Source: Tetramitus jugosus
Taxonomy: Eukaryota > Protista > Heterolobosea
Direction of reading: 5' to 3'
NCBI GenBank assembly: GCA_937625935.1
Contig: OW569391.1
Location: forward strand, 317,949 to 381,948
Length of the DNA stretch: 64,000 bases
Within the stretch, counting starts at the first letter, position 1; the number at the start of each line of letters is the position of its first letter. The notes below the pieces were generated by a model that worked only from the letters and a program-made list of their open reading frames with translations, had not been told where the DNA came from and made no database searches. Shown in pieces: positions 1-64,000 of the stretch. A program made the translations under genes and the position numbers.

Positions 1-2
1 CC

Positions 3-1982
3 TCATCAGGTATCAATCACACAAACAACAATGTGAGCACTAATCTCTATGTCAAGAATGTACCACCTCATTTCGACAAGGATCAATTGAAGTCATTGTT
101 TGGCTCGTTTGGTGAAATTTCAGAGTCCAGTGTCATGTATGACCGCGAAGGAGTATCTAAACAGATTGGATTCGTTCGATTTGAACAGATTGAAGATGCA
201 ATGAGAGCTGTAGAGGCCATGAATGGCACAATCATCTCAACAACAAGTGATGAACAACAATCAGAATCCAGCACAACAAATGCTGATAGTACAACTACAA
301 CTGCTAGTAACGAGAGTGATAACGCAAGTACTAGTAGCGCTGGAGGTGAAATGATTGCACAAGAGGCTGCAAGACCATTGATTGTCTCATTTGCTGAAAC
401 AAAGACACAAAAAATGCAGAGAAAGCAAAGAAAGTTGTTAAGACAACAACAACAACAACAGCAACAACACAATCCAATGATGATGGCACCGTACTCTCCA
501 TTGTCCAATACGATGCCATCGAATGCCTATGTGATGCCTCCTGCTCATCATCACCACCACCCTCACCATCATCAACATCATCATCAACATTCTCATCATC
601 ATCCACAGCAACAACAACATTATCATCAAGGACCTGCATCTCCTCACATGCGTCACATGTCACCTTCTTCGGCCAACAATCAATTTAACAATCATAATGC
701 GTTTGTGCCTGTGGGACATCATTATACTCCTTATTATCCATATGCTCCTTATACACAGCAGCAACAACAACAACAACCACAACAACAACAGACATCCACT
801 GCTCATCACAACAGAGTCAAGCATCATCATCAACATCACCAACAACAACCACAACAACCGATTGTTGCAGTTGAAAATGAGCCAGCATCTACCATCACTG
901 AACAGCCATCGCTAACAACCAAGACACCAACAGAAGAAACACAGTCCAATCATGCTCCTTCATCATTGGATGAAGCAGCACAAACTGTGACAACAAGTCG
1001 AACGGAAGCAGCGAATGGTAGTGATGCCAGTGATCAAGATAGTGTGACCAGTGATACATCGATTCCACATACAACTCAAGCGACAACTGATAACAACAGG
1101 AGAGGAAAGGCCTTCAGACAGCCACGTAACAAGATGCAGCACAATGCGTCACCTGCGCTGGGCTATTATGCCAACCAGCCTCCAAACCTATCAATGCCAC
1201 CACCACCTTACATGTACCATGGAAATGCACCTTTCTCTCCAGAAACCTATCCAGTTCCTTATCACTATGCCTATGTGCCACCGTCCAATCAAGCTGCTGC
1301 GACATCTGGTCCCTACAGACACTCGAGCAACAATAACCCTGTCATGATGGAGCCAGTATCGCCAGTTTCTCGATCCAATAGAGCAAACTACTCTCACAAT
1401 CATGCCAGGGGAGCCAACAGACAGAACCGAAAGCATGCACCACAGGAAGCTGTCAACAAGTCGACTGCTGTGGCCAGTGATTCCTCCATTTCCGTCGCAC
1501 CACAAAATCCAACAACACCATTGAGTGCAAGCTCCAGTGGTGCAACACCTAGCAGCAGATTCAATATTAGTGGAGAGGATCCAAACTTGTTTGTGTTCCA
1601 TTTGCCAAGCGATGTAACCGATTCCACACTCTTCAGTCTGTTCTGTCCATTTGGTCAGATTGATAGCGTCAAGGTTGTCTCTGATCGTAACACTGGGGAA
1701 AGCAGAGGTTATGGATTCGTGAAGTACTTGAACATGGAGAGTGCTGTGCAGGCTGTGAGTGTGATGAATGGTCACAAGGTTGGTCGCAAGCACCTCAAAG
1801 TTTCATTCAAGACCTCTGTCAAACCAAACTCGGCAGGTCATTCATTTGGTGAAGATGATGAACTTGTTGCGTCTGATGACCATTCTTCTGATTCACATAC
1901 CACCACGAGTCATGATGATACCCAAGAAGAAAGCCACATTGTCACCCAGGAGGAGGAACAACAAAACCAACAACAAGAATAA
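3..1982 (+). CDS. RRM RNA-binding protein (at least 2 RRMs, Q/H-rich linker); 5'-partial
   Basis: RNP2/RNP1 motifs NLYVKNVP...IGFVRF and NLFVFHLP...RGYGFVKY. The frame is open from the window start, so the true start is probably upstream. Confidence 0.85.
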   Translation, partial: SSGINHTNNNVSTNLYVKNVPPHFDKDQLKSLFGSFGEISESSVMYDREGVSKQIGFVRFEQIEDAMRAVEAMNGTIISTTSDEQQSESSTTNADSTTTTASNESDNASTSSAGGEMIAQEAARPLIVSFAETKTQKMQRKQRKLLRQQQQQQQQHNPMMMAPYSPLSNTMPSNAYVMPPAHHHHHPHHHQHHHQHSHHHPQQQQHYHQGPASPHMRHMSPSSANNQFNNHNAFVPVGHHYTPYYPYAPYTQQQQQQQPQQQQTSTAHHNRVKHHHQHHQQQPQQPIVAVENEPASTITEQPSLTTKTPTEETQSNHAPSSLDEAAQTVTTSRTEAANGSDASDQDSVTSDTSIPHTTQATTDNNRRGKAFRQPRNKMQHNASPALGYYANQPPNLSMPPPPYMYHGNAPFSPETYPVPYHYAYVPPSNQAAATSGPYRHSSNNNPVMMEPVSPVSRSNRANYSHNHARGANRQNRKHAPQEAVNKSTAVASDSSISVAPQNPTTPLSASSSGATPSSRFNISGEDPNLFVFHLPSDVTDSTLFSLFCPFGQIDSVKVVSDRNTGESRGYGFVKYLNMESAVQAVSVMNGHKVGRKHLKVSFKTSVKPNSAGHSFGEDDELVASDDHSSDSHTTTSHDDTQEESHIVTQEEEQQNQQQE

Positions 1983-2280
1983 CAAACAACAACAAATAAA
2001 ATAGAGACTACTTTGTCATGATAACTCCGAACTGAAGTCTGTGTATGGTCCACAGAATCGATGTCAGAGATCTCCGACTCCCCAAGAATGATGGTCTTCC
2101 TTTTTCCGTAAACAACCAGCCGCTTCCGGAACATGTGAACTCTGCCTCGCAAGGTTTCCCCAACTGCCGATTTCGTTTTCTTTACAAAGAGCGAACCACC
2201 ATCATCCACACGAACAATAACGACAACGATAACAACAAAGAATTTGCTATATAACAACAACAACAACTATCATCAACAAC

Positions 2281-2952
2281 ATGGCTACTACTACCACAAC
2301 AACTGACTACAACATTGCTACGATTGATTTTGAAGGAGCAAAACAACTCGTTCATCAACAACTATCCCAGGGACTGGACAAGAATCTGTTTTATCATGGA
2401 GTACACCACACATTTGACGACGTCTTACCCAACTCTATCCTGCTCATCAACGAAATGAAACACCTGTTGACAGATGAGCAAGCTCTGATTGTGAAAACGG
2501 CGGCTCTGTTCCATGACACTGGATTTTTGGATCAGTATGACAAGAATGAACCGAGGGGATGCGACAGAGCGAGACAATATTTGCCCCCATTTGGTTACAC
2601 GCAGTCTCAGATTGATGAGATTTGTGTCTGTATCATGGCGACTCAAATGCCGCAGAATCCAGGCGAAAATCTGTTGGCTCAAATGGTGTGCGATGCCGAT
2701 TTGGGTCATTTGGGTACGGATTTGTATTTTTTGAGAGCGGAGGCACTGAGGATGGAATTGACGCGTCTCAAAGGACTCAAACTGTCGCCATTGGAGTGGA
2801 ATAAGAGCAATGTGCCCTTCATGGAGAAACACAGGTATTTTACAGTGGGTGCAGGCAACTTGTTTCAAAAGACAAAGGAGCAAAACATGAGGCAATTGCT
2901 AGAGTTGCTCCAAGGAGTGGCGCACAAGGAGAATGATTCAGTGAGCATGTAA
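2281..2952 (+). CDS. HD-domain metal-dependent phosphohydrolase
   Basis: YHGVHHT...AALFHDTG...CDADLGHLG; intronless 223-aa ORF. Confidence 0.85.
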   Translation: MATTTTTTDYNIATIDFEGAKQLVHQQLSQGLDKNLFYHGVHHTFDDVLPNSILLINEMKHLLTDEQALIVKTAALFHDTGFLDQYDKNEPRGCDRARQYLPPFGYTQSQIDEICVCIMATQMPQNPGENLLAQMVCDADLGHLGTDLYFLRAEALRMELTRLKGLKLSPLEWNKSNVPFMEKHRYFTVGAGNLFQKTKEQNMRQLLELLQGVAHKENDSVSM

Positions 2953-3897
2953 AACGAATACAAACACGGTAAAAACAATCAATTAAAACACTATTAAGTT
3001 AATAGCAGTTGCTATTGTTGTTGCAGAGTCATTTACCTCTAACCATCTCTCTGCGAAACTTTAGCTAACTTTTGCTAACTGGGGTAATAGGGATTTTTTG
3101 GTTGACTCTCCAGTTGTGCGACAAGTTCGTTTAGGAGGTGATGGGCTTGTATCCGAGCTGCATGCTTGTTAGAGAGTAAAAACTTTGGAAATCTACTGCA
3201 ATTGTTTCCACTTGTCTTCAATTTCATGAAAACAGTGTGTGAATTCAGACATGGAGAAGAATAGTCTGCCTGGCTAGAGATTTCTTGGCGAACTTCGCCA
3301 TGCCCTCAGTAACAAGCATTGATCCTTTATTATACCAATTGACTTTCAACTTAAGTCCTGTAGTTTTGTCAAGTATAAACATAAACAATTATTCGATGGT
3401 ACCGATAGTCTCGTCACCTTCTAACGAGGTGCTTGACCGGTTTCAGACGAATGACAAGTTTGGCTCGCCATAAATTCATCACACCAATGAATGGTGTTGC
3501 GATGGCAGTCTGTTTCGTAGCTTGTAAAACACCACCACGCATGATTGAAAATCGACATCCATCTGTTCTCAGCGGCGTCTTGTCCTATTCGAGAGATCGC
3601 GGTTCACCACCAACCGGAATTCACCATTTTTGTGCCATTTATCTCATAACCAATATTTGACATGTAAATACCTCGCTAGATTTCCCCACTCGTCCGACGC
3701 TATTATTACCTGATGCCCGAAAACGCCTCCAACTTCGATGCCCATTGGCAAGAGCAAAAAAACGAAACTACTTTTCAACACCCCTCACAGACGTCGCAAT
3801 AAATACTCTGAGGTTTTGGTTGAAGAGAAGGAAGAAGAAGAAATAATACTCACACTCATAAAACAAACAACACAACGACCGACCCGGATCCATCATC

Positions 3898-5988
3898 ATG
3901 TCTGCCACAACGACAACTACAACAACACAGAAAACCGTACCCGATGATCACCTGTTCTCTCATTGGAAAATTACAAAGAAAGCTCCCGTTCAGTTTACAA
4001 TGGTCGATGAACAGTCCATACGAAACATGTATCCCAACAACAACAACAACAACAACAATAACAATAACAATAGTACAACAACATCCATAGCTACGTCATC
4101 ATCGGCAACAACGACAATGACAAATCAATCATCACATCCTGCTCAACATCATGTCCAACAACAACCGTCATCATTTACATTTGTAAGCTATCCATTGAAT
4201 CGATCCACAAGTTCAGCTACTCCTCCGACTGTTGATTCAAACAAAAAGATGAACAAAGCTATGAACAATAGCTTTGAAAAACAAACGTTTACATTTCATA
4301 TCAATGACTATCAACAAACAAAGTCAACACCTACCAATAATAACAATAATACCAACAATACCAATAATAGTAATAATAGTACGATTGTGAGCTCTACTGT
4401 TCAAAATGTACCATATCGTCCAGTGACTCAACCTACTCGATTCTATTTTGATTCAACATTAGCAAATGCACCATCGTCGTCATCATCATCATCCTTGTCG
4501 TCTCAGCAGCGACAGCATCAGCATCCTTCGACGAGTAAGCCGACGCGACATCTTTTTCAACAGAGGAGAAATTCGGCGCCGGCAATGGAAAATTTTTCGT
4601 TTCCCGCGCCAAATTCCACGAGATCCATTACGGAAAATGGGGTCGATCAACCGTCGTTATCCTCATCATCGACAGTGAGAGCTTCCAAAGCTTTTCATCA
4701 CGTGGTGGTGCCAAATGTTCAACAACCACAACAAGGTCATCATCATCCTAATCAAAGACCAATACAACCACCATCTCATCATCATCATGTGAATGCTACT
4801 GTGCCCTCTACTCTATCTATTCAATCAATCAATAACAATAACGGTAGTGCATCTGTTCCTTCCACTACTACAACTACTACTTCTGTTATTCCTCAGAGAA
4901 AACGATCCATTCATGACGTACACCAAGATGATCTCGATCTATTGAGATCAACATCATCAAGATATCAACAAGCACAACAAGAGGAAGAAGCAGAGTCAAT
5001 AATTATTGACAATAGAGAAACCAATGATGAACCAGTAGCAGAACCACATCATCAATGGTACTATGCACACAGTGAAAAAAACAATGAATACATGTCTACA
5101 CTAACAGGTGAACAAAAGAGGTACATGATGAGTGGAAGAAGTCGATCTGTGCCTATTCATCTCATTCACAATCATTTGATGAATTCATCATTATCCAATA
5201 ATTATAGTAGTGGTAGTGGTAGTGGTAATAGTAATGGAAGGCGTAGAGACAGTGGTAGTAGTAGTAGTCACTCTACACTTGTTTCATCATCTTCTTCGTC
5301 TTCTCTGTCAACGTCACCTGCATTTAACAATAATGATACGAGTCATAATGCTGCTTTTTCATCTAATAATAATAATAGTAGTAGTAGTAGTAGTAATAAT
5401 CAACAGAGTTATAATAGTAGGCATCCACCGGCACATTTGGTGATTGGAACATTGCCTGGTGTGTCACAGATTGAGTCAAGAGCGTTTGCGCGTCGTCGAT
5501 CGTCCATTGACGAGTTAAGTTTTTCATTTTCTACGGCATGCAAGACAGATCACTTGAATTATCCATTGTTGCCACCTCCTACGGCATTGGAAGGAGGAGG
5601 AATGAGTGTTTCAATGAGTAGCGATTCTCTGACGAGTGAAGATGGTGATCGAAGAAGGATTAGACGCAGAGTGAGCTACACTGAGGAGATGCATGTGGAT
5701 CGGATGAATCCAAGCAATGGAAGGAGAGATTCGATTGCCACGAGTGAACACAGTTTTGCAAGCAGTAGTCGAACAAATTCGCCATTGACACCGCTGGCAG
5801 ATGATTCGATTGCTGCTGCACTGCGAGCCTATTCGTTCCCACATGGTTCGAACGATCACTTCAAGGAGCCAACAGCGGCATCCTACTTGCAGAGTGATGT
5901 TTTCCCAGGAGGATATCGCAGGAATTCAGCAACCGAGCATCCAATAACAGAAGATGTCATTCTGCCTCCTCTGCGCAACATTGACTAG
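3898..5988 (+). CDS. Low-complexity (N/S/T/Q/H-rich) hypothetical protein
   Basis: 696-aa ORF with ATG start; no recognisable domain; several RRxS motifs. Confidence 0.65.
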   Translation: MSATTTTTTTQKTVPDDHLFSHWKITKKAPVQFTMVDEQSIRNMYPNNNNNNNNNNNNSTTTSIATSSSATTTMTNQSSHPAQHHVQQQPSSFTFVSYPLNRSTSSATPPTVDSNKKMNKAMNNSFEKQTFTFHINDYQQTKSTPTNNNNNTNNTNNSNNSTIVSSTVQNVPYRPVTQPTRFYFDSTLANAPSSSSSSSLSSQQRQHQHPSTSKPTRHLFQQRRNSAPAMENFSFPAPNSTRSITENGVDQPSLSSSSTVRASKAFHHVVVPNVQQPQQGHHHPNQRPIQPPSHHHHVNATVPSTLSIQSINNNNGSASVPSTTTTTTSVIPQRKRSIHDVHQDDLDLLRSTSSRYQQAQQEEEAESIIIDNRETNDEPVAEPHHQWYYAHSEKNNEYMSTLTGEQKRYMMSGRSRSVPIHLIHNHLMNSSLSNNYSSGSGSGNSNGRRRDSGSSSSHSTLVSSSSSSSLSTSPAFNNNDTSHNAAFSSNNNNSSSSSSNNQQSYNSRHPPAHLVIGTLPGVSQIESRAFARRRSSIDELSFSFSTACKTDHLNYPLLPPPTALEGGGMSVSMSSDSLTSEDGDRRRIRRRVSYTEEMHVDRMNPSNGRRDSIATSEHSFASSSRTNSPLTPLADDSIAAALRAYSFPHGSNDHFKEPTAASYLQSDVFPGGYRRNSATEHPITEDVILPPLRNID

Positions 5989-6032
5989 GTCTGGCAGTGA
6001 AAAAGAAATAAATATCTGAACAATAAGTTATT

Positions 6033-9000
6033 TTATTCCTCTAATCGAGTTCTCTTCTTCCCTCGGTTTGAGGCAGCAGCTGGTGCAGATCGTTTTCTTG
6101 ATTTTTGAACGGGTGTTGGAGACAGCAAGAGTGCAGCACTGTGGGAATCGTCGTCCTCTTGCGTTTCGTTCTCTGTGTTTACTTGAGTTTCCACACTTGG
6201 CACAGATTCTCTTCTTTCGGGTTCCATATCAACAGCACTGCTATGTCCTGCAATCCGATGGACAGTTGACTGACCATTCACAAACTTAGTTTTAAATAAT
6301 ACATTCGCGTTCTGGAACATGCCCTCTTTCAATGACACGACAATGAATTGCGAGTTGGCAAAGTGAGTTTTCAACATCCGTCCAATATTTTGTGTATGTG
6401 AGGGATCCAACGCCGCATCAATTTCATCCAGAATATACATTGGAGCAGGTTTAAAGAGCAGCAAAGCCAAGATGAGTGATAGGGCTAGCAGAGATCGCTG
6501 ACCGCCACTTAGTTCGGCCAGTGATTGCTTCCACACATTACCAAACGCAACTTTCACTTCCAGTCCATCCATCACACCTTCATCTCCCTCTGTTGCTGGC
6601 TCCAGTTTGGCCGTCGTTCCTGGTAGAAGCGTGCTAAAGATGGATCCAAAGTCTTGGTTCACTTTCGTCCATGTCTTCTTGATTGCTTGCTTCTTCTTTT
6701 CATCCAGTTCTTGGATCACCTGTTCAATCTTACTCTTGTCCTTGTCGACAATGCCTCTCTTTTTCATCAAGTTCATATAGTCCTGTTCTGCCTTCTCATA
6801 CATGGTCATGACCTTTTTGTTCACAGATTTTGTAAGTTTTTGGTGTTCATTCTTCAGTGATTCGAGTCTCACCTTTAACTCTTCAGCTGATTCACGATTA
6901 CTGCGGAAGTCGTACTCTGAGTTTGGCTTGTTGAAAAGATGCTCCTCGGTAGATATCCATGTGTGAATACTGATCAAGTTCTTTGTCACGGATTCGGTTT
7001 CCTTCTGAACCTTTTGCAACCGAGTCATTTTGTGCTGAGCCTTCTTAATTTCCAAATTCAACTCTATTTCAGCTCGTTCGTGCTCCTCCTTTTGTTGCAT
7101 GAGTTGGGCGAGTTCTTTGTCCGCTTTGGCCATGTCTTTTTGTCGATTCACGAGTTTGGCTTGAAGTGTGTCATACTCTTCTTTGGTGCCGAGGGCCTTT
7201 GACTCAGCTTCCTGGAGCTCTGTTTGGAATTCATTCTCGATCGCGTGTTGGAGTTGCTTCAATTGCTCTTCTAGTTGTTGAACCTCCTCTTCTTGTTCAG
7301 CAATCTGGGCAGTGAGCCTATCTCTGTCCGATTCTTTGGTGTTGAATTCATTTCTGGCTTGTTGAAGAAGTCTCTTTGCTTCCCGAGAGTTTTTCTCAAT
7401 TTGTTTCAGTGTGGCTTCCTTATTCTGAGCTGTGTTTGTAAATTGCTCCAATTGCTGTTCTACATGTGCCATTTGGTCATTATTGAGAGTTTGCTGTTCC
7501 TTGAGAGTTTCAATCTTTGATTCAAATTGAACGATGTCGGTCTCGCCTTGACTAATCTCCTTTTGGAGTTGGGACGATCTTCCCTGTTCCATATTCTTCT
7601 GCAACAGCTTAATCTCATGCTTCTTCAAATCAATCTTTCTCAACAGCTCCGAGTACTGCTTCTTGACATTTTGATTCTGGGACAAATATTTCTTCACTTG
7701 TTGTATCTCGTTCTCGATATCATTTCTCTTAGCCTCTAGTGCATGTAACTTGTCCAGCTTTAGTAGAGGCGAGTTAGAGGCATCAGCTCTTCGCGAGCCT
7801 CCAGTCAGTGTACCGCGGGGATCAAAACTGTCTCCATCATGCGTTACCGTCTTACAGAACACTTCTCTATCAAAGGCGACCTTTTTAGCTCGCTCTAGTG
7901 TATCACACACAAGGGTTTGACCGAATGTATATTGCATGGCAGGGTCTACACTCTGGTCATATTCGACGAGGATGAGTGCCAAATCTGCTCCCATCTTCTT
8001 GGCTTTCGTGAGAACACTCTCTGGCAATGTGGAGTACTTAACCTTATTCAGTGGAATTACTGTAACACGCTTATCGAATTTGCCATGCTTGATAAGTTGC
8101 GTGGCCGTTTGCTCAGTATCAACTACCAACTGGATTAATTTGTTTCCAGCAGTAACCTCAAGTGCGATGCTTGTCTGTGGATCCCTGATCTTGAATAGGT
8201 CAGCGACTAGACCTTTTACTTTATCTGGATTCACAACCTTCTTATCATAATTTAGCGCAAACACTGTTAATTCACTTCGCAGCTCGTTGATTTGGTTTGT
8301 GACATCGTCCATCGAAGACTGCAATTGATTCATATCTTTCAGGTTTTGGTCATATCCCTTTTGGTCAAATGAATGCGTGTTCAGTTCGTTCACGAAGCCA
8401 GCCAAAACGGACTCCAAGGAGGCAACACGATTTTTCATTTCGTCATCATTCGAGCTTGCTTTTTGCAAAGTTTGTTTCTTTTGTTCCAGAGTTTTCCTCA
8501 AGTGACTCAACTTTAAGGAGGTTTGTTCTTGCTCAGTTTTTAGTTGCGAGTCCTTGGTTTTGCAGTCAATCAACTGTTCTGTCAGAGTTCTGCCATTGGT
8601 AGCATCGCTATCAACAGCCAAACCGGCATACACTGCCTCATACTGCTTATTCAAGTTTGCGACATTAGTTGAGCATTGGTCAACTCTTTCCTTATACGTC
8701 GTTAGAATATCGTTCGCCGAACCAAGTTTGACTCTGTTGGTTTCGATTAATTGCTTTTCGTCGTCCAATTGTTTCTTCAATTTATCTCTTCTCTTTGTTT
8801 CTGTTTCGTACGATTCCTTGACGTGTTCATATTGTGAGTTGAGTTGCACCAGAGTTTTACTCAATTCGGCCACCTTCTTCTCCAATGTTGTAAAATCACT
8901 CTCAATATCCTTTTGCTTCGATTTACGCTTCTGTTCAATAGTTTTCTGAATATTCTTGTGGGAAGATTGACTCTGAGAGCACTTTTGTTGAAGAGCGTCA

Positions 9001-9779
9001 ATTTCTTGTTCCAACTGATTCACATCCTTCTTTGCCTTCTCGGATTGTGCAGCGCAGGTCGTGTATTGATATGCAGCACAGTACCGTTCCAATTTCTCAA
9101 TATCAGTCTTGCCCTGAGACCATTGAATATACTTTGCTCTCTCTCCCTTCAATTTTTCCAATGTTGGGATAATTTCTTCGTTTAACACACGGCCAATCTC
9201 CTCCAGTTTCTTATCCTTTTTCATTATCGTGTTCTGAGCTGACACCTTTTTCATTTCGTACATTCTTGTACCGGCAGCCTCTTCAATCATGCTCAAGATC
9301 TCTGGTGGTTTCATGTTCAACACTTTTGTAATACGTCCCTGCATAATGAGAAAATGAGGATTATTCACGTTCAATTGCACGGATAGGAACAAGTTTTGAA
9401 CACGATTCAATGGTGCATTCTTACCATTGATCAAATACTTGTTCCTACCGCCAATGACCACCTGTCTAGCGACTGTAATTTCAGAACAGTCTTCATAGCC
9501 GACTGGAGAGTTCTTTCGATCAGAATTATCAAATGTAATGGTCACACTTGCTTTTGTAACACCTGCTTGACCTCCCTTGAACACCAATTCCTGAAGGTTG
9601 TTCACACGCACTTGACTCAGATTGGAAATACCCAAAACGAAGCAAATGGCATCCAAAATGTTACTCTTTCCTGAACCGTTTAGACCTGTGATGGCATTGA
9701 AGGATTGGTCAAAACCTGAGAGAACAGTTCTTGAAGCATAGGACTTGAATCCATCGATAATTATTTTAGAAATGTGCAT
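6033..9779 (-). CDS. SMC2: Condensin subunit SMC2
   Basis: GFKSY, FNAITGLNGSGKSNILDAICFVLG (Walker A), hinge, LSGGQRSL signature, LDEIDAALD (Walker B). Confidence 0.97.
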   Translation of the reverse strand: MHISKIIIDGFKSYASRTVLSGFDQSFNAITGLNGSGKSNILDAICFVLGISNLSQVRVNNLQELVFKGGQAGVTKASVTITFDNSDRKNSPVGYEDCSEITVARQVVIGGRNKYLINGKNAPLNRVQNLFLSVQLNVNNPHFLIMQGRITKVLNMKPPEILSMIEEAAGTRMYEMKKVSAQNTIMKKDKKLEEIGRVLNEEIIPTLEKLKGERAKYIQWSQGKTDIEKLERYCAAYQYTTCAAQSEKAKKDVNQLEQEIDALQQKCSQSQSSHKNIQKTIEQKRKSKQKDIESDFTTLEKKVAELSKTLVQLNSQYEHVKESYETETKRRDKLKKQLDDEKQLIETNRVKLGSANDILTTYKERVDQCSTNVANLNKQYEAVYAGLAVDSDATNGRTLTEQLIDCKTKDSQLKTEQEQTSLKLSHLRKTLEQKKQTLQKASSNDDEMKNRVASLESVLAGFVNELNTHSFDQKGYDQNLKDMNQLQSSMDDVTNQINELRSELTVFALNYDKKVVNPDKVKGLVADLFKIRDPQTSIALEVTAGNKLIQLVVDTEQTATQLIKHGKFDKRVTVIPLNKVKYSTLPESVLTKAKKMGADLALILVEYDQSVDPAMQYTFGQTLVCDTLERAKKVAFDREVFCKTVTHDGDSFDPRGTLTGGSRRADASNSPLLKLDKLHALEAKRNDIENEIQQVKKYLSQNQNVKKQYSELLRKIDLKKHEIKLLQKNMEQGRSSQLQKEISQGETDIVQFESKIETLKEQQTLNNDQMAHVEQQLEQFTNTAQNKEATLKQIEKNSREAKRLLQQARNEFNTKESDRDRLTAQIAEQEEEVQQLEEQLKQLQHAIENEFQTELQEAESKALGTKEEYDTLQAKLVNRQKDMAKADKELAQLMQQKEEHERAEIELNLEIKKAQHKMTRLQKVQKETESVTKNLISIHTWISTEEHLFNKPNSEYDFRSNRESAEELKVRLESLKNEHQKLTKSVNKKVMTMYEKAEQDYMNLMKKRGIVDKDKSKIEQVIQELDEKKKQAIKKTWTKVNQDFGSIFSTLLPGTTAKLEPATEGDEGVMDGLEVKVAFGNVWKQSLAELSGGQRSLLALSLILALLLFKPAPMYILDEIDAALDPSHTQNIGRMLKTHFANSQFIVVSLKEGMFQNANVLFKTKFVNGQSTVHRIAGHSSAVDMEPERRESVPSVETQVNTENETQEDDDSHSAALLLSPTPVQKSRKRSAPAAASNRGKKRTRLEE

Positions 9780-10050
9780 TTGTTGTTAGCTCTGGTTTGT
9801 TGTGGGTAGGGGTGGGGAGCCAATTCTGTGCGTTGGACCAAAGGTTTGGTTTTGTCAAAGAGATAACCCTTGTTGTTGCGTGCCTCTCTGTTATACTCGT
9901 TTTTTGTTCCACAAAGTGATCGAACCCCAAACATAAAAAATTGGGCGGGAGCTTTGGAACAAACGATTTTTGGCGGCAAGTTCACTCACTTTGGTGAAAG
10001 AACCGAGCGGATAATTGAGACAAAATTTGAACAAAACCAACGCAACAATA

Positions 10051-11004
10051 ATGGCAGCAAATCAACAATTGACTGATGAGCAAGTCAAACAACAATTACG
10101 ATCACTCAAAGAGCCAATCTGTCTCTTTGGAGAAGACATCAAAACACGGAGAGAACGATTGAGCCGAATTCTTGGCGCCAAAACCAATTCCTCCGCCAAC
10201 AGCAAGAAAACTGCCGCCAAAAATATCCTATCTACTGCGAATTCGGATGATGACTCTAGCTCGGATTCTGACAGCAATGAGGACAATGAAGAACAAAAAC
10301 GGAGAGATCAAGAGCTACAATTGCTCAAACCAGAGCATCAAAAACGTCTAATGGATCTGAGACGTCGCATGAACCAATGCAAAAATCAAAATTTACAAGA
10401 TGTGGTCCAAGAGCATCAACTCCACCAGTTCCTAGACAAGAGAAGAAAGAGAGTGGATGAAGAGAATGCTCAGAGACGAAGAAAGGGTCAAGAACAATTG
10501 TTGTTCACTGGTGATCGATTGCCTCACTTTAAGAGCAAGAAGAGAATGAGAGAAGAGCAAGTAAGCTTAGATATCAGTGCTGAAAAGAGTCAACGGATAC
10601 TTGATACTGAGAAAACAAAGGTGTTTAACCAGTTGGAGCATGAACAAGATGCCAATGTTGCAGCGTATAACAAGAGAGCCAAAAATATACCTGCTCGTCT
10701 CACGGAAGCTTATCACTTGGCTGGTGCTGTCGGTGCGAATGGTGAAACTGAGTTTAGTACCTATGGAAGCTCTTCTTCTGCTGCTGCGGCTATTCCAGAG
10801 GAGAATAAGCAATTGTTGGCCAAAGAATTGGAGAACTCTCGGATAAAGAACAGTGAGTACAGCAGAAGAAGAACGTTCGATGAAGCTGACGATGTAGATT
10901 ATATCAATGAACACAACAGAATGTTCAACAAGAAGGCATCAAGAATCTATGATCCTTATACTGTAGAGATTAAGCAAAATTTAGAAAGAGGAACTGCTCT
11001 ATAA
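10051..11004 (+). CDS. SYF2: Pre-mRNA splicing factor SYF2, with an N-terminal PRP4/PRP18-type splicing-factor motif
   Basis: C-terminus DVDYINEHNRMFNKKASRIYDPYTVEIKQNLERGTAL; N-terminus LRSLKEPICLFGE...RRERL. First ATG is at 10051. Confidence 0.88.
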   Translation: MAANQQLTDEQVKQQLRSLKEPICLFGEDIKTRRERLSRILGAKTNSSANSKKTAAKNILSTANSDDDSSSDSDSNEDNEEQKRRDQELQLLKPEHQKRLMDLRRRMNQCKNQNLQDVVQEHQLHQFLDKRRKRVDEENAQRRRKGQEQLLFTGDRLPHFKSKKRMREEQVSLDISAEKSQRILDTEKTKVFNQLEHEQDANVAAYNKRAKNIPARLTEAYHLAGAVGANGETEFSTYGSSSSAAAAIPEENKQLLAKELENSRIKNSEYSRRRTFDEADDVDYINEHNRMFNKKASRIYDPYTVEIKQNLERGTAL

Positions 11005-11070
11005 ACAATTCTTCATCTTGACAGTTTTCCAATTAATCAAGTTACGCGCCAATTCTCATGTACAACAAAA

Positions 11071-11433
11071 ATGAGCAACCGGCTGCAAATTGAACAACAA
11101 ACAAGCACACTAGTGCTAAACGATGACAAGGATGCTCAGTTTATGGTCAAAGTAGATCTGACAGAAGAGAGTATTTTCAAGGGAATATCGTTTCAGACTG
11201 ATAGCTCCGAAAACCAACAGTACCTTGAACAAAAGCTCCTCGGTGTCTTGATGCCATCGCTCCAGCATCTTATTCACCGGTACTATGATAAACCAAATGC
11301 GCACCTACTAGAACCGAATCCCATTAATTACTTGGCCATGGAACTGATGCGAAATCATCCCAAGTACCGACCTAGTTCTTTGAAGCATCCTTATGTACAG
11401 AAATTACTCCAAAAGTCTCCAGACTCCAAATGA
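11071..11433 (+). CDS. Small Dpy-30/RIIa-like dimerisation-docking domain protein
   Basis: YLEQKLLGVLMPSL...PNPINYLAMELMRNHP pattern. Confidence 0.6.
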   Translation: MSNRLQIEQQTSTLVLNDDKDAQFMVKVDLTEESIFKGISFQTDSSENQQYLEQKLLGVLMPSLQHLIHRYYDKPNAHLLEPNPINYLAMELMRNHPKYRPSSLKHPYVQKLLQKSPDSK

Positions 11434-11446
11434 AAACTTCAAATGA

Positions 11447-13954
11447 TCAGCTCGCCCCTCTTTCTTTGAATAAACTGAAAGAGCCATTTGTTTGTACACC
11501 TAGATATATTCCATGCTTCTTGCACGAATAAACAACTTCCCTAGAGTTGACATTGCTCGTCAGAGCAATCTCTTGATGTTTGACACCTGTATCAACATCC
11601 CAAATATTCACTGTTGGGTAACCCTGTCTTGATTCATCAGCACTACACAGCAAGGTTCGTGGTTGACCCACCTTGTCTCCAGAATTACTTTGTTCGGCAT
11701 TGAACGAGCTTTGAAATAGTATGCTCTTGCTTATTGTCGTATTCCTAAAATTATAAATGTGTTGCTTGGGTGTAATATCGAATTGTAATCCTCTCAGGGA
11801 AAAAACAAAGTGATCACCATTGTAATTCCAAGAAGATTGATTCTTTCTGAAAGTTGCTAGACAATAGCGACTTGATCTATCATAGCATACACTGACACAG
11901 TTCGGTTCCAAGGATAGATCATAAGAATCAAATCCGTTAGTCGCTGAGAAAAAGTGAAGCCCTCCCATGCTTCCGGCTAGAACTCCAGATACTTGATTTC
12001 CCGAGGCAGAAGGAATGTATTGTAGCGAGGTCAGCGAAGTATTGCGATTTGGTTCGGCATACTGGTACTTGCTGATACATTCTTTGGGTTTTCGGGTATC
12101 AAAACAATAGAGTTCGTTGGATTGTTGACATCCGACAAAAAAGACGGTGGATGACGAGAATTCATTCTTCCAACAGCATGACCACACTGGATGGGGCAAG
12201 TTGTATGTGATACTTGTGTTGTTGGAGCGCAAATCTGTTACCTTTGCAGTCTTATCCACACTGACACTGAGCAACAAATCATCGCGTGATGGACAGTACT
12301 GGATGTCCCGTATTGCTTCCTTATGCAACAGAAATTCACTGTGGAATGAAATGTCAGATAATTTGATCTGTTTGATCTTGTAGCCCTCCTTGTCTTTAAA
12401 TGATGTCACAACGAGGGGATTGACCGGATTGAAATCAATAACTCTTCCCTCATTGAGCGGTATTGTTTTTATCAACTGAAACATATTTGAATCATTACCC
12501 GGCGTTTTGTTATTCATGTTTCTTGCATTGAGGATTGGTGATGTATCTTTCATTCGTGAAATAGGAGTAAATGTTCCACTGCTGACTCTTGGAGGCGGGC
12601 TACTACTATTGCTCTGATGATCATAATTGTTTATCGCTGTTGAACTACTCACAACACCTCTATTCTTCAATAGTACTGCTTCATGATTCAATTGAGGACT
12701 GTTCACAGAGCTTCCATTCGACAATCGAGAAGTTCCAGGACTCAACGACGATCGACCGGTAGTGGAAGTATGGTGGAACGGAGAAGACATGGTTGCAATG
12801 CTGTCTGATCGTGTTTGAAGTTCTTGTTTTAACCGAGCAATCTCTTCGTTCTTCTCTGACAACAACTCTCTCAATCGCTTAATCTTTGATTGAAACTGGA
12901 TGATTCGCCCATCATCCACAACACATATGTTGTCAATGTACAGTAATCGCACATCAGATAGGAAACAGGTTTTCTGACAGAGAGGACAAGTCTTGTTGCG
13001 ATTGAGCCACCGTTCAATGCACTTTTTACCAAACAAATGTCCGCACGGAAGACAACACACTTGATGCATACCAGACTTGTCCAATGCACTCGCACAGATG
13101 GAACAATCAGTAGCAGGGCTATTATTGGTATTGTACGGAGCTAAATATCGACTCATATCGACATGATCCTCCTTTGATTCTCTCCTTAAAGAAGGCTTTC
13201 TCTTTGGTTGTTCTTCTTGTTGACTAGGCTCTGTCTGACTACTACTCTTGGTATTCTTATCCAATCGTTCTTCCCATTGACTTGTTGTAGCTTCTTTTTG
13301 TTGACTACCTAATCTTGTGTTACTCTGCTGATGCTTGGTTGCACTACTAGCAGTAGCTACAACTGAAGCAGAAGCAGAAGAAAAAGACAATTCCGGTAGC
13401 TTCTCATCAACATTAGCTTTCTCATGATGTTCAGCCAACTGAGAAGATGACATCCCGGGAGGAGACAATCTGAGCGTTGTTGTTCTCTTGAGAGAAATAG
13501 TTCGCACCGTATTTCGCACCTGTGAACTGATACTCTGAGATGCTTGAGTATCATTCTGCGATAAACAAACAATATCATCATCTTCGTCATCTTCATCATT
13601 ATCATACATTAACTGACTACTATGAGTAGGAGTAATCTCATTCTTCTTTTCTGCTCTTTCTTCTTCATCATGATCACTGTCATCAGACAAAATTTCAACA
13701 ATGTCATTATTATCATTGTCATCATCACAGGTTGCATTTTGTGTCGGTTGTTGAGTGTGTAACATCAACATGGATTGTGATGATGACATGGTTGTTAAAC
13801 GTAGCTTCTTCTTGTTTTTGTTGTGGTTGTGGTGCTGTTCATCATCTTCCTCTGAAGAGGAATCATCATTGTATTGCTGTTCATCGTCGTTGGCTCGTTT
13901 GCGATGATTCATTGCTGTTGTTGCTTGATAATCTCGTTTGCTTTGGAAACGCAT
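11447..13954 (-). CDS. RFWD3: RING-finger/WD40 E3 ubiquitin ligase, RFWD3-like
   Basis: SQ-rich N-terminus; RING CSIC...HQVCCLPCGHLFGKKCIERWL...CPLC; coiled coil; WD40 region. Confidence 0.85.
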   Translation of the reverse strand: MRFQSKRDYQATTAMNHRKRANDDEQQYNDDSSSEEDDEQHHNHNKNKKKLRLTTMSSSQSMLMLHTQQPTQNATCDDDNDNNDIVEILSDDSDHDEEERAEKKNEITPTHSSQLMYDNDEDDEDDDIVCLSQNDTQASQSISSQVRNTVRTISLKRTTTLRLSPPGMSSSQLAEHHEKANVDEKLPELSFSSASASVVATASSATKHQQSNTRLGSQQKEATTSQWEERLDKNTKSSSQTEPSQQEEQPKRKPSLRRESKEDHVDMSRYLAPYNTNNSPATDCSICASALDKSGMHQVCCLPCGHLFGKKCIERWLNRNKTCPLCQKTCFLSDVRLLYIDNICVVDDGRIIQFQSKIKRLRELLSEKNEEIARLKQELQTRSDSIATMSSPFHHTSTTGRSSLSPGTSRLSNGSSVNSPQLNHEAVLLKNRGVVSSSTAINNYDHQSNSSSPPPRVSSGTFTPISRMKDTSPILNARNMNNKTPGNDSNMFQLIKTIPLNEGRVIDFNPVNPLVVTSFKDKEGYKIKQIKLSDISFHSEFLLHKEAIRDIQYCPSRDDLLLSVSVDKTAKVTDLRSNNTSITYNLPHPVWSCCWKNEFSSSTVFFVGCQQSNELYCFDTRKPKECISKYQYAEPNRNTSLTSLQYIPSASGNQVSGVLAGSMGGLHFFSATNGFDSYDLSLEPNCVSVCYDRSSRYCLATFRKNQSSWNYNGDHFVFSLRGLQFDITPKQHIYNFRNTTISKSILFQSSFNAEQSNSGDKVGQPRTLLCSADESRQGYPTVNIWDVDTGVKHQEIALTSNVNSREVVYSCKKHGIYLGVQTNGSFSLFKERGAS

Positions 13955-14056
13955 TCATGTCATTTTTATTGGAGTTTGATTTTCTTCCACCAAAGTCTCG
14001 AAGTTCCTTTCGAGTTAACTGGATGTGACGGACACTCAGAACAAATGGGTCAACTT

Positions 14057-16979
14057 CTACTTGTCGAATAGCTTCAATATGCTATCGAATAAAGGTTGAT
14101 TCAAACGGCTCCGAAGTTCCTCTACAACCAAGTCATTCGGTTGCTCCTTCTTGAGCATGTCCACTTCTTCTCTTGCCTCTGACAGCCGATTCTGCTCAAT
14201 CATATGTTTCAAGTTATCGTGTGCATAATGTAACCTCAGGTCAATATCTCTTGCCTTACGCCAATCATTAAGTGGTTGGTAGATATCAAGTGGTTGGTGC
14301 TTACCCTTGACACGTACTCGTGCGATCCATCTACAAATGTACCGTTCTTTCACCTTCTCATAAGTTCCTGGCCCAATGATAATGCCAGTGCCATATCTCT
14401 GATTCAACAAGCCCAATCGACTAATGAAATGAACGCGAGCAATTAGTACATAACAACAAGATTCGAAGATGGGAAAATAAAGTTTGAACATACCTGGCAA
14501 CATTGACTCCATCTCCAAGTGCAGTGTAACTAACACGATCTCGACTACCAATATTTCCTACAAAGCACTTGGCTGTATTGATACCAGCCGTGATATACAA
14601 TTTGGGATATCCTTTGCCGGCCCATATCTGATTCAACTTGACCATTTTACGCACAATATCTCGTGCAGCAGCGACAGCACAAAGAGCGTGATCTTTCACA
14701 GGAACAGGAGCATTAAACAAAGCCATAATACAACCTTCCATCTAATAATACAAACAACGAAAACATTAGTGAGTATTTGAGAAGTGATCCAAAAAATAAG
14801 ATTGAAGCATACATACATATTTGTCAACAACACCCTTTCTCTTGGATAGGATGGCTGATATCTCGGTAAAATATAGCTGAAGGATATCAATAAGCACAAC
14901 TGGTGATACTCGATCAAAGAATCCATCAATGTCCGAATGAAGATGAATGAAAACTGTTGTGAGTTCCACTTGCGAAACACCCAGCTGAGCAGTCTTTTTC
15001 TGTTTCACCAACTCTCGTACGACATCCGAAGGCACAAACAGCTCAAAGGAGTTGAGCGACTTTTGAGTCTGTTCTACACTTTTTACAATTCGGTCCAACT
15101 CATACAATCGAGAAGACTTCACTGCCTTCTCCTTTGAAAAGTCCATATTGGCAATCAATTTCATCCTCCTTGAGACATGAGATAAGGTCCGCGATATCGT
15201 ACAACCAATCAATATTGAAAACACCAGTGCTGCAAGTAACAACACAGCACTAATACTCAGAGAAATTTGATTAGAATGAGTGACTGATCTGTACACAACT
15301 GCAGATTCAATTATCGAGACAACGATCCAATCTAATCCATAACTGTCTCTCAATGCTTTCAAATCAGCAATAAATTCTCGTCCTCTTGAATCCGTAAACT
15401 TAAATTCGACCACATTCAAGTGATTCAACCGAAATGGCACGCCAAACTTCTGTGCTATGTGTTGAGCAGCTCCTTTCACTTCTGGACTGGAGTGATTAAG
15501 TGCCGATTGGCGCAACGTAGCAGATGGAGTCACTTGTACAGTCTCTCCAACACTAGTCCCAATAATGTTCAATGACGGTTCAACAATAAAAATAATCGAA
15601 TTACTGTTCCGTGTCAATAGAGCAAGGAACAATGATATGCTCTTCAGATTGAAATCCACTGTTAAGACACCACGTATGTTGCCATTAGCGTCCATGAATG
15701 TGGTGCTCATGGGAAATCGAATCGTTGGTGTAGAATTCGAAGCATAAGCCGGAGTCCACATGATTCGACCTGGATTGTTTCGAACAATCGAGTACCAAGA
15801 CCTAGTAGTTGGAAGAAATGTTTGTCTATACTGCACATCACCGAAAGATGGCTCAAATGTCGTCCTAGGCACAGGATATATCCTCAAGGTGCTGCTGTTT
15901 ACGGATGTGTCCGCAAGAACCAACGTAAAGGCATTTTCATCTCTGATGAAACTATCTCTCAGCACAGAAGTGTACGAATTCGTTTCCGTTCCATAATAGA
16001 TACCATCAATGTACGACGTGTTTAAATAGCTGGAAAAGAAGGAAATTTGCAAGTCCCTTGACCCAGGATAAGTGCTATTGCCTATTGGAAAGCCGATCAC
16101 ATTTTCCCACGTCTTGAACCGATACAACAAACTCTGTAACTTCATTGGACCGTCATTCAAAAAAGCAGTCATATGATTTGCTATGCGAAACACAACATTG
16201 ATTCTGTCTTGACGCGACACTGTGTTCACACCGTGCTTATTGACAAGAAAATTGACAATCCACACGGAACCTGCACTCAGTATCAACAACGTCAAACAAA
16301 TGACAATTAATAGAAAGCTTAGAGACCATAGATACTGAGGAATCTTACACCACTTGATCCTTCTCCGCCGCCGTGGTCCATTGAACCCTAAGAAGTGCCC
16401 CTTTTTTTGTTGAGTAAGTTCTTGAGTATCCCTGTTCATTGTATTCGTGTCATCACTAATCACATCACTATCGTCATCATAATTGTCATTGTTGTCGTTA
16501 GCTTCCTGTAATATTGGCCAATTATGAAATCTTGGATAGGCTAAAGTTGTTGCCGCAACTTCCGTAGCGGAAGAAGCGGGGTAATTTGGAAGCTGTTGCT
16601 GATCGTTGGAGTCATCGTCGTTGTGATTAGTATTATGACTGTTCATCATAATCATGCTCAGTGCGGCTGCTGTTGGAGGAGTTGATGATGGTGGAGCTCC
16701 TTCTGACGTTAGTAAGGGACTCACATGTGACGATGATGACGGTGCTGTCACATTCGAGTCCAATGATGATTTTTGAGGCGTCGCCGTTGCCGCCGGGTCC
16801 AATATCGTCATGAGTTCAATGTTGTTCAAATTGCGATAGAATTGCTGTTCGTCGTCGTGGTTGTTGTTGGCTTCGGCTTGCAGGTCTCGGAATTCTTCAC
16901 TACTGTCGCTAGTAGCATTGTTGGCCTTTATCAATCGGTAGTTACTATCGGTATTGCTGTTCTTTCTCTCAAAATTCAT
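14057..16979 (-). CDS. Membrane class III adenylate/guanylate cyclase with extracellular Cache-type domain; exons 16979-14817, 14741-14494, 14420-14057
   Basis: Two TM helices flank the sensor domain; SDIDGF, VDKY, GINT, VGNIGS, YTALGDGVNVASRL, VKGK. GT-AG introns 14742-14816 and 14421-14493 restore the frame. Confidence 0.85.
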
Positions 16980-17266
16980 TATCCTACTCTATCTACTTAA
17001 AAACTCACGCAACAATCGATTGTTGATTTGCTTTTAGTTAGTTATAAGATTTGGAAGAACGAACGAAAGCTTCGGACGGGGAAGAGTCTGTGATGTAACG
17101 TGGTTGCGTGGGTGCTCTTGTTTGCTCCAATATTCCAAACAAAAAATAGTTGCCGGAGAGTCAACAATGGTTACGCAAAGCTTTCTTACCCTCTTTTGGG
17201 TCAAATGCGCACCTTTCGTTTTAGATTCGATAGGCGAAGGGAATCCGTCAAAAATGTGAAAAGGTG

Positions 17267-17339
17267 TGGTCGTTGCAGGGATCGAACCTGCGACCAATGG
17301 CTTATTAGACCAACGCTCTACCGACTGAGCTAAACGACC
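17267..17339 (-). tRNA. tRNA-Ile (AAT)
   Basis: Cloverleaf GGTCGTT...AACGACC-A, anticodon loop CT-AAT-AA, T-loop GGTTCGATCC, downstream oligo-T. Confidence 0.95.
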
Positions 17340-17381
17340 TCTATATATAGAATTCTCTACAATGTGAATTTATATACAATT

Positions 17382-17970
17382 TTCTTAGAAAAATCGACCG
17401 AAAGCTGGAATGGTTCCAAGCACAGGTCCGAAGTGGCACATTGCACACAGAAGAAGTGGTACATTACCTTTACAACACATCTGGGAAGCCCAAAAAGTGT
17501 GTGTGGTGTCAGATTGAAGCTGAAAGTGTCCTTCACTGTCTGATTCGATGTCCCTCTGCAATGACAGTAGGAGACGAGTTAGTGGAGTTAGGAGTGGCAC
17601 GACAGAGTTACATAGACATATGGTTTGACAACTTGCGACTGATGGAAGGCAAGTTGTCGCGAAGACCAATAAGGAAAACTAGCAAAGAATACCTTCAAGG
17701 AATGATGCCAGAAGGATTGGTGCTCAACGGGATGAAGAAGTCAATAGCCGCAAAAAAAGCAAAAACATTCGTGAACAGTGTGAAGCGGAGGTGTATCACG
17801 ACCCTCCATCAACTGTTCACGTCAACCAAGGAGAAACAGAAGCAATGAGGCTCTACAATAATGTACAGATAACCAGGGCCAACGCTCTTCGAGCGCTGGC
17901 TAATGCAAACGAAAGACAATAAAAAGAGCAACTGCAATGGTTGTATTAAAAAAAAAAATTCTTAGAAAAA
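17382..17970 (+). mobile_element. 5'-truncated non-LTR retrotransposon (L1/Tx1-like 3' end) with a 12-bp TSD
   Basis: ORF remnant to stop at 17848 with zf-RVT-like CVWC...ESVLHCLIRCP; 3'UTR stem-loop; A-tail about 17948-17958; direct repeat TTCTTAGAAAAA at 17382-17393 and 17959-17970. Confidence 0.85.
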
Positions 17971-18054
17971 GAGCAAAGAATTTCACACACCAAAAAAATT
18001 CCGTCCCGTCATTAAACAAAAGCAAACAAAATCTCCTCCTGAAATCACACAAAA

Positions 18055-19017
18055 ATGAATATCCTGAGCTTAGTTGGTGTTGCCACCGTTTTGTTCCTCG
18101 TGTACAGAATTGGTCTCTTTGTCTTCCAATCCTTTATTTACAAGTCGTCCTCTGTCAAGAAATTCCTCAACAAGCAAAGCTGGGCTGTTGTGACTGGTGC
18201 CACAGCAGGTATCGGTGAAGGATTCACCTACGAGTTGATCAAGAGAGGTGTCAACGTTCTTGCCATCTCCAGAAGTCAATCAAAGCTTGATGACCTCTCC
18301 AAGTCTGTCACCACAAAGTACGCCAGCACTGGTGCTACTGTAGAGACACTTGTCGTTGATTTTGCCAATGAGAATCCAGTAGACTATGCCAAGAAGATTA
18401 GAGATGCTGTTGCTAACAAGAAGGTGACTGTTTTGGTCAATAATGTCGGTGTCAACAACAAGGACAACAAGCCATTTTATTTCTTGGATCAAGAAGAGTC
18501 TGATTTTGATAGTCTTGTCTCTGTCAACATTAATGCTCCACTCTATGTCACAAAGGCTGTGATGCCAAGAATGGTGGAGAACAAGGGAGGTGTCGTGTTG
18601 AACTTGAGCTCCTACACTGCCAAGTTTCCTGTTGGTATGAATGCAGTCTACAGTGCAACCAAGAGCTTTGTTGATTCATGGTCTCAAGCTTTGACTGCAG
18701 AGTATGCATCCAAGGGCATTCGTGTTCTCAGTTTGTTGCCAATGTATGTTCGTAGTAACATGACTCAAATCCGTAAGACTTCCCTCACTGTTTGCGATGG
18801 TCAAAAGTTGGCCAGTGATGCATTGAACTCTGTTGATGCACCATTGTTGTCCTCCTCTTTCAGTCCATACTTTGCTCACAGAGCCATGATTGCTGTGTTG
18901 GGTCTCTTGCCAGAGAAGGTTCTCTCCTCTGTTGCTTTGAAGACCATGATTGGTGTTCGTAAAAAGATGGACGCTAGAGCCCAGAGACAATCTGCCTCCG
19001 AAGTCAAGAAGGAATAA
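18055..19017 (+). CDS. Very-long-chain 3-oxoacyl-CoA reductase (KAR/HSD17B12-like SDR)
   Basis: N-terminal TM; WAVVTGATAGIG, LVNNVG, YSATK. Confidence 0.9.
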   Translation: MNILSLVGVATVLFLVYRIGLFVFQSFIYKSSSVKKFLNKQSWAVVTGATAGIGEGFTYELIKRGVNVLAISRSQSKLDDLSKSVTTKYASTGATVETLVVDFANENPVDYAKKIRDAVANKKVTVLVNNVGVNNKDNKPFYFLDQEESDFDSLVSVNINAPLYVTKAVMPRMVENKGGVVLNLSSYTAKFPVGMNAVYSATKSFVDSWSQALTAEYASKGIRVLSLLPMYVRSNMTQIRKTSLTVCDGQKLASDALNSVDAPLLSSSFSPYFAHRAMIAVLGLLPEKVLSSVALKTMIGVRKKMDARAQRQSASEVKKE

Positions 19018-19150
19018 ATTAACAATAAAATATGAGAATGGAAACATCTTGATTCAAATTTTGAAAGAGTTGTATTGCAAGGTGGGGTGAGTGGGACTGA
19101 ACAACTTCATGTTCAGATTGAATTGGTCTTTTGCTCTCATGTTGGAAAAG

Positions 19151-20755
19151 TTATGGTTCATCTTCAAACACTGTAAATGTACATGATTCCTCCTCAGGTT
19201 TCTTCACATGAGATAGAGCAAACGAAGCTGGTTGATCCGTTGATCCCAAGTCCTGTTGTATAACACGATAGTTGGTCCATTGAGTTGGCAAGTCATGATT
19301 CTCCTTTTGACTCTCCTTTTCAGAAGGCAAATAATTCCATGAGGGAAACGAACTGGTAGCAGCAGTTGAACTGCTGGATGGTGAAGCAGTTGGTTGCTGT
19401 GGCAAGTCAAATGGCAATATTCGTGAAAATTGATTCAAGCTGGAATTGGTGGAGGCTGCGGGAATATTCATGCATGATGGTAGCAACTTACGCTTCTTGG
19501 ATGCAGGTGTCGAACTGCCATTGCTCTCATCAAACACTTGAAAGTTGCTTCCAGCATTGTTCGTGAGAGTCTTTTTACGAATGCCTCCCAGTGTGTTCAC
19601 AGAAGATGCAGGTCTTCTGTTCACAATACCACTGGATATAGCAGTACGTGGCCTGGTGAATCCAGTTATTGAGGATGGGGTCGATCTCGAAGCAGAACCA
19701 ACAAGTGTTGTGTTACCATTGGTACGAACATTCATTCGAATGGGAGAGAGATGAGTGGGCGTCTGCATGGCAGTTGGTCGCATGCCACTGTTTGCCTCTC
19801 GTTGAGAGATTGGATTGAATGCAACACGACTAAATTGATTCTCAGAGAATCCACCACCAAAACTAGCAGCACTCATACCACCACCAAACACATTGGATCC
19901 AGTATTTCTCGTGGACTGGGCAGGGCTACTATTGTCTCCATGAATAGACATATCACTCATTGACTCCTTCATGATATTTTCCATGAATCGATGCTTGAAT
20001 GACTCATGGCTCAACTCCATCTTCTTAAATGGCTCTGCCTTTCGATGATAACCTTGCTCCAACACGGAATCTGCGGCTCTAAAATCTCTGTGATCCTCCA
20101 GAGCGGTTGCCCATGAAATATAAAATTCAGCCACGTCCAATCCAATCTGATTCGTGTGCATAAAAGTGAAGACGTCCAATGGATCTTTGCAAGTATCGGC
20201 ATATCTCAACCACAACAAAACATATCTTCTGTGATTCTTGTATCGAGCATCAGAAACAAACAATCGCGTACAACGATGCAAAGTCTCTCCAAATTGACTC
20301 GATGAATCAAGTGTTGGATAATTGTCTTCAATCCAAGTGAGATAATCAATCCATGTGGTCAATGGATCTTGTTCTGACCCCAACTCGTACACATTGTTTG
20401 GTGTTGACATGTGTGAGGTGACAGCAGCAATTTTTAGTTCCCATTCCGCTCTTTCAATTGAATTCTTCACTTTTGTGTTATGATTGGAAAAGCAAATGAT
20501 GGTTGGGTCACTCAACACATTCAAATTTGTTGTTTTGTTGTTGTTGCTGCAGCAAGTAGTGTCATCATTTGAGATCGTTTCTGTAGTCGTTGTCTGATTG
20601 GTTTGCAATGGTTGCAAGGGAGCAAATGCACGCTTTAATTCAGCTGGATTTCTGCCTCGTTTCAAAGGTTTAATATTTTCTTTGCTGCCTTCCCAGTGCG
20701 CAAATTCATACACGATTGTGGGTGGTGTTTCCTCTGCTAGAACAGTGTCTTCCAT
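19151..20755 (-). CDS. MAD3: Spindle checkpoint protein Mad3/BubR1 (no kinase domain)
   Basis: WEGSKENIKPLKRGR (KEN1), TPR domain (DPL...W..Y..W; RYKNHRRY...W), ABBA-KEN-ABBA cassette FQVFDE / QKEN / FTVFED. Confidence 0.88.
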   Translation of the reverse strand: MEDTVLAEETPPTIVYEFAHWEGSKENIKPLKRGRNPAELKRAFAPLQPLQTNQTTTTETISNDDTTCCSNNNKTTNLNVLSDPTIICFSNHNTKVKNSIERAEWELKIAAVTSHMSTPNNVYELGSEQDPLTTWIDYLTWIEDNYPTLDSSSQFGETLHRCTRLFVSDARYKNHRRYVLLWLRYADTCKDPLDVFTFMHTNQIGLDVAEFYISWATALEDHRDFRAADSVLEQGYHRKAEPFKKMELSHESFKHRFMENIMKESMSDMSIHGDNSSPAQSTRNTGSNVFGGGMSAASFGGGFSENQFSRVAFNPISQREANSGMRPTAMQTPTHLSPIRMNVRTNGNTTLVGSASRSTPSSITGFTRPRTAISSGIVNRRPASSVNTLGGIRKKTLTNNAGSNFQVFDESNGSSTPASKKRKLLPSCMNIPAASTNSSLNQFSRILPFDLPQQPTASPSSSSTAATSSFPSWNYLPSEKESQKENHDLPTQWTNYRVIQQDLGSTDQPASFALSHVKKPEEESCTFTVFEDEP

Positions 20756-21005
20756 ATTGTCGTTCTGGGTGTTTTACGTATGTTGTTTCGGTTGTCATTT
20801 CCAAGGTTCAGAAAAAGGACACTTTTTTGTTGCCATGAAATTTTCTGTAACGGTCATAATTTCTCCACGGGATTATGCATTTCTCCGCTGTATGTAACAA
20901 CGTTGTATTCAAGCATGTCACTTGCCACATTGTTCCTTCGGATTGTGTCAAGCCATTTATTGTGATCCATTGTCTGACCATACACATTATCAATTGAAAC
21001 ACTGA

Positions 21006-21356
21006 CTAAACAAGGATATTCATCTTCTTCCTCATTGAGGATGTCAGCCCAAAATAATTTATCGAATGGAACTGACAGTAGACCATCACTCCTATGATGA
21101 AAGTCTTGCTTCGCCCACTATCATACCACCTGATTTTGCGAATACCCTTCAAATGAAATAATGCCTCTGTTTTATCCAAGCTCGAAATAAGTGTTCTCTT
21201 CTTATTGAACATCAGTGATTGATTGAATTTGAATTGGTTGATTCCTTTGCAGGTGTAGCTCAATTTCAACCATTCTGGAGTGTCACAAAACTCAACAATT
21301 TTCGACCATGTATCCTTGCACAGTGTAGAACAAATGTCAATCAATACATCCATCAC
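21006..21356 (-). CDS. Short F-box-like ORF, possibly a pseudogene or an exon
   Basis: LCKDTWSKIVEFC...LKLSYTCKGI resembles an F-box; no clear downstream domain. Confidence 0.35.
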   Translation of the reverse strand: MMDVLIDICSTLCKDTWSKIVEFCDTPEWLKLSYTCKGINQFKFNQSLMFNKKRTLISSLDKTEALFHLKGIRKIRWYDSGRSKTFIIGVMVYCQFHSINYFGLTSSMRKKMNILV

Positions 21357-22003
21357 ATACTCATCACTTTCACTGCTTCTCTTTCACTTGATTTCTTTCT
21401 CGTTGATCTCATCTGTATCAGTACTTTCTAAACCACGCTTTTTCATTTTCCTTCTTTCTTTGTTTTTTACCCTACAAACTCCCTCACATCTCACCCCCTG
21501 AAAATTTTCAACTGCCATTCGATGGAGATCTTACAATAGAATTGAGATGACAATACCCTGGTTCGAAAAACCTCTCATCCATCTCTAAAGCATTCACTTC
21601 CATCATTTGACCATTCTGATTTTTAGTTAATAATAGAATTAAACTCGGGTTGAGTTAACATCGTAATATTTTTGGGTCCTTGAATGAGAAATAGGAAGAA
21701 CACCTTGGTGAGCACCAGCACATCAGAAACTCAAAAGTCATGACTGAAGGAGACACCCAATTGAAGCTTGAAAATTTTTCTGTGTGACGGACATAAGAAT
21801 TATATTTCACGTTCAATCTCCTCCATGATCCTTCGTAAAAACAATATTTCTCCGGGTAGTGTGTCATCCTTCCACAACTGATCCAATCAGTTTGCCCCAA
21901 TGTTCTGATGAGATGAACGATCACAACAAACGCGTTGTCCTCTTCCCCTTTGTGAAAAAATTCCACAAAAAAACAACACACAATTTTACCACCAGCACAT
22001 ATC

Positions 22004-23760
22004 ATGTTGAACCAATCCAGCAGACAAGTCTTGAAGAAGGTTACCTCAACCACTGCTTCTCGTCAATTCTCCACCAATGCTATCAGCCAAAAGGAAATTG
22101 TAAGTTTTTTTTTTCTTTTCAAACGCAATGGACGTTTTTTTTCCAAGTCTTTGCCCTGGTGGTTTTCGACCACTGCAAAGGCACATGTCAAAAAAAAATA
22201 CCAATGAAAGCTTTCAATCATGCTCACACACTCTCACACACACACTCCTCATATGTAAATCTTTAGAGAAAAGTCCCAATGATCATCAATGGTGAAGTCA
22301 GACAATCCACCACTACCAAGTGGATCGATGTGACCAACCCAGCCACCAACGAAGTCATTGCTCAAGTTCCAGAGTGTACTCAAGAAGAAATGAGAGAGGC
22401 TGTCGAGTCATCTCAAGAGGCATTCTCCAAGTGGAAGGACGTTTCTGTTTCCAAGCGTGTTCGTCTCTTGTTCAACCTCCAACAATTGATTGTGAGAGAC
22501 ATGCAAAAAATTGCAGAGAACATTACTGAGGAACAAGGTAAGACATTGAAGGATGCTGAAGGTGATGTTTTCCGTGGTCTCGAAGTGGTTGAGCACTCTT
22601 GCTCCACTACTACTATCCAAATGGGTGAGACTCAACAGAATGTTGCCAAGAATATGGACATTTACTCTTTTAGAGAACCTTTGGGTGTCACTGCTGGTAT
22701 CTGCCCATTCAACTTTCCTGCTATGATTCCATTGTGGATGTACCCAATGGCCATTGCTGCAGGTAACACCATGCTTATTAAGCCATCCGAGTTGGACCCA
22801 ACTGCTGGTGTCATGGTTTCTCAATTGGCTCTCGAAGCTGGTATTCCAGCTGGTGTTGTCAATGTGATTCACGGAGCTCACGACACTGTCAACTTTATGT
22901 GTGATGCACCAGAGATTAAGGCCATCTCCTTTGTTGGTGGAAACAATGCTGGTGAGTACATTTTCGCCAGAGGTACTGCCAACGGAAAGAGAGTTCAAGC
23001 CAATTTGGGTGCCAAGAATCACGCTGTCATTATGCCTGATGCCCCAAGAGAGGACACTCTTGCTGCCTTGTCTGGTGCTGGTTTCGGTGCTGCTGGTCAA
23101 AGATGTATGGCTTTGACCACTGCTGTCGTTATTGGTGACTCTAGCGCGTGGTTGAACGATTTGGTTGAACGTGCTTCCAAGCTCAAGGTCAACGTTGGTA
23201 CTCACCCAGAGGCTGATGTTGGTCCAGTCATCTCTCCTCAAGCCAGAACTAGAATCTTGAACTTGATTGACTCTGCTGAAAAGGAGGGTGCAAGAATTGT
23301 TCTCGACGGTAGAAAGCACGTTGTTCCAGGTTTCGAAAAGGGTAACTTTATTGGACCAACCATTGTTGCTGGTGTCAAGCCACACATGCAAATCTACAAG
23401 GAAGAAGTCTTTGGCCCTGTCTTGTTGGTCATGGAAGAAGAATCTTTGGAGAGCGCAATCCAATTGATCAACAACAACATTTACGGTAACGGTACTGCCA
23501 TCTTCACCAGAAGTGGTGCAGCTGCCAGAAAGTTCCAACAAGAGATTGATGTTGGTCAAGTCGGTATCAACGTACCAATTCCAGTTCCATTGCCATTCTT
23601 CTCCTTCACCGGATCCAGAGCCTCCATCAGAGGTGACTTGAACTTCTATGGTAAGATGGGTCACTACTTCTACACCAAGCTCAAGACTGTCACATCCAAC
23701 TGGAAGTATGACGAACAAGGTGCACAAACCTTTGGTACTCATTTCCCAACCATGAAGTAA
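22004..23760 (+). CDS. ALDH6A1: Methylmalonate-semialdehyde dehydrogenase, mitochondrial; exons 22004-22099 and 22267-23760
   Basis: Transit-peptide-like exon 1, phase-0 intron 22100-22266; [31 protein letters not shown]. Confidence 0.95.
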
Positions 23761-24032
23761 GCGATACGCATGATTCGTGTAAAACAACAAGTATTTGTTC
23801 TTTGTAATGTGGTACTCTTTCATTGTTCTTTGTGTCTTGTGTATTCAGCTCCTCCACTCATTAACTGTCACCCGCATCGTTTCTGAGATCACAAAATTGG
23901 TCATCAAAATGCTTTCAAACAGGGTCGGCATGTCCTGCACATTTCACACACGCGGCATCTGTCGCAACCAAAAAACTCCAAAAAACAACACCAAACAAAA
24001 CAAAAAGCAAACACCAAACAAACAAGGAGAAA

Positions 24033-24998
24033 ATGTCGCTCATTCTGCATCTACTCACCTCAACTTCGCCAGTTGTCCTAGGACTAGTCTTTGGTGCCAT
24101 TGGTGTCATCATTTATCTATACATGGCCAACAAATCGGACGATGATGATGAAGACAATGACAGCTCATCTGACAACAAATTTGCCAATGTGACAAAAACA
24201 CGTCTCATTACAAGAGAAGAAGTGTCTGAGCATTACACAACTGATGACTTGTGGGTCGTGATTGACAACAAGGTATATGACCTCAGTAAATTCGTTCCTA
24301 ATCATCCAGGAGGTGAAAAATCCATTGCCAAGCACGCTGGAGGTGACGCCACCAAGGGATTCTACGGAATTCAACATCCTGAGCGCACCTTTTTCGAAAT
24401 TGAAGATTATTTGATTGGCGCCGTTCCAGAAAATCAACGAATGAAATATTTGAGCACGGAAGAAATTAAGAAACATAACAAGAGTGATGATTTGTGGTTG
24501 ATTGTAGATGAGAGAGTGTTTGATGTGACACGGTTCGTCAATCAACACCCAGGAGGTCTCGATGCTCTATTGAACAATAGCAATGGAAGAAATGCGACTG
24601 CTGCCTTTTTTGGTAAGCAACACAAGCCTCATGTCTACCCCATGATCAACGAATATTTTGTTGGTTACGTGTTCAATGAGGGTGTCGACGAAGATTTTGT
24701 CAATTCAAACAAGAAAAAAATTGCTTGTGAAGCAAAGGTCAAGCTCTGGAGAGAACAGTACACGTTGAGTCAAGTTGCTGAACACAAGACTGAGACTGAT
24801 GCATGGATTGTGATTGATGGAAGTGTGTATGATGTGACTTCCTATGTGGGTGAGCATCCTGGTGGTGATATCATTTTGGATCACGTAGGAACAGATGCGA
24901 GTGTAGCTTTCAAGGATCATCCACCCTATGTCAGAGATTTGCTCAAGGGATACTTTATTGGTCTATTGGCAACAGAAGAAAAGAAACAACAAGAGTAA
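24033..24998 (+). CDS. Membrane-anchored protein with three tandem cytochrome b5 domains
   Basis: N-terminal TM; three W..ID..VYD(V/L)...HPGG...H units. Confidence 0.9.
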   Translation: MSLILHLLTSTSPVVLGLVFGAIGVIIYLYMANKSDDDDEDNDSSSDNKFANVTKTRLITREEVSEHYTTDDLWVVIDNKVYDLSKFVPNHPGGEKSIAKHAGGDATKGFYGIQHPERTFFEIEDYLIGAVPENQRMKYLSTEEIKKHNKSDDLWLIVDERVFDVTRFVNQHPGGLDALLNNSNGRNATAAFFGKQHKPHVYPMINEYFVGYVFNEGVDEDFVNSNKKKIACEAKVKLWREQYTLSQVAEHKTETDAWIVIDGSVYDVTSYVGEHPGGDIILDHVGTDASVAFKDHPPYVRDLLKGYFIGLLATEEKKQQE

Positions 24999-25134
24999 AG
25001 GTAAATAAATAATCAATTTTATAAAATATCATGTGTAAAATGCATCGCCAAGCATCGCGCTTTCTCAATTCAACTAAAAACTGGAGCTGCGATCAAAAAA
25101 CTTTTCTCCAACAAATAAAAAAAAACTTCACAAA

Positions 25135-26742
25135 ATGTCATCATCAACGACAACGACAACAACGACCACAACAAGCACATCGTCATCATCATCACGTGAA
25201 GAAGAAGACAACATATTTTCCTACCTTGTCAACCTACCTCCAGACACTCTCAATCAACTGTACACACACAGTTACACATGCATTGCACTCTTTCGTTATT
25301 TGCCACAACTCGGTAGACAATTCATTCACCAAATTGTTTTATCCAGTGGTGCCGTACCCATGAAACGACTCAGTGTAACCAAACAAAACAATCATCAACA
25401 TGTCAAGGAAGTTCTCACCACACTCAACAAATTTCACTTGATTGGCATAAAGCACGGAACAGCAACGTTGAATCCCATTTTTCAAGACACGTATCTCAAG
25501 AGCTTGGTCAATGACCCGTTCGAACAAAAAAAACAATTGTATGTCATTGCTGGATCACCTGAGCACATTGCACTCAAAAATACTCAACAACAGAGTACGA
25601 CTTTTGATTCGTCTGTTGATCAACAACAACAATTACAACAAAAACAACCATATGTGATCAAGCCTGATAAGCGACCACCAAATTCGGCCGATGTTGAAAA
25701 TTTTGCACGTGGTCAATGGGAGAGTGTTCTTCAATTTATGCATTCACCATCAGTCGATGGTTACAATAATCGGTTCTCTGCAGGTATAAGACAATTGTTG
25801 GAATGGTCACATTTAGTGAGAGGAAGAGAAGATGATTCAAGTAGTGGTGGAGGTGGCAGTGGTGGTGGTGGTGGATTGGATGAATCATCGACCAGGAGTC
25901 GCATCACAACAGAAGGTTTTCAATTCTTGTTGTTGGACACGAAGACTCAAGTGTGGAAACTGTTGAAGCAATATATCGATACGGCTGAGAAGAGACAAAT
26001 GTCGAGAATTGAAATTTTGCAGTTCATGTTTGAGTTGAGTTTTATGCAGTGCGGTAAGGGATATCCTGTGAAACCGTTGACAAAGACACAGAGAGTGATG
26101 CTTGTTGATTTGGCTGACTTGGGATTGATTTATCAGAGAAAACAGAAATCAAAGTGGTTCTATCCTACGCCATTGTCGATTGGATTGACGAGTGCTGGAT
26201 CGTCCGATGTTTCATCAATGGACGGATCAGGAAGTTCTTCAGGTTCCGTTGCAAAAGAAGGTGTTTCGATTGGTGGTCACATTATTGTAGAAACGAATTT
26301 TAGAGTGTATGCCTACACGAATTCACCTCTACAAATCTCACTCTTGTGCTTGTTCATTGTTCCAGAGTACAGACTACCAAACATGGTTGTCGGTTTGATT
26401 ACTCGTGAGAGTGTGAGAGAAGCGTTGATTCATGGTATTACTGCTGAACAAATATTATCCTATTTGACAATTTACGCTCATCCTCATATGAGGCGTAAGA
26501 AGCCTGTGCTGCCCGATGTCGTAGCGCATCAGGTTCGACTCTGGGAAATGGAGAGAAAGAGATTCAAGCTATTCCCTGCTGTGCATTATGACAAGTTCCC
26601 TTCGTTGGAAAAGTTCCGTATAGCAGAGGAGTACTCGAAACGGATTGGTGCTCACTTGTGGAGTTCTGAGACCAGTATGAAGCTCATAACAAAGAGAGAA
26701 ACTCACGAAAAGATGGCTCTATTCATCAAACAAAACATGTAA
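25135..26742 (+). CDS. TFB2: TFIIH subunit p52 (Tfb2/GTF2H4)
   Basis: ITTEGFQFLLLD, IIVETNFRVYAYT, ITRESVREALIHGITAEQI, QVRLWEME. Confidence 0.95.
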   Translation: MSSSTTTTTTTTTSTSSSSSREEEDNIFSYLVNLPPDTLNQLYTHSYTCIALFRYLPQLGRQFIHQIVLSSGAVPMKRLSVTKQNNHQHVKEVLTTLNKFHLIGIKHGTATLNPIFQDTYLKSLVNDPFEQKKQLYVIAGSPEHIALKNTQQQSTTFDSSVDQQQQLQQKQPYVIKPDKRPPNSADVENFARGQWESVLQFMHSPSVDGYNNRFSAGIRQLLEWSHLVRGREDDSSSGGGGSGGGGGLDESSTRSRITTEGFQFLLLDTKTQVWKLLKQYIDTAEKRQMSRIEILQFMFELSFMQCGKGYPVKPLTKTQRVMLVDLADLGLIYQRKQKSKWFYPTPLSIGLTSAGSSDVSSMDGSGSSSGSVAKEGVSIGGHIIVETNFRVYAYTNSPLQISLLCLFIVPEYRLPNMVVGLITRESVREALIHGITAEQILSYLTIYAHPHMRRKKPVLPDVVAHQVRLWEMERKRFKLFPAVHYDKFPSLEKFRIAEEYSKRIGAHLWSSETSMKLITKRETHEKMALFIKQNM

Positions 26743-26886
26743 AGGTAAACTAGTTCAAGGTCCTTGTTGTTTTGAAGACATCTTTCGCACTCTTGTGCTG
26801 CGACAGCATCTCCCGCTCTTTAGTGCGAACTACAGAAAATTGAGCGAATCGCAAAAATATTTGTCCAGAGAGGGTGATAAAGGAAG

Positions 26887-29800
26887 ATGAATTCAAGCGT
26901 AGGTAGTGGAGTAACTTTTGAAAGCTATCAAGCAAAGAGTACTTTCAAATCAAGGACTATATCAGCTTCCTGGCACAATGATTACCCACTGTATGCGGTA
27001 TCCACAACCAACGGTGTTGTTTCATGCTACAACGAAGAGGGCGATCGATTGGATGAGGTGAATTTGTCTCGTTCATGTGCTAGTACCACTGTCACGTGGC
27101 ATCCTATTGAGCGAATATTGTGCACAGGATGGAAGGATGGAGAAATTCATGTGTATAATGATGCAGATCATTCTCATAAGCAAGTTTCACAGGGCAATAG
27201 CGATGTTTCACATTTGGGAAATGCTATAACCGCCATGAAGTGGACTCCTGATGGGAGGCGGATGATGACTGCAGATTCAAGCGGTGTGTTTGGTATATGG
27301 GAGTTGAACAGTAGAGGAAAAATCGTTCCCATTGCCTTCCATATTACTAACAAACGAGTTACTCAATTGACCAACGATCAGATTACATTTAAGAAGACAG
27401 AATTTTCTTTGAATAGTAATCAAAACCCAAACGATGTTGATCGCAGTGCGAGAGAGGTAGACAGTTGGGTGTTTTTCTTCACGGGAGATGATGGAAAGTT
27501 GTACATGGCAGATGATTCTGGTATGTTGGCTCAATGTATTGCTAATAGTCTTATTTTGCGTACTAATATCTCATTGAATGCTCGCTGATGTTGTTGTTAG
27601 ATGATTATAAGCAAACAGCTATCGATTTGAGAGCTCCAGTTGCTTCTCTTCTCTTTCATGAGAGAAGATCAGCTTTGGTTGGTATTACACTAGAATCGGT
27701 GCTTGTGATACTGGACGTTTCTTTGGATCTAAGAATCACACAGCGATCTCGAACAAAAATCAACTTGAGTAGCAAGAGTCCTTCTTCTGATGAGTCTCAT
27801 TCGTCCTCAAAGAAACCAACGATTCAAGTGCTGTGGGTAGGAAAGAATTTAATTGCTACAATATCGAATGAAAGGCATGTTAGGGTATGGAACTTGGAGA
27901 CGGACGAGCACTGTATCCTATCGAATCATAAGATCAACGAACCGTTGTCGTATTTTTCATTCAACTCGACAAAGAGAGTATTGGCCGCTGGAACTCTTTC
28001 TGGTTCCTTCTTCTTCTGGCAATTTGTAGGAAATGCGTCCTCTCATCAAGTCACTGCAGCTGATAGACCAGATGAAAGAGGATCTGAAGAATGGGAGGTG
28101 TATGCTGAATACACGATTGACTCACCTGTATCCAGCATTAGTTGGGGTCCTGGAGAAGAGTTATTAGCCGTCTGTTTTGAGGATTATGTTTGTATATTAC
28201 ATGAATGTATTCTGAAGAAAAAGATGAGAGGAAAGTTGATTGTAGTTCAAAATTCGGTCGACTCTGTAAGTATTGTCGATCATCAGATGGCAAAAGATTC
28301 ATCTGAGATTGAGAACAAACAGAACGAGTTCATACCAAAACATGTGAAATGTAGGATAAAGATTCGACATCTGGACGTCACAGACAACTATCTAGCAATT
28401 TCAAGTGGAAGATCCATTGAGTTGTACGAAATGAGAGAAGGGATTATACGAGTTAAATCTTCGATAGAACAGTCCTCTCAATGTATGGCTTTGCACGAAG
28501 AAGGAGTATTCATTGGAAATGGCTCAAGAATTGAGATATTTAATTTATCGGGAACAAAGAAACAGACGATTCCATTCTCCGAGACTGAAGGACTTCCAAC
28601 CCATATCGATATTCAAAGTGATTATATTGCTGTGGCAACCAAATACAACCGAGTTAAACTGTTTCAGGCGTCAGGTAGAGAGGCTAAACAAGTGAGTGCA
28701 GAAAAACGAATATTCTCTGATGTGATATCAGGTACAGGAATTCCATCACCCGTACGTGTAATTTCATCCGTGAGAGTGAACTGCAATGGCACGAAGATTG
28801 CCATTTTGAGCAGAATTATACAAAACTATGGTATCCAGGAGCCAAACACAGAACTGCATATCTACGATCTAGAACAGGATAAGATTGATATATATGACTT
28901 TGCTAAGAGTATGAAGTATCCCACAGCCGTTTTTTGGGACCAAATAGAGCCTAAATTGTTCGCGGTTGAAGCAAAGAGTTTCGGAGAGTCAGATAGTGCT
29001 ACCGTGCAAGGGGAATACCTACCGACTGGAATTATTTCAACGAGTACTTTGTTTGCTACGCCAGATAATGGTATCTTGTTACAGGATTCGTTTCCGTTAG
29101 ACCGCAATTTTAATGGCTTAGTTGGAATAGCAGTTCCTTCTTTATACTTCTCTGTGAGAGACCAAAAGGAGGTTAAGAGTGCGAATGCTGAGAGGCGTGT
29201 AATTGTATCAAAAAAGACTGATGGGACTCCAAATAGTAACTCTCCTGTCACTCCATCATCTCCAAGCGCATCCGTTAGTTCAGGTGCTTTGATTGAACGA
29301 CGAGCACTTCGAGATTTTGAAGGAATCAATATCCGTGACAACAAGACCCGTGATGCGCTTTTACTTTTCAGCTACTATCTAACCATTGATAACATGGAGG
29401 AAGCTTACAAATCTGTGAAAACGATCAAAGATACTAACGTATGGAGCAACATGGCTCAAATGTGTGTAAAGACGAAGAAGATGGATGTTGCTGAAATTTG
29501 TTTAGGAAATATGCTTGATGCAACAGCTGCTCGTGCTCTCAGGGAGGCCAAAGAATCTGAACCCGAGATCGAAGCACAGATTGCTACACTGGCTATTCAT
29601 CTCGGATTGCTTCCTCAAGCAGAGCAGTTATACATCTCGTGTAAAAGATACGATTTGTTGAATAAGATGTATCAGTCTGTGGGACAATGGGATAAGGCTC
29701 TACAAGTTGTGGCAATACACGATCGAATTCATCTAAAAGCTACTCATTATCAGTATGCACGTTATTTGGAGAGTATGGGAGACTTTAAAGGTGCTATAGA

Positions 29801-31568
29801 GCATTATGAAATATCGAACAACCATGCCTACGAAGTACCACGTATGTTGTTTGACTCAAATCAATTGACTGAATTGGAGAGGTATATCGCAAATAAGGTT
29901 CAACAAGACGATGAAGATATGGAAAATGGAACATATCACAAACCAATACCTATGAACACATTCCTTACCAATAGTAAGGATGATACTACACAACTCGTAA
30001 ATTGGTGGGCCCAGTATTGTGAAGGAAATTCGAATTTTGAAGAAGCTATCCAATACTACACGAGATCGAATGATGTTCTCTCACAGGTTCGTCTTTATTG
30101 CTTCAGCGGAAATCTGAAGAAAGCAGCAGATATCGTGAAACGCTCCGGAGATAAATCTGCGGCATATCACTTGGCTCGCCAATTGGAGATTAGTAGAAGG
30201 TATGATTACGCTATCAAGTTCTATAAACAAGCTGATGCATTCCATCATGCCATCAGACTGGCGAAGGATCAAGATTTACCATTGGAAGTTATGAATCTTG
30301 CCCTTCAATCAACATCAAAGGTTATGATCGATGCTGCACAGTATTTCGAGGAAAGAGGGATGATGGATAAAGCAGTGATGTTGTATCAAAAAGGAGGTCG
30401 AGTTTCGCTCGCCATCGACTTATGCTTCAGAGGTCAGTTGTTTGATGTTCTGTCAGATATTGCTGATGAACTTTCGAACGAATCTAGTGAAGGAGTCATC
30501 AAGATGGACAATCCTGCCGATGCACAAGTGTTGGAGAGATGTGGTGACTTCTTTGTGCAACATGGCAAATATGAGCGAGCAGTCAATATGTTCACAAAAG
30601 CAAGACAATACGTAAAAGCATTAGAGTTATGTGCTACTAGGAATGTTCAACTGACAGAAGAGCTTGCAGAGAGTCTAACTCCACCAAAGCCTGAGGAAAA
30701 GTCGAGTTTGGAATACAAGAAGAGAAGAATAGCAATTCTGAAGAAGATAGCCAAACTAGCTGCACAGCAAGGAAATTTCAAAACATCAACAAAGAAGTAT
30801 GTTCAGGCAGGAGATAAGGTGAAAGCCATGAGAGTGTTAATCAAATCTGGTGACACAGAAAGGATTGCTTTCTTTGCTAATGTGTCTCGCCAGCGGGAAT
30901 TGTACATTCTGGCGGCCAACTACATGCAAAATTTGGACTGGCAGAAGGACTCAGATATTCTCAAACAAATTATATCATTCTATACCAAGGCTAAAGCTTG
31001 GCTTAATCTGAGCAATTTTTATGAAGTGTGTTCTCAGATGGAAATTGATGAATTTAGAAATTATGAGAAGGCCTTGGATGCTCTCAAAGACTCTTTAAAG
31101 TATTTAATGAAAGAACAAAAGCAAGGTCAAGCAAACAACTCCTCTGCTTCCATCATGTCAGAACTGGCAGAAAGGGTATCCCAGTTGCAAACAAGGATAT
31201 TCTTGGTCGAAAAGTTCATTCTTGCTCGCTCACTGTCAAACTCCAATGATACAAAGGGTACCACAAGCGAGATTGTAACTCTATGTGAAGATTTGCTCGG
31301 AGAACCGAATATCCAGAACGCTATTCGTGTAGGGGATATATATGCTTTATTGGTTGAATGGAACTGGACAAGAAAGAAGAATGCCACTGATGCGTACAAG
31401 ACTATTCGAAAGATGCTCAACGAAGAAATCGAGCTACATTACTACTTGGAGCAATTAACTGTGCAAGATATTTGCGCTGCAGCTAGTATGCCAATGGTTG
31501 AATGGGGCTATGATCAAGATGAAGTTCAGCAAGAAGAGGAGATTGAGGAAGAGATTGACGACTATTGA
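26887..31568 (+). CDS. IFT140: Intraflagellar transport protein 140; exons 26887-27520 and 27601-31568
   Basis: WD40 N-terminus, TPR C-terminus (WSNMAQMCVKTKKMDVAEICLGNM, EIDEFRNYEKAL, VGDIYALL). Intron 27521-27600 joins the two ORFs in frame. Confidence 0.93.
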
Positions 31569-31626
31569 AATAAACCAATATCGATTGAAACAGATGAATT
31601 GAATATTGACATTGACACGAGAACTT

Positions 31627-33291
31627 TTACTTTAGCTCTTGTTTCTGCTTCTTTGGTGCAGGTAACTGCGGTTCCTTGAAGAAGGACATTGTGGAGAAGT
31701 ACCGCTTCTTAGGTTCTGGTTGGGAGAGATTTCTCTTCTGTGCATTGAGAGGATTTTCAAGTTCGATGCCTTGAACTGGAGTGAAAGCCAAGCTGGATGC
31801 TAAACCTGTTCGAAGTTGTGTTGCTGTTCCGGATGACATGGTACTAGATGCACTTAAACCAGGAGTTTTGCTGCCAGCAACGTTTGCACCTCTCAGAGTC
31901 TTCTTTGTCAGTGCATTCATTCTCAGTGTTCCCGATCCTTCAACACCCAACAAACCCATTCCGCTGCTCGATCCATACTGTTGATCGCCTTCTTCCTCTG
32001 CATTTGTTCCGAATGCCAATCGATTCTTCTTCTTTTGAATCTCAGATAATTTAGTCATCTCCTTCATTCTCTTGGTTTTCTTTCCTCCTCTAGTCTTCTT
32101 CTTCTTTGAATCGGGTGCAGGCAGTGGTTTGATTTGCTTGCCTTGTGATGGTTCCTGTAGTTTGAGTATGGCCGATTCAATCTGATGTCTAAAATCCTTA
32201 CCGGTCGACCCATCGGGCGACGACCGACAGAGATCAACTCTCGCAGCAAGTGCACACTTGGAACCAATCATTCGACCAACTTTTTTCCTCAAATGAGGCG
32301 GCGTATCATGCAACAAATCACACTCTGCAATACAGCCAACATACTTTAAATCTGCTTGTCCGTTTGTCGTTGCAGTCATCGTTCCCAAGAACTGATTTCT
32401 CTTTTCCTTGCCCAACAATTGTAAATCAGCAGACGGAATCTTTGACAGTGCTGTTAATCCACCAGCGACACCCACCAACTGTGCAGCAATCTCCGTTCCC
32501 ACAATTGCACTCAAATTCGGTGCCAAAAAGCTCATGCAAGAACTGACAAAACTCAAAATGACTCTTCTCATCTCATCCAACTTTAGTACTTGTTGACATG
32601 CTCTCATGACTCGATCCACCAATTTTTTGACTTGATCGGAATCACTCTGTCGAAATGAACTCGTCGAAGAAGTCACACGAATAATCATGACGACAGAACT
32701 AGGTAAAATATCACTCATATCAATTGTTGATAGATCCGTTTCATGTCCAATACGCAAAACCACACGTGCATAATCCAATGCATTCAAAACATGACTTTCC
32801 AATTCGGGAAATTTACAACTGTAGAGAGAACGAATCGTTTGGAACAAGTCTTGAATTTCATCATTGATTCGAATGATCCATTGATTACTGTGAACAATGT
32901 GTGTGTGAACATTTTGTTCTTTTATTGATTGTTCCATGGATTGGTCAGGTAGATGTGATGATGATGATAATGAAGATGATAGAGAGGATGATATTGGTGA
33001 AGATGATGATGATGGAGGGATGAATTGATGAATTTGGTGCAAGTGATTTTGTAGTTGTTGTTGTGATGGATGGTTTGGATCGAATAGAGTTGAAAAATTG
33101 GTATCATTAATATTAGTACTATCATTATTACTGTTGTTAGTGTTGTTGTTGTTGTTGAATTTGTCTTGAACAATGGTTGAAGAAGGAGATGGTGTGTTGT
33201 GGAGAGTGGGAGAGGTGGTGTTGGTATGGATCAGTTCATCTCCTCCGGTACTACTCTCGAAATCGGCCAAGAATTCATCTGCGAGTGACAT
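31627..33291 (-). CDS. PRP31: U4/U6 snRNP protein PRP31
   Basis: MSLADEFLAD, FPELES, APNLSAIVG, LAARVD, GLASSLAFTPVQGIELENP. Confidence 0.95.
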   Translation of the reverse strand: MSLADEFLADFESSTGGDELIHTNTTSPTLHNTPSPSSTIVQDKFNNNNNTNNSNNDSTNINDTNFSTLFDPNHPSQQQLQNHLHQIHQFIPPSSSSSPISSSLSSSLSSSSHLPDQSMEQSIKEQNVHTHIVHSNQWIIRINDEIQDLFQTIRSLYSCKFPELESHVLNALDYARVVLRIGHETDLSTIDMSDILPSSVVMIIRVTSSTSSFRQSDSDQVKKLVDRVMRACQQVLKLDEMRRVILSFVSSCMSFLAPNLSAIVGTEIAAQLVGVAGGLTALSKIPSADLQLLGKEKRNQFLGTMTATTNGQADLKYVGCIAECDLLHDTPPHLRKKVGRMIGSKCALAARVDLCRSSPDGSTGKDFRHQIESAILKLQEPSQGKQIKPLPAPDSKKKKTRGGKKTKRMKEMTKLSEIQKKKNRLAFGTNAEEEGDQQYGSSSGMGLLGVEGSGTLRMNALTKKTLRGANVAGSKTPGLSASSTMSSGTATQLRTGLASSLAFTPVQGIELENPLNAQKRNLSQPEPKKRYFSTMSFFKEPQLPAPKKQKQELK

Positions 33292-34765
33292 GATTGTTTT
33301 TGTGTTTGTTTGCCTTGTTGTTCAAGTTGTGTTTGATGCACAATTCAATTCATTGGTTGAACTTTTTGTTCCGACTATGGAACTCCGAGGCAACGACCAA
33401 CTACGGCAGCGATGTGACGGTTGAAACAACTGTACAAAAGATCTTGCATTTTTTTTAATGTTCCTTTGTGTGTGGAGTAGAACAACGAGCATGCACTCCA
33501 AGACTTGTTGTAGATCTCTGTAAAGGTGAGGCTATTCGGGATGTGGAAAAATGGTGGACGGAATTTTTTTCCTCCACACGCATTTTTTTTAGATTCTCTT
33601 GCTGACGAAGCGCTTCCTCATCATCAAAAAAACGAACACACTTGCTCCAACCAACAACTCACCAAGGCTTTTTTTTCAGACGTTGAGTCATCAACCGCCA
33701 ATCGCTTGCAAGACCCATCTCACATTGTCATTCATCAACGATTGACTCAAGTGAATGACTTGTCAAGCTACTTGGTAGTTGGTGACATCAAAAACGACGG
33801 TTGGTCAAAAAAGCATTGGTTGAGTTGTTGTTTATTGGGATAAGGTAAGGCTTTGGTTCAAGTCTTCGTTTTTTTTGCATTGTTGATGTAATGTTTTGTG
33901 TAGTTGGCTCCAATGGCTGACGACAAGCATTCATCATCATCACAACGACATCATTTTTTTTTCACACAGGTAAACCATCATCATCGTGACCCAGTTTTTC
34001 ACAAGTAACATTTCACTGGTTGCTAAATATCCAACAAGTATTTAGCTTTTATCCATTCTCAAAGGATCCATTGGGAGATGTTGCTTTTCATTTTTGTGTG
34101 TGTTTGATAGTTCTTCCTACATCAACACGATAAAACTACTCAACTGCACGCACCGATTTGTGTGAGTGCATTTGATTCCACAATCAATCTGTTGCTCGTT
34201 CTAGACAGCTTTGATGATCTCAACTACCAATCATCAACACTTTCTCTCACCTCATTATCATTTTTTTTTCATTGTGTAATGGCTCTAGCTCATTCTGAGA
34301 ATGGTAGTTGTTCATGTCTCTCATCGCGATGGTTGTCAAACAGTGTTTTGAACAACCATCGAATGCATACCTGACCTACCATCCAAGTCACTCTCCAGTA
34401 AAAACTCCAACCGCTGCGACCACTTTGGAATCGAAGGATCCAATGTGGACTGTTCTATTCTTGTCCTTGTTCTATCGTAGTGAACATTCAACGACTCAAA
34501 ATCCGCTGTCACAACACAAAATCCGTGTTTCGTTTTGTAAGGCAAAGTCAACCAGGATGCTTTTTTTGTCCGTCCGTTTCGTTGAAAAAAAACAAACACA
34601 CACCATCATATCCCCATAGCGTACTTTTTATTTGAAGTCCAACCGTTGTACATACTATCCAGCATAGCGTTCTTACCAACTTAAAGGATACTCGTTTCCT
34701 TGTCACATACCTTTCCCCCATTTTAAAATCCTTATTTCCATACGTCCCTCCCCCTGTTAACGACT

Positions 34766-36472
34766 ATGAACAACCTGTTGTCAGAGACAATATCCGGTGC
34801 GAAGAAGCTCGCAGCCGAAGAAAAAAATGATACACTGTTATCCTCTCCAGTCTCTGAAGATTCGGATGATGATTACATGGACTGTCCTGAGGACGACGAA
34901 GAGGGAGCACTTACAGTAATCGCTTCCTCTACAACAAACACAAACAGCTCCAAGAAAAAGAAGAAGAGCACTAAAAAGAAGACTTCTCGGTCCAGTGGTT
35001 CCAGAAGGACTGACCCATCTCATGTCAAGGGAGCCTGGAGTGATGCAGAAGACCAAAAGCTGAGAGACCTTGTTGAGTTGTATGGCCCCAAGAGATGGTC
35101 ACTCATTTCTCAGCAACTCCCAGGTAGAATTGGCAAGCAATGTAGAGAGAGATGGTACAATCATTTGGACCCATCCGTGAAGAAGGATTGGTGGACACCT
35201 GAGGAGGACCGAATCATTATAGAGTACCATGAGAAGAATGGGAATCAATGGGCACAAATTGCAAAGCTTTTGCCTGGCCGACCTGCCAATGCCATTAAAA
35301 ATCACTGGAATTCCACCTTGAGAAGAGTGATTGAGAAGAGCAAGGATGAAGCGATTGAAGGTGGTCATCAAACATACAAGGTTTTGCTTCCTTCTTGTCC
35401 AAAGAGAAGAAAGATGGATCCTGATGTGTCTGTTGAGGTGAGTCTCAACATGGATGGTGACTCACATCAAGAAGACACTCCTAGCTCTTCACTGTCTTCT
35501 TCGTCCAATAAGCATAAGAAGCAAAAGAGCAAGTCATCTCGATCATGTTCCACCAAGTCCGAGATTGCCACTTCCAGCACCTCGAGAAAAAAGTCACCCA
35601 AGGCAAGTACTTCCCAAAAGAACAAGTCCAACAAGCGCAAACGATCCACATATTCTGATGATGAAGAAGAGTATGACAGCGAGGATGAGGAGTATGATGA
35701 AACAGAAGAGGAGGAGGAAGATGATGATGATGATGAAGATGCAGAGTACAAGGCAGATGATCAAAGTGAGGAGGAAGAAGGTGATGACAATGTCGATGAT
35801 GAGGAAGAGCACCAGTTGATGAAGAGAGAAGCAGCCAGCAGCACAGAATCATCTCAACCAAAAAAGAGACAAAAGAGAACAAAGTCAGCAGAGTTGCCAA
35901 CAATCACGAGTCATACCACTGATTCAGCTGAAACTACGGTTGCTCTTCACTCTGTCGATGGAATCATGTCACCTCAGGTGCCATCCACTGCCACTTATCA
36001 CTCCCCTGCCAATGTACCTCACTATCCTTCCCAACATCCACTCAACAACCAAAGTCCAACATCCACTCCCTCTTCTGTACATAGTTATCCATCAAGCTCC
36101 AACAACTCTAGAACCGATTTTCCAACCATCTCCCTTCCAGTTCAGTATCCTGCTGATGGAATTCAGCCATCATCACAACCACTCTTTGTTTCTTCTCTCC
36201 CTCGAATCAGTGAGGAGCAGAAGCAAAAGATGCGGCAGTCATATTTGGAGGACTTGTGGCGCACAACAGATGAGAGTGACAGGTCTCTGATGGCCACTCT
36301 TAAAAAGATTGCCATTCTCCGGGATCAAGAGACTACCAATAACTCGAATGGTTCGTCATCAAGGCGGTCAACTTCCAACGATGATTATGATTTGCCTTTT
36401 GATCAGTCCTTGTTCTCTGGTTTCTTTCACTTTGGCTCCCAGTCATCAAACGTGAACAGTTTTTACTTGTAG
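34766..36472 (+). CDS. R2R3 MYB transcription factor
   Basis: KGAWSDAED...[17 protein letters not shown]...WTPEED...[14 protein letters not shown]. Confidence 0.92.
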
Positions 36473-36822
36473 CTTGTTTGGACACGAACAATCGCTGTGT
36501 GTAACATCCATCTAGGTGTTTTAGGTAATCACCATTCCCATAGGGCCTCTGTGAGTCTAAGAAGAAGAACAGTAGCAGTGTAAATTATTATAGGAGATAT
36601 TTTCCATTACAAAACGTGAACTTGCAAACTTACTCTTGTGACTTACATTCCCAGTAGCTAAGCATCCTTGTTGAACAAGTCATTCCTATCAACAATAAAA
36701 AAAGCCAATTGGCAAAACGAAAAGGTGAGTGTGATTGGAGTTGTTTGATGGCATGGTTGCGGTTTTTTCTTCTGTCCAAAAGTGCGCTGTCCCACTTCTC
36801 GAAGGCAGTTGTATTCACAAAA

Positions 36823-36893
36823 TGCATTGACCGGGAATCGAACCCGGGTCCTCAGCTTGGAAGGCTGAGATGCTGCCTCTACACCATCAATGC
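36823..36893 (-). tRNA. tRNA-Gly (TCC)
   Basis: GCATTGA...TCAATGC-A acceptor stem, anticodon loop CT-TCC-AA, GGTTCGATTCC, oligo-T terminator. Confidence 0.95.
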
Positions 36894-36917
36894 TCATTGT
36901 ATTCAATGAATTTTAGG

Positions 36918-37276
36918 CATTTGTCCCCGTTTTTGTCCCCGTTCCGGGGAAGGGCTGCGGGCGTAGTTGATTGAACCAAGAAAGAGTGTATTAGAGAGTT
37001 GCAAGTTGTTCACCACGTCCAAGGAGCCCAGACAAAGAATGGACACAAACAAGAACCGTCTTCCAAAACTCGCCTCGTTAACCCGGTGCTGCACAAAGGG
37101 AAGAACCCGGTTGGGTTAACAAAATTAGCGGGCCATACCACTATCTGAAGGCGAGGAAAGCTGAAGGCGAACAAGGGCTAGTCGTCAAGAATCAATCAAG
37201 TGCGGCAAGCAACAGAGAACGAACATCCCCAAAAAGCCGCACAACTCCCAGAGAAAAGAAATAAAAACTGACGAGA
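36918..37276. other. GC-rich, nested-helix element upstream of tRNA-Gly (candidate ncRNA or insertion)
   Basis: Four nested complementary pairs plus a further hairpin; flanked by the direct repeat GAATTTTAGG at 36908-36917 and 37277-37286. Confidence 0.4.
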
Positions 37277-37439
37277 GAATTTTAGGTCACAAATAATTGC
37301 CAAAATAACATATCGCGTGAATTGATATTTCCTGGAACCGACTTCAGTACTTAATTGGTACCACATGGGTCCATTTTTGTTGCCCAGCCATTCCTTGGGA
37401 CGTTATCCAAGATCTAACTAACGATTGTGTACCCTTCAG

Positions 37440-40400
37440 ATGCCAACAGAGAAAAAAATGGTTCGTTTGGTGGATGCCTCTGCTGATGGCAATGTGTCTG
37501 AAGTGTCTAGAATTCTGCGAGCAAAGACAGTTGATATAAACAATGAACGTTTGGGTGTATGTCACACATTTGAACATCTAATCACAAAAGAGCCATGTGG
37601 TAACATTTTGCTTTGATTAGGGAAAAAATTCGCTGCATTTCGCGTCAGAGAATGGCCATGCAGCTATTGTTGAGCTGCTATTGCACGGTGGCGCCGATGT
37701 GAATGCTAAAGCAACAGTGAGTATTGAAAATATTCTGTAGTGCTCTTGTTCTATTGTTTGACACGTTTGTGATATAATATAGAATGTATGTCGTTGATTG
37801 CTTGCTGTATTGTGGTTGGTTTAATGTATTGGTAACACATCGAATTAGGATTGCCATGCTTTGCATTTTGCAGCAAAGGATGGTCATACATCTATTGTTG
37901 AGTTGCTGCTGCAGAGTGGTGCTGATGTGAATGCTAAAACAACAGTAAGTATAGAAGTCGTTTTCATTTTGCTCTTGTTCATTGTTTTGACACATTTGTG
38001 GTATAATAGAATGTAAGTAGTTGGATTTGAGGACTGTCGACTTTATATTAAATTGACACTTTCTATGGAATAGAATGTAAGTTGATTGTTTGATGAATTT
38101 TTGTTGATTTTGCACTGATTAACCAATTGATAATTTAGGATTGCACTGCTCTGCATTTTGCAGTGGAGAGTGGACATTTAACTATTGTTGAGTTGTTACT
38201 ACAGAGTAACTCTGTTGTGAATGCCAAAACTAAAGTTAGTATTGAATATATTTGCTGATTCACTCTTGTTCGATTGTTTGACACATTTATGTAATAGGCA
38301 GTAAGTTTTTATTGGTTGATGAATTGTTATCATTTGGCACTTTTTGACGCATTCTATTAGGGTTGCACTGCTCTGCATTTCGCAGCAGGGTATGGCCACA
38401 CAGCTATTTTTAAGTTATTGTTGCAGCATGGCGCTGATGTTAATGCCAAACCAAATGTTAGTATTGAATTTTTTTGCTCCTTCAGTATTGTCCAGTTGTT
38501 CAATTGTTAACATTTCGATATGATAGGATGTAAGTTGTAAATAGGTTAGTGTATCGCTTTTGTTTTTACACTTGTTGACCCATCGAATTAGGAGTGGACT
38601 GCTTTACATTTTGCTTCGCAGAATGGTCATGCAGATATAGTCGAATTTTTATTGCAGAGTGGTGCTGATGTGAATGCCAAAACAATAGTGAGTATTGAAT
38701 ATGTTATTCATTTTTGTTCGATTGTTCGATTTTTGACACATTTCCTATCTAATAGAATGTAAGTCGTTGCTTATTGGGTGAATTATTGTTGATTCTCATT
38801 TGACACATTGAATTAGGGTTGCACCGCTTTGTATTTCGCGCTACAATTTGGACACAGGAGAATTGTTGAGTTGTTAATTTTATATGGTTCTCTCGTCGAT
38901 CAAGTTTTAGTAAGTATTTATTCCTCTTCGTCACCGTGCTATTTTCAATTCTAACATTTTCCTTAAGGACGAGCTCTCTATCTATCCCGAGGTGCTAGAG
39001 ATGCTGGAGGACAACTGCGTATACATCTACCACAAGATGCAGGAGAGCAAGATTCAGGCCATACACGATGTTCATCGTCAAAACTTGATAGATTGGCAGA
39101 GAGATCATGCGGCTGGACAGCAAAGAGCAGAATCTGAAATTGAAAATCTAAAGCTTCAAATAAGACAGGTGCCAAAGGAATTGAGACATATAATACAAAA
39201 AGAAACTGATTGGATTCAGAATAACAAGTTTGATACTTTTAAGTACTTGCTCAATCTCGAGGAATTTGTGGGTGCCAGGCCTGTACTAAATGATAGAGAC
39301 GAACATCGATTGATGAATGAGATTGAAGAAGGCAGAAAGAAGCACTTGGAGTTGAACGACAGGATTCAGATCAAAGAAGTTACGATGAGGGAGAGAAAGG
39401 AGCTCATTCGAGCAAGGACAAACAATTTGAAAGACTTATTAACAAAGTTAGATGATTCAATAGAAATGCGAGGTCGAAAAATAGAGAACTTGTCATGTCA
39501 ACTAAGATCTGGTGATTTAGCATCAACTGAAACTAAAAACACTGAGAGGAATAAGCAGTTCGATGAATTAATGAGGCAAAGGGAAGAATTTCACTCCTCC
39601 CTGTCTGTTCTTATTGAAAAATCGCGCTCTTATTTGGATTGTTTGAGTCAAAGTGAAAATGAGCTTAATCGATTACACACTGGCGAACTGATAGAAAAGA
39701 AAAGCAGAATTATGAAGGATGCCAAAGAGGAAATCGAGAGTGTTCGTGTATTGCAAGATTCATGTAATGGCTTGAAGCAACAAATGCAAGTCTTTGACAA
39801 AAATTCAGACGAAGCCCAACACTTGATTGAACAATTCGCAAGTAATAACAAACAGAAGAACCAACTTTTAGTCGATTCTATAAAAATTGATTTGGAGATT
39901 GCACGGCTACTTGCAGATTCTGATGAGGATGAATCAGAAAGTAATGATGATCGAATCTCTGAACTAACCAGAGAAAAAGAGGACAAGAAACGAGAGATTG
40001 ACCAGAATGAGAAAGAGAAGCGAGATTTAGAAAAGAACTTGTCCAAACACGCACACTATGGTGAAATCAAGATGTTACTACCAAAATATCAATCAACTGA
40101 TAGACGAATTAAAGATTTCACATACGTTAGAGATGCTGATGGAAGACATGGCCCAGTGAAATTGTATGAAAATATCAAAGGAGAGTTAGTGGTGTTAACG
40201 AAATTTTTACACGATGGTCAACACTGTTCATTTGAAAGAGAAGCAGCAATTCAGAAGTTGAGGCATCCCTTAATCCTTCCAATCAATACTATTTTTTATG
40301 AAGGTGATGTTGCCTATGTTGAAGCTCCATTTGTTGAAGGTAGAAGTATGAGAGACTGGATGAAAAATGGTAAAGAAAAAACAGGAGTTGAAATACAAAG

Positions 40401-42051
40401 TATGATTCGTCTTGTTGCCCAAGGCATCCAATATTTGCATAACAAGGGTGTGATTCATGGTGATTTAACACCAGAGAGTATCTTGATGAAACAGAATGCC
40501 CATGACGAGACATGTATTCCAATCATTTGTGATTTAGAATTGATCAACAACAAAAATGTTGTATGTAAATCAACCCTTCGCGCAGGAGCCATGAAATACA
40601 CCAGTCCTGAGCGTACTCTACATAACGAACAACCAAGTACAAAAGCTGATGTTTGGTCTTTGGGCATTATCATACTGGAATTACTATCATTCCCAAGAGA
40701 GATCACAGCCCACATCGCAACTGATCTGAACGAAGTTTCATCCTCATTGAACATCCAACAATGGAATGAGAATCTTCAAGCTGTTACTTCACTATATGAA
40801 TTGTTAGTTTGTATGCTAAAGGAGGAAGTTGATGAGCGTTTTGAGATTTCGGATGTTTTGAATCATGCGTTCTTGAACAGCACAATTGAAAAGCAAAAAG
40901 CAGCTACAACTAACACAGAGGGGAGACTGAGTCGAATGAAGCAACGCATATCAAATAAGATTCTCACGGCAGATCAGAGCACACATGTCGTGAGATTGAG
41001 CGAGACCAATCATTTGATGGAGCAATTACTCGATACTTTCTATTCGATGACGAACGACGAAATAGTTAAGAAGTTAATTGTGAGTTTTGACAGTGAAGAG
41101 GCAATTGGTTCTAGTACCCTAACGACATCACTCTACTCAACGCTATTCAATGAGGTAGCAGGAACCTTGCTCGAGAAAGTGGACAATGGTAACTTGTTCA
41201 TTCCTATGTGTGACGATAGTGAAGATCAAACCAAGCAAATGGTAAATGAAGAGAAGTTCGAAGCAATGGGAAAAGCATTGATCAAGATAATATTGGATCA
41301 AAAGACTATACCATTGTGTCTCGCTCCATATTTTATGAGATACTTACTCTGTAGTGATGAGAAGGAATGTGATTTCGAAAACTCCATGATATTCATGAGA
41401 GATGTCGATATGATTGATTCAGAGTTTGGAAGAACTATGAGGCACATAATGGCCGTGAATGACTTTGATAGTTTATGTCTTAATTTTACCGTAATTGATG
41501 CGAATGACAACAGAATTGTTGACAAGTCCAACAAGAAGGAATTCATCAAGAAGAGAATACAAAAGAAACTTTTTGGTGATCGAATGAGGAATATGAAGGC
41601 TGTTAGAAAGGGTTTTAGAAGTCTTGTTGAGTTACAGCCATATCTTGACGAGATGAATGAAAGAGATTTAGCGATACTAATTGCAGAACAACAATTTGTT
41701 GACAAGGAGTTTTTGTTGGAGAATTGTATTGATTGTAGAGGCGATGCCAATGATTGTTCCAATTTGATTCATGTACTGCAATCATTGAACAATGAACAAT
41801 TGCAATTGCTGTTATTTTTTGCAACAGGTCAAGCTGGAATGTTCAATGGAGGATCTAATGAAGCATTGTGGAATTCCAATGATACCACACCATACAGAAG
41901 AGATTGCATTACATTCAGATTCTATGATCCATCAGAGAATGAAGATAGTTTACCCGTAGCACACTTATGCTTCTATTGTATCGATATGCCAAAGTGTGAT
42001 TCAGTTGAAATGATGAAAACGAAGCTGATTCGAGCGATAGAAGCGTTATAA
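37440..42051 (+). CDS. Ankyrin-repeat / coiled-coil / degenerate kinase / HECT-like protein. Exons 37440-37556, 37621-37716, 37849-37944, 38139-38234, 38361-38456, 38592-38687, 38817-38909, 38968-42051, plus 3-nt micro-exons 37783-37785, 38010-38012, 38074-38076, 38298-38300, 38527-38529, 38756-38758
   Basis: Each 96-nt phase-0 exon encodes xxxALHFAxxxGHxxIVELLLxxGADVNAK. The large exon carries HGDLTPESIL, YTSPE, ADVWSLG and LPVAHLCF. Confidence 0.82.
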
Positions 42052-42232
42052 TGAGGATAAGGGAAGGGTTTCAAGATGATCAATAAAGGTTTCGTTTTTT
42101 CTGTTTTTGTCTACTGCATGAACTTGAATCATCTTGAGATGAGACGACGAGGCGGAAGAAAGCGAACTCTTTTCAGGAACTTGTGTTTCCAATAAAAGTC
42201 AAAAAAACAGAAACAAACAACAAACACAAAGA

Positions 42233-43237
42233 ATGACAAAGCACAAGCAAAAGCAATCTCGCCGAGACAAAACCAATGATGATATTTTCACTGACACACA
42301 AAAATGGAGTGTGGATAGTTTGAAACAGTTTGCACGAAAGACGTTTCGTGATGAAACTTGGTACATACAGGACTACTTTATTACTTATTCTTTTGGTTCT
42401 GGAATGCACGTTCAATCCTTTAGGTTCTTTGATTTGTATAATCAGGATATTGACAAATTGTTGCAGACACTTGTGACAACTCAAACATTGCTGGTTCATC
42501 CATATCCAAAGAAATGTGAAGTATTTGATAAGACCGATGTCAGATTGCCATTGGTTATTACCTATGATCAACATGTTGATAAGATTGGAAGATTTGAATG
42601 GAGACATAGGCGTGTTGTCGAAAGTACTTGGAAAGACTTTGTATTGGATGTATGGGACATTCAATGCAGATCAGCAGAAGAGACAAAAGATCATTATGTA
42701 TTGTTGGATAATTTGTATCAATTGTTCCAGCAAATATACAAGAAAGCAAATATGCAACTAGAGAATCAAGCAGTTAAGCCAAATACTCAAGCAGATAGCA
42801 AGTCAGTACTGTATGTTCGTAAACTCATTAATGAGGCAAGTACAACTCAAGTAAGAGAATTATGTGAGCAATATGGCACTGTGAATGCAGTGGAACCAAT
42901 CTGGGAGAGAGTGTCACCATTTAGTGGTAAACATATGTTGGTCACATTTGAAAAGGAAGCAGACGCTCGCACAACACAACTAAAATTGAATAGAGCTAAT
43001 TCTCATCTGGCCAGAACAGACGCCTACACTCCAAAACAATTACTGGTTGAATTTGCAGAAGCCAATCTAATCAATGGCATGGATGATCTGATACAATTTG
43101 CGCCTGCTCCAAAAAATGTTAAAGTGTTCGTGGAACATGGTTTTTGCACTGGATTCCAAGGAGGCTTTAGATATTTTGTTGTGATGCCTGAAACACACTA
43201 TGTGTACTGTTTCACTGGATACAATGAAGCCAGATGA
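42233..43237 (+). CDS. Hypothetical protein with a degenerate RRM-like domain
   Basis: 334-aa ORF; VLYVRKL...ELCEQYGTV...HMLVTFE. Confidence 0.6.
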   Translation: MTKHKQKQSRRDKTNDDIFTDTQKWSVDSLKQFARKTFRDETWYIQDYFITYSFGSGMHVQSFRFFDLYNQDIDKLLQTLVTTQTLLVHPYPKKCEVFDKTDVRLPLVITYDQHVDKIGRFEWRHRRVVESTWKDFVLDVWDIQCRSAEETKDHYVLLDNLYQLFQQIYKKANMQLENQAVKPNTQADSKSVLYVRKLINEASTTQVRELCEQYGTVNAVEPIWERVSPFSGKHMLVTFEKEADARTTQLKLNRANSHLARTDAYTPKQLLVEFAEANLINGMDDLIQFAPAPKNVKVFVEHGFCTGFQGGFRYFVVMPETHYVYCFTGYNEAR

Positions 43238-43376
43238 ATCTTCGTTGTCCATGATAAAAAGAACTTGCGGGGTTTTGTTTTCATGTCGGTGCATTTTGTT
43301 CCGTCTTGGAACAAAGAGCTCCGGACTCGTTTCTTCGACCTAAAAGCTGCAAAACTAACAATTCATACCACACCAA

Positions 43377-44216
43377 ATGAACGATCCAATCATCCATAAG
43401 GACAATCCTGGGTTTTCTTTTTGGATTGATCTCTGCTCTATCCTCAAACCGGACACTCACTTGCACAATCTCAATCTCAGAAAACTCGATCCAATGACCA
43501 AGTTACCCAATGAAGAAAAGGAGGTGATTCTCACTGAGTTCAAGAATGCACAAGAGAGAACAAAGAGCAGTTGTTGCCAAGTCCATCACATCTTGCTAAA
43601 GTTGGGAAGTCACATTCTCAGTGATGTCCACCAACAAGAGGTCTCGTTACTGACCGATATATTGGCGCAGCTCGAACATTTGGGAATGAGCAGTAGCAAG
43701 TTGGTTGCATTTGTCCACACATGTCGAGCTATGCTCTATTATCGCCATAAACGCTTCATGGATGCAGTCGACGACCTGAATATTGCCATTTCGATTGATT
43801 CCCAACATTCAGGTGCTTATTGTAATCGTGCGTTGAGTAGGTTGGACAGTATCAACGAATTGGGATTAATTTCGACAATTTCGACAAATCTGTCCATTTG
43901 GAACGATATATCAGAATCAATTCGCCTTGACTCCACTTATACACGACCCTACTGTGTCAGAGCAAAGATTCATGTGTTGTGTAGCGACCATCATCGGGCA
44001 CTGAAAGAAGTTGCGGTAGCTTTTTCTTTTGATCCATCCTGCCGGAGGGTAAATGACTGGATGGCATTTCTTTATGGCCGAGTTGGCAAGTATGTGTGTT
44101 CGTATTGGCATAACTCGTTCATCCTTGATAGTGTAGATAGTGCAGCTACCGATCGCCGGCGACTAATGTTGAAGAACAAAATGTATCAGGCGAGCAAAGA
44201 TCCATTGTTCTCTTGA
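43377..44216 (+). CDS. TPR-repeat protein
   Basis: AVDDLNIAISIDSQHSGAYCNRA; ESIRLDSTYTRPYCVRA. Confidence 0.65.
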   Translation: MNDPIIHKDNPGFSFWIDLCSILKPDTHLHNLNLRKLDPMTKLPNEEKEVILTEFKNAQERTKSSCCQVHHILLKLGSHILSDVHQQEVSLLTDILAQLEHLGMSSSKLVAFVHTCRAMLYYRHKRFMDAVDDLNIAISIDSQHSGAYCNRALSRLDSINELGLISTISTNLSIWNDISESIRLDSTYTRPYCVRAKIHVLCSDHHRALKEVAVAFSFDPSCRRVNDWMAFLYGRVGKYVCSYWHNSFILDSVDSAATDRRRLMLKNKMYQASKDPLFS

Positions 44217-45172
44217 GAAGCTTTCCTTAGAGCTTTTTCATCATGAAATGCTGCTTCGCTCCACACATGACCAAAGGTAAGAATCACGCATGGATGCAAT
44301 ATGAATTGCGAAAACAATGGTTGACCGAGCGTTAATTCCTTCAAACTGGTTTCATCTTAACCAAAAAAATTGTTTACACTCACCATCATTTTCATAACTT
44401 TGGCCATACAATAAGATCCAAATTTGTTGACATTTCGCCTCGTTCACTTGTTGTATTATTGTGTTTAGATGACTTTGCTGTGTTTTCACTCTTCCTCTCG
44501 TTTTCGTCGTTGATTCTACTATGGTTTTTTGGAGGAGAAGTTGCGCCAGTTGTAGATGAGTCAGACACATTGCCCGACGTTCACAAGTCCCCGCTCTCGT
44601 TGCTGAGCGAGAACTGGCGAGCCTCTCCACGGACACCCCAGATGGCGATGCGAAAAAGAACATGTGAGTCTTGGTCTCCGGGCGAACCTTGTGGAATTTT
44701 AAGAAGAACGATAATGAACCAAGGATGAGGTCACTGGGAGCCGGGCATCGATTAACTGCAAAGAAACGGTTATCATCTACACCTACAAGACTGGCGGAAG
44801 ATCGAACTAGGTTCATGGGGTTCGTTTGATCAAAAAGGATAATGAAAGGAAGCTACTACTATCCGAGAAACATGGATCCTTTATCGATCTCACAATTTGG
44901 CTTTCCCCAATACAAAATAAATAGACTGGCATGATTGTTCTCTTCAAAGCAGAGCCAACGAAAATGATCTATGTAGAGCTTGAGTCACAGGCATGACCAC
45001 AGTACTCGCACCCTTTACACAACGAGCATTCTCCACGAAAACACAAGATTCCATGCGAGGCGATTTGATGTTCTGATGTGCCTCGACCCTTGACGAACCG
45101 CCAAGCAATGATGACTTGTTCAGGCGCGGAATAAAAACGACTTGTTCAACAAAAAAAACGAAAAGAACAACG

Positions 45173-46576
45173 ATGAGTCAGCAGTGCAACGAAGGCAATC
45201 AAGAAACTACGACCACTGCGACTGTTGTACAACCAGTGATTCCAACAGGAATCAGGTTTCATCACAATGGTCGGGTCGTTGCCAAGGGGATATTAGAGTA
45301 CATTGACAAGATTTATTCTGTGGTGACACTCAAAACGATAAAGGCTGAATTGAACGATCTTCCTGTGCCATTTCGGGAACTCAAAGCAGGACAACAATTT
45401 TCAAAGGTGCATGAAATTTTGGAAAAGTTGTACCCAAAGACGAACAAGAATCCTGTGACGACTTGGGTTGCGAGAGTATCGGTTAAAGTTGGTGAAGAAT
45501 GGAAATTGATTGAAAATGGAAACAGAGATAAGCCATCGAAGAATGGTGTTGATCTGAATGAGTCTGTTGCGAAAAAGAGAAGGTTCTCAAGAAAGGAACT
45601 TGCAGAGCATGCAGTCAATAAGAGAAAAAGAGAAGAGTTTTATCACATGTTTCGGAGCGATTCTAGCAACTCAAAGAATGTATCTCGGGTATCTGATGAG
45701 AATAGCGATAGTGACATTGAAGAAAGCAACACGACTGGCGCTTCTTCAACTTGTCCTGTGGAAATCACTGAAGATGTATCTGATGATCCAGTAAACCCAA
45801 GACTACCCTCAACCATTCCAATTCCCACTGGCATTAGATTTCTCAAGGATCGCAGCATGGTTGCACAAGGTGAACTCCTTTTTGTTGACAGTCAATACTC
45901 TGTTGTGCATCTAGACAATGTGGTTGACCGCAAAGACATTGTTCCACAAGTCAAGAAGTTGAAAGGAGTCACTTTTTCAAGAATTGGCCTCTTTTTGGAT
46001 CTTCTCTATCCCAAGAAGGGCAAAGCTTCGAATCGTTGGGCAGGAAGAGTTGAAATCATGGTTCGTGGCAAGTGGGAGATTTTCAAGTACAAAGACCCTA
46101 GTCAAACGACAGAGTGTCTCACAAGAGAGTACTTGATAAGTCATTGTGTGAATAGGAACAAAAGAGAGCAATTCAATCATCTTACAATGGATATCCTTCC
46201 AAAGAAGCGAAATCGTGAAGATGATGATGATGATGATGACGATGAGAATGACTCTGACAATACTACTTTTATTAAACCAACATCAAAGAAAAGCAGACTT
46301 ACAGAGACTCCGCATTCACCCTCGACTACAGAAAGAACCAACTCAACAACGATAGAATCATCTGAACAAGAATCATCGCTCCAAACACCAGTATCACGGT
46401 CATTGAGTGACGCTGACCCACTTGCTGATCACATAAGGTTAGTGCTTGATAAACTGATTCAGATTGATGATGAAATCAAACGAAAACGGGATGCGATCAT
46501 TCAATTGCAAGAAGAAATGAAAAAGTTAGAGGAGGAAAAAGCAACATTTAGGCGGTTGTTCACTCCTTACCTCTAA
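45173..46576 (+). CDS. Subtelomeric family member 1 (two copies of an unknown ~110-aa domain, acidic/basic tracts, C-terminal coiled coil)
   Basis: IPTGIRF...VAxG...W(V/A)xRV occurs twice; paralogous to 46809-47615 and 51841-53232. First ATG is at 45173. Confidence 0.8.
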   Translation: MSQQCNEGNQETTTTATVVQPVIPTGIRFHHNGRVVAKGILEYIDKIYSVVTLKTIKAELNDLPVPFRELKAGQQFSKVHEILEKLYPKTNKNPVTTWVARVSVKVGEEWKLIENGNRDKPSKNGVDLNESVAKKRRFSRKELAEHAVNKRKREEFYHMFRSDSSNSKNVSRVSDENSDSDIEESNTTGASSTCPVEITEDVSDDPVNPRLPSTIPIPTGIRFLKDRSMVAQGELLFVDSQYSVVHLDNVVDRKDIVPQVKKLKGVTFSRIGLFLDLLYPKKGKASNRWAGRVEIMVRGKWEIFKYKDPSQTTECLTREYLISHCVNRNKREQFNHLTMDILPKKRNREDDDDDDDDENDSDNTTFIKPTSKKSRLTETPHSPSTTERTNSTTIESSEQESSLQTPVSRSLSDADPLADHIRLVLDKLIQIDDEIKRKRDAIIQLQEEMKKLEEEKATFRRLFTPYL

Positions 46577-46808
46577 CCACCACAAGTTACTTCTAAACTA
46601 GGGTTGATTCATCAATTTTGCACTTATCAAATAAGGACACGACTTTGCGAGTCATGGGAGAACTACTTCGGCTTTGATGATCAAGTGTACAACATTGAGT
46701 GGACTTGCCCAGAGCGTCTGGACGCACTGGAAAAAAGTGTCGGCTCGCCAAAAAAAAGGAAAGCAACAAAAGAAAGCACACAACAAAAAAAAAGCACACA
46801 TCTAGACC

Positions 46809-47615
46809 ATGTCCCAAGCTCCTCTACCAAAACCACTTCCACCATCCATCTCAATTCCCTGTGATATCAGATTTCATAGGGATAATAAGGTTGTTGCCAG
46901 TGGTGAATTACTATTTCTTGATAGTAAAATGTCTGTTGTGAACATCAAGAGTGTGGCAGATCGTAAAGATATTCCCAAAGAAATCAAGGATATGAAAGGA
47001 GTGACTATTCCAAAAATTGGTCAATTACTTGATTTACTTTATCCTAGATTGACCAAAGCTACTAATCATTGGGCAGGAAGAGTTTCAATAAAGTTGGGTG
47101 CAGAATGGGAGTTGTTCAAGTACAATGATCCTACTGGGGAGAGAACCAATTTGACCAAAGATTATTTGGTACTTCATTGTAAGAACAAGAACCAAAAACG
47201 CCAGTACAGGCACCTGCTATCTATCAACTCTTCAAAGAAGCCAGCACGTCAACATGAAACTAAAAAGCATATTGAAGATGATTCTGACGATTCCGATCTG
47301 GATCAGAGCTATTTGGAACCAACATCAAAGAAAAGCAAAGTTACGGAGGCATCTGATTCGCCCTCGACTACTGAAAGAAGAGCAACAAGAAATAGCCCAA
47401 CAACACCAGAATCCAAGCCACAATCATCCACCTCTTCTATCACAAATGCCCTTGACGAACAAGCTCGTTCTATGATGTCCGTAATTGATAATCAAATTGC
47501 AGAAGAAACTGAGAAAATGGAAGAAGCAAAAGTTAAATACCATAAATTGCGAGATAATGTTAATGTACTGAAGAGGAAAAGAGAAGCCTTAGATCAGTTC
47601 TATCAAACAAAGTGA
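46809..47615 (+). CDS. Subtelomeric family member 2 (single domain)
   Basis: IPCDIRFHRDNKVVASGELLFLDS...NHWAGRVSIK; the tail is almost identical to that of 51841-53232. Confidence 0.8.
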   Translation: MSQAPLPKPLPPSISIPCDIRFHRDNKVVASGELLFLDSKMSVVNIKSVADRKDIPKEIKDMKGVTIPKIGQLLDLLYPRLTKATNHWAGRVSIKLGAEWELFKYNDPTGERTNLTKDYLVLHCKNKNQKRQYRHLLSINSSKKPARQHETKKHIEDDSDDSDLDQSYLEPTSKKSKVTEASDSPSTTERRATRNSPTTPESKPQSSTSSITNALDEQARSMMSVIDNQIAEETEKMEEAKVKYHKLRDNVNVLKRKREALDQFYQTK

Positions 47616-48344
47616 GAACTGGAACTGATCTCGAGTAAAGAGCAATAAACTGTGTACATTAACTCATTCTTGGTCAGTCTCAAAGTTCGGCCTATGCTGG
47701 ATACTCTGGTGTCTGTATCTTGCCTGTAACTAGCTCGACCAGATTTCTTTCCTTGTGTCAGAACCTGAATTGGTCACAACCGACCCATACAGTTGACTGT
47801 AGAATATTTCGAACCAGGGCATCAACAAGAACACTAATTGACACGCATGGAGTGATAGATAAATAATGTTGACACCAACCTTGATCAATGTTAAACCAAT
47901 GAAAGGATATTGGCTTGCCATTTTCTGCGCGGTTGCGCGGCGCACACCGCGGTTTTCAACGGCACACTCACTGGTTGCAGAATGTGCCTTTGAAAACCGC
48001 GGATTGACATCTTGGCACCGCGGCGACACCATAACACGACCATCCAGATGATACAAGTCGGCAAGTCCTGTAGATGCTGACCAACACCAGCGTTAAGCAT
48101 GTGCAGAACGCACACGATGCGTAGGTTGCGCAATGCACATCTGCGGTGACTCGCTGTTCGTTGAATGTTCGTATTTTTTTAGCATGATGTGTGATGCTTT
48201 TGATGGAGCCACAATTTCTCCCATTGGCCACTGTTTTTCTTACAACAAGATTTGGGTCACCTCAAACCACTATTTAAAGGTGGTACCAACTTTCTCTGAA
48301 GAGAAAAACAACAAACTTAAATCATACCAACCATCTTTTCTGTA

Positions 48345-49031
48345 ATGACTAGTACTAGTTCTAATGATCTCCAAGCAAAGGGGCCACTCCTTCTTCCGCT
48401 TGCTATCAAGTTTACTGAGCAGGGTACTCCTGGCCACCTTTGCCAATTGATCGAGTTGTGCAAGAGGAGCAACACTTTCAAGGTAGAGTTAGGATCAAGT
48501 CTTCGTAAGAGAATGGGTGAACGCAAGGCCAAGGTCAATGAGGTTTTGAGCCACTTGCATAAGGGAGTTAACAAGTGGGCCGATCGAGTGTGGATCCGCG
48601 ATGGTGAGGAATGGAAGCTGATCGAAAAAGAAGGCTTCACAAGAGAGGTACTTGTCCAGAGGGTGAGACTTGGGCTTTTGGACCCTAGAACAAACTTGAC
48701 TCGTAGTGACATTGTGAATGACTCAAGTGATGAAGATAACAACTGTATCCAGGATACAAATGATGAAAGTTACTCCTCGGAGGACGACGAGAACGAATCT
48801 GTGGAACATGAGAGTGAGTCTGAGGACGATCAAGAACCACCACGAAAGAAAAGGAGAATAGCTGTCTCCTTCCTACGTGTGATCAATGACTTGAGTCAAA
48901 TCAATCAGGTCGTCCAACAACAAGAGAAGAAGATCAGTCGACAAGAGAAGAGGATCAGTTTGTTAATTAATGAGATCACTCACTTAAAGAAGCGCTTTAA
49001 AGATATGGTTCAAGAAATTCATGAAGAGTAA
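48345..49031 (+). CDS. Subtelomeric family member 3 (divergent)
   Basis: LPLAIKF...NKWADRVWIRDGEEWKLIE, acidic tract, PPRKKRR NLS-like motif, coiled coil. Confidence 0.7.
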   Translation: MTSTSSNDLQAKGPLLLPLAIKFTEQGTPGHLCQLIELCKRSNTFKVELGSSLRKRMGERKAKVNEVLSHLHKGVNKWADRVWIRDGEEWKLIEKEGFTREVLVQRVRLGLLDPRTNLTRSDIVNDSSDEDNNCIQDTNDESYSSEDDENESVEHESESEDDQEPPRKKRRIAVSFLRVINDLSQINQVVQQQEKKISRQEKRISLLINEITHLKKRFKDMVQEIHEE

Positions 49032-49771
49032 CACAATAAAACCTTTTGTACAATGTCAATCTCATCAAATGCGCAACTGTCAGTGGTCCTATAGAGCTAC
49101 CTTCACTCCAATCAAGTTTCAATCGAAACATTGCAGTTCCATCATGACAAAAGACATGGCGTTTTGAGTACTTTTCTCATTAAAATTTCATTAGGTTGCT
49201 TCTCGTGGCATTCTTTCGTTGTAGGTAACAAGCAATTTAATAGGATAGTAATGTGATGAATTTCTGTAAGGACAATGTCAAATACTTCTATCTTTTGAGT
49301 GAAAAAAGAGAGTTGTTAATAAAACCTTCTGTTCTGATTGTCATCCAGCTGAGTATCTGATGGTCAGTTGGATGGTGGTGTGATCGCACAATAAATGCTC
49401 ACTGCCCAGCATGCTCACAAATGGTGCGGATATCGGCGTGTACGAGATAACTAGCTGTCGTAGTCATATGACGCAGATATCTGCTTGGGACATCCTGGCC
49501 GTTCTGCGCTGTGACGATGCGTAAGTGCAGTCGACCGCGGTTTTTGCAACGACGGGACAGCGCCGTGATGCGAGTGCAATTCTAGATTCGTATGCAATTT
49601 TACCGCGTTGGATGTGTGATGCTTTCGATGATGGCACACGATTTCTCCCCTTGCCACTTTTTTCTTTACAATGGAACCCAAGTGACCCGGCAGTGGCCTT
49701 AAGTAGTCCTTCCCCACTCATAATTTCTTTGGGCAAACCAAACCACAACTAACCAATCAATCACACCAAGT

Positions 49772-50485
49772 ATGAGTAATCAGCAAACCAAAATTCCCCT
49801 TCCAGCAAACATCAAGCTCCATATTAATGGTAAAGATGTTGATGCAACATTGGTGTACATGGAGAAGACTACCAAGCTTGCACCAATTATCTTGTTGAGT
49901 GGACTTGTTTCAGGTATTGATTTTCAAACAGAAACACTCATCACACTTCAGGACTTGATTGCCAAGGTGTCACCAAACTCAGGATCATCATGGAAAGGTA
50001 GGTTCTCTATTCTAGATCGAAGTGGACGATTGAGAAAGATGGGAAGTCCAGGATTAGAAACAACTAGAGACTTTTCTAAACTTGTTAAAAATGGTGATAA
50101 GAGCATTGAGGTCAAGTCCTTCTTGAAGCGTCTTACTAAGGACAATTCCAAGGCACTGGGCTCTGTGCAAAGACAGAATCAACAAGCTAAAAGAACCAAG
50201 CGCAGCCACTCGGACTCCAGTGTCGAAGGTCCATCAAAGAAAAGAAGAACCAATGTGGCTTCATCTGGGTTGAGAACAGACAAAGAAGGGGCTAAATTGC
50301 AGCAAAATATTCGTTCTTTCTTGGCTTCCCGTGCAAAAGCCATGATGTTCAAACAGCGAGCTTCAGACCAGATAGACGCTTTGAGTGAAACACTTGAATT
50401 GGGGTCGTTGATTGAAAAAACTGCAAGACGCCAAAGAAGAGGACCTAAATGGGCGACTTTCTCTGTTGAAACAGCATGCGAATAA
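49772..50485 (+). CDS. Subtelomeric family member 4 (divergent)
   Basis: IPLPANIKLHING...SSWKGRFSI, PSKKRR; upstream sequence shared with member 3. Confidence 0.6.
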   Translation: MSNQQTKIPLPANIKLHINGKDVDATLVYMEKTTKLAPIILLSGLVSGIDFQTETLITLQDLIAKVSPNSGSSWKGRFSILDRSGRLRKMGSPGLETTRDFSKLVKNGDKSIEVKSFLKRLTKDNSKALGSVQRQNQQAKRTKRSHSDSSVEGPSKKRRTNVASSGLRTDKEGAKLQQNIRSFLASRAKAMMFKQRASDQIDALSETLELGSLIEKTARRQRRGPKWATFSVETACE

Positions 50486-51016
50486 TAAACATCATCATTG
50501 CACTCAATCATACCAGAATAAAATCATCGGTCCTTTGTTTCAAAACTACCTCTTCTATTACAAGTGGCAGTCTGCAACCCCAGTGAGTTCCAACATGTCC
50601 ATAATTTCATCAAATCCCTTCCCAAAACAGGCTCCCAGTTTCAGAGTGAGCTCCATGGAACAATGGCACGGAGGAGCCGAAGACTCAAGGCACGCCGGCG
50701 ACACCATAGCACTACCATCGAAATGTAGTTTCTCGAGATGACAGCGGGCCGGCAAGTCTTGCGGCTCGTTGATAAGCGTACCAGTACTAAGCAAATTTGT
50801 CCAGCATGTCCAGACCGCACGTGATGCAGGGTGCGCAAAAGGTGACTCGCGGTGATGCATTCTGTCGTTGAAGGTGTGATTGGTCTTTTTTTAGCATCAC
50901 ACTTGTAAAAAGCGCCAGTTGACCAAAATTCGTTTTCTGCTGGGATTCTGGCATATTTTTAGGCGTTCTCTTAGAAAAGCAACACCACTTAAACCTTAGT
51001 ATCCATTATTACTTTC

Positions 51017-51469
51017 ATGAGTTCTCGCTATAATGATCTCCAAGCCAAGTTGGAGCCACTCCTTCTTCCACTTGCTTTCGAGTTTCAATCACATGATGGT
51101 CTTTGTGAGAGAATAGGCCAAGGAAAAAAGGGTCATGAGGTTTTGAGGAAATTGCATGAAGCAAACAAATTGGTAAAAAGAGTTTGGTTTCGCGATGGTG
51201 AGAAATGGAAGATGATTGAAAAAGAAGATGGCGTCAAAAGAGATACACTTGTACATAGGGTGAGACTTGGGAGTCCAAACTTGACTCGTAGTGACACTAG
51301 TGATGAGGATGACAAATGTATCCAGGAAAGTTTCTCTGAGGACTACGAGAGTGAATCGGGTGAATCTGAGGAGCATGGGAATGACTCTGAGGACGATCAG
51401 AAACCACCACGAAAGAAAAGAAAAGTAGATGTCTCTATCAAATCTATCAACCAAAAACAAGCCGCATAA
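51017..51469 (+). pseudogene. Deleted/frameshifted paralog of member 3
   Basis: NDLQAK..PLLLPLA, RVWFRDGEKWKMIE and PPRKKRK are retained; internal deletion; the EIIHLKNR tail lies out of frame past the stop. Confidence 0.6.
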
Positions 51470-51840
51470 TGGTGGACTGTCGGAAAAGGACACTGAGATC
51501 ATTCACTTAAAGAACCGCCTTAAACATGGCCCAACAAATGTGAAGAGCTTCAGTAACATTATAAATAGAACTCGTTTTCACTGTTGTTTTTGATGCCGTC
51601 TTGTAGACAGGTACTTAACGACGAGGCAATGAACTGCTTTCGTATCTGCGAACTTGTAAACTGCTCCATGAATCGAGTTGACTGCTTCTCTGATCTGGTG
51701 GTTGAGGGTCCACAAACAAAGACTGAGTTCCAGACAAAACAAAACGTGAACTAATTTCCCTCTCAGCTCACAATAAGCCACACCAAGAATGAGTTAATGT
51801 ACACAGTTTATTGCTCTTTACTCGAGATCAGTTCCAGTGC

Positions 51841-53232
51841 TCACTTTGTTTGATAGAACTGATCTAAGGCTTCTCTTTTCCTCTTCAGTGCATTAACATT
51901 ATCTCGCAATTTATGGTATTCAACTTTTGCTTCTTCCATTTTCTCAGTTTCTTCTGCAATTTGATTATCAATTACGGACATCATAGAACGAGCTTGTTCG
52001 TCAAGGGCATTTGTGATAGAAGAGGTGGATGATTGTGGCTTGGATTCTGGTGTTGTTGCATTGTTTCTTGTAGCTCTTGTTTCTACTGTGGAGGGCGAAT
52101 CAGATGCCTCTCCAATTCTACTTTTCTTTGGTGTTGGTTCCACGTAACTCTTATCTGTGTTATCAGATTCATTGCCATCGTCATCTTCATTATCTTGACG
52201 ATTTCGCTTCTTCGAAATACTGTCCAGTTTAAGATGATTGAATTGCTCTCTTTTGCCTGTATTCACACAATGACTTATCAAGTACTCTCTTGTGAGACAC
52301 TCTGTCGTCTGACCAGGATCTTTGTACTTGAGCATCTCCCACTTGTCATCAATCTTGATTTCAACTTTTCCTGCCCAACGATTCGAAGCTTTGCCCTTCT
52401 TGGGATAGACAAGATCCAAAAACAGACCAATTCTTGATAAAGTGACTCCTTTCAACTTCTTAACTTGTGGGGCAATGTCTTTGCGGTCAACCACATTGCT
52501 CAGGAGCACAACAGAGTATTGACTGTCAACAAAAAGGAGTTCACCTTCTGCAACCATGGTACGATCCTTGAGAAACCTAATGCCAGTGGGAATTGGAATG
52601 GTTGATGGCGGTGCTGTTGTGCCGTCATGATCACCAGATGAAGAAGAAGGACCAATTGCAAATCTTTCTTCACTGTCACTGTCACCTTCATCACTATTCT
52701 CATCACGAGAAACATTCTTTGACAGGTTGTTATTTGTTTGAGTGTCCTTTCGAAGCAAGTCACTAAAATCTTCTTTTGATTTCTCATTAAATGCAGTCAG
52801 TGCGAGTTCCTTTCTTGAGAACCTCTTCTTTGTCACAACAGCAGGCTCATTCAGATCAATATCATCACCACTCTTTTTCTTTGGCTTTCTGTTTCCATTT
52901 TCAATCATTTTCCATTGACCACCAACCTTGACAGAAACTCTTCCAGCCCAAGTAGTCACAGGATTCTTATTCTTCTTTGGATACAACTTTTCCAATATTT
53001 CATGAGCCTTGGAAAATTGTTGTCCTGCTTTGAGTTCTCTAAACGATTCTGGAAGATTAGTCAAATCCTGACTGACTACTTTCAATGTGACAATCGAGTA
53101 CACATTATCAATATACTCCAATACTCCTTTGGCAACAACGATACCATTGTGATGGAACCTGATACTTGCTGGGATTGCTGGCTTTTTCATCCTTGCTTCT
53201 TGTTGTTGATTGGTTGAAGTACTTGTACTCAT
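51841..53232 (-). CDS. Subtelomeric family member 6, a chimera of member 1 (domains) and member 2 (tail)
   Basis: Two-domain N-terminus closely matches 45173-46576; C-terminus and 3'UTR are near-identical to 47340-47674 in inverted orientation. Likely ATG at 53232. Confidence 0.8.
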   Translation of the reverse strand: MSTSTSTNQQQEARMKKPAIPASIRFHHNGIVVAKGVLEYIDNVYSIVTLKVVSQDLTNLPESFRELKAGQQFSKAHEILEKLYPKKNKNPVTTWAGRVSVKVGGQWKMIENGNRKPKKKSGDDIDLNEPAVVTKKRFSRKELALTAFNEKSKEDFSDLLRKDTQTNNNLSKNVSRDENSDEGDSDSEERFAIGPSSSSGDHDGTTAPPSTIPIPTGIRFLKDRTMVAEGELLFVDSQYSVVLLSNVVDRKDIAPQVKKLKGVTLSRIGLFLDLVYPKKGKASNRWAGKVEIKIDDKWEMLKYKDPGQTTECLTREYLISHCVNTGKREQFNHLKLDSISKKRNRQDNEDDDGNESDNTDKSYVEPTPKKSRIGEASDSPSTVETRATRNNATTPESKPQSSTSSITNALDEQARSMMSVIDNQIAEETEKMEEAKVEYHKLRDNVNALKRKREALDQFYQTK

Positions 53233-53575
53233 CTCCTTGTGTGTTTGCGTGTATGCGGTTGTTGCTTTTTTTTTCGGTTCGCGCAGTCGCAGACAATTGA
53301 TTGCGCCGTCTCCCTCCCCGCTTGCGCAGACTGGCGTTTTTTCTTCTTCACAAGCGCATGCAGACGTCGGCATAAACATCAAGAAAAAAAAAGCTTCCCA
53401 AGTCCAATCACAACACCATGCCCAATAAAACAAGAGTGCGAGATTTGGGCAGGCTTGAGACGAGTTGTGGCAGGTTAGAAAAGCCATCATTGCATGATGA
53501 GTTCCTACAATGATAATGATGGTGCACCACCACTCTTCATTGGTGTTTTTTCTGAGTGGCAATTAGTTCTTGTAA

Positions 53576-53952
53576 CGTGGAGTCACTTTGGGTGGCACTG
53601 GCAAGGAATTTGGAAAGAGACACCCTACTTTGGGAAATTTTGTAAAGATTGGTGCAGGAGCCAAGGTGTTGGGCATTATTTTGTGGGTAATGGGTCAAGG
53701 ATTGGAGCAGAATCAGTCGTTGTCAAGGATGTGCCAGAAAACAGGACTGTAGTGGGTATTCCTGGTCGCTGCATTAGCAATAGCAAAAAGTTGCATACGA
53801 ATGATCCTGTTCATGTGAGTACAAGCGATAAGGTACCATTGTTGGCAGCGTCGGATGAAGTGAACAACACTGCTTCCGCTCCTGCAATCACTGAAAAGAA
53901 AAGAGCGGTGCACATGCCTGATACGGATGCCGAGGCAATCACTTTACCGTAG
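53576..53952 (+). pseudogene. cysE: Serine O-acetyltransferase C-terminal fragment, frameshifted
   Basis: [32 protein letters not shown], then a frameshift, then [29 protein letters not shown]. Confidence 0.85.
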
Positions 53953-54208
53953 AGAGGTGCGCCTCGAAACAGAGCTGAAACTGATGGCTCAGAGGTTAAG
54001 GATACTGGAGGAGCGCGCTACAGGAGAGAAACCATTGGTGTAGCGACTAGAGCGGAACGATTTTTGAACAATGGGAGACAAAAGGGATGGTCTGGGAGGT
54101 GTCATGACAGAAGAGCTGTGTTTTCTCTGTTCAGAGGTGCGTAAGAGTGCTTTCGAGTGCACAAGCAACAGGGAAATATTTGGAGTGGAGGCTTTGGAGC
54201 CAATAGGA

Positions 54209-54377
54209 TGGCAGCACCAGAACTGATAGCAATCTTGAGTCCCTCCATGAGTACAACTTCTCTTGCTGTATCGGTTGCTTGTTGACTGTTGACCTTGAAG
54301 ATTTCATCGGCCAAATCAAGTTTCATCACTTCAGGGACGAATCCAGCACCGATACCTTGAATCTTGTGAGGTCCATA
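54209..54377 (-). pseudogene. cysK: Cysteine synthase internal fragment
   Basis: GPHKIQGIGAGFVP...EGLKIAISSGAA; the rest of the enzyme is absent. Confidence 0.85.
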
Positions 54378-54921
54378 CTGCAATAGAAGGTAATCTTCTC
54401 AGAGAAGGTAACCACTCTTCAATTTCTGATTGCCATCAGGTCTGCTTCTCCTATTTTTGAGCTCCAGGTTGGAGCTCCTTTTGATGCTGCATGTAGTATT
54501 TGGAATAACCTGTGTTTCCTCTCCCTCTATACTTGTTCACAAAGGTTCCCATCCCTGATCTGTTCTTTGATATACATTTATTGAATGATTGTGTTAGTTG
54601 AACAGAACAAAACAGTGAGTGTTGCAGCAACCATGCAACGTACCGTGGTACCTCCACAGTGAGCTTCCAAGGCAATTACATCTTTCCCTCAATCAGATAA
54701 GATATCCTATTGCTACTGAACAATGACAGAAGAGTGAGACTACAAAAGAACACAAAAAACAAAGTGGCCAGAACTCAGCTTTTAAATTATTTTGAGAGGT
54801 TCTTATTTGGGTTTATCAACACCTGGGAAAGTGATCTTGAGTACTCTGTAGCATCCATATGTTGTCAATGATTCTGCAGCAGAGACCATGAATGCATCGC
54901 ATTTCAGTGGTGGAGGACTGA

Positions 54922-55536
54922 ATGATGCATCGGTATTACTCAGGCCAACAGTACACACCTCACAGTTGGAGCAAATTCAAATTCCAGTACTCCATTCTGG
55001 TACAAATACCAGCTGTTCATGCGAGAATGGTCATGGAGCAGAACAACAACCATCGCTTCTCTGGCAGGACTGATGCTGATGGACAGCATCAAGAATGCAT
55101 CGAATTCAAGGAGACTGCAAGAAAAGTAAAGCAACCAGTCACCATCACATGTGAGGCGTCTGTTCAAGACATTAACAGACAAGCAATCAATTCCTCTGCT
55201 TCGTCCATTATTCATCCATCGAGTTTGTATGTCGGTGTGAGAACCAAGAAGCAATTTGTGAAGCCCAATGTGAATTATGATCTGGATCTGATTGTGATCA
55301 TTGACGGAAAACCAAAACCCGATGTAATAGTCTTGACAGCCACTACTATCGAGAGAGTGAGACATGGATACTCGTACATGGAGAATGAAGTGTTCCGATC
55401 GATCATTGCATCTCATTACAATCCGTATCTTACAATGTTCAATTCAACAAGGGAAGGCACCTATACCCTCACATTCCAAATTGAGGATCAAAAACTTCGT
55501 TGCATGTACTATGGACAATGCTCTGAATCAATCTGA
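54922..55536 (+). CDS. Hypothetical protein or gene fragment
   Basis: 204-aa ORF with no recognised motif. Confidence 0.35.
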   Translation: MMHRYYSGQQYTPHSWSKFKFQYSILVQIPAVHARMVMEQNNNHRFSGRTDADGQHQECIEFKETARKVKQPVTITCEASVQDINRQAINSSASSIIHPSSLYVGVRTKKQFVKPNVNYDLDLIVIIDGKPKPDVIVLTATTIERVRHGYSYMENEVFRSIIASHYNPYLTMFNSTREGTYTLTFQIEDQKLRCMYYGQCSESI

Positions 55537-55609
55537 AGAACTAGTTGTTCAGGTACCGTTCGAAGGACTAGACGAATGATGGGTTGGATGTGGTGATCGT
55601 TTGAGATTG

Positions 55610-56109
55610 GACATGACTACAGCTGACTCACAAACAGTGAATGGAATTGTAACGTTTGTGACGCCAACAGGAAGCATTGAGTACAGCGCACCAGCGGGTA
55701 ATATCAGTATTGTTCTTAAGAATACAGCTCTAACCAGAAGAATTGATTCAATGATGGAGATTATCTGTTGAGATTGGGGCCTACTATTGGTTCAATGGTT
55801 GAGAGAATGAGAATTGCTTCCAGTGATGGCTCTGTTACACTATCTTCCCTTACTGCCAACAACGCGCTCGTCACTAATTCAAGCAAAAAACGTGTGTCCA
55901 GTGCAACAACAGATGTCCAGAATGGTTACCTCAGCACAACGACATCCAATTTTCAGGTTCAGTTAGACGGAAAAGTTGGTAAAACTGGCAATCAAACAAT
56001 GGATGGTCCATTAACTATCACTTGGACTGCACTTACAGGCAGTGTTGAGTTGAACATTTTGGCAGTTGGATTCTCGGCTAATAAATTCCCTGTAAATTGG
56101 TTTAATTGA
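55610..56109 (+). pseudogene. Viral tail-fibre/structural-protein-like fragment
   Basis: TTADSQTVNGIVTF, ERMRIASSDG, SSATT..NGYLSTTTSNFQVQLDGK, KTGNQTMDGPL; broken frame. Confidence 0.5.
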
Positions 56110-56770
56110 TGTTTGAGATAGTTGAATTTTTTCCGCCCAAGGTTGTATCCTTTTTGCAATTCTCAGGTATCAACCAATGTAAATAGTGGTTTAACAGACG
56201 TAGTATACTTATTCAAATCATCAATTTTGATGCTACAGCTTAGTGAACCATCCTCGTTCTCCACTCTTTCGAACCACCCTGCACAACGTTTTCAAGAATG
56301 CAGGGGTGTCGCTTGAAAAGTAGCTCTTGGATTTTCCCAAATCTCAAAATCATCAAAGCGAAACTCGATAGAGTAGCCATCACTGTCATCCAGCCAATCA
56401 GATCCATCAGAACACGCCCCAGCTGGTGATTCTGCGACAAATGTGAGTTTATGCGGTTGTTGATGATAAACTTTTGATACTGACGTACATTTTGTTGAGG
56501 TTGAAGTATAAAGATTCTTCTATAATACCAGTCGTATTACCCATCTCATCTATTCTTGACATTCTCAGCAAGGTTCAACAATTCAGAATATCTGGCTATT
56601 GAATTGAGAGTCAGTATTTTTCTTTGAAGAATGATTGACCTTTTCTGAGACCGGTAGTTCTTTCGTGTTGCAATTGTTTTGTGGTGTGGTTAAGTCCTAA
56701 AGAGTTGGGGAGCCCCATTCAAACTTTTACGGCAATAAATAAGTCGCCTAACGACATTTATTGACATCAA

Positions 56771-58558
56771 TTATTGGTTAAAGTTGACCAAGTTGTACAC
56801 TCTCTCCAAACCAGGATTAACTCTTGAAACATGGTTTCTTGGAGACCTGGTAGATACAGATACAATAGCTGGTCTGTTTTGTGCTTCGTGAACAATTTTG
56901 TAATACGTTTCATCATTACTTGAAACTGCATTGGCAATAGTTCCATTCAGCATTTGACAGAAAGGTTTGTCAATCGAGTATACTACTTCTTGTGCGCCGG
57001 TTTCGCCAGAAATCTTGACCAGACTCCATTGGGAAGTCTTAGTAATTGGTAGAGCGGGAGCATGTCCAGGACTCAATGCAAGCAATTCGTGATTCTTGAC
57101 ATCATAGAACACCTCACTCCATGCATAGTCCTTGGTCGAGTTAATTTGAACGTGACGATAAGACTGAGGATCATTCAGATTGACGCTATAGAATCTTTGT
57201 GGCATGTCAACTCCTTCATGCTCATGTCTAGCCAACATGATCATTCTATGTTGGTCTGGATCATATGCGCTATACAAAAAGTCGACATAGGAGTTAATAT
57301 CGTCCTTAGGAATGGAGACAATAGGTTTTGGATCGACTTCTCCATTTGTTTGAATTTTCACCAAACGCCATGTATTCTTACTAAAATCCAAACTCCATGC
57401 ATACAGAGCATTCTCCGAATCCACATAGGTCAAACTACTCACAGCAATCTTGTTATCCAATTTGAAGCTGTTGACAACACCTAGTTTAGATCTCTCAATC
57501 ATGATAAGCAAATCTGGATGAGCGTCTGGGTACTGGAAGTCAGTGTCAGAGTATGCCAAATAGTAAACTCTTTGATTTCTTGTATCAACAGCTGTAACAC
57601 CATTTGAAATTCTTATCTTGTTCAATGGACGTGTCAATGAAATTAACCGACCATCACTGATTGTATACTTGGACAAGTCAGTGTGAAGAGCAATGTTGGC
57701 TGTTTCTGGATCAACGGTTACTGCTTGGAGCTGTCCATCAGTAGACTCATAGAGTCCAAACAAGTTTGAGTTTGCATTAGGCTTGTTGTTTCTAATCTCT
57801 AAGACATCTCTTGGAACAGTTTTCTTGCTTGACGCTTGTTCTACACGAGGTCTCTCTCCCAATGATTTGACAATTCTAACATCAGAGCATTGATGGAAAG
57901 CGGCTGGTTCCTCAGGCTTGTGAGACACATACCGAACTTGAATGACACAGTGATCACATTGAGCAAAGTCTCTTGGAATAGTAACATCAAGTGTGTAATT
58001 GGTTTGAGCCCATTGACGAGCAGGGTAATAGTCTGTTACGAAGGCCATTGGAGTAAAGCTAAGTGAAAACAAATAAAATCACCACACCGTGAGTTGACTA
58101 AGATTAAATGGTGCTGAAGTAGTAGTAGAAGACAACAACATACTCTGATTGTTGAGTTGGGTCAGTGTTTCTCGAGATGGAAACAGACAAGTATCCAGTG
58201 TTACCAATCGAATAATGATTCAAGTTTTGTTGGAAAGAGATTTTAAATGGCTTGGAAGAATCAATCTCAGATGCAACGTTACCATCAAAAGCTTTGTCAC
58301 CACACTATACAAGCAACAACAATTTAAGTTCAACCAAACACCACACTTTTCACACACAAAATAGGCCTATAAGTTATCACAAACAACCACACATACTGGC
58401 ACTTTAGGTCTAAAACATTCGTTTTGTGCAATGTCGCCGTTGAAAAAAGCTCCTCTTTGTCTTGGAGCGTACACGCACAGGTGAGCATTGACATGGGTTG
58501 TCAGAGCGAATATGGTCGCTAGCAGAGCCACAACGATCAGGGAAGAAACAAATGACAT
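56771..58558 (-). CDS. Secreted His-brace (LPMO-like) domain plus beta-propeller-like C-terminus; exons 58558-58397, 58304-58144, 58058-56771
   Basis: Signal peptide ends VNA|H; NLNH; CDHCVIQVRY; FHQCSD. Two GT-AG introns give a continuous frame. Confidence 0.7.
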
Positions 58559-59020
58559 GTTTTGTGTTAGTTTATTTAGTTTTGTTGAGTTCAGAAATCA
58601 TTCCGGAGTTTGAGGAGTTGTTGACAGCAAATAGAAGGCATCGGGTATGACACGTACGATGAGACTAGGTCTGGAATAGGGTATGACACGTACGATGAGA
58701 CTAAGTTCATCAACTCCAGTGATTCTATCTCCAAGGTGTTTGTCATTCTGGAGAAGTACTCAGAATTGGCAGCCATGTCATTTTTTGAGATCCCTTTTCT
58801 CACTATATTCTCTATAATCTCTGTTGAATCCTCCATTAGAAGGAGAAGAATTGCATCTTCTGTTGTTTACTCATGTAAGGCATCGGTAGATTTCGGCTTG
58901 TATGGGAGTAACATTACCATGACAGCTCCTGAATTCAAGTCCGTGGATTTGGTGAGTCCATTCTTTCGAGAGGTCAATTTAAGAATGATCACTGCAGGAA
59001 AGATGTGTTAAGCACAGTGT

Positions 59021-59240
59021 AGATGTTGGCCAATTGGGCGATGGTAGTTCCATAGGTCGAGCAGTACCCACTCCCATTTATTTCTTCAAAGACGAACATC
59101 CTTCATCCGTTGTGCAATGGGCGTCTGGTCACAACCACATGTTGATGTTGAGAAGCGATGAAAGATATATGCTTGGGGTGTGAACCAGGAAGGACAGCTT
59201 GGTGATGCATCAATAATCGATAGGGGAATCCAAAGGGTGA
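59021..59240 (+). pseudogene. RCC1-repeat gene remnant
   Basis: VGQLGDGSSIGRAVPTPI; ASGHNHMLML, frameshift, KIYAWGVNQEGQLGD. Confidence 0.7.
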
Positions 59241-59445
59241 CTATGGAGTGGATATTTCAAATGTTCTCAGCTCTGTTGAGAAAATATGGGAATCAAATCA
59301 AGAACGGGAAACTCGATCTCCATAGTGAGGCTGATGCAAGATTGCATGCACTGTAATTTTTTGGACGTGCTAGCGGTCAACGAATGGATACCTACTGTGC
59401 TGTGACGTTAGGTCATCTACAATTTTTTGTTGTCTCCTCCTTCAA

Positions 59446-59464
59446 TTGGGGTTGGGGTTGGGTT
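59446..59464 (+). repeat. Interstitial telomere-like tract (TTGGGG/TTGGG variants)
   Basis: TTGGGGTTGGGGTTGGGTT. Confidence 0.55.
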
Positions 59465-59683
59465 GTCACATATCGGCTAGCCAAGACTGGCTGAATACAG
59501 TCAACTGGACGTTGTAAAGGTTGTTTTTGTATTCTTTATGGTCTGGAGTGTTCAACTTAAGCTTTGTATGGAAAAACTCACTATAGATTCTGAACTATCC
59601 CCAAACTGTGATATGGAGTTGGGTTTTGAACTCAGAAAACCCAAATCTCTATGACCTATTGACTGTTGAGTCGATAAAAAATA

Positions 59684-59945
59684 GGCGGAACCAGCCGTTT
59701 CGGCCTAGAAAAGCTTTTTTACAGAGGAACTATCTGGTTCCGCCTAAAAATTGGACTCACAAGCGGAACTATCTGGTTCCGCCTAAACTTTCGACGTTAC
59801 AGAGGAACCAGCTGGTTCCACCTAAAACTTGACTTTGTCAGTGGAACTATCTGGTTCCGCCTGTAATATGGCTTTTTCAGTGGAACCAGCTGGTTCCGCC
59901 TAAATGCACACATGTCTAAGAGGAACCAGATAGTTCCGCATAAAA
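59684..59945. repeat. Array of 7 palindromic repeats, 39-bp period, variable spacers
   Basis: GGAAC starts at 59687, 59726, 59765, 59804, 59843, 59882 and 59922; consensus GGAACYAKCTGGTTCCGCCTAAA. Confidence 0.9.
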
Positions 59946-60441
59946 AGATTTCTACAGAGAAACTTGGAACTAGATCAGAAAGGTTCTAACATCTGAAGGA
60001 AGATACATTGTGACAGAGACGGTTGAACTGCAAGATTGAAGTCCTTCATAAATTGTTTGTAATGCTTAGTCGGTGAATACAATAGAATGATGAATGCATT
60101 CTCGACTGGGAATGACATTGTCCAGTAACCGAAACGTGGGGAAAGGAAAAGACCAAGGACACGGCAGGAAATATTTTGTAACAAAGAATGATGAAGGAAC
60201 TTAAACTCCTTTGATGAAGGTTAAACATGGATGAAGGATTGTTGTTAGGATTACAATGAGAGTTTTGACATCGAGGGCAGAGATGCATGGAGCGAATGAT
60301 TGAGTGAGAGGGAGTTGTAACACGTGTTAGGAAGAAATATCAAGGAAGTGAGAACAAGATTACAATGATGGGCATTGTATTCCTGCATAAAAATTGATTT
60401 TGAGATGATTTTGAGATTTTGATGAGAAAATGACCTTTGAC

Positions 60442-60460
60442 TTGGGTTTGGGTTTGGGTT
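60442..60460 (+). repeat. Interstitial telomeric repeats at the retroelement 3' junction
   Basis: TTGGGTTTGGGTTTGGGTT. Confidence 0.85.
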
Positions 60461-62230
60461 CAAACACTCCACTATGGGGCGCGAGAGTGGCGAGTGAGAT
60501 GTTGTTGTTGTTTGTTAGTTGTGGTATATTTACGTGCAACACAGGTATTCGGGCTGGACGCAAATCTAGTGCGGTGCCTAAACATGAGCACTCTACACCA
60601 CAACTTTATTATTTATACTAAAAGTGCAGGTCAACTTGGCTGCACAAAAGTCTTGAACCTTGGAAGATTGCAATTGCCCATTGGGCCGATAAAAATGGTC
60701 CGTAGGACCATTTTAATTGGCCGTTGGCGATTTGCACTGTAGTCGGAGCCGTACCCCGTACGGTTTATCCTGACTACGAATCTTGTGGTTCAGTACCACT
60801 TGTAGTCCATGCTATCAAGTTTGCGTTTCTTGATGCGAGGTGCACTCTGCATTAACGTACAACCCTTTGTATCTCTCATTCTCTTAGATACAACGGTTGT
60901 ATTCACGTTGCAAGAGTCCCATGTGGACTGTGAAGGAGTTGTTTTGTGTCGTTTGGCCATTGCCGCTTCGACAGCCTCCTTTTCCCTCAAGTACCTCTTA
61001 TTTTGGGTCTTGGGTGGGTTTGGGCGCAGGTGCGTTGCTGACTTCGTCAGCATCACGCACCCGCGTGATGTTTTGCGAAGTCGCAATTGCAACTGGCGTC
61101 TAATTGTTGAATAACCACTTCCCCTTTCCGAAAATGATCGGATCAGTCGTTGTGCAGCAAATGAAGTACGCTGCCAACGTCGTTTGTGGTTACCAACAAC
61201 AACGTCCATCAATGTTCTTGCCATTTTCTTCTTTTCTTCTTCGTTTGGCATTTGATCACATTGTTGCACCCAAGTGTTGAATTTGGTTTTGCATGCGTGC
61301 AGAACTTCCCTAATGTTGGGAAGTCTGACATTGCAAATGACCAATTCCTTTGGCAAGTCAATCTCATTGAAGAGAGAAATGGCATTTATCAATTGTCGAT
61401 AATTGATGCCACTGCCAGAGTGTAACACTTTCCAAATTGGTGGAATTTTTGGTTTGTGTTGCAAGTCCAATTTTTGTTGGTACTTGATCACTCTGGCTTG
61501 CCAGTCAATTGATTTGCAGTATCGTTCAACGAGTGCAAAGTAATTGTTCTTTTTGAACATTCGTTGAACGAAATGGTGGTCATAACCTCTTCGGATTAAC
61601 CGAGAGGCAAACAATGTTCGAATTGAATCGAATTGTTTGAAGTGATCAACAAGGCGAGCGTATCTTACCAACTCACCTGTGATCAGACCTTTCCTTGCTG
61701 CAAATGAAGACGCTGACTTGTACATGGAGTACATGTACTTGTTCAATGGCTTCTGGTAGACATTGAAGTGAAAGCGCCATAATGGAACTGCAAAGTTCTC
61801 ATAATACTTTTCCAATTGGATGTGCAAATCCAGGAAAACATTATTGTCTGCTTTGCAGAGTTTCAAATCCGAACCATTGTACATGTTGACAATGGTAGGT
61901 ATGCACTCTTTTGTGCAAGCAATGAACAAATCGTCAATGTACCTCACTGCAATGCAGTGGGATCTGTTGACTTTGGTCAAGTGTTGCAACTCATAAGCAA
62001 GTAGCACAAGGTTGGCTAATTCAGGCGCACAATTTGTGCCCATTGGAAGGCCAATTACTTGTTTAAAAATGCTATTGTTGAGTTCCTCACATCTAATGTA
62101 TGTGCAGGTTAACACAAAATGCAACAACAATTTCATTGCACCAATTTCTTGACTTGTCCAAGTGTTTGGTTCAAGTTGTTGCATCATTTCAAAGATGTAC
62201 TCCATATTTGTTTTGATGACGTCATGTCTC
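60461..62230 (-). mobile_element. 5'-truncated Penelope-like retroelement (RT ORF 60790 to about 62230, structured 3'UTR)
   Basis: KQVIGLPMGTNCAPELANL, RYIDD, FLDL, VYQKP, GELVRY, LIRRGY. RT motif A is missing because the ORF runs into telomeric repeats. No GIY-YIG in the retained C-terminal part. Confidence 0.9.
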
Positions 62231-62252
62231 TGGGTTGGGTTTGGGTTTGGGG
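62231..62252 (+). repeat. Interstitial telomeric repeats capping the truncated 5' end of the retroelement
   Basis: TGGGTTGGGTTTGGGTTTGGGG. Confidence 0.85.
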
Positions 62253-63241
62253 TACGCAGTATTTAAATAACCTGCTTTTTTAGACGTTTCCTTTTTAGGC
62301 AGGTTGTTTTTTGAGATTTTTTTATTGCTCTAAAAGCTTCAACTGATTGAGTTGAAGAGTTTGGCGTGATTTTCAACTCAATTTGAGCTTTATCAGCTCA
62401 TAAAGGAGACATATATGCTGTATGTAACAGATTTTTAACGGCAACAGTGTTAAAACGGCAACAGATTCCAGTCGATTTTGATCCTGTACTGGAGTTAAGA
62501 CATTCGAGTGAAACATGGTTTCTTTGTTTTGGATCAGGGGATTGAGACAGTATTGGGACATTATTTGATCATTTTTAACATGATTATCTTCCAACTATAT
62601 TTTTTGCCTCAGTTTCTGAGTACCTGATTTTTCAGAAATTTTGACAGACTTGATTTAGTGTTTTTCTGGATAGAATCGACAGTTTTTATCAAATAATCAC
62701 TGTAGAATCATATATTTTATCTATTATTGAGACTTTTCGTTTTAAAATTCTGTAAAACAGTGAAATAGTGAAGTTTCCAATTTGAATCAAGTTTATAGTT
62801 GAAATGTCTGACTCAACCCGTCAAAAATTCAGAGTACTAGCGTTTGTGAATGACTAATCAGTTTTATGAATGTAATAGACTGAAAATCTTGGAAATAATT
62901 CTTCTTCTGAGAGATATTAACTCTGATAGAATGAGATTTCCAATTTTGTTTTGTTGAGTGCAGAGTTGAATACCCAACCCGTCATAACTGAAGAGAAATA
63001 GAAATGATTACTCATAAAACGTATATTGACTCCCTAGCTTGCCTCAAATTCTTCCAGATGCTAAGCATTTAATGAGAAGATTTCTGTTTTCAACAAAAAC
63101 TAAGGAGTGAATGTCAAAGGATAGAGAGAAATGGACTGAGCAATTTTATCTTCCATTCATGTTGTTTGAACAGATTTTAGATGATAGATCGATTCTGTTT
63201 TGAATTTGGATGAAATATTTGATTTTTGGGAAAGAAGTCGA

Positions 63242-64000
63242 TTTGGGTTTGGGTTTGGGTTTGGGTTTGGGTTTGGGTTTGGGTTTGGGTTTGGGTTTGG
63301 GTTTGGGTTTGGGTTTGGGTTTGGGTTTGGGTTTGGGTTTGGGTTTGGGTTTGGGTTTGGGTTTGGGTTTGGGTTTGGGTTTGGGTTTGGGTTTGGGTTT
63401 GGGTTTGGGTTTGGGTTTGGGTTTGGGTTTGGGTTTGGGTTTGGGTTTGGGTTTGGGTTTGGGTTTGGGTTTGGGTTTGGGTTTGGGTTTGGGTTTGGGT
63501 TTGGGTTTGGGTTTGGGTTTGGGTTTGGGTTTGGGTTTGGGTTTGGGTTTGGGTTTGGGTTTGGGTTTGGGTTTGGGTTTGGGTTTGGGTTTGGGTTTGG
63601 GTTTGGGTTTGGGTTTGGGTTTGGGTTTGGGTTTGGGTTTGGGTTTGGGTTTGGGTTTGGGTTTGGGTTTGGGTTTGGGTTTGGGTTTGGGTTTGGGTTT
63701 GGGTTTGGGTTTGGGTTTGGGTTTGGGTTTGGGTTTGGGTTTGGGTTTGGGTTTGGGTTTGGGTTTGGGTTTGGGTTTGGGTTTGGGTTTGGGTTTGGGT
63801 TTGGGTTTGGGTTTGGGTTTGGGTTTGGGTTTGGGTTTGGGTTTGGGTTTGGGTTTGGGTTTGGGTTTGGGTTTGGGTTTGGGTTTGGGTTTGGGTTTGG
63901 GTTTGGGTTTGGGTTTGGGTTTGGGTTTGGGTTTGGGTTTGGGTTTGGGTTTGGGGTTGGGTTTGGGTTTGGGTTGGGTTTGGTTTGGGTTTGGGTTTGG
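63242..64000 (+). repeat. Terminal telomere (TTTGGG)n
   Basis: About 760 bp of near-perfect hexamer running to the window end, G-rich strand 5'->3' outward. Confidence 0.98.

What the first reader, a model, noticed from the sequence alone, without database searches (positions are those of the whole stretch)
60442..62252. Penelope-like retroelement bracketed by telomeric repeats at both ends
The RT is transcribed toward the centromere. Its 3' end abuts (TTTGGG)3 at 60442-60460, and its ORF is cut just after motif A (…RHDVIK…) and continues directly into telomeric repeats at 62231-62252. Established: this polarity and 5' capping match telomere-associated PLEs (Athena, Coprina), which prime reverse transcription on the G-rich chromosome end and are then healed by telomerase. 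The GxPMGTNCAPxLANL signature looks Naiad/Chlamys-like to me. Those clades carry an N-terminal GIY-YIG, so loss of the endonuclease cannot be decided from this truncated copy. Inference: a retroelement-assisted chromosome-end extension system in this protist lineage.
Basis: partly seen in the sequence, partly recalled or inferred. Interest (0 to 1): 0.85.

Follow-up and report, generated by a model that had tools for sequence, protein, structure and literature searches.

The report
Dead telomere-attached Penelope-like retroelement copy
This is a front-truncated, dead copy of a retroelement with no DNA-cutting enzyme that copies itself directly onto worn chromosome ends of a Naegleria-related amoeba; this lifestyle is already known from rotifers, fungi and plants, and this appears to be the first case in this amoeba group.

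Summary
Window 60461-62230 (minus strand) is the last 1770 bases of a reverse-transcriptase element. Its 3' end abuts a 20-base TTTGGG-type tract (60441-60460) and its cut 5' end abuts a 22-base tract (62231-62252). It lies 1.8 kb inside the real telomere (63242-64000, the contig end).

The genome holds four copies that are 99.5-100% identical. They share one 3' end, have different flanks, and have four different 5' ends (1770, 2200, 2472 and about 5040 bases). All lie at contig ends in the same polarity. The 5.0-kb copy on contig C10 has a helical, basic-tailed ORF1 and a 1273-codon ORF2 in the -1 frame. No GIY-YIG endonuclease was detected in it.

All nine 3' ends found join telomeric DNA in the same register (GGGTT|CAAAC). 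Relatives in two other assemblies are also capped by CCCAAA repeats.

It is therefore an endonuclease-less, telomere-attached Penelope-like element of the Athena/Coprina kind. It differs in having no detectable hammerhead ribozyme. Its RT groups beside the PLEs with an N-terminal endonuclease, but not significantly (UFBoot 94, AU p 0.07).

A TERT gene is present, so the element rides on chromosome ends rather than maintaining them. The scan has already reported this family at other ends of this genome.

The parts
60441..60460 (+). Proximal telomeric tract (CTTGGGTTTGGGTTTGGGTT). It is the G-strand end on which the element was primed, or equivalently the reverse-complement telomeric tail of its RNA.
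   Evidence: The same junction GGGTT|CAAACAC occurs in all 9 copies with a 3' end. Tract lengths of 7-25 nt were read at seven of them.
60461..60789 (-). 3' untranslated region of the element, strongly structured and partly conserved.
   Evidence: MFE -111.9 kcal/mol against -85.2 for shuffles, z -5.5. Two hairpins keep pairing through double changes in copies and relatives. No Rfam family matched, and no hammerhead was found.
60790..62230 (-). 5'-truncated ORF2: the RT from just after motif A, through motifs B-E and the thumb, to the conserved C-terminus ...SMDYKWY. The copy is dead.
   Evidence: It differs at 7 of 1770 bases from the full-length copy on C10 and at 4 from the C17 copy.
61000..61024 (+). 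Internal telomere-like tract inside ORF2 (TTTTGGGTCTTGGGTGGGTTTGGG on the + strand), preceded in the RNA by a hairpin. It is a recurrent point where other copies end and telomere repeats begin.
   Evidence: The C10 and C3 fragments (query 1207-1770) and an older C9 fragment end there; the telomere join was read directly at C10 and is indicated by coordinates at C3. The hairpin was seen.
62231..62252 (+). Distal telomeric cap on the truncated 5' end.
   Evidence: Longer copies continue here with element sequence (AAATTGGTGTAC...), also in metagenome contigs (loose ends at 62230).
62253..63241 (+). 989-base subtelomeric module added outside the element. It is context, not part of the retroelement.
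   Evidence: At least 44 copies at contig ends, always next to the terminal repeats and in one polarity. An identical copy at C33 follows unique DNA.
63242..64000 (+). Terminal (TTTGGG)n telomere, ending at the contig end.
   Evidence: window = C48:317949-381948; the contig ends at 381948.
59446..60440 (+). Older telomere-like tract (59446-59462) plus a different subtelomeric module onto which the element was added. This is context.
   Evidence: related modules on C43 left and C7 right ends.

Best explanation
Window 60461-62230 is a dead, 5'-truncated copy of a young family of endonuclease-less Penelope-like retroelements that live at the chromosome ends of a heterolobosean (Naegleria-related) amoeba.

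Shown: the master-type copy (C10:604662-609701, about 5.04 kb) has a 48-nt leader and a 309-aa ORF1 with a long-helix N-terminal half and a disordered Arg/Ser/Lys-rich tail. It also has a 1273-codon ORF2 in the -1 frame, which opens just before an A7 run. ORF2 carries the PLE N-terminal motifs, RT motifs and thumb, but no endonuclease. A 330-nt structured 3' UTR follows.

Inferred mechanism: the RNA ends in, or pairs through, a short AACCC(AAACCC)n tail. This tail anneals to the G-rich 3' end of a badly shortened or broken chromosome end. The element's RT extends that 3' OH using the RNA as template, so no DNA cleavage is needed. This places the element with its 3' end towards the centromere. 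Synthesis stops early, or the new end erodes, and telomerase then adds TTTGGG repeats. Here the stop was one codon after motif A. At other ends it was often at an internal telomere-like tract. Later a 989-base subtelomeric module and a new telomere were added outside the element. The result is a chain of modules separated by short telomeric tracts.
For: - Identity as a PLE: the RT carries GLKF, DKN and FYLLPKVHK...GRPIVAS motifs. Homologues include C-terminal GIY-YIG PLEs (P0035, PF01541 precomputed) and many proteins with HTH_animal/DUF8422. There were 4177 hits in the representative library.
- Four copies at 0-10 differences share one 3' end, have different flanks and have 5' ends at 1770, 2200, 2472 and about 5040 bases. 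All lie at contig ends in the expected polarity.
- 9 of 9 3' ends join telomeric DNA in the same register. If the register were random, eight further junctions matching the first would have chance (1/6)^8.
- Head-to-tail pairs occur on C10 and C3, separated by 10 and 41 nt of telomeric repeat.
- No GIY-YIG: Pfam on the held parts of ORF2 and on ORF1. The six-frame PF01541 search of the whole genome gave 4 hits, none on C10. The N-terminus of an N-terminal-endonuclease PLE found nothing.
- ORF1 is helical over residues 4-184 and has a disordered tail.
- The 3' UTR folds far better than shuffles and shows covariation.
- Relatives behave the same way. Contigs of P0001 and P0002 (GCA_037189345.1) carry CCCAAA-type caps on truncated 5' ends. 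The contig of P0042 ends ...TTGCAAACCCAA and has ORF1 plus ORF2.
- A TERT gene is present.
- Exact matches occur in groundwater and soil metagenomes, and contigs there continue through the truncation point.
Against: - No retrotransposition event was observed. Priming on the G-overhang and capping by telomerase are inferred from junction anatomy.
Absence of a nuclease there rests on the six-frame family search alone.
- Distal truncation could be erosion after insertion rather than incomplete reverse transcription.
- The proximal tracts are all very short (7-25 nt), although normal telomeres here are several hundred bases long. Attachment to normal telomeres is therefore either rare or followed by loss of repeats.
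- Two old copies (C50 at about 169 kb, and C7 about 57 kb from its end) are internal, though both keep the AACCCAAACC junction.
- RNA evidence is only a hint: four short contigs in a soil library that the tool flags as probably DNA.
Confidence: 0.85

Rival explanations
1. The copies were spread among chromosome ends by subtelomeric recombination or break-induced replication, not by reverse transcription. The element would be a fossil that is only shuffled.
For: Subtelomeric modules here are clearly copied between ends: the 989-base module is 100% identical at C48 right and C33 left. C10 and C3 carry the same order (long copy, then 564-base fragment), and their long copies are identical over 2472 bases.
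Against: Each of the four young copies has a different proximal flank and a different 5' end but the same 3' end. That is the signature of end-primed reverse transcription, not of copying a block. The C3 long copy stops at 2472 bases where C10 continues, so neither end is a simple copy of the other. The full-length copy has both frames open.
Confidence: 0.07
2. It is a host-recruited end-maintenance system, a functional partner of or back-up for telomerase as in Drosophila HeT-A/TART, rather than a selfish element.
For: It adds DNA only to chromosome ends. Attachment sites are critically short telomeric tracts of 7-25 nt, i.e. ends that needed rescue. The family is conserved in at least two other assemblies.
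Against: TERT is present. Every contig end examined has several hundred bases of canonical repeats. Only about 10 of 112 ends hold any PLE sequence, and most copies are dead fragments. No evidence of host control was found.
Confidence: 0.1
3. It is a telomere-specific non-LTR (LINE-type) retrotransposon, like GilT, SART/TRAS or Zepp, and not a Penelope-like element.
For: It has two ORFs, 5' truncation and a telomeric position. Only a weak RVT_1 match was found.
Against: The motifs upstream of the RT (GxKF, DK-, LPKVHK..RPIV) and all significant homologues are of PLE type, including GIY-YIG-bearing ones. There is no APE or restriction-like endonuclease and no poly(A) or target-site duplication. 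The 3' end is a telomere-complement tract.
Confidence: 0.02

Closest known systems
Athena (bdelloid rotifers, including giant Terminons) and Coprina (fungi): endonuclease-deficient, telomere-attached Penelope-like elements (Gladyshev and Arkhipova 2007, as summarised in PMC8557442 and PMC6431247)
   Same: No endonuclease; 4-6 kb with two ORFs; ORF1 coiled-coil-like and separated by a frameshift; 3' end carrying a short reverse-complement telomeric stretch; copies 5'-truncated and capped by short telomeric tracts; head-to-tail chains at chromosome ends.
   Different: No hammerhead ribozyme next to the 3' repeats (Rfam at E<=1 and a core-motif scan). The host is a heterolobosean with TTTGGG telomeres. 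In my tree the RT lies outside the well-supported clade that holds the C-terminal-endonuclease PLEs and most small endonuclease-less RTs. No named Athena or Coprina sequences were available, so clade membership is untested.
Naiad/Chlamys: PLEs with an N-terminal GIY-YIG endonuclease, and their endonuclease-less offshoots (PLE-X of Selaginella and Chara) (PMC8557442)
   Same: Near-identical motif B; no canonical hammerhead; DK- instead of DKG; the RT tree favours a position beside this clade (94/90).
   Different: No GIY-YIG. No CxC motif upstream of GxKF. Only 7-8 extra residues between motifs A and B rather than about 20-40. Telomere-attached rather than inserted in microsatellites or rDNA. 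The AU test does not exclude a position with canonical PLEs (p 0.068).
Drosophila HeT-A / TART / TAHRE telomeric retrotransposons
   Same: End-on addition with the 3' end towards the centromere, head-to-tail arrays, variable 5' truncation.
   Different: These are a different RT class (LINE/jockey) with poly(A) tails. They replace telomerase in Drosophila, whereas here telomerase and canonical repeats are present.
Telomerase reverse transcriptase (TERT)
   Same: PLE RTs are the sister group of TERT (PMC8557442), and both extend a G-rich chromosomal 3' end from an RNA template.
   Different: The host's own TERT is a separate gene (C31). The element copies its whole mRNA, not a short internal template.

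Membership tests
Penelope-like elements (RT) | RT with PLE-specific upstream motifs (GxKF/Y, DKG-type) and LPKxHK...RPI(V/I)S, homologous to RTs fused to a GIY-YIG endonuclease | tested here: met
   GLKF, DKN and FYLLPKVHK..GRPIVAS are present in the C10 ORF2. Homologues P0035/36/37/41 show a C-terminal GIY-YIG motif (Pfam PF01541 precomputed for P0035 only). P0025 carries an N-terminal GIY-YIG at Pfam's cut-off. Close homologues carry HTH_animal/DUF8422.
Endonuclease-deficient telomere-attached PLEs (Athena/Coprina kind) | No endonuclease domain in a full-length copy | tested here: met
   No nuclease family on the held parts of ORF2 or on ORF1. The six-frame PF01541 search of the genome has no hit on C10. 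The N-terminus of an N-terminal-endonuclease PLE finds nothing. Caveat: 92 codons were not read directly.
Endonuclease-deficient telomere-attached PLEs (Athena/Coprina kind) | At chromosome ends, 3' end inward, joined to G-strand repeats through a short reverse-complement telomeric stretch | tested here: met
   9 of 9 3' ends read GTGTTTG|AACCC.... The young copies are all within 10 kb of contig ends in the right polarity.
Endonuclease-deficient telomere-attached PLEs (Athena/Coprina kind) | 5' truncations capped by telomeric repeats; head-to-tail chains | tested here: met
   Caps at 1770, 2200, 2472 and 564 bases; tandem pairs on C10 and C3. Caps are also present in relatives' contigs L061 and L062.
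Endonuclease-deficient telomere-attached PLEs (Athena/Coprina kind) | Hammerhead ribozyme fold immediately upstream of the 3' telomeric stretch | tested here: not met
   No Rfam match at E<=1 on either strand of the full-length copy. No CUGANGA...GAAA core in the 3' UTR. A different, covarying fold is present. Minimal variants outside Rfam cannot be fully excluded.
Endonuclease-deficient telomere-attached PLEs (Athena/Coprina kind) | RT falls inside the Athena or the Coprina clade | not testable with these tools
   No named reference sequences could be obtained: clusters are unnamed. Language-model neighbours are mostly rotifer clusters, which is only a lead.
Naiad/Chlamys (N-terminal endonuclease PLEs) | N-terminal GIY-YIG endonuclease | tested here: not met
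Naiad/Chlamys (N-terminal endonuclease PLEs) | CxC motif just upstream of GxKF/Y | tested here: not met
   P0025 and P0031 have NCRC / QCLC before GHKF / GCKY. The element has no CxC in the 220 residues before GLKF.
Naiad/Chlamys (N-terminal endonuclease PLEs) | Insertion (IFD) of about 20-40 residues between RT motifs A and B | tested here: inconclusive
   A-to-B spacing is 73 residues here, 65-68 in C-terminal-endonuclease PLEs, a median of 65 in 131 others, and 71-104 in the N-terminal-endonuclease group.
Naiad/Chlamys (N-terminal endonuclease PLEs) | RT groups with the clade | tested here: inconclusive
   It is sister to a group holding the N-terminal-endonuclease clade at UFBoot 94 / SH-aLRT 90. 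The alternative with canonical PLEs costs 8.8 lnL, p-AU 0.068. The tree is unrooted and has no TERT.
Non-LTR telomeric retrotransposons | LINE-type RT with APE or restriction-like endonuclease, or a gag-like ORF1 with zinc knuckles; poly(A) or simple 3' tail | tested here: not met
   No such Pfam domains were found. The 3' end is a telomere complement, not poly(A).

The most novel reading that the evidence does not exclude
The heterolobosean family (this element plus P0001, P0002 and P0042) would be a third, hammerhead-less clade of telomere-attached, endonuclease-less PLEs. It would be the closest endonuclease-less relative of the N-terminal-endonuclease Naiad/Chlamys lineage and the first from Discoba. 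That would support the idea that attachment to chromosome ends is the ancestral PLE lifestyle, from which both endonuclease-bearing PLEs and telomerase arose. With a 0-difference pair of copies and an intact master in a telomere-to-telomere assembly, it would also be a tractable live system.
Probability: 0.35. Interest if true: 0.65.

Novelty: new member of a known kind. Interest (0 to 1): 0.45.

Why it matters
Endonuclease-less PLEs are the nearest relatives of telomerase and the best living model for how an RT could have taken over chromosome-end synthesis. Known cases come from rotifers, fungi, plants and some protists. I found no report from Naegleria-type amoebae in the paper library.

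This genome offers complete chromosome ends with an apparently intact master copy. It also has daughters with 0-10 differences, a fixed 3' junction register, and a recurrent internal stop-and-cap site. The priming and capping steps could therefore be tested directly in a culturable free-living amoeba.

The copy in this window is itself an ordinary dead fragment. Its value is as one dated layer in a chain of modules that records successive repairs of one chromosome end.

Tried and rejected
As a result C10:607932-608204 (92 codons of ORF2) and the lengths of C9, C30 and C50 were not read. I did not try to get them another way.
- Pfam found nothing for ORF1 or the ORF2 N-terminus.
- Rfam found nothing.
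- A first GIY-YIG regular expression was too strict. A second one worked only for C-terminal types.
- Cluster look-ups gave no organism names, so no named Athena, Coprina, Naiad or Chlamys anchors and no TERT outgroup could be put in the tree.
- MAFFT --auto on full-length proteins timed out. I trimmed the sequences to the RT and realigned.
- A stimulatory structure after the A7 slippery run is not supported (z -0.03). The -1 frameshift is therefore inferred from frame geometry only.
- ORF1 has no similarity to the ORF upstream of P0042. It has weak similarity to the one upstream of P0082 (E 2e-5, partly low complexity).
- Contigs of P0021 and P0082 show no telomeric repeats.
- Low-depth joints in the source run's contigs (for example 61578 to 60442, and 62406 to 60442) could be further end-on additions. 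They rest on 21-26-base sides, so I do not count them.
- The paper PMC1890498 is not held.

Full report
**What is in the window.** The window is the right end of contig C48 (C48:317949-381948) of a 26.35-Mb, 56-contig assembly. It ends in 759 bases of (TTTGGG)n at 63242-64000. Apart from that array, TTTGGG-type repeats occur only at 60441-60460 and 62231-62252, both on the + strand. That gives 126 matches to two repeat units against 0.46 expected. A looser tract lies at 59446-59462. Between the two short tracts the minus strand holds a 479-codon open frame (60790-62229) with a weak RVT_1 match over motifs B-C, followed by 329 bases of untranslated sequence. One addition is needed: the distal tract is not the chromosome end, because a 989-base module (62253-63241) lies between it and the telomere.

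**Copies in the same genome.** A DNA search finds four near-identical copies that share the whole 1770 bases. They are C48 right end (-), C17 left end (+), C10 right end (-) and C3 left end (+). Each is therefore in the same polarity relative to its telomere. The protein search shows their open frames differ in length: 490, 631, 776 and 1273 codons.
- Reading the junctions shows the 3' end is always ...GTGTTTG on the sense strand.
- The proximal flanks differ. The proximal telomeric tracts are 19, 10, 19 and 7 nt.
- The 5' ends lie 1770, 2200, 2472 and about 5040 bases from the 3' end. The three truncated copies are each followed by telomeric repeats of 22, 24 and 41 nt.
- C10 and C3 are identical over 2472 bases. 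C48 differs from C10 at 7 of 1770 positions and from C17 at 4.
- C10 and C3 each carry a second, 564-base copy outside the long one. It is separated by 10 and 41 nt of repeat, and it ends at an internal telomere-like tract of ORF2 (window 61000-61024). At C10 the telomere repeats were read starting there; at C3 the coordinates indicate the same. An older C9 fragment ends at that tract too.
- A pattern search for the junction finds nine 3' ends. All read GGGTT|CAAACAC on the G strand.
- That set includes three older copies of about 77-92% identity (C9 left, C50, C7). Each keeps an AACCCAAACC(C) stub.
- Older fragments lie at C9 left and right, C22 right, C30 right, C8 left and C35 left in the expected polarity. 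C9 right and C30 are embedded in sequence shared with other subtelomeres.
- Exceptions are C50 at about 169 kb, a 160-base piece on C7 57 kb from its end, and two tiny or weak matches in the opposite orientation (C6, C12).

**The full-length element.** C10:604662-609701 (held except for 273 bases) has the following parts.
- A 48-nt leader.
- ORF1 of 309 aa.
- ORF2 of 1273 codons with no stops. It opens in the -1 frame six codons before an A7 run and overlaps ORF1 by 90 nt. The folding energy downstream of the run is no better than shuffles.
- The 3' UTR.

ORF1 is predicted as long helices over residues 4-184, followed by a disordered Arg/Ser/Lys-rich tail (single-sequence model, mean pLDDT 61). 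ORF2 has the PLE hallmarks upstream of the RT (…FNLT…LNKGLKFIPS, …DTDKNLG…, FYLLPKVHK…GRPIVAS) and then motifs A-E and the thumb.

No endonuclease was found. Pfam shows none on the held pieces. A six-frame PF01541 search of the whole genome gives four hits, none on C10. The N-terminal 290 residues of an N-terminal-endonuclease PLE match nothing.

The 3' UTR folds at -111.9 kcal/mol against -85.2 for shuffles (z -5.5). Two hairpins keep pairing through double substitutions across diverged copies and relatives. No Rfam family matched, including hammerheads, and no hammerhead core lies in the UTR.

**Relatives.** The closest proteins are P0001 (59%) and P0002 (44%), both from assembly GCA_037189345.1, and P0042 (35%) from a Logan run.
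- The contigs of P0001 and P0002 show truncated 5' ends capped by CCCAAA-type repeats.
- The contig of P0042 ends ...TTGCAAACCCAA and carries an upstream ORF.
- Telomere attachment is therefore a family trait, not an accident of this genome.
- Among the best 150 of 4177 representatives, most are proteins of about 600 aa with no room for an endonuclease.
- P0025 and P0031 and their kin have an N-terminal GIY-YIG (Pfam 22.9 bits against a cut-off of 22.6) and a CxC motif before GxKF. They share motif B almost exactly with the element.

**Phylogeny.** I built a careful ML tree (44 RTs, 496 columns, LG+C20+F+G4 PMSF).
- It unites the element with P0001, P0002 and P0042 (100/99).
- That clade sits beside a group holding the N-terminal-endonuclease clade (94/90).
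- It lies apart from a 100/96 clade that contains the C-terminal-endonuclease PLEs and most small RTs (same topology).
- Forcing the clade into the canonical group costs 8.8 lnL, p-AU 0.068. The position is therefore favoured but not established.
- The tree is unrooted and has no named Athena, Coprina or TERT rows.
- A-to-B spacing is intermediate (73 against 65-68 and 71-104 residues).
- ESM Atlas neighbours are mostly rotifer clusters. This is a lead only.

**Host and context.**
- The window's TFIIH p52 has Naegleria gruberi and N. fowleri as its best named hits (38% identity, E 1e-100, against 1e-81 for fungi). This fits the heterolobosean assignment in earlier notes but indicates a distant relative.
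- A TERT gene is present: Telomerase_RBD at 137.6 bits in a 1074-codon frame on C31.
- The stretch occurs at exact identity in groundwater and soil metagenomes.
- A soil library labelled metatranscriptomic holds only pieces of the PLE ORF and none of the far more numerous modules. This hints at RNA, but the tool flags the run as probably DNA.
- The 989-base module sits under the terminal repeats of at least 44 ends. At C33 an identical copy follows unique DNA.
- The block inside the PLE (59446-60440) is another such module.
- This chromosome end is therefore a stack: module, short tract, PLE, short tract, module, telomere.

**Mechanism.** The anatomy described above is shown. The following steps are inferred.
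- The RNA's telomere-complement tail pairs with a G-rich 3' end that has been worn down to a few repeats.
- The RT extends that end.
- Synthesis aborts or the end erodes.
- Telomerase caps the new end.

This matches the model for Athena/Coprina and Terminons (PMC8557442; PMC6431247). Those papers describe two-ORF, 4-6 kb endonuclease-less PLEs, 5' truncation by short telomeric stretches, head-to-tail arrays, and 3' reverse-complement repeats placed next to a hammerhead. The hammerhead is the one feature tested here and not found.

**Verdict.** The copy in the window is an ordinary dead fragment of a real, young, probably still active family. The kind is known. The host group, the hammerhead-less 3' end and the likely separate position of the RT are new. 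Earlier reports of this scan describe the same family at other ends of this genome, so this finding adds a further instance rather than a discovery.

Noticed in passing
window 62253-63241; also at least 44 contig ends of the genome: A 989-base non-coding module lies directly under the terminal telomere at most chromosome ends, always in one polarity, and is bounded inside by a short telomeric tract. The C48 copy is 100% identical to the one at the C33 left end. Inner, distally truncated copies occur about 2 kb from several ends. Contigs of related PLEs from another assembly show a similar module end just outside their CCCAAA caps (L061, L062).
   Followed up: partly
window 59446-60440: A second kind of subtelomeric module starts after a degenerate telomeric tract and contains an array of GGAACC-N-GGTTCC palindromes (59684-59945). 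Related modules lie on the C43 left and C7 right ends.
   Followed up: partly
window 60620-60650 (minus strand), conserved in copies and in L061/L062: A covarying hairpin with the loop AGTTGAC is followed by an invariant T-rich TATAAATAA(A/T)AAA motif in the PLE 3' UTR. It could be a promoter that drives the next element in a chain, as in HeT-A. This is untested.
   Followed up: no
G000:C47:381807-381908: A GIY-YIG match (23.2 bits, just over Pfam's cut-off) lies in a 119-codon frame about 5 kb from the right end of C47. It is not inside any PLE copy found.
   Followed up: no
G000:C31:284128-284511: The host telomerase gene: Telomerase_RBD at 137.6 bits within a 1074-codon open frame.
   Followed up: no
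L007/L011, C50:168101-168514: Next to the old internal PLE copy on C50 is a 138-codon frame whose CxxC...H...C pattern looks like the C-terminal zinc knuckle of a LINE ORF2. This may mark a transposon-rich internal region or a former chromosome end.
   Followed up: no
L067 (GCA_024228275.1, binned as Arcobacter): A contig filed under a bacterial MAG carries a PLE RT followed by the GIY-YIG start of the next tandem copy. It is a eukaryotic N-terminal-endonuclease PLE mis-binned as bacterial.
   Followed up: partly
Read laying on window 59400-63300, run X1: Low-depth contigs join PLE position 61578, or module position 62406, directly to a new telomeric tract plus a PLE 3' end. They may be further end-on additions elsewhere or in subpopulations, but they rest on sides of only 21-26 bases.
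   Followed up: no
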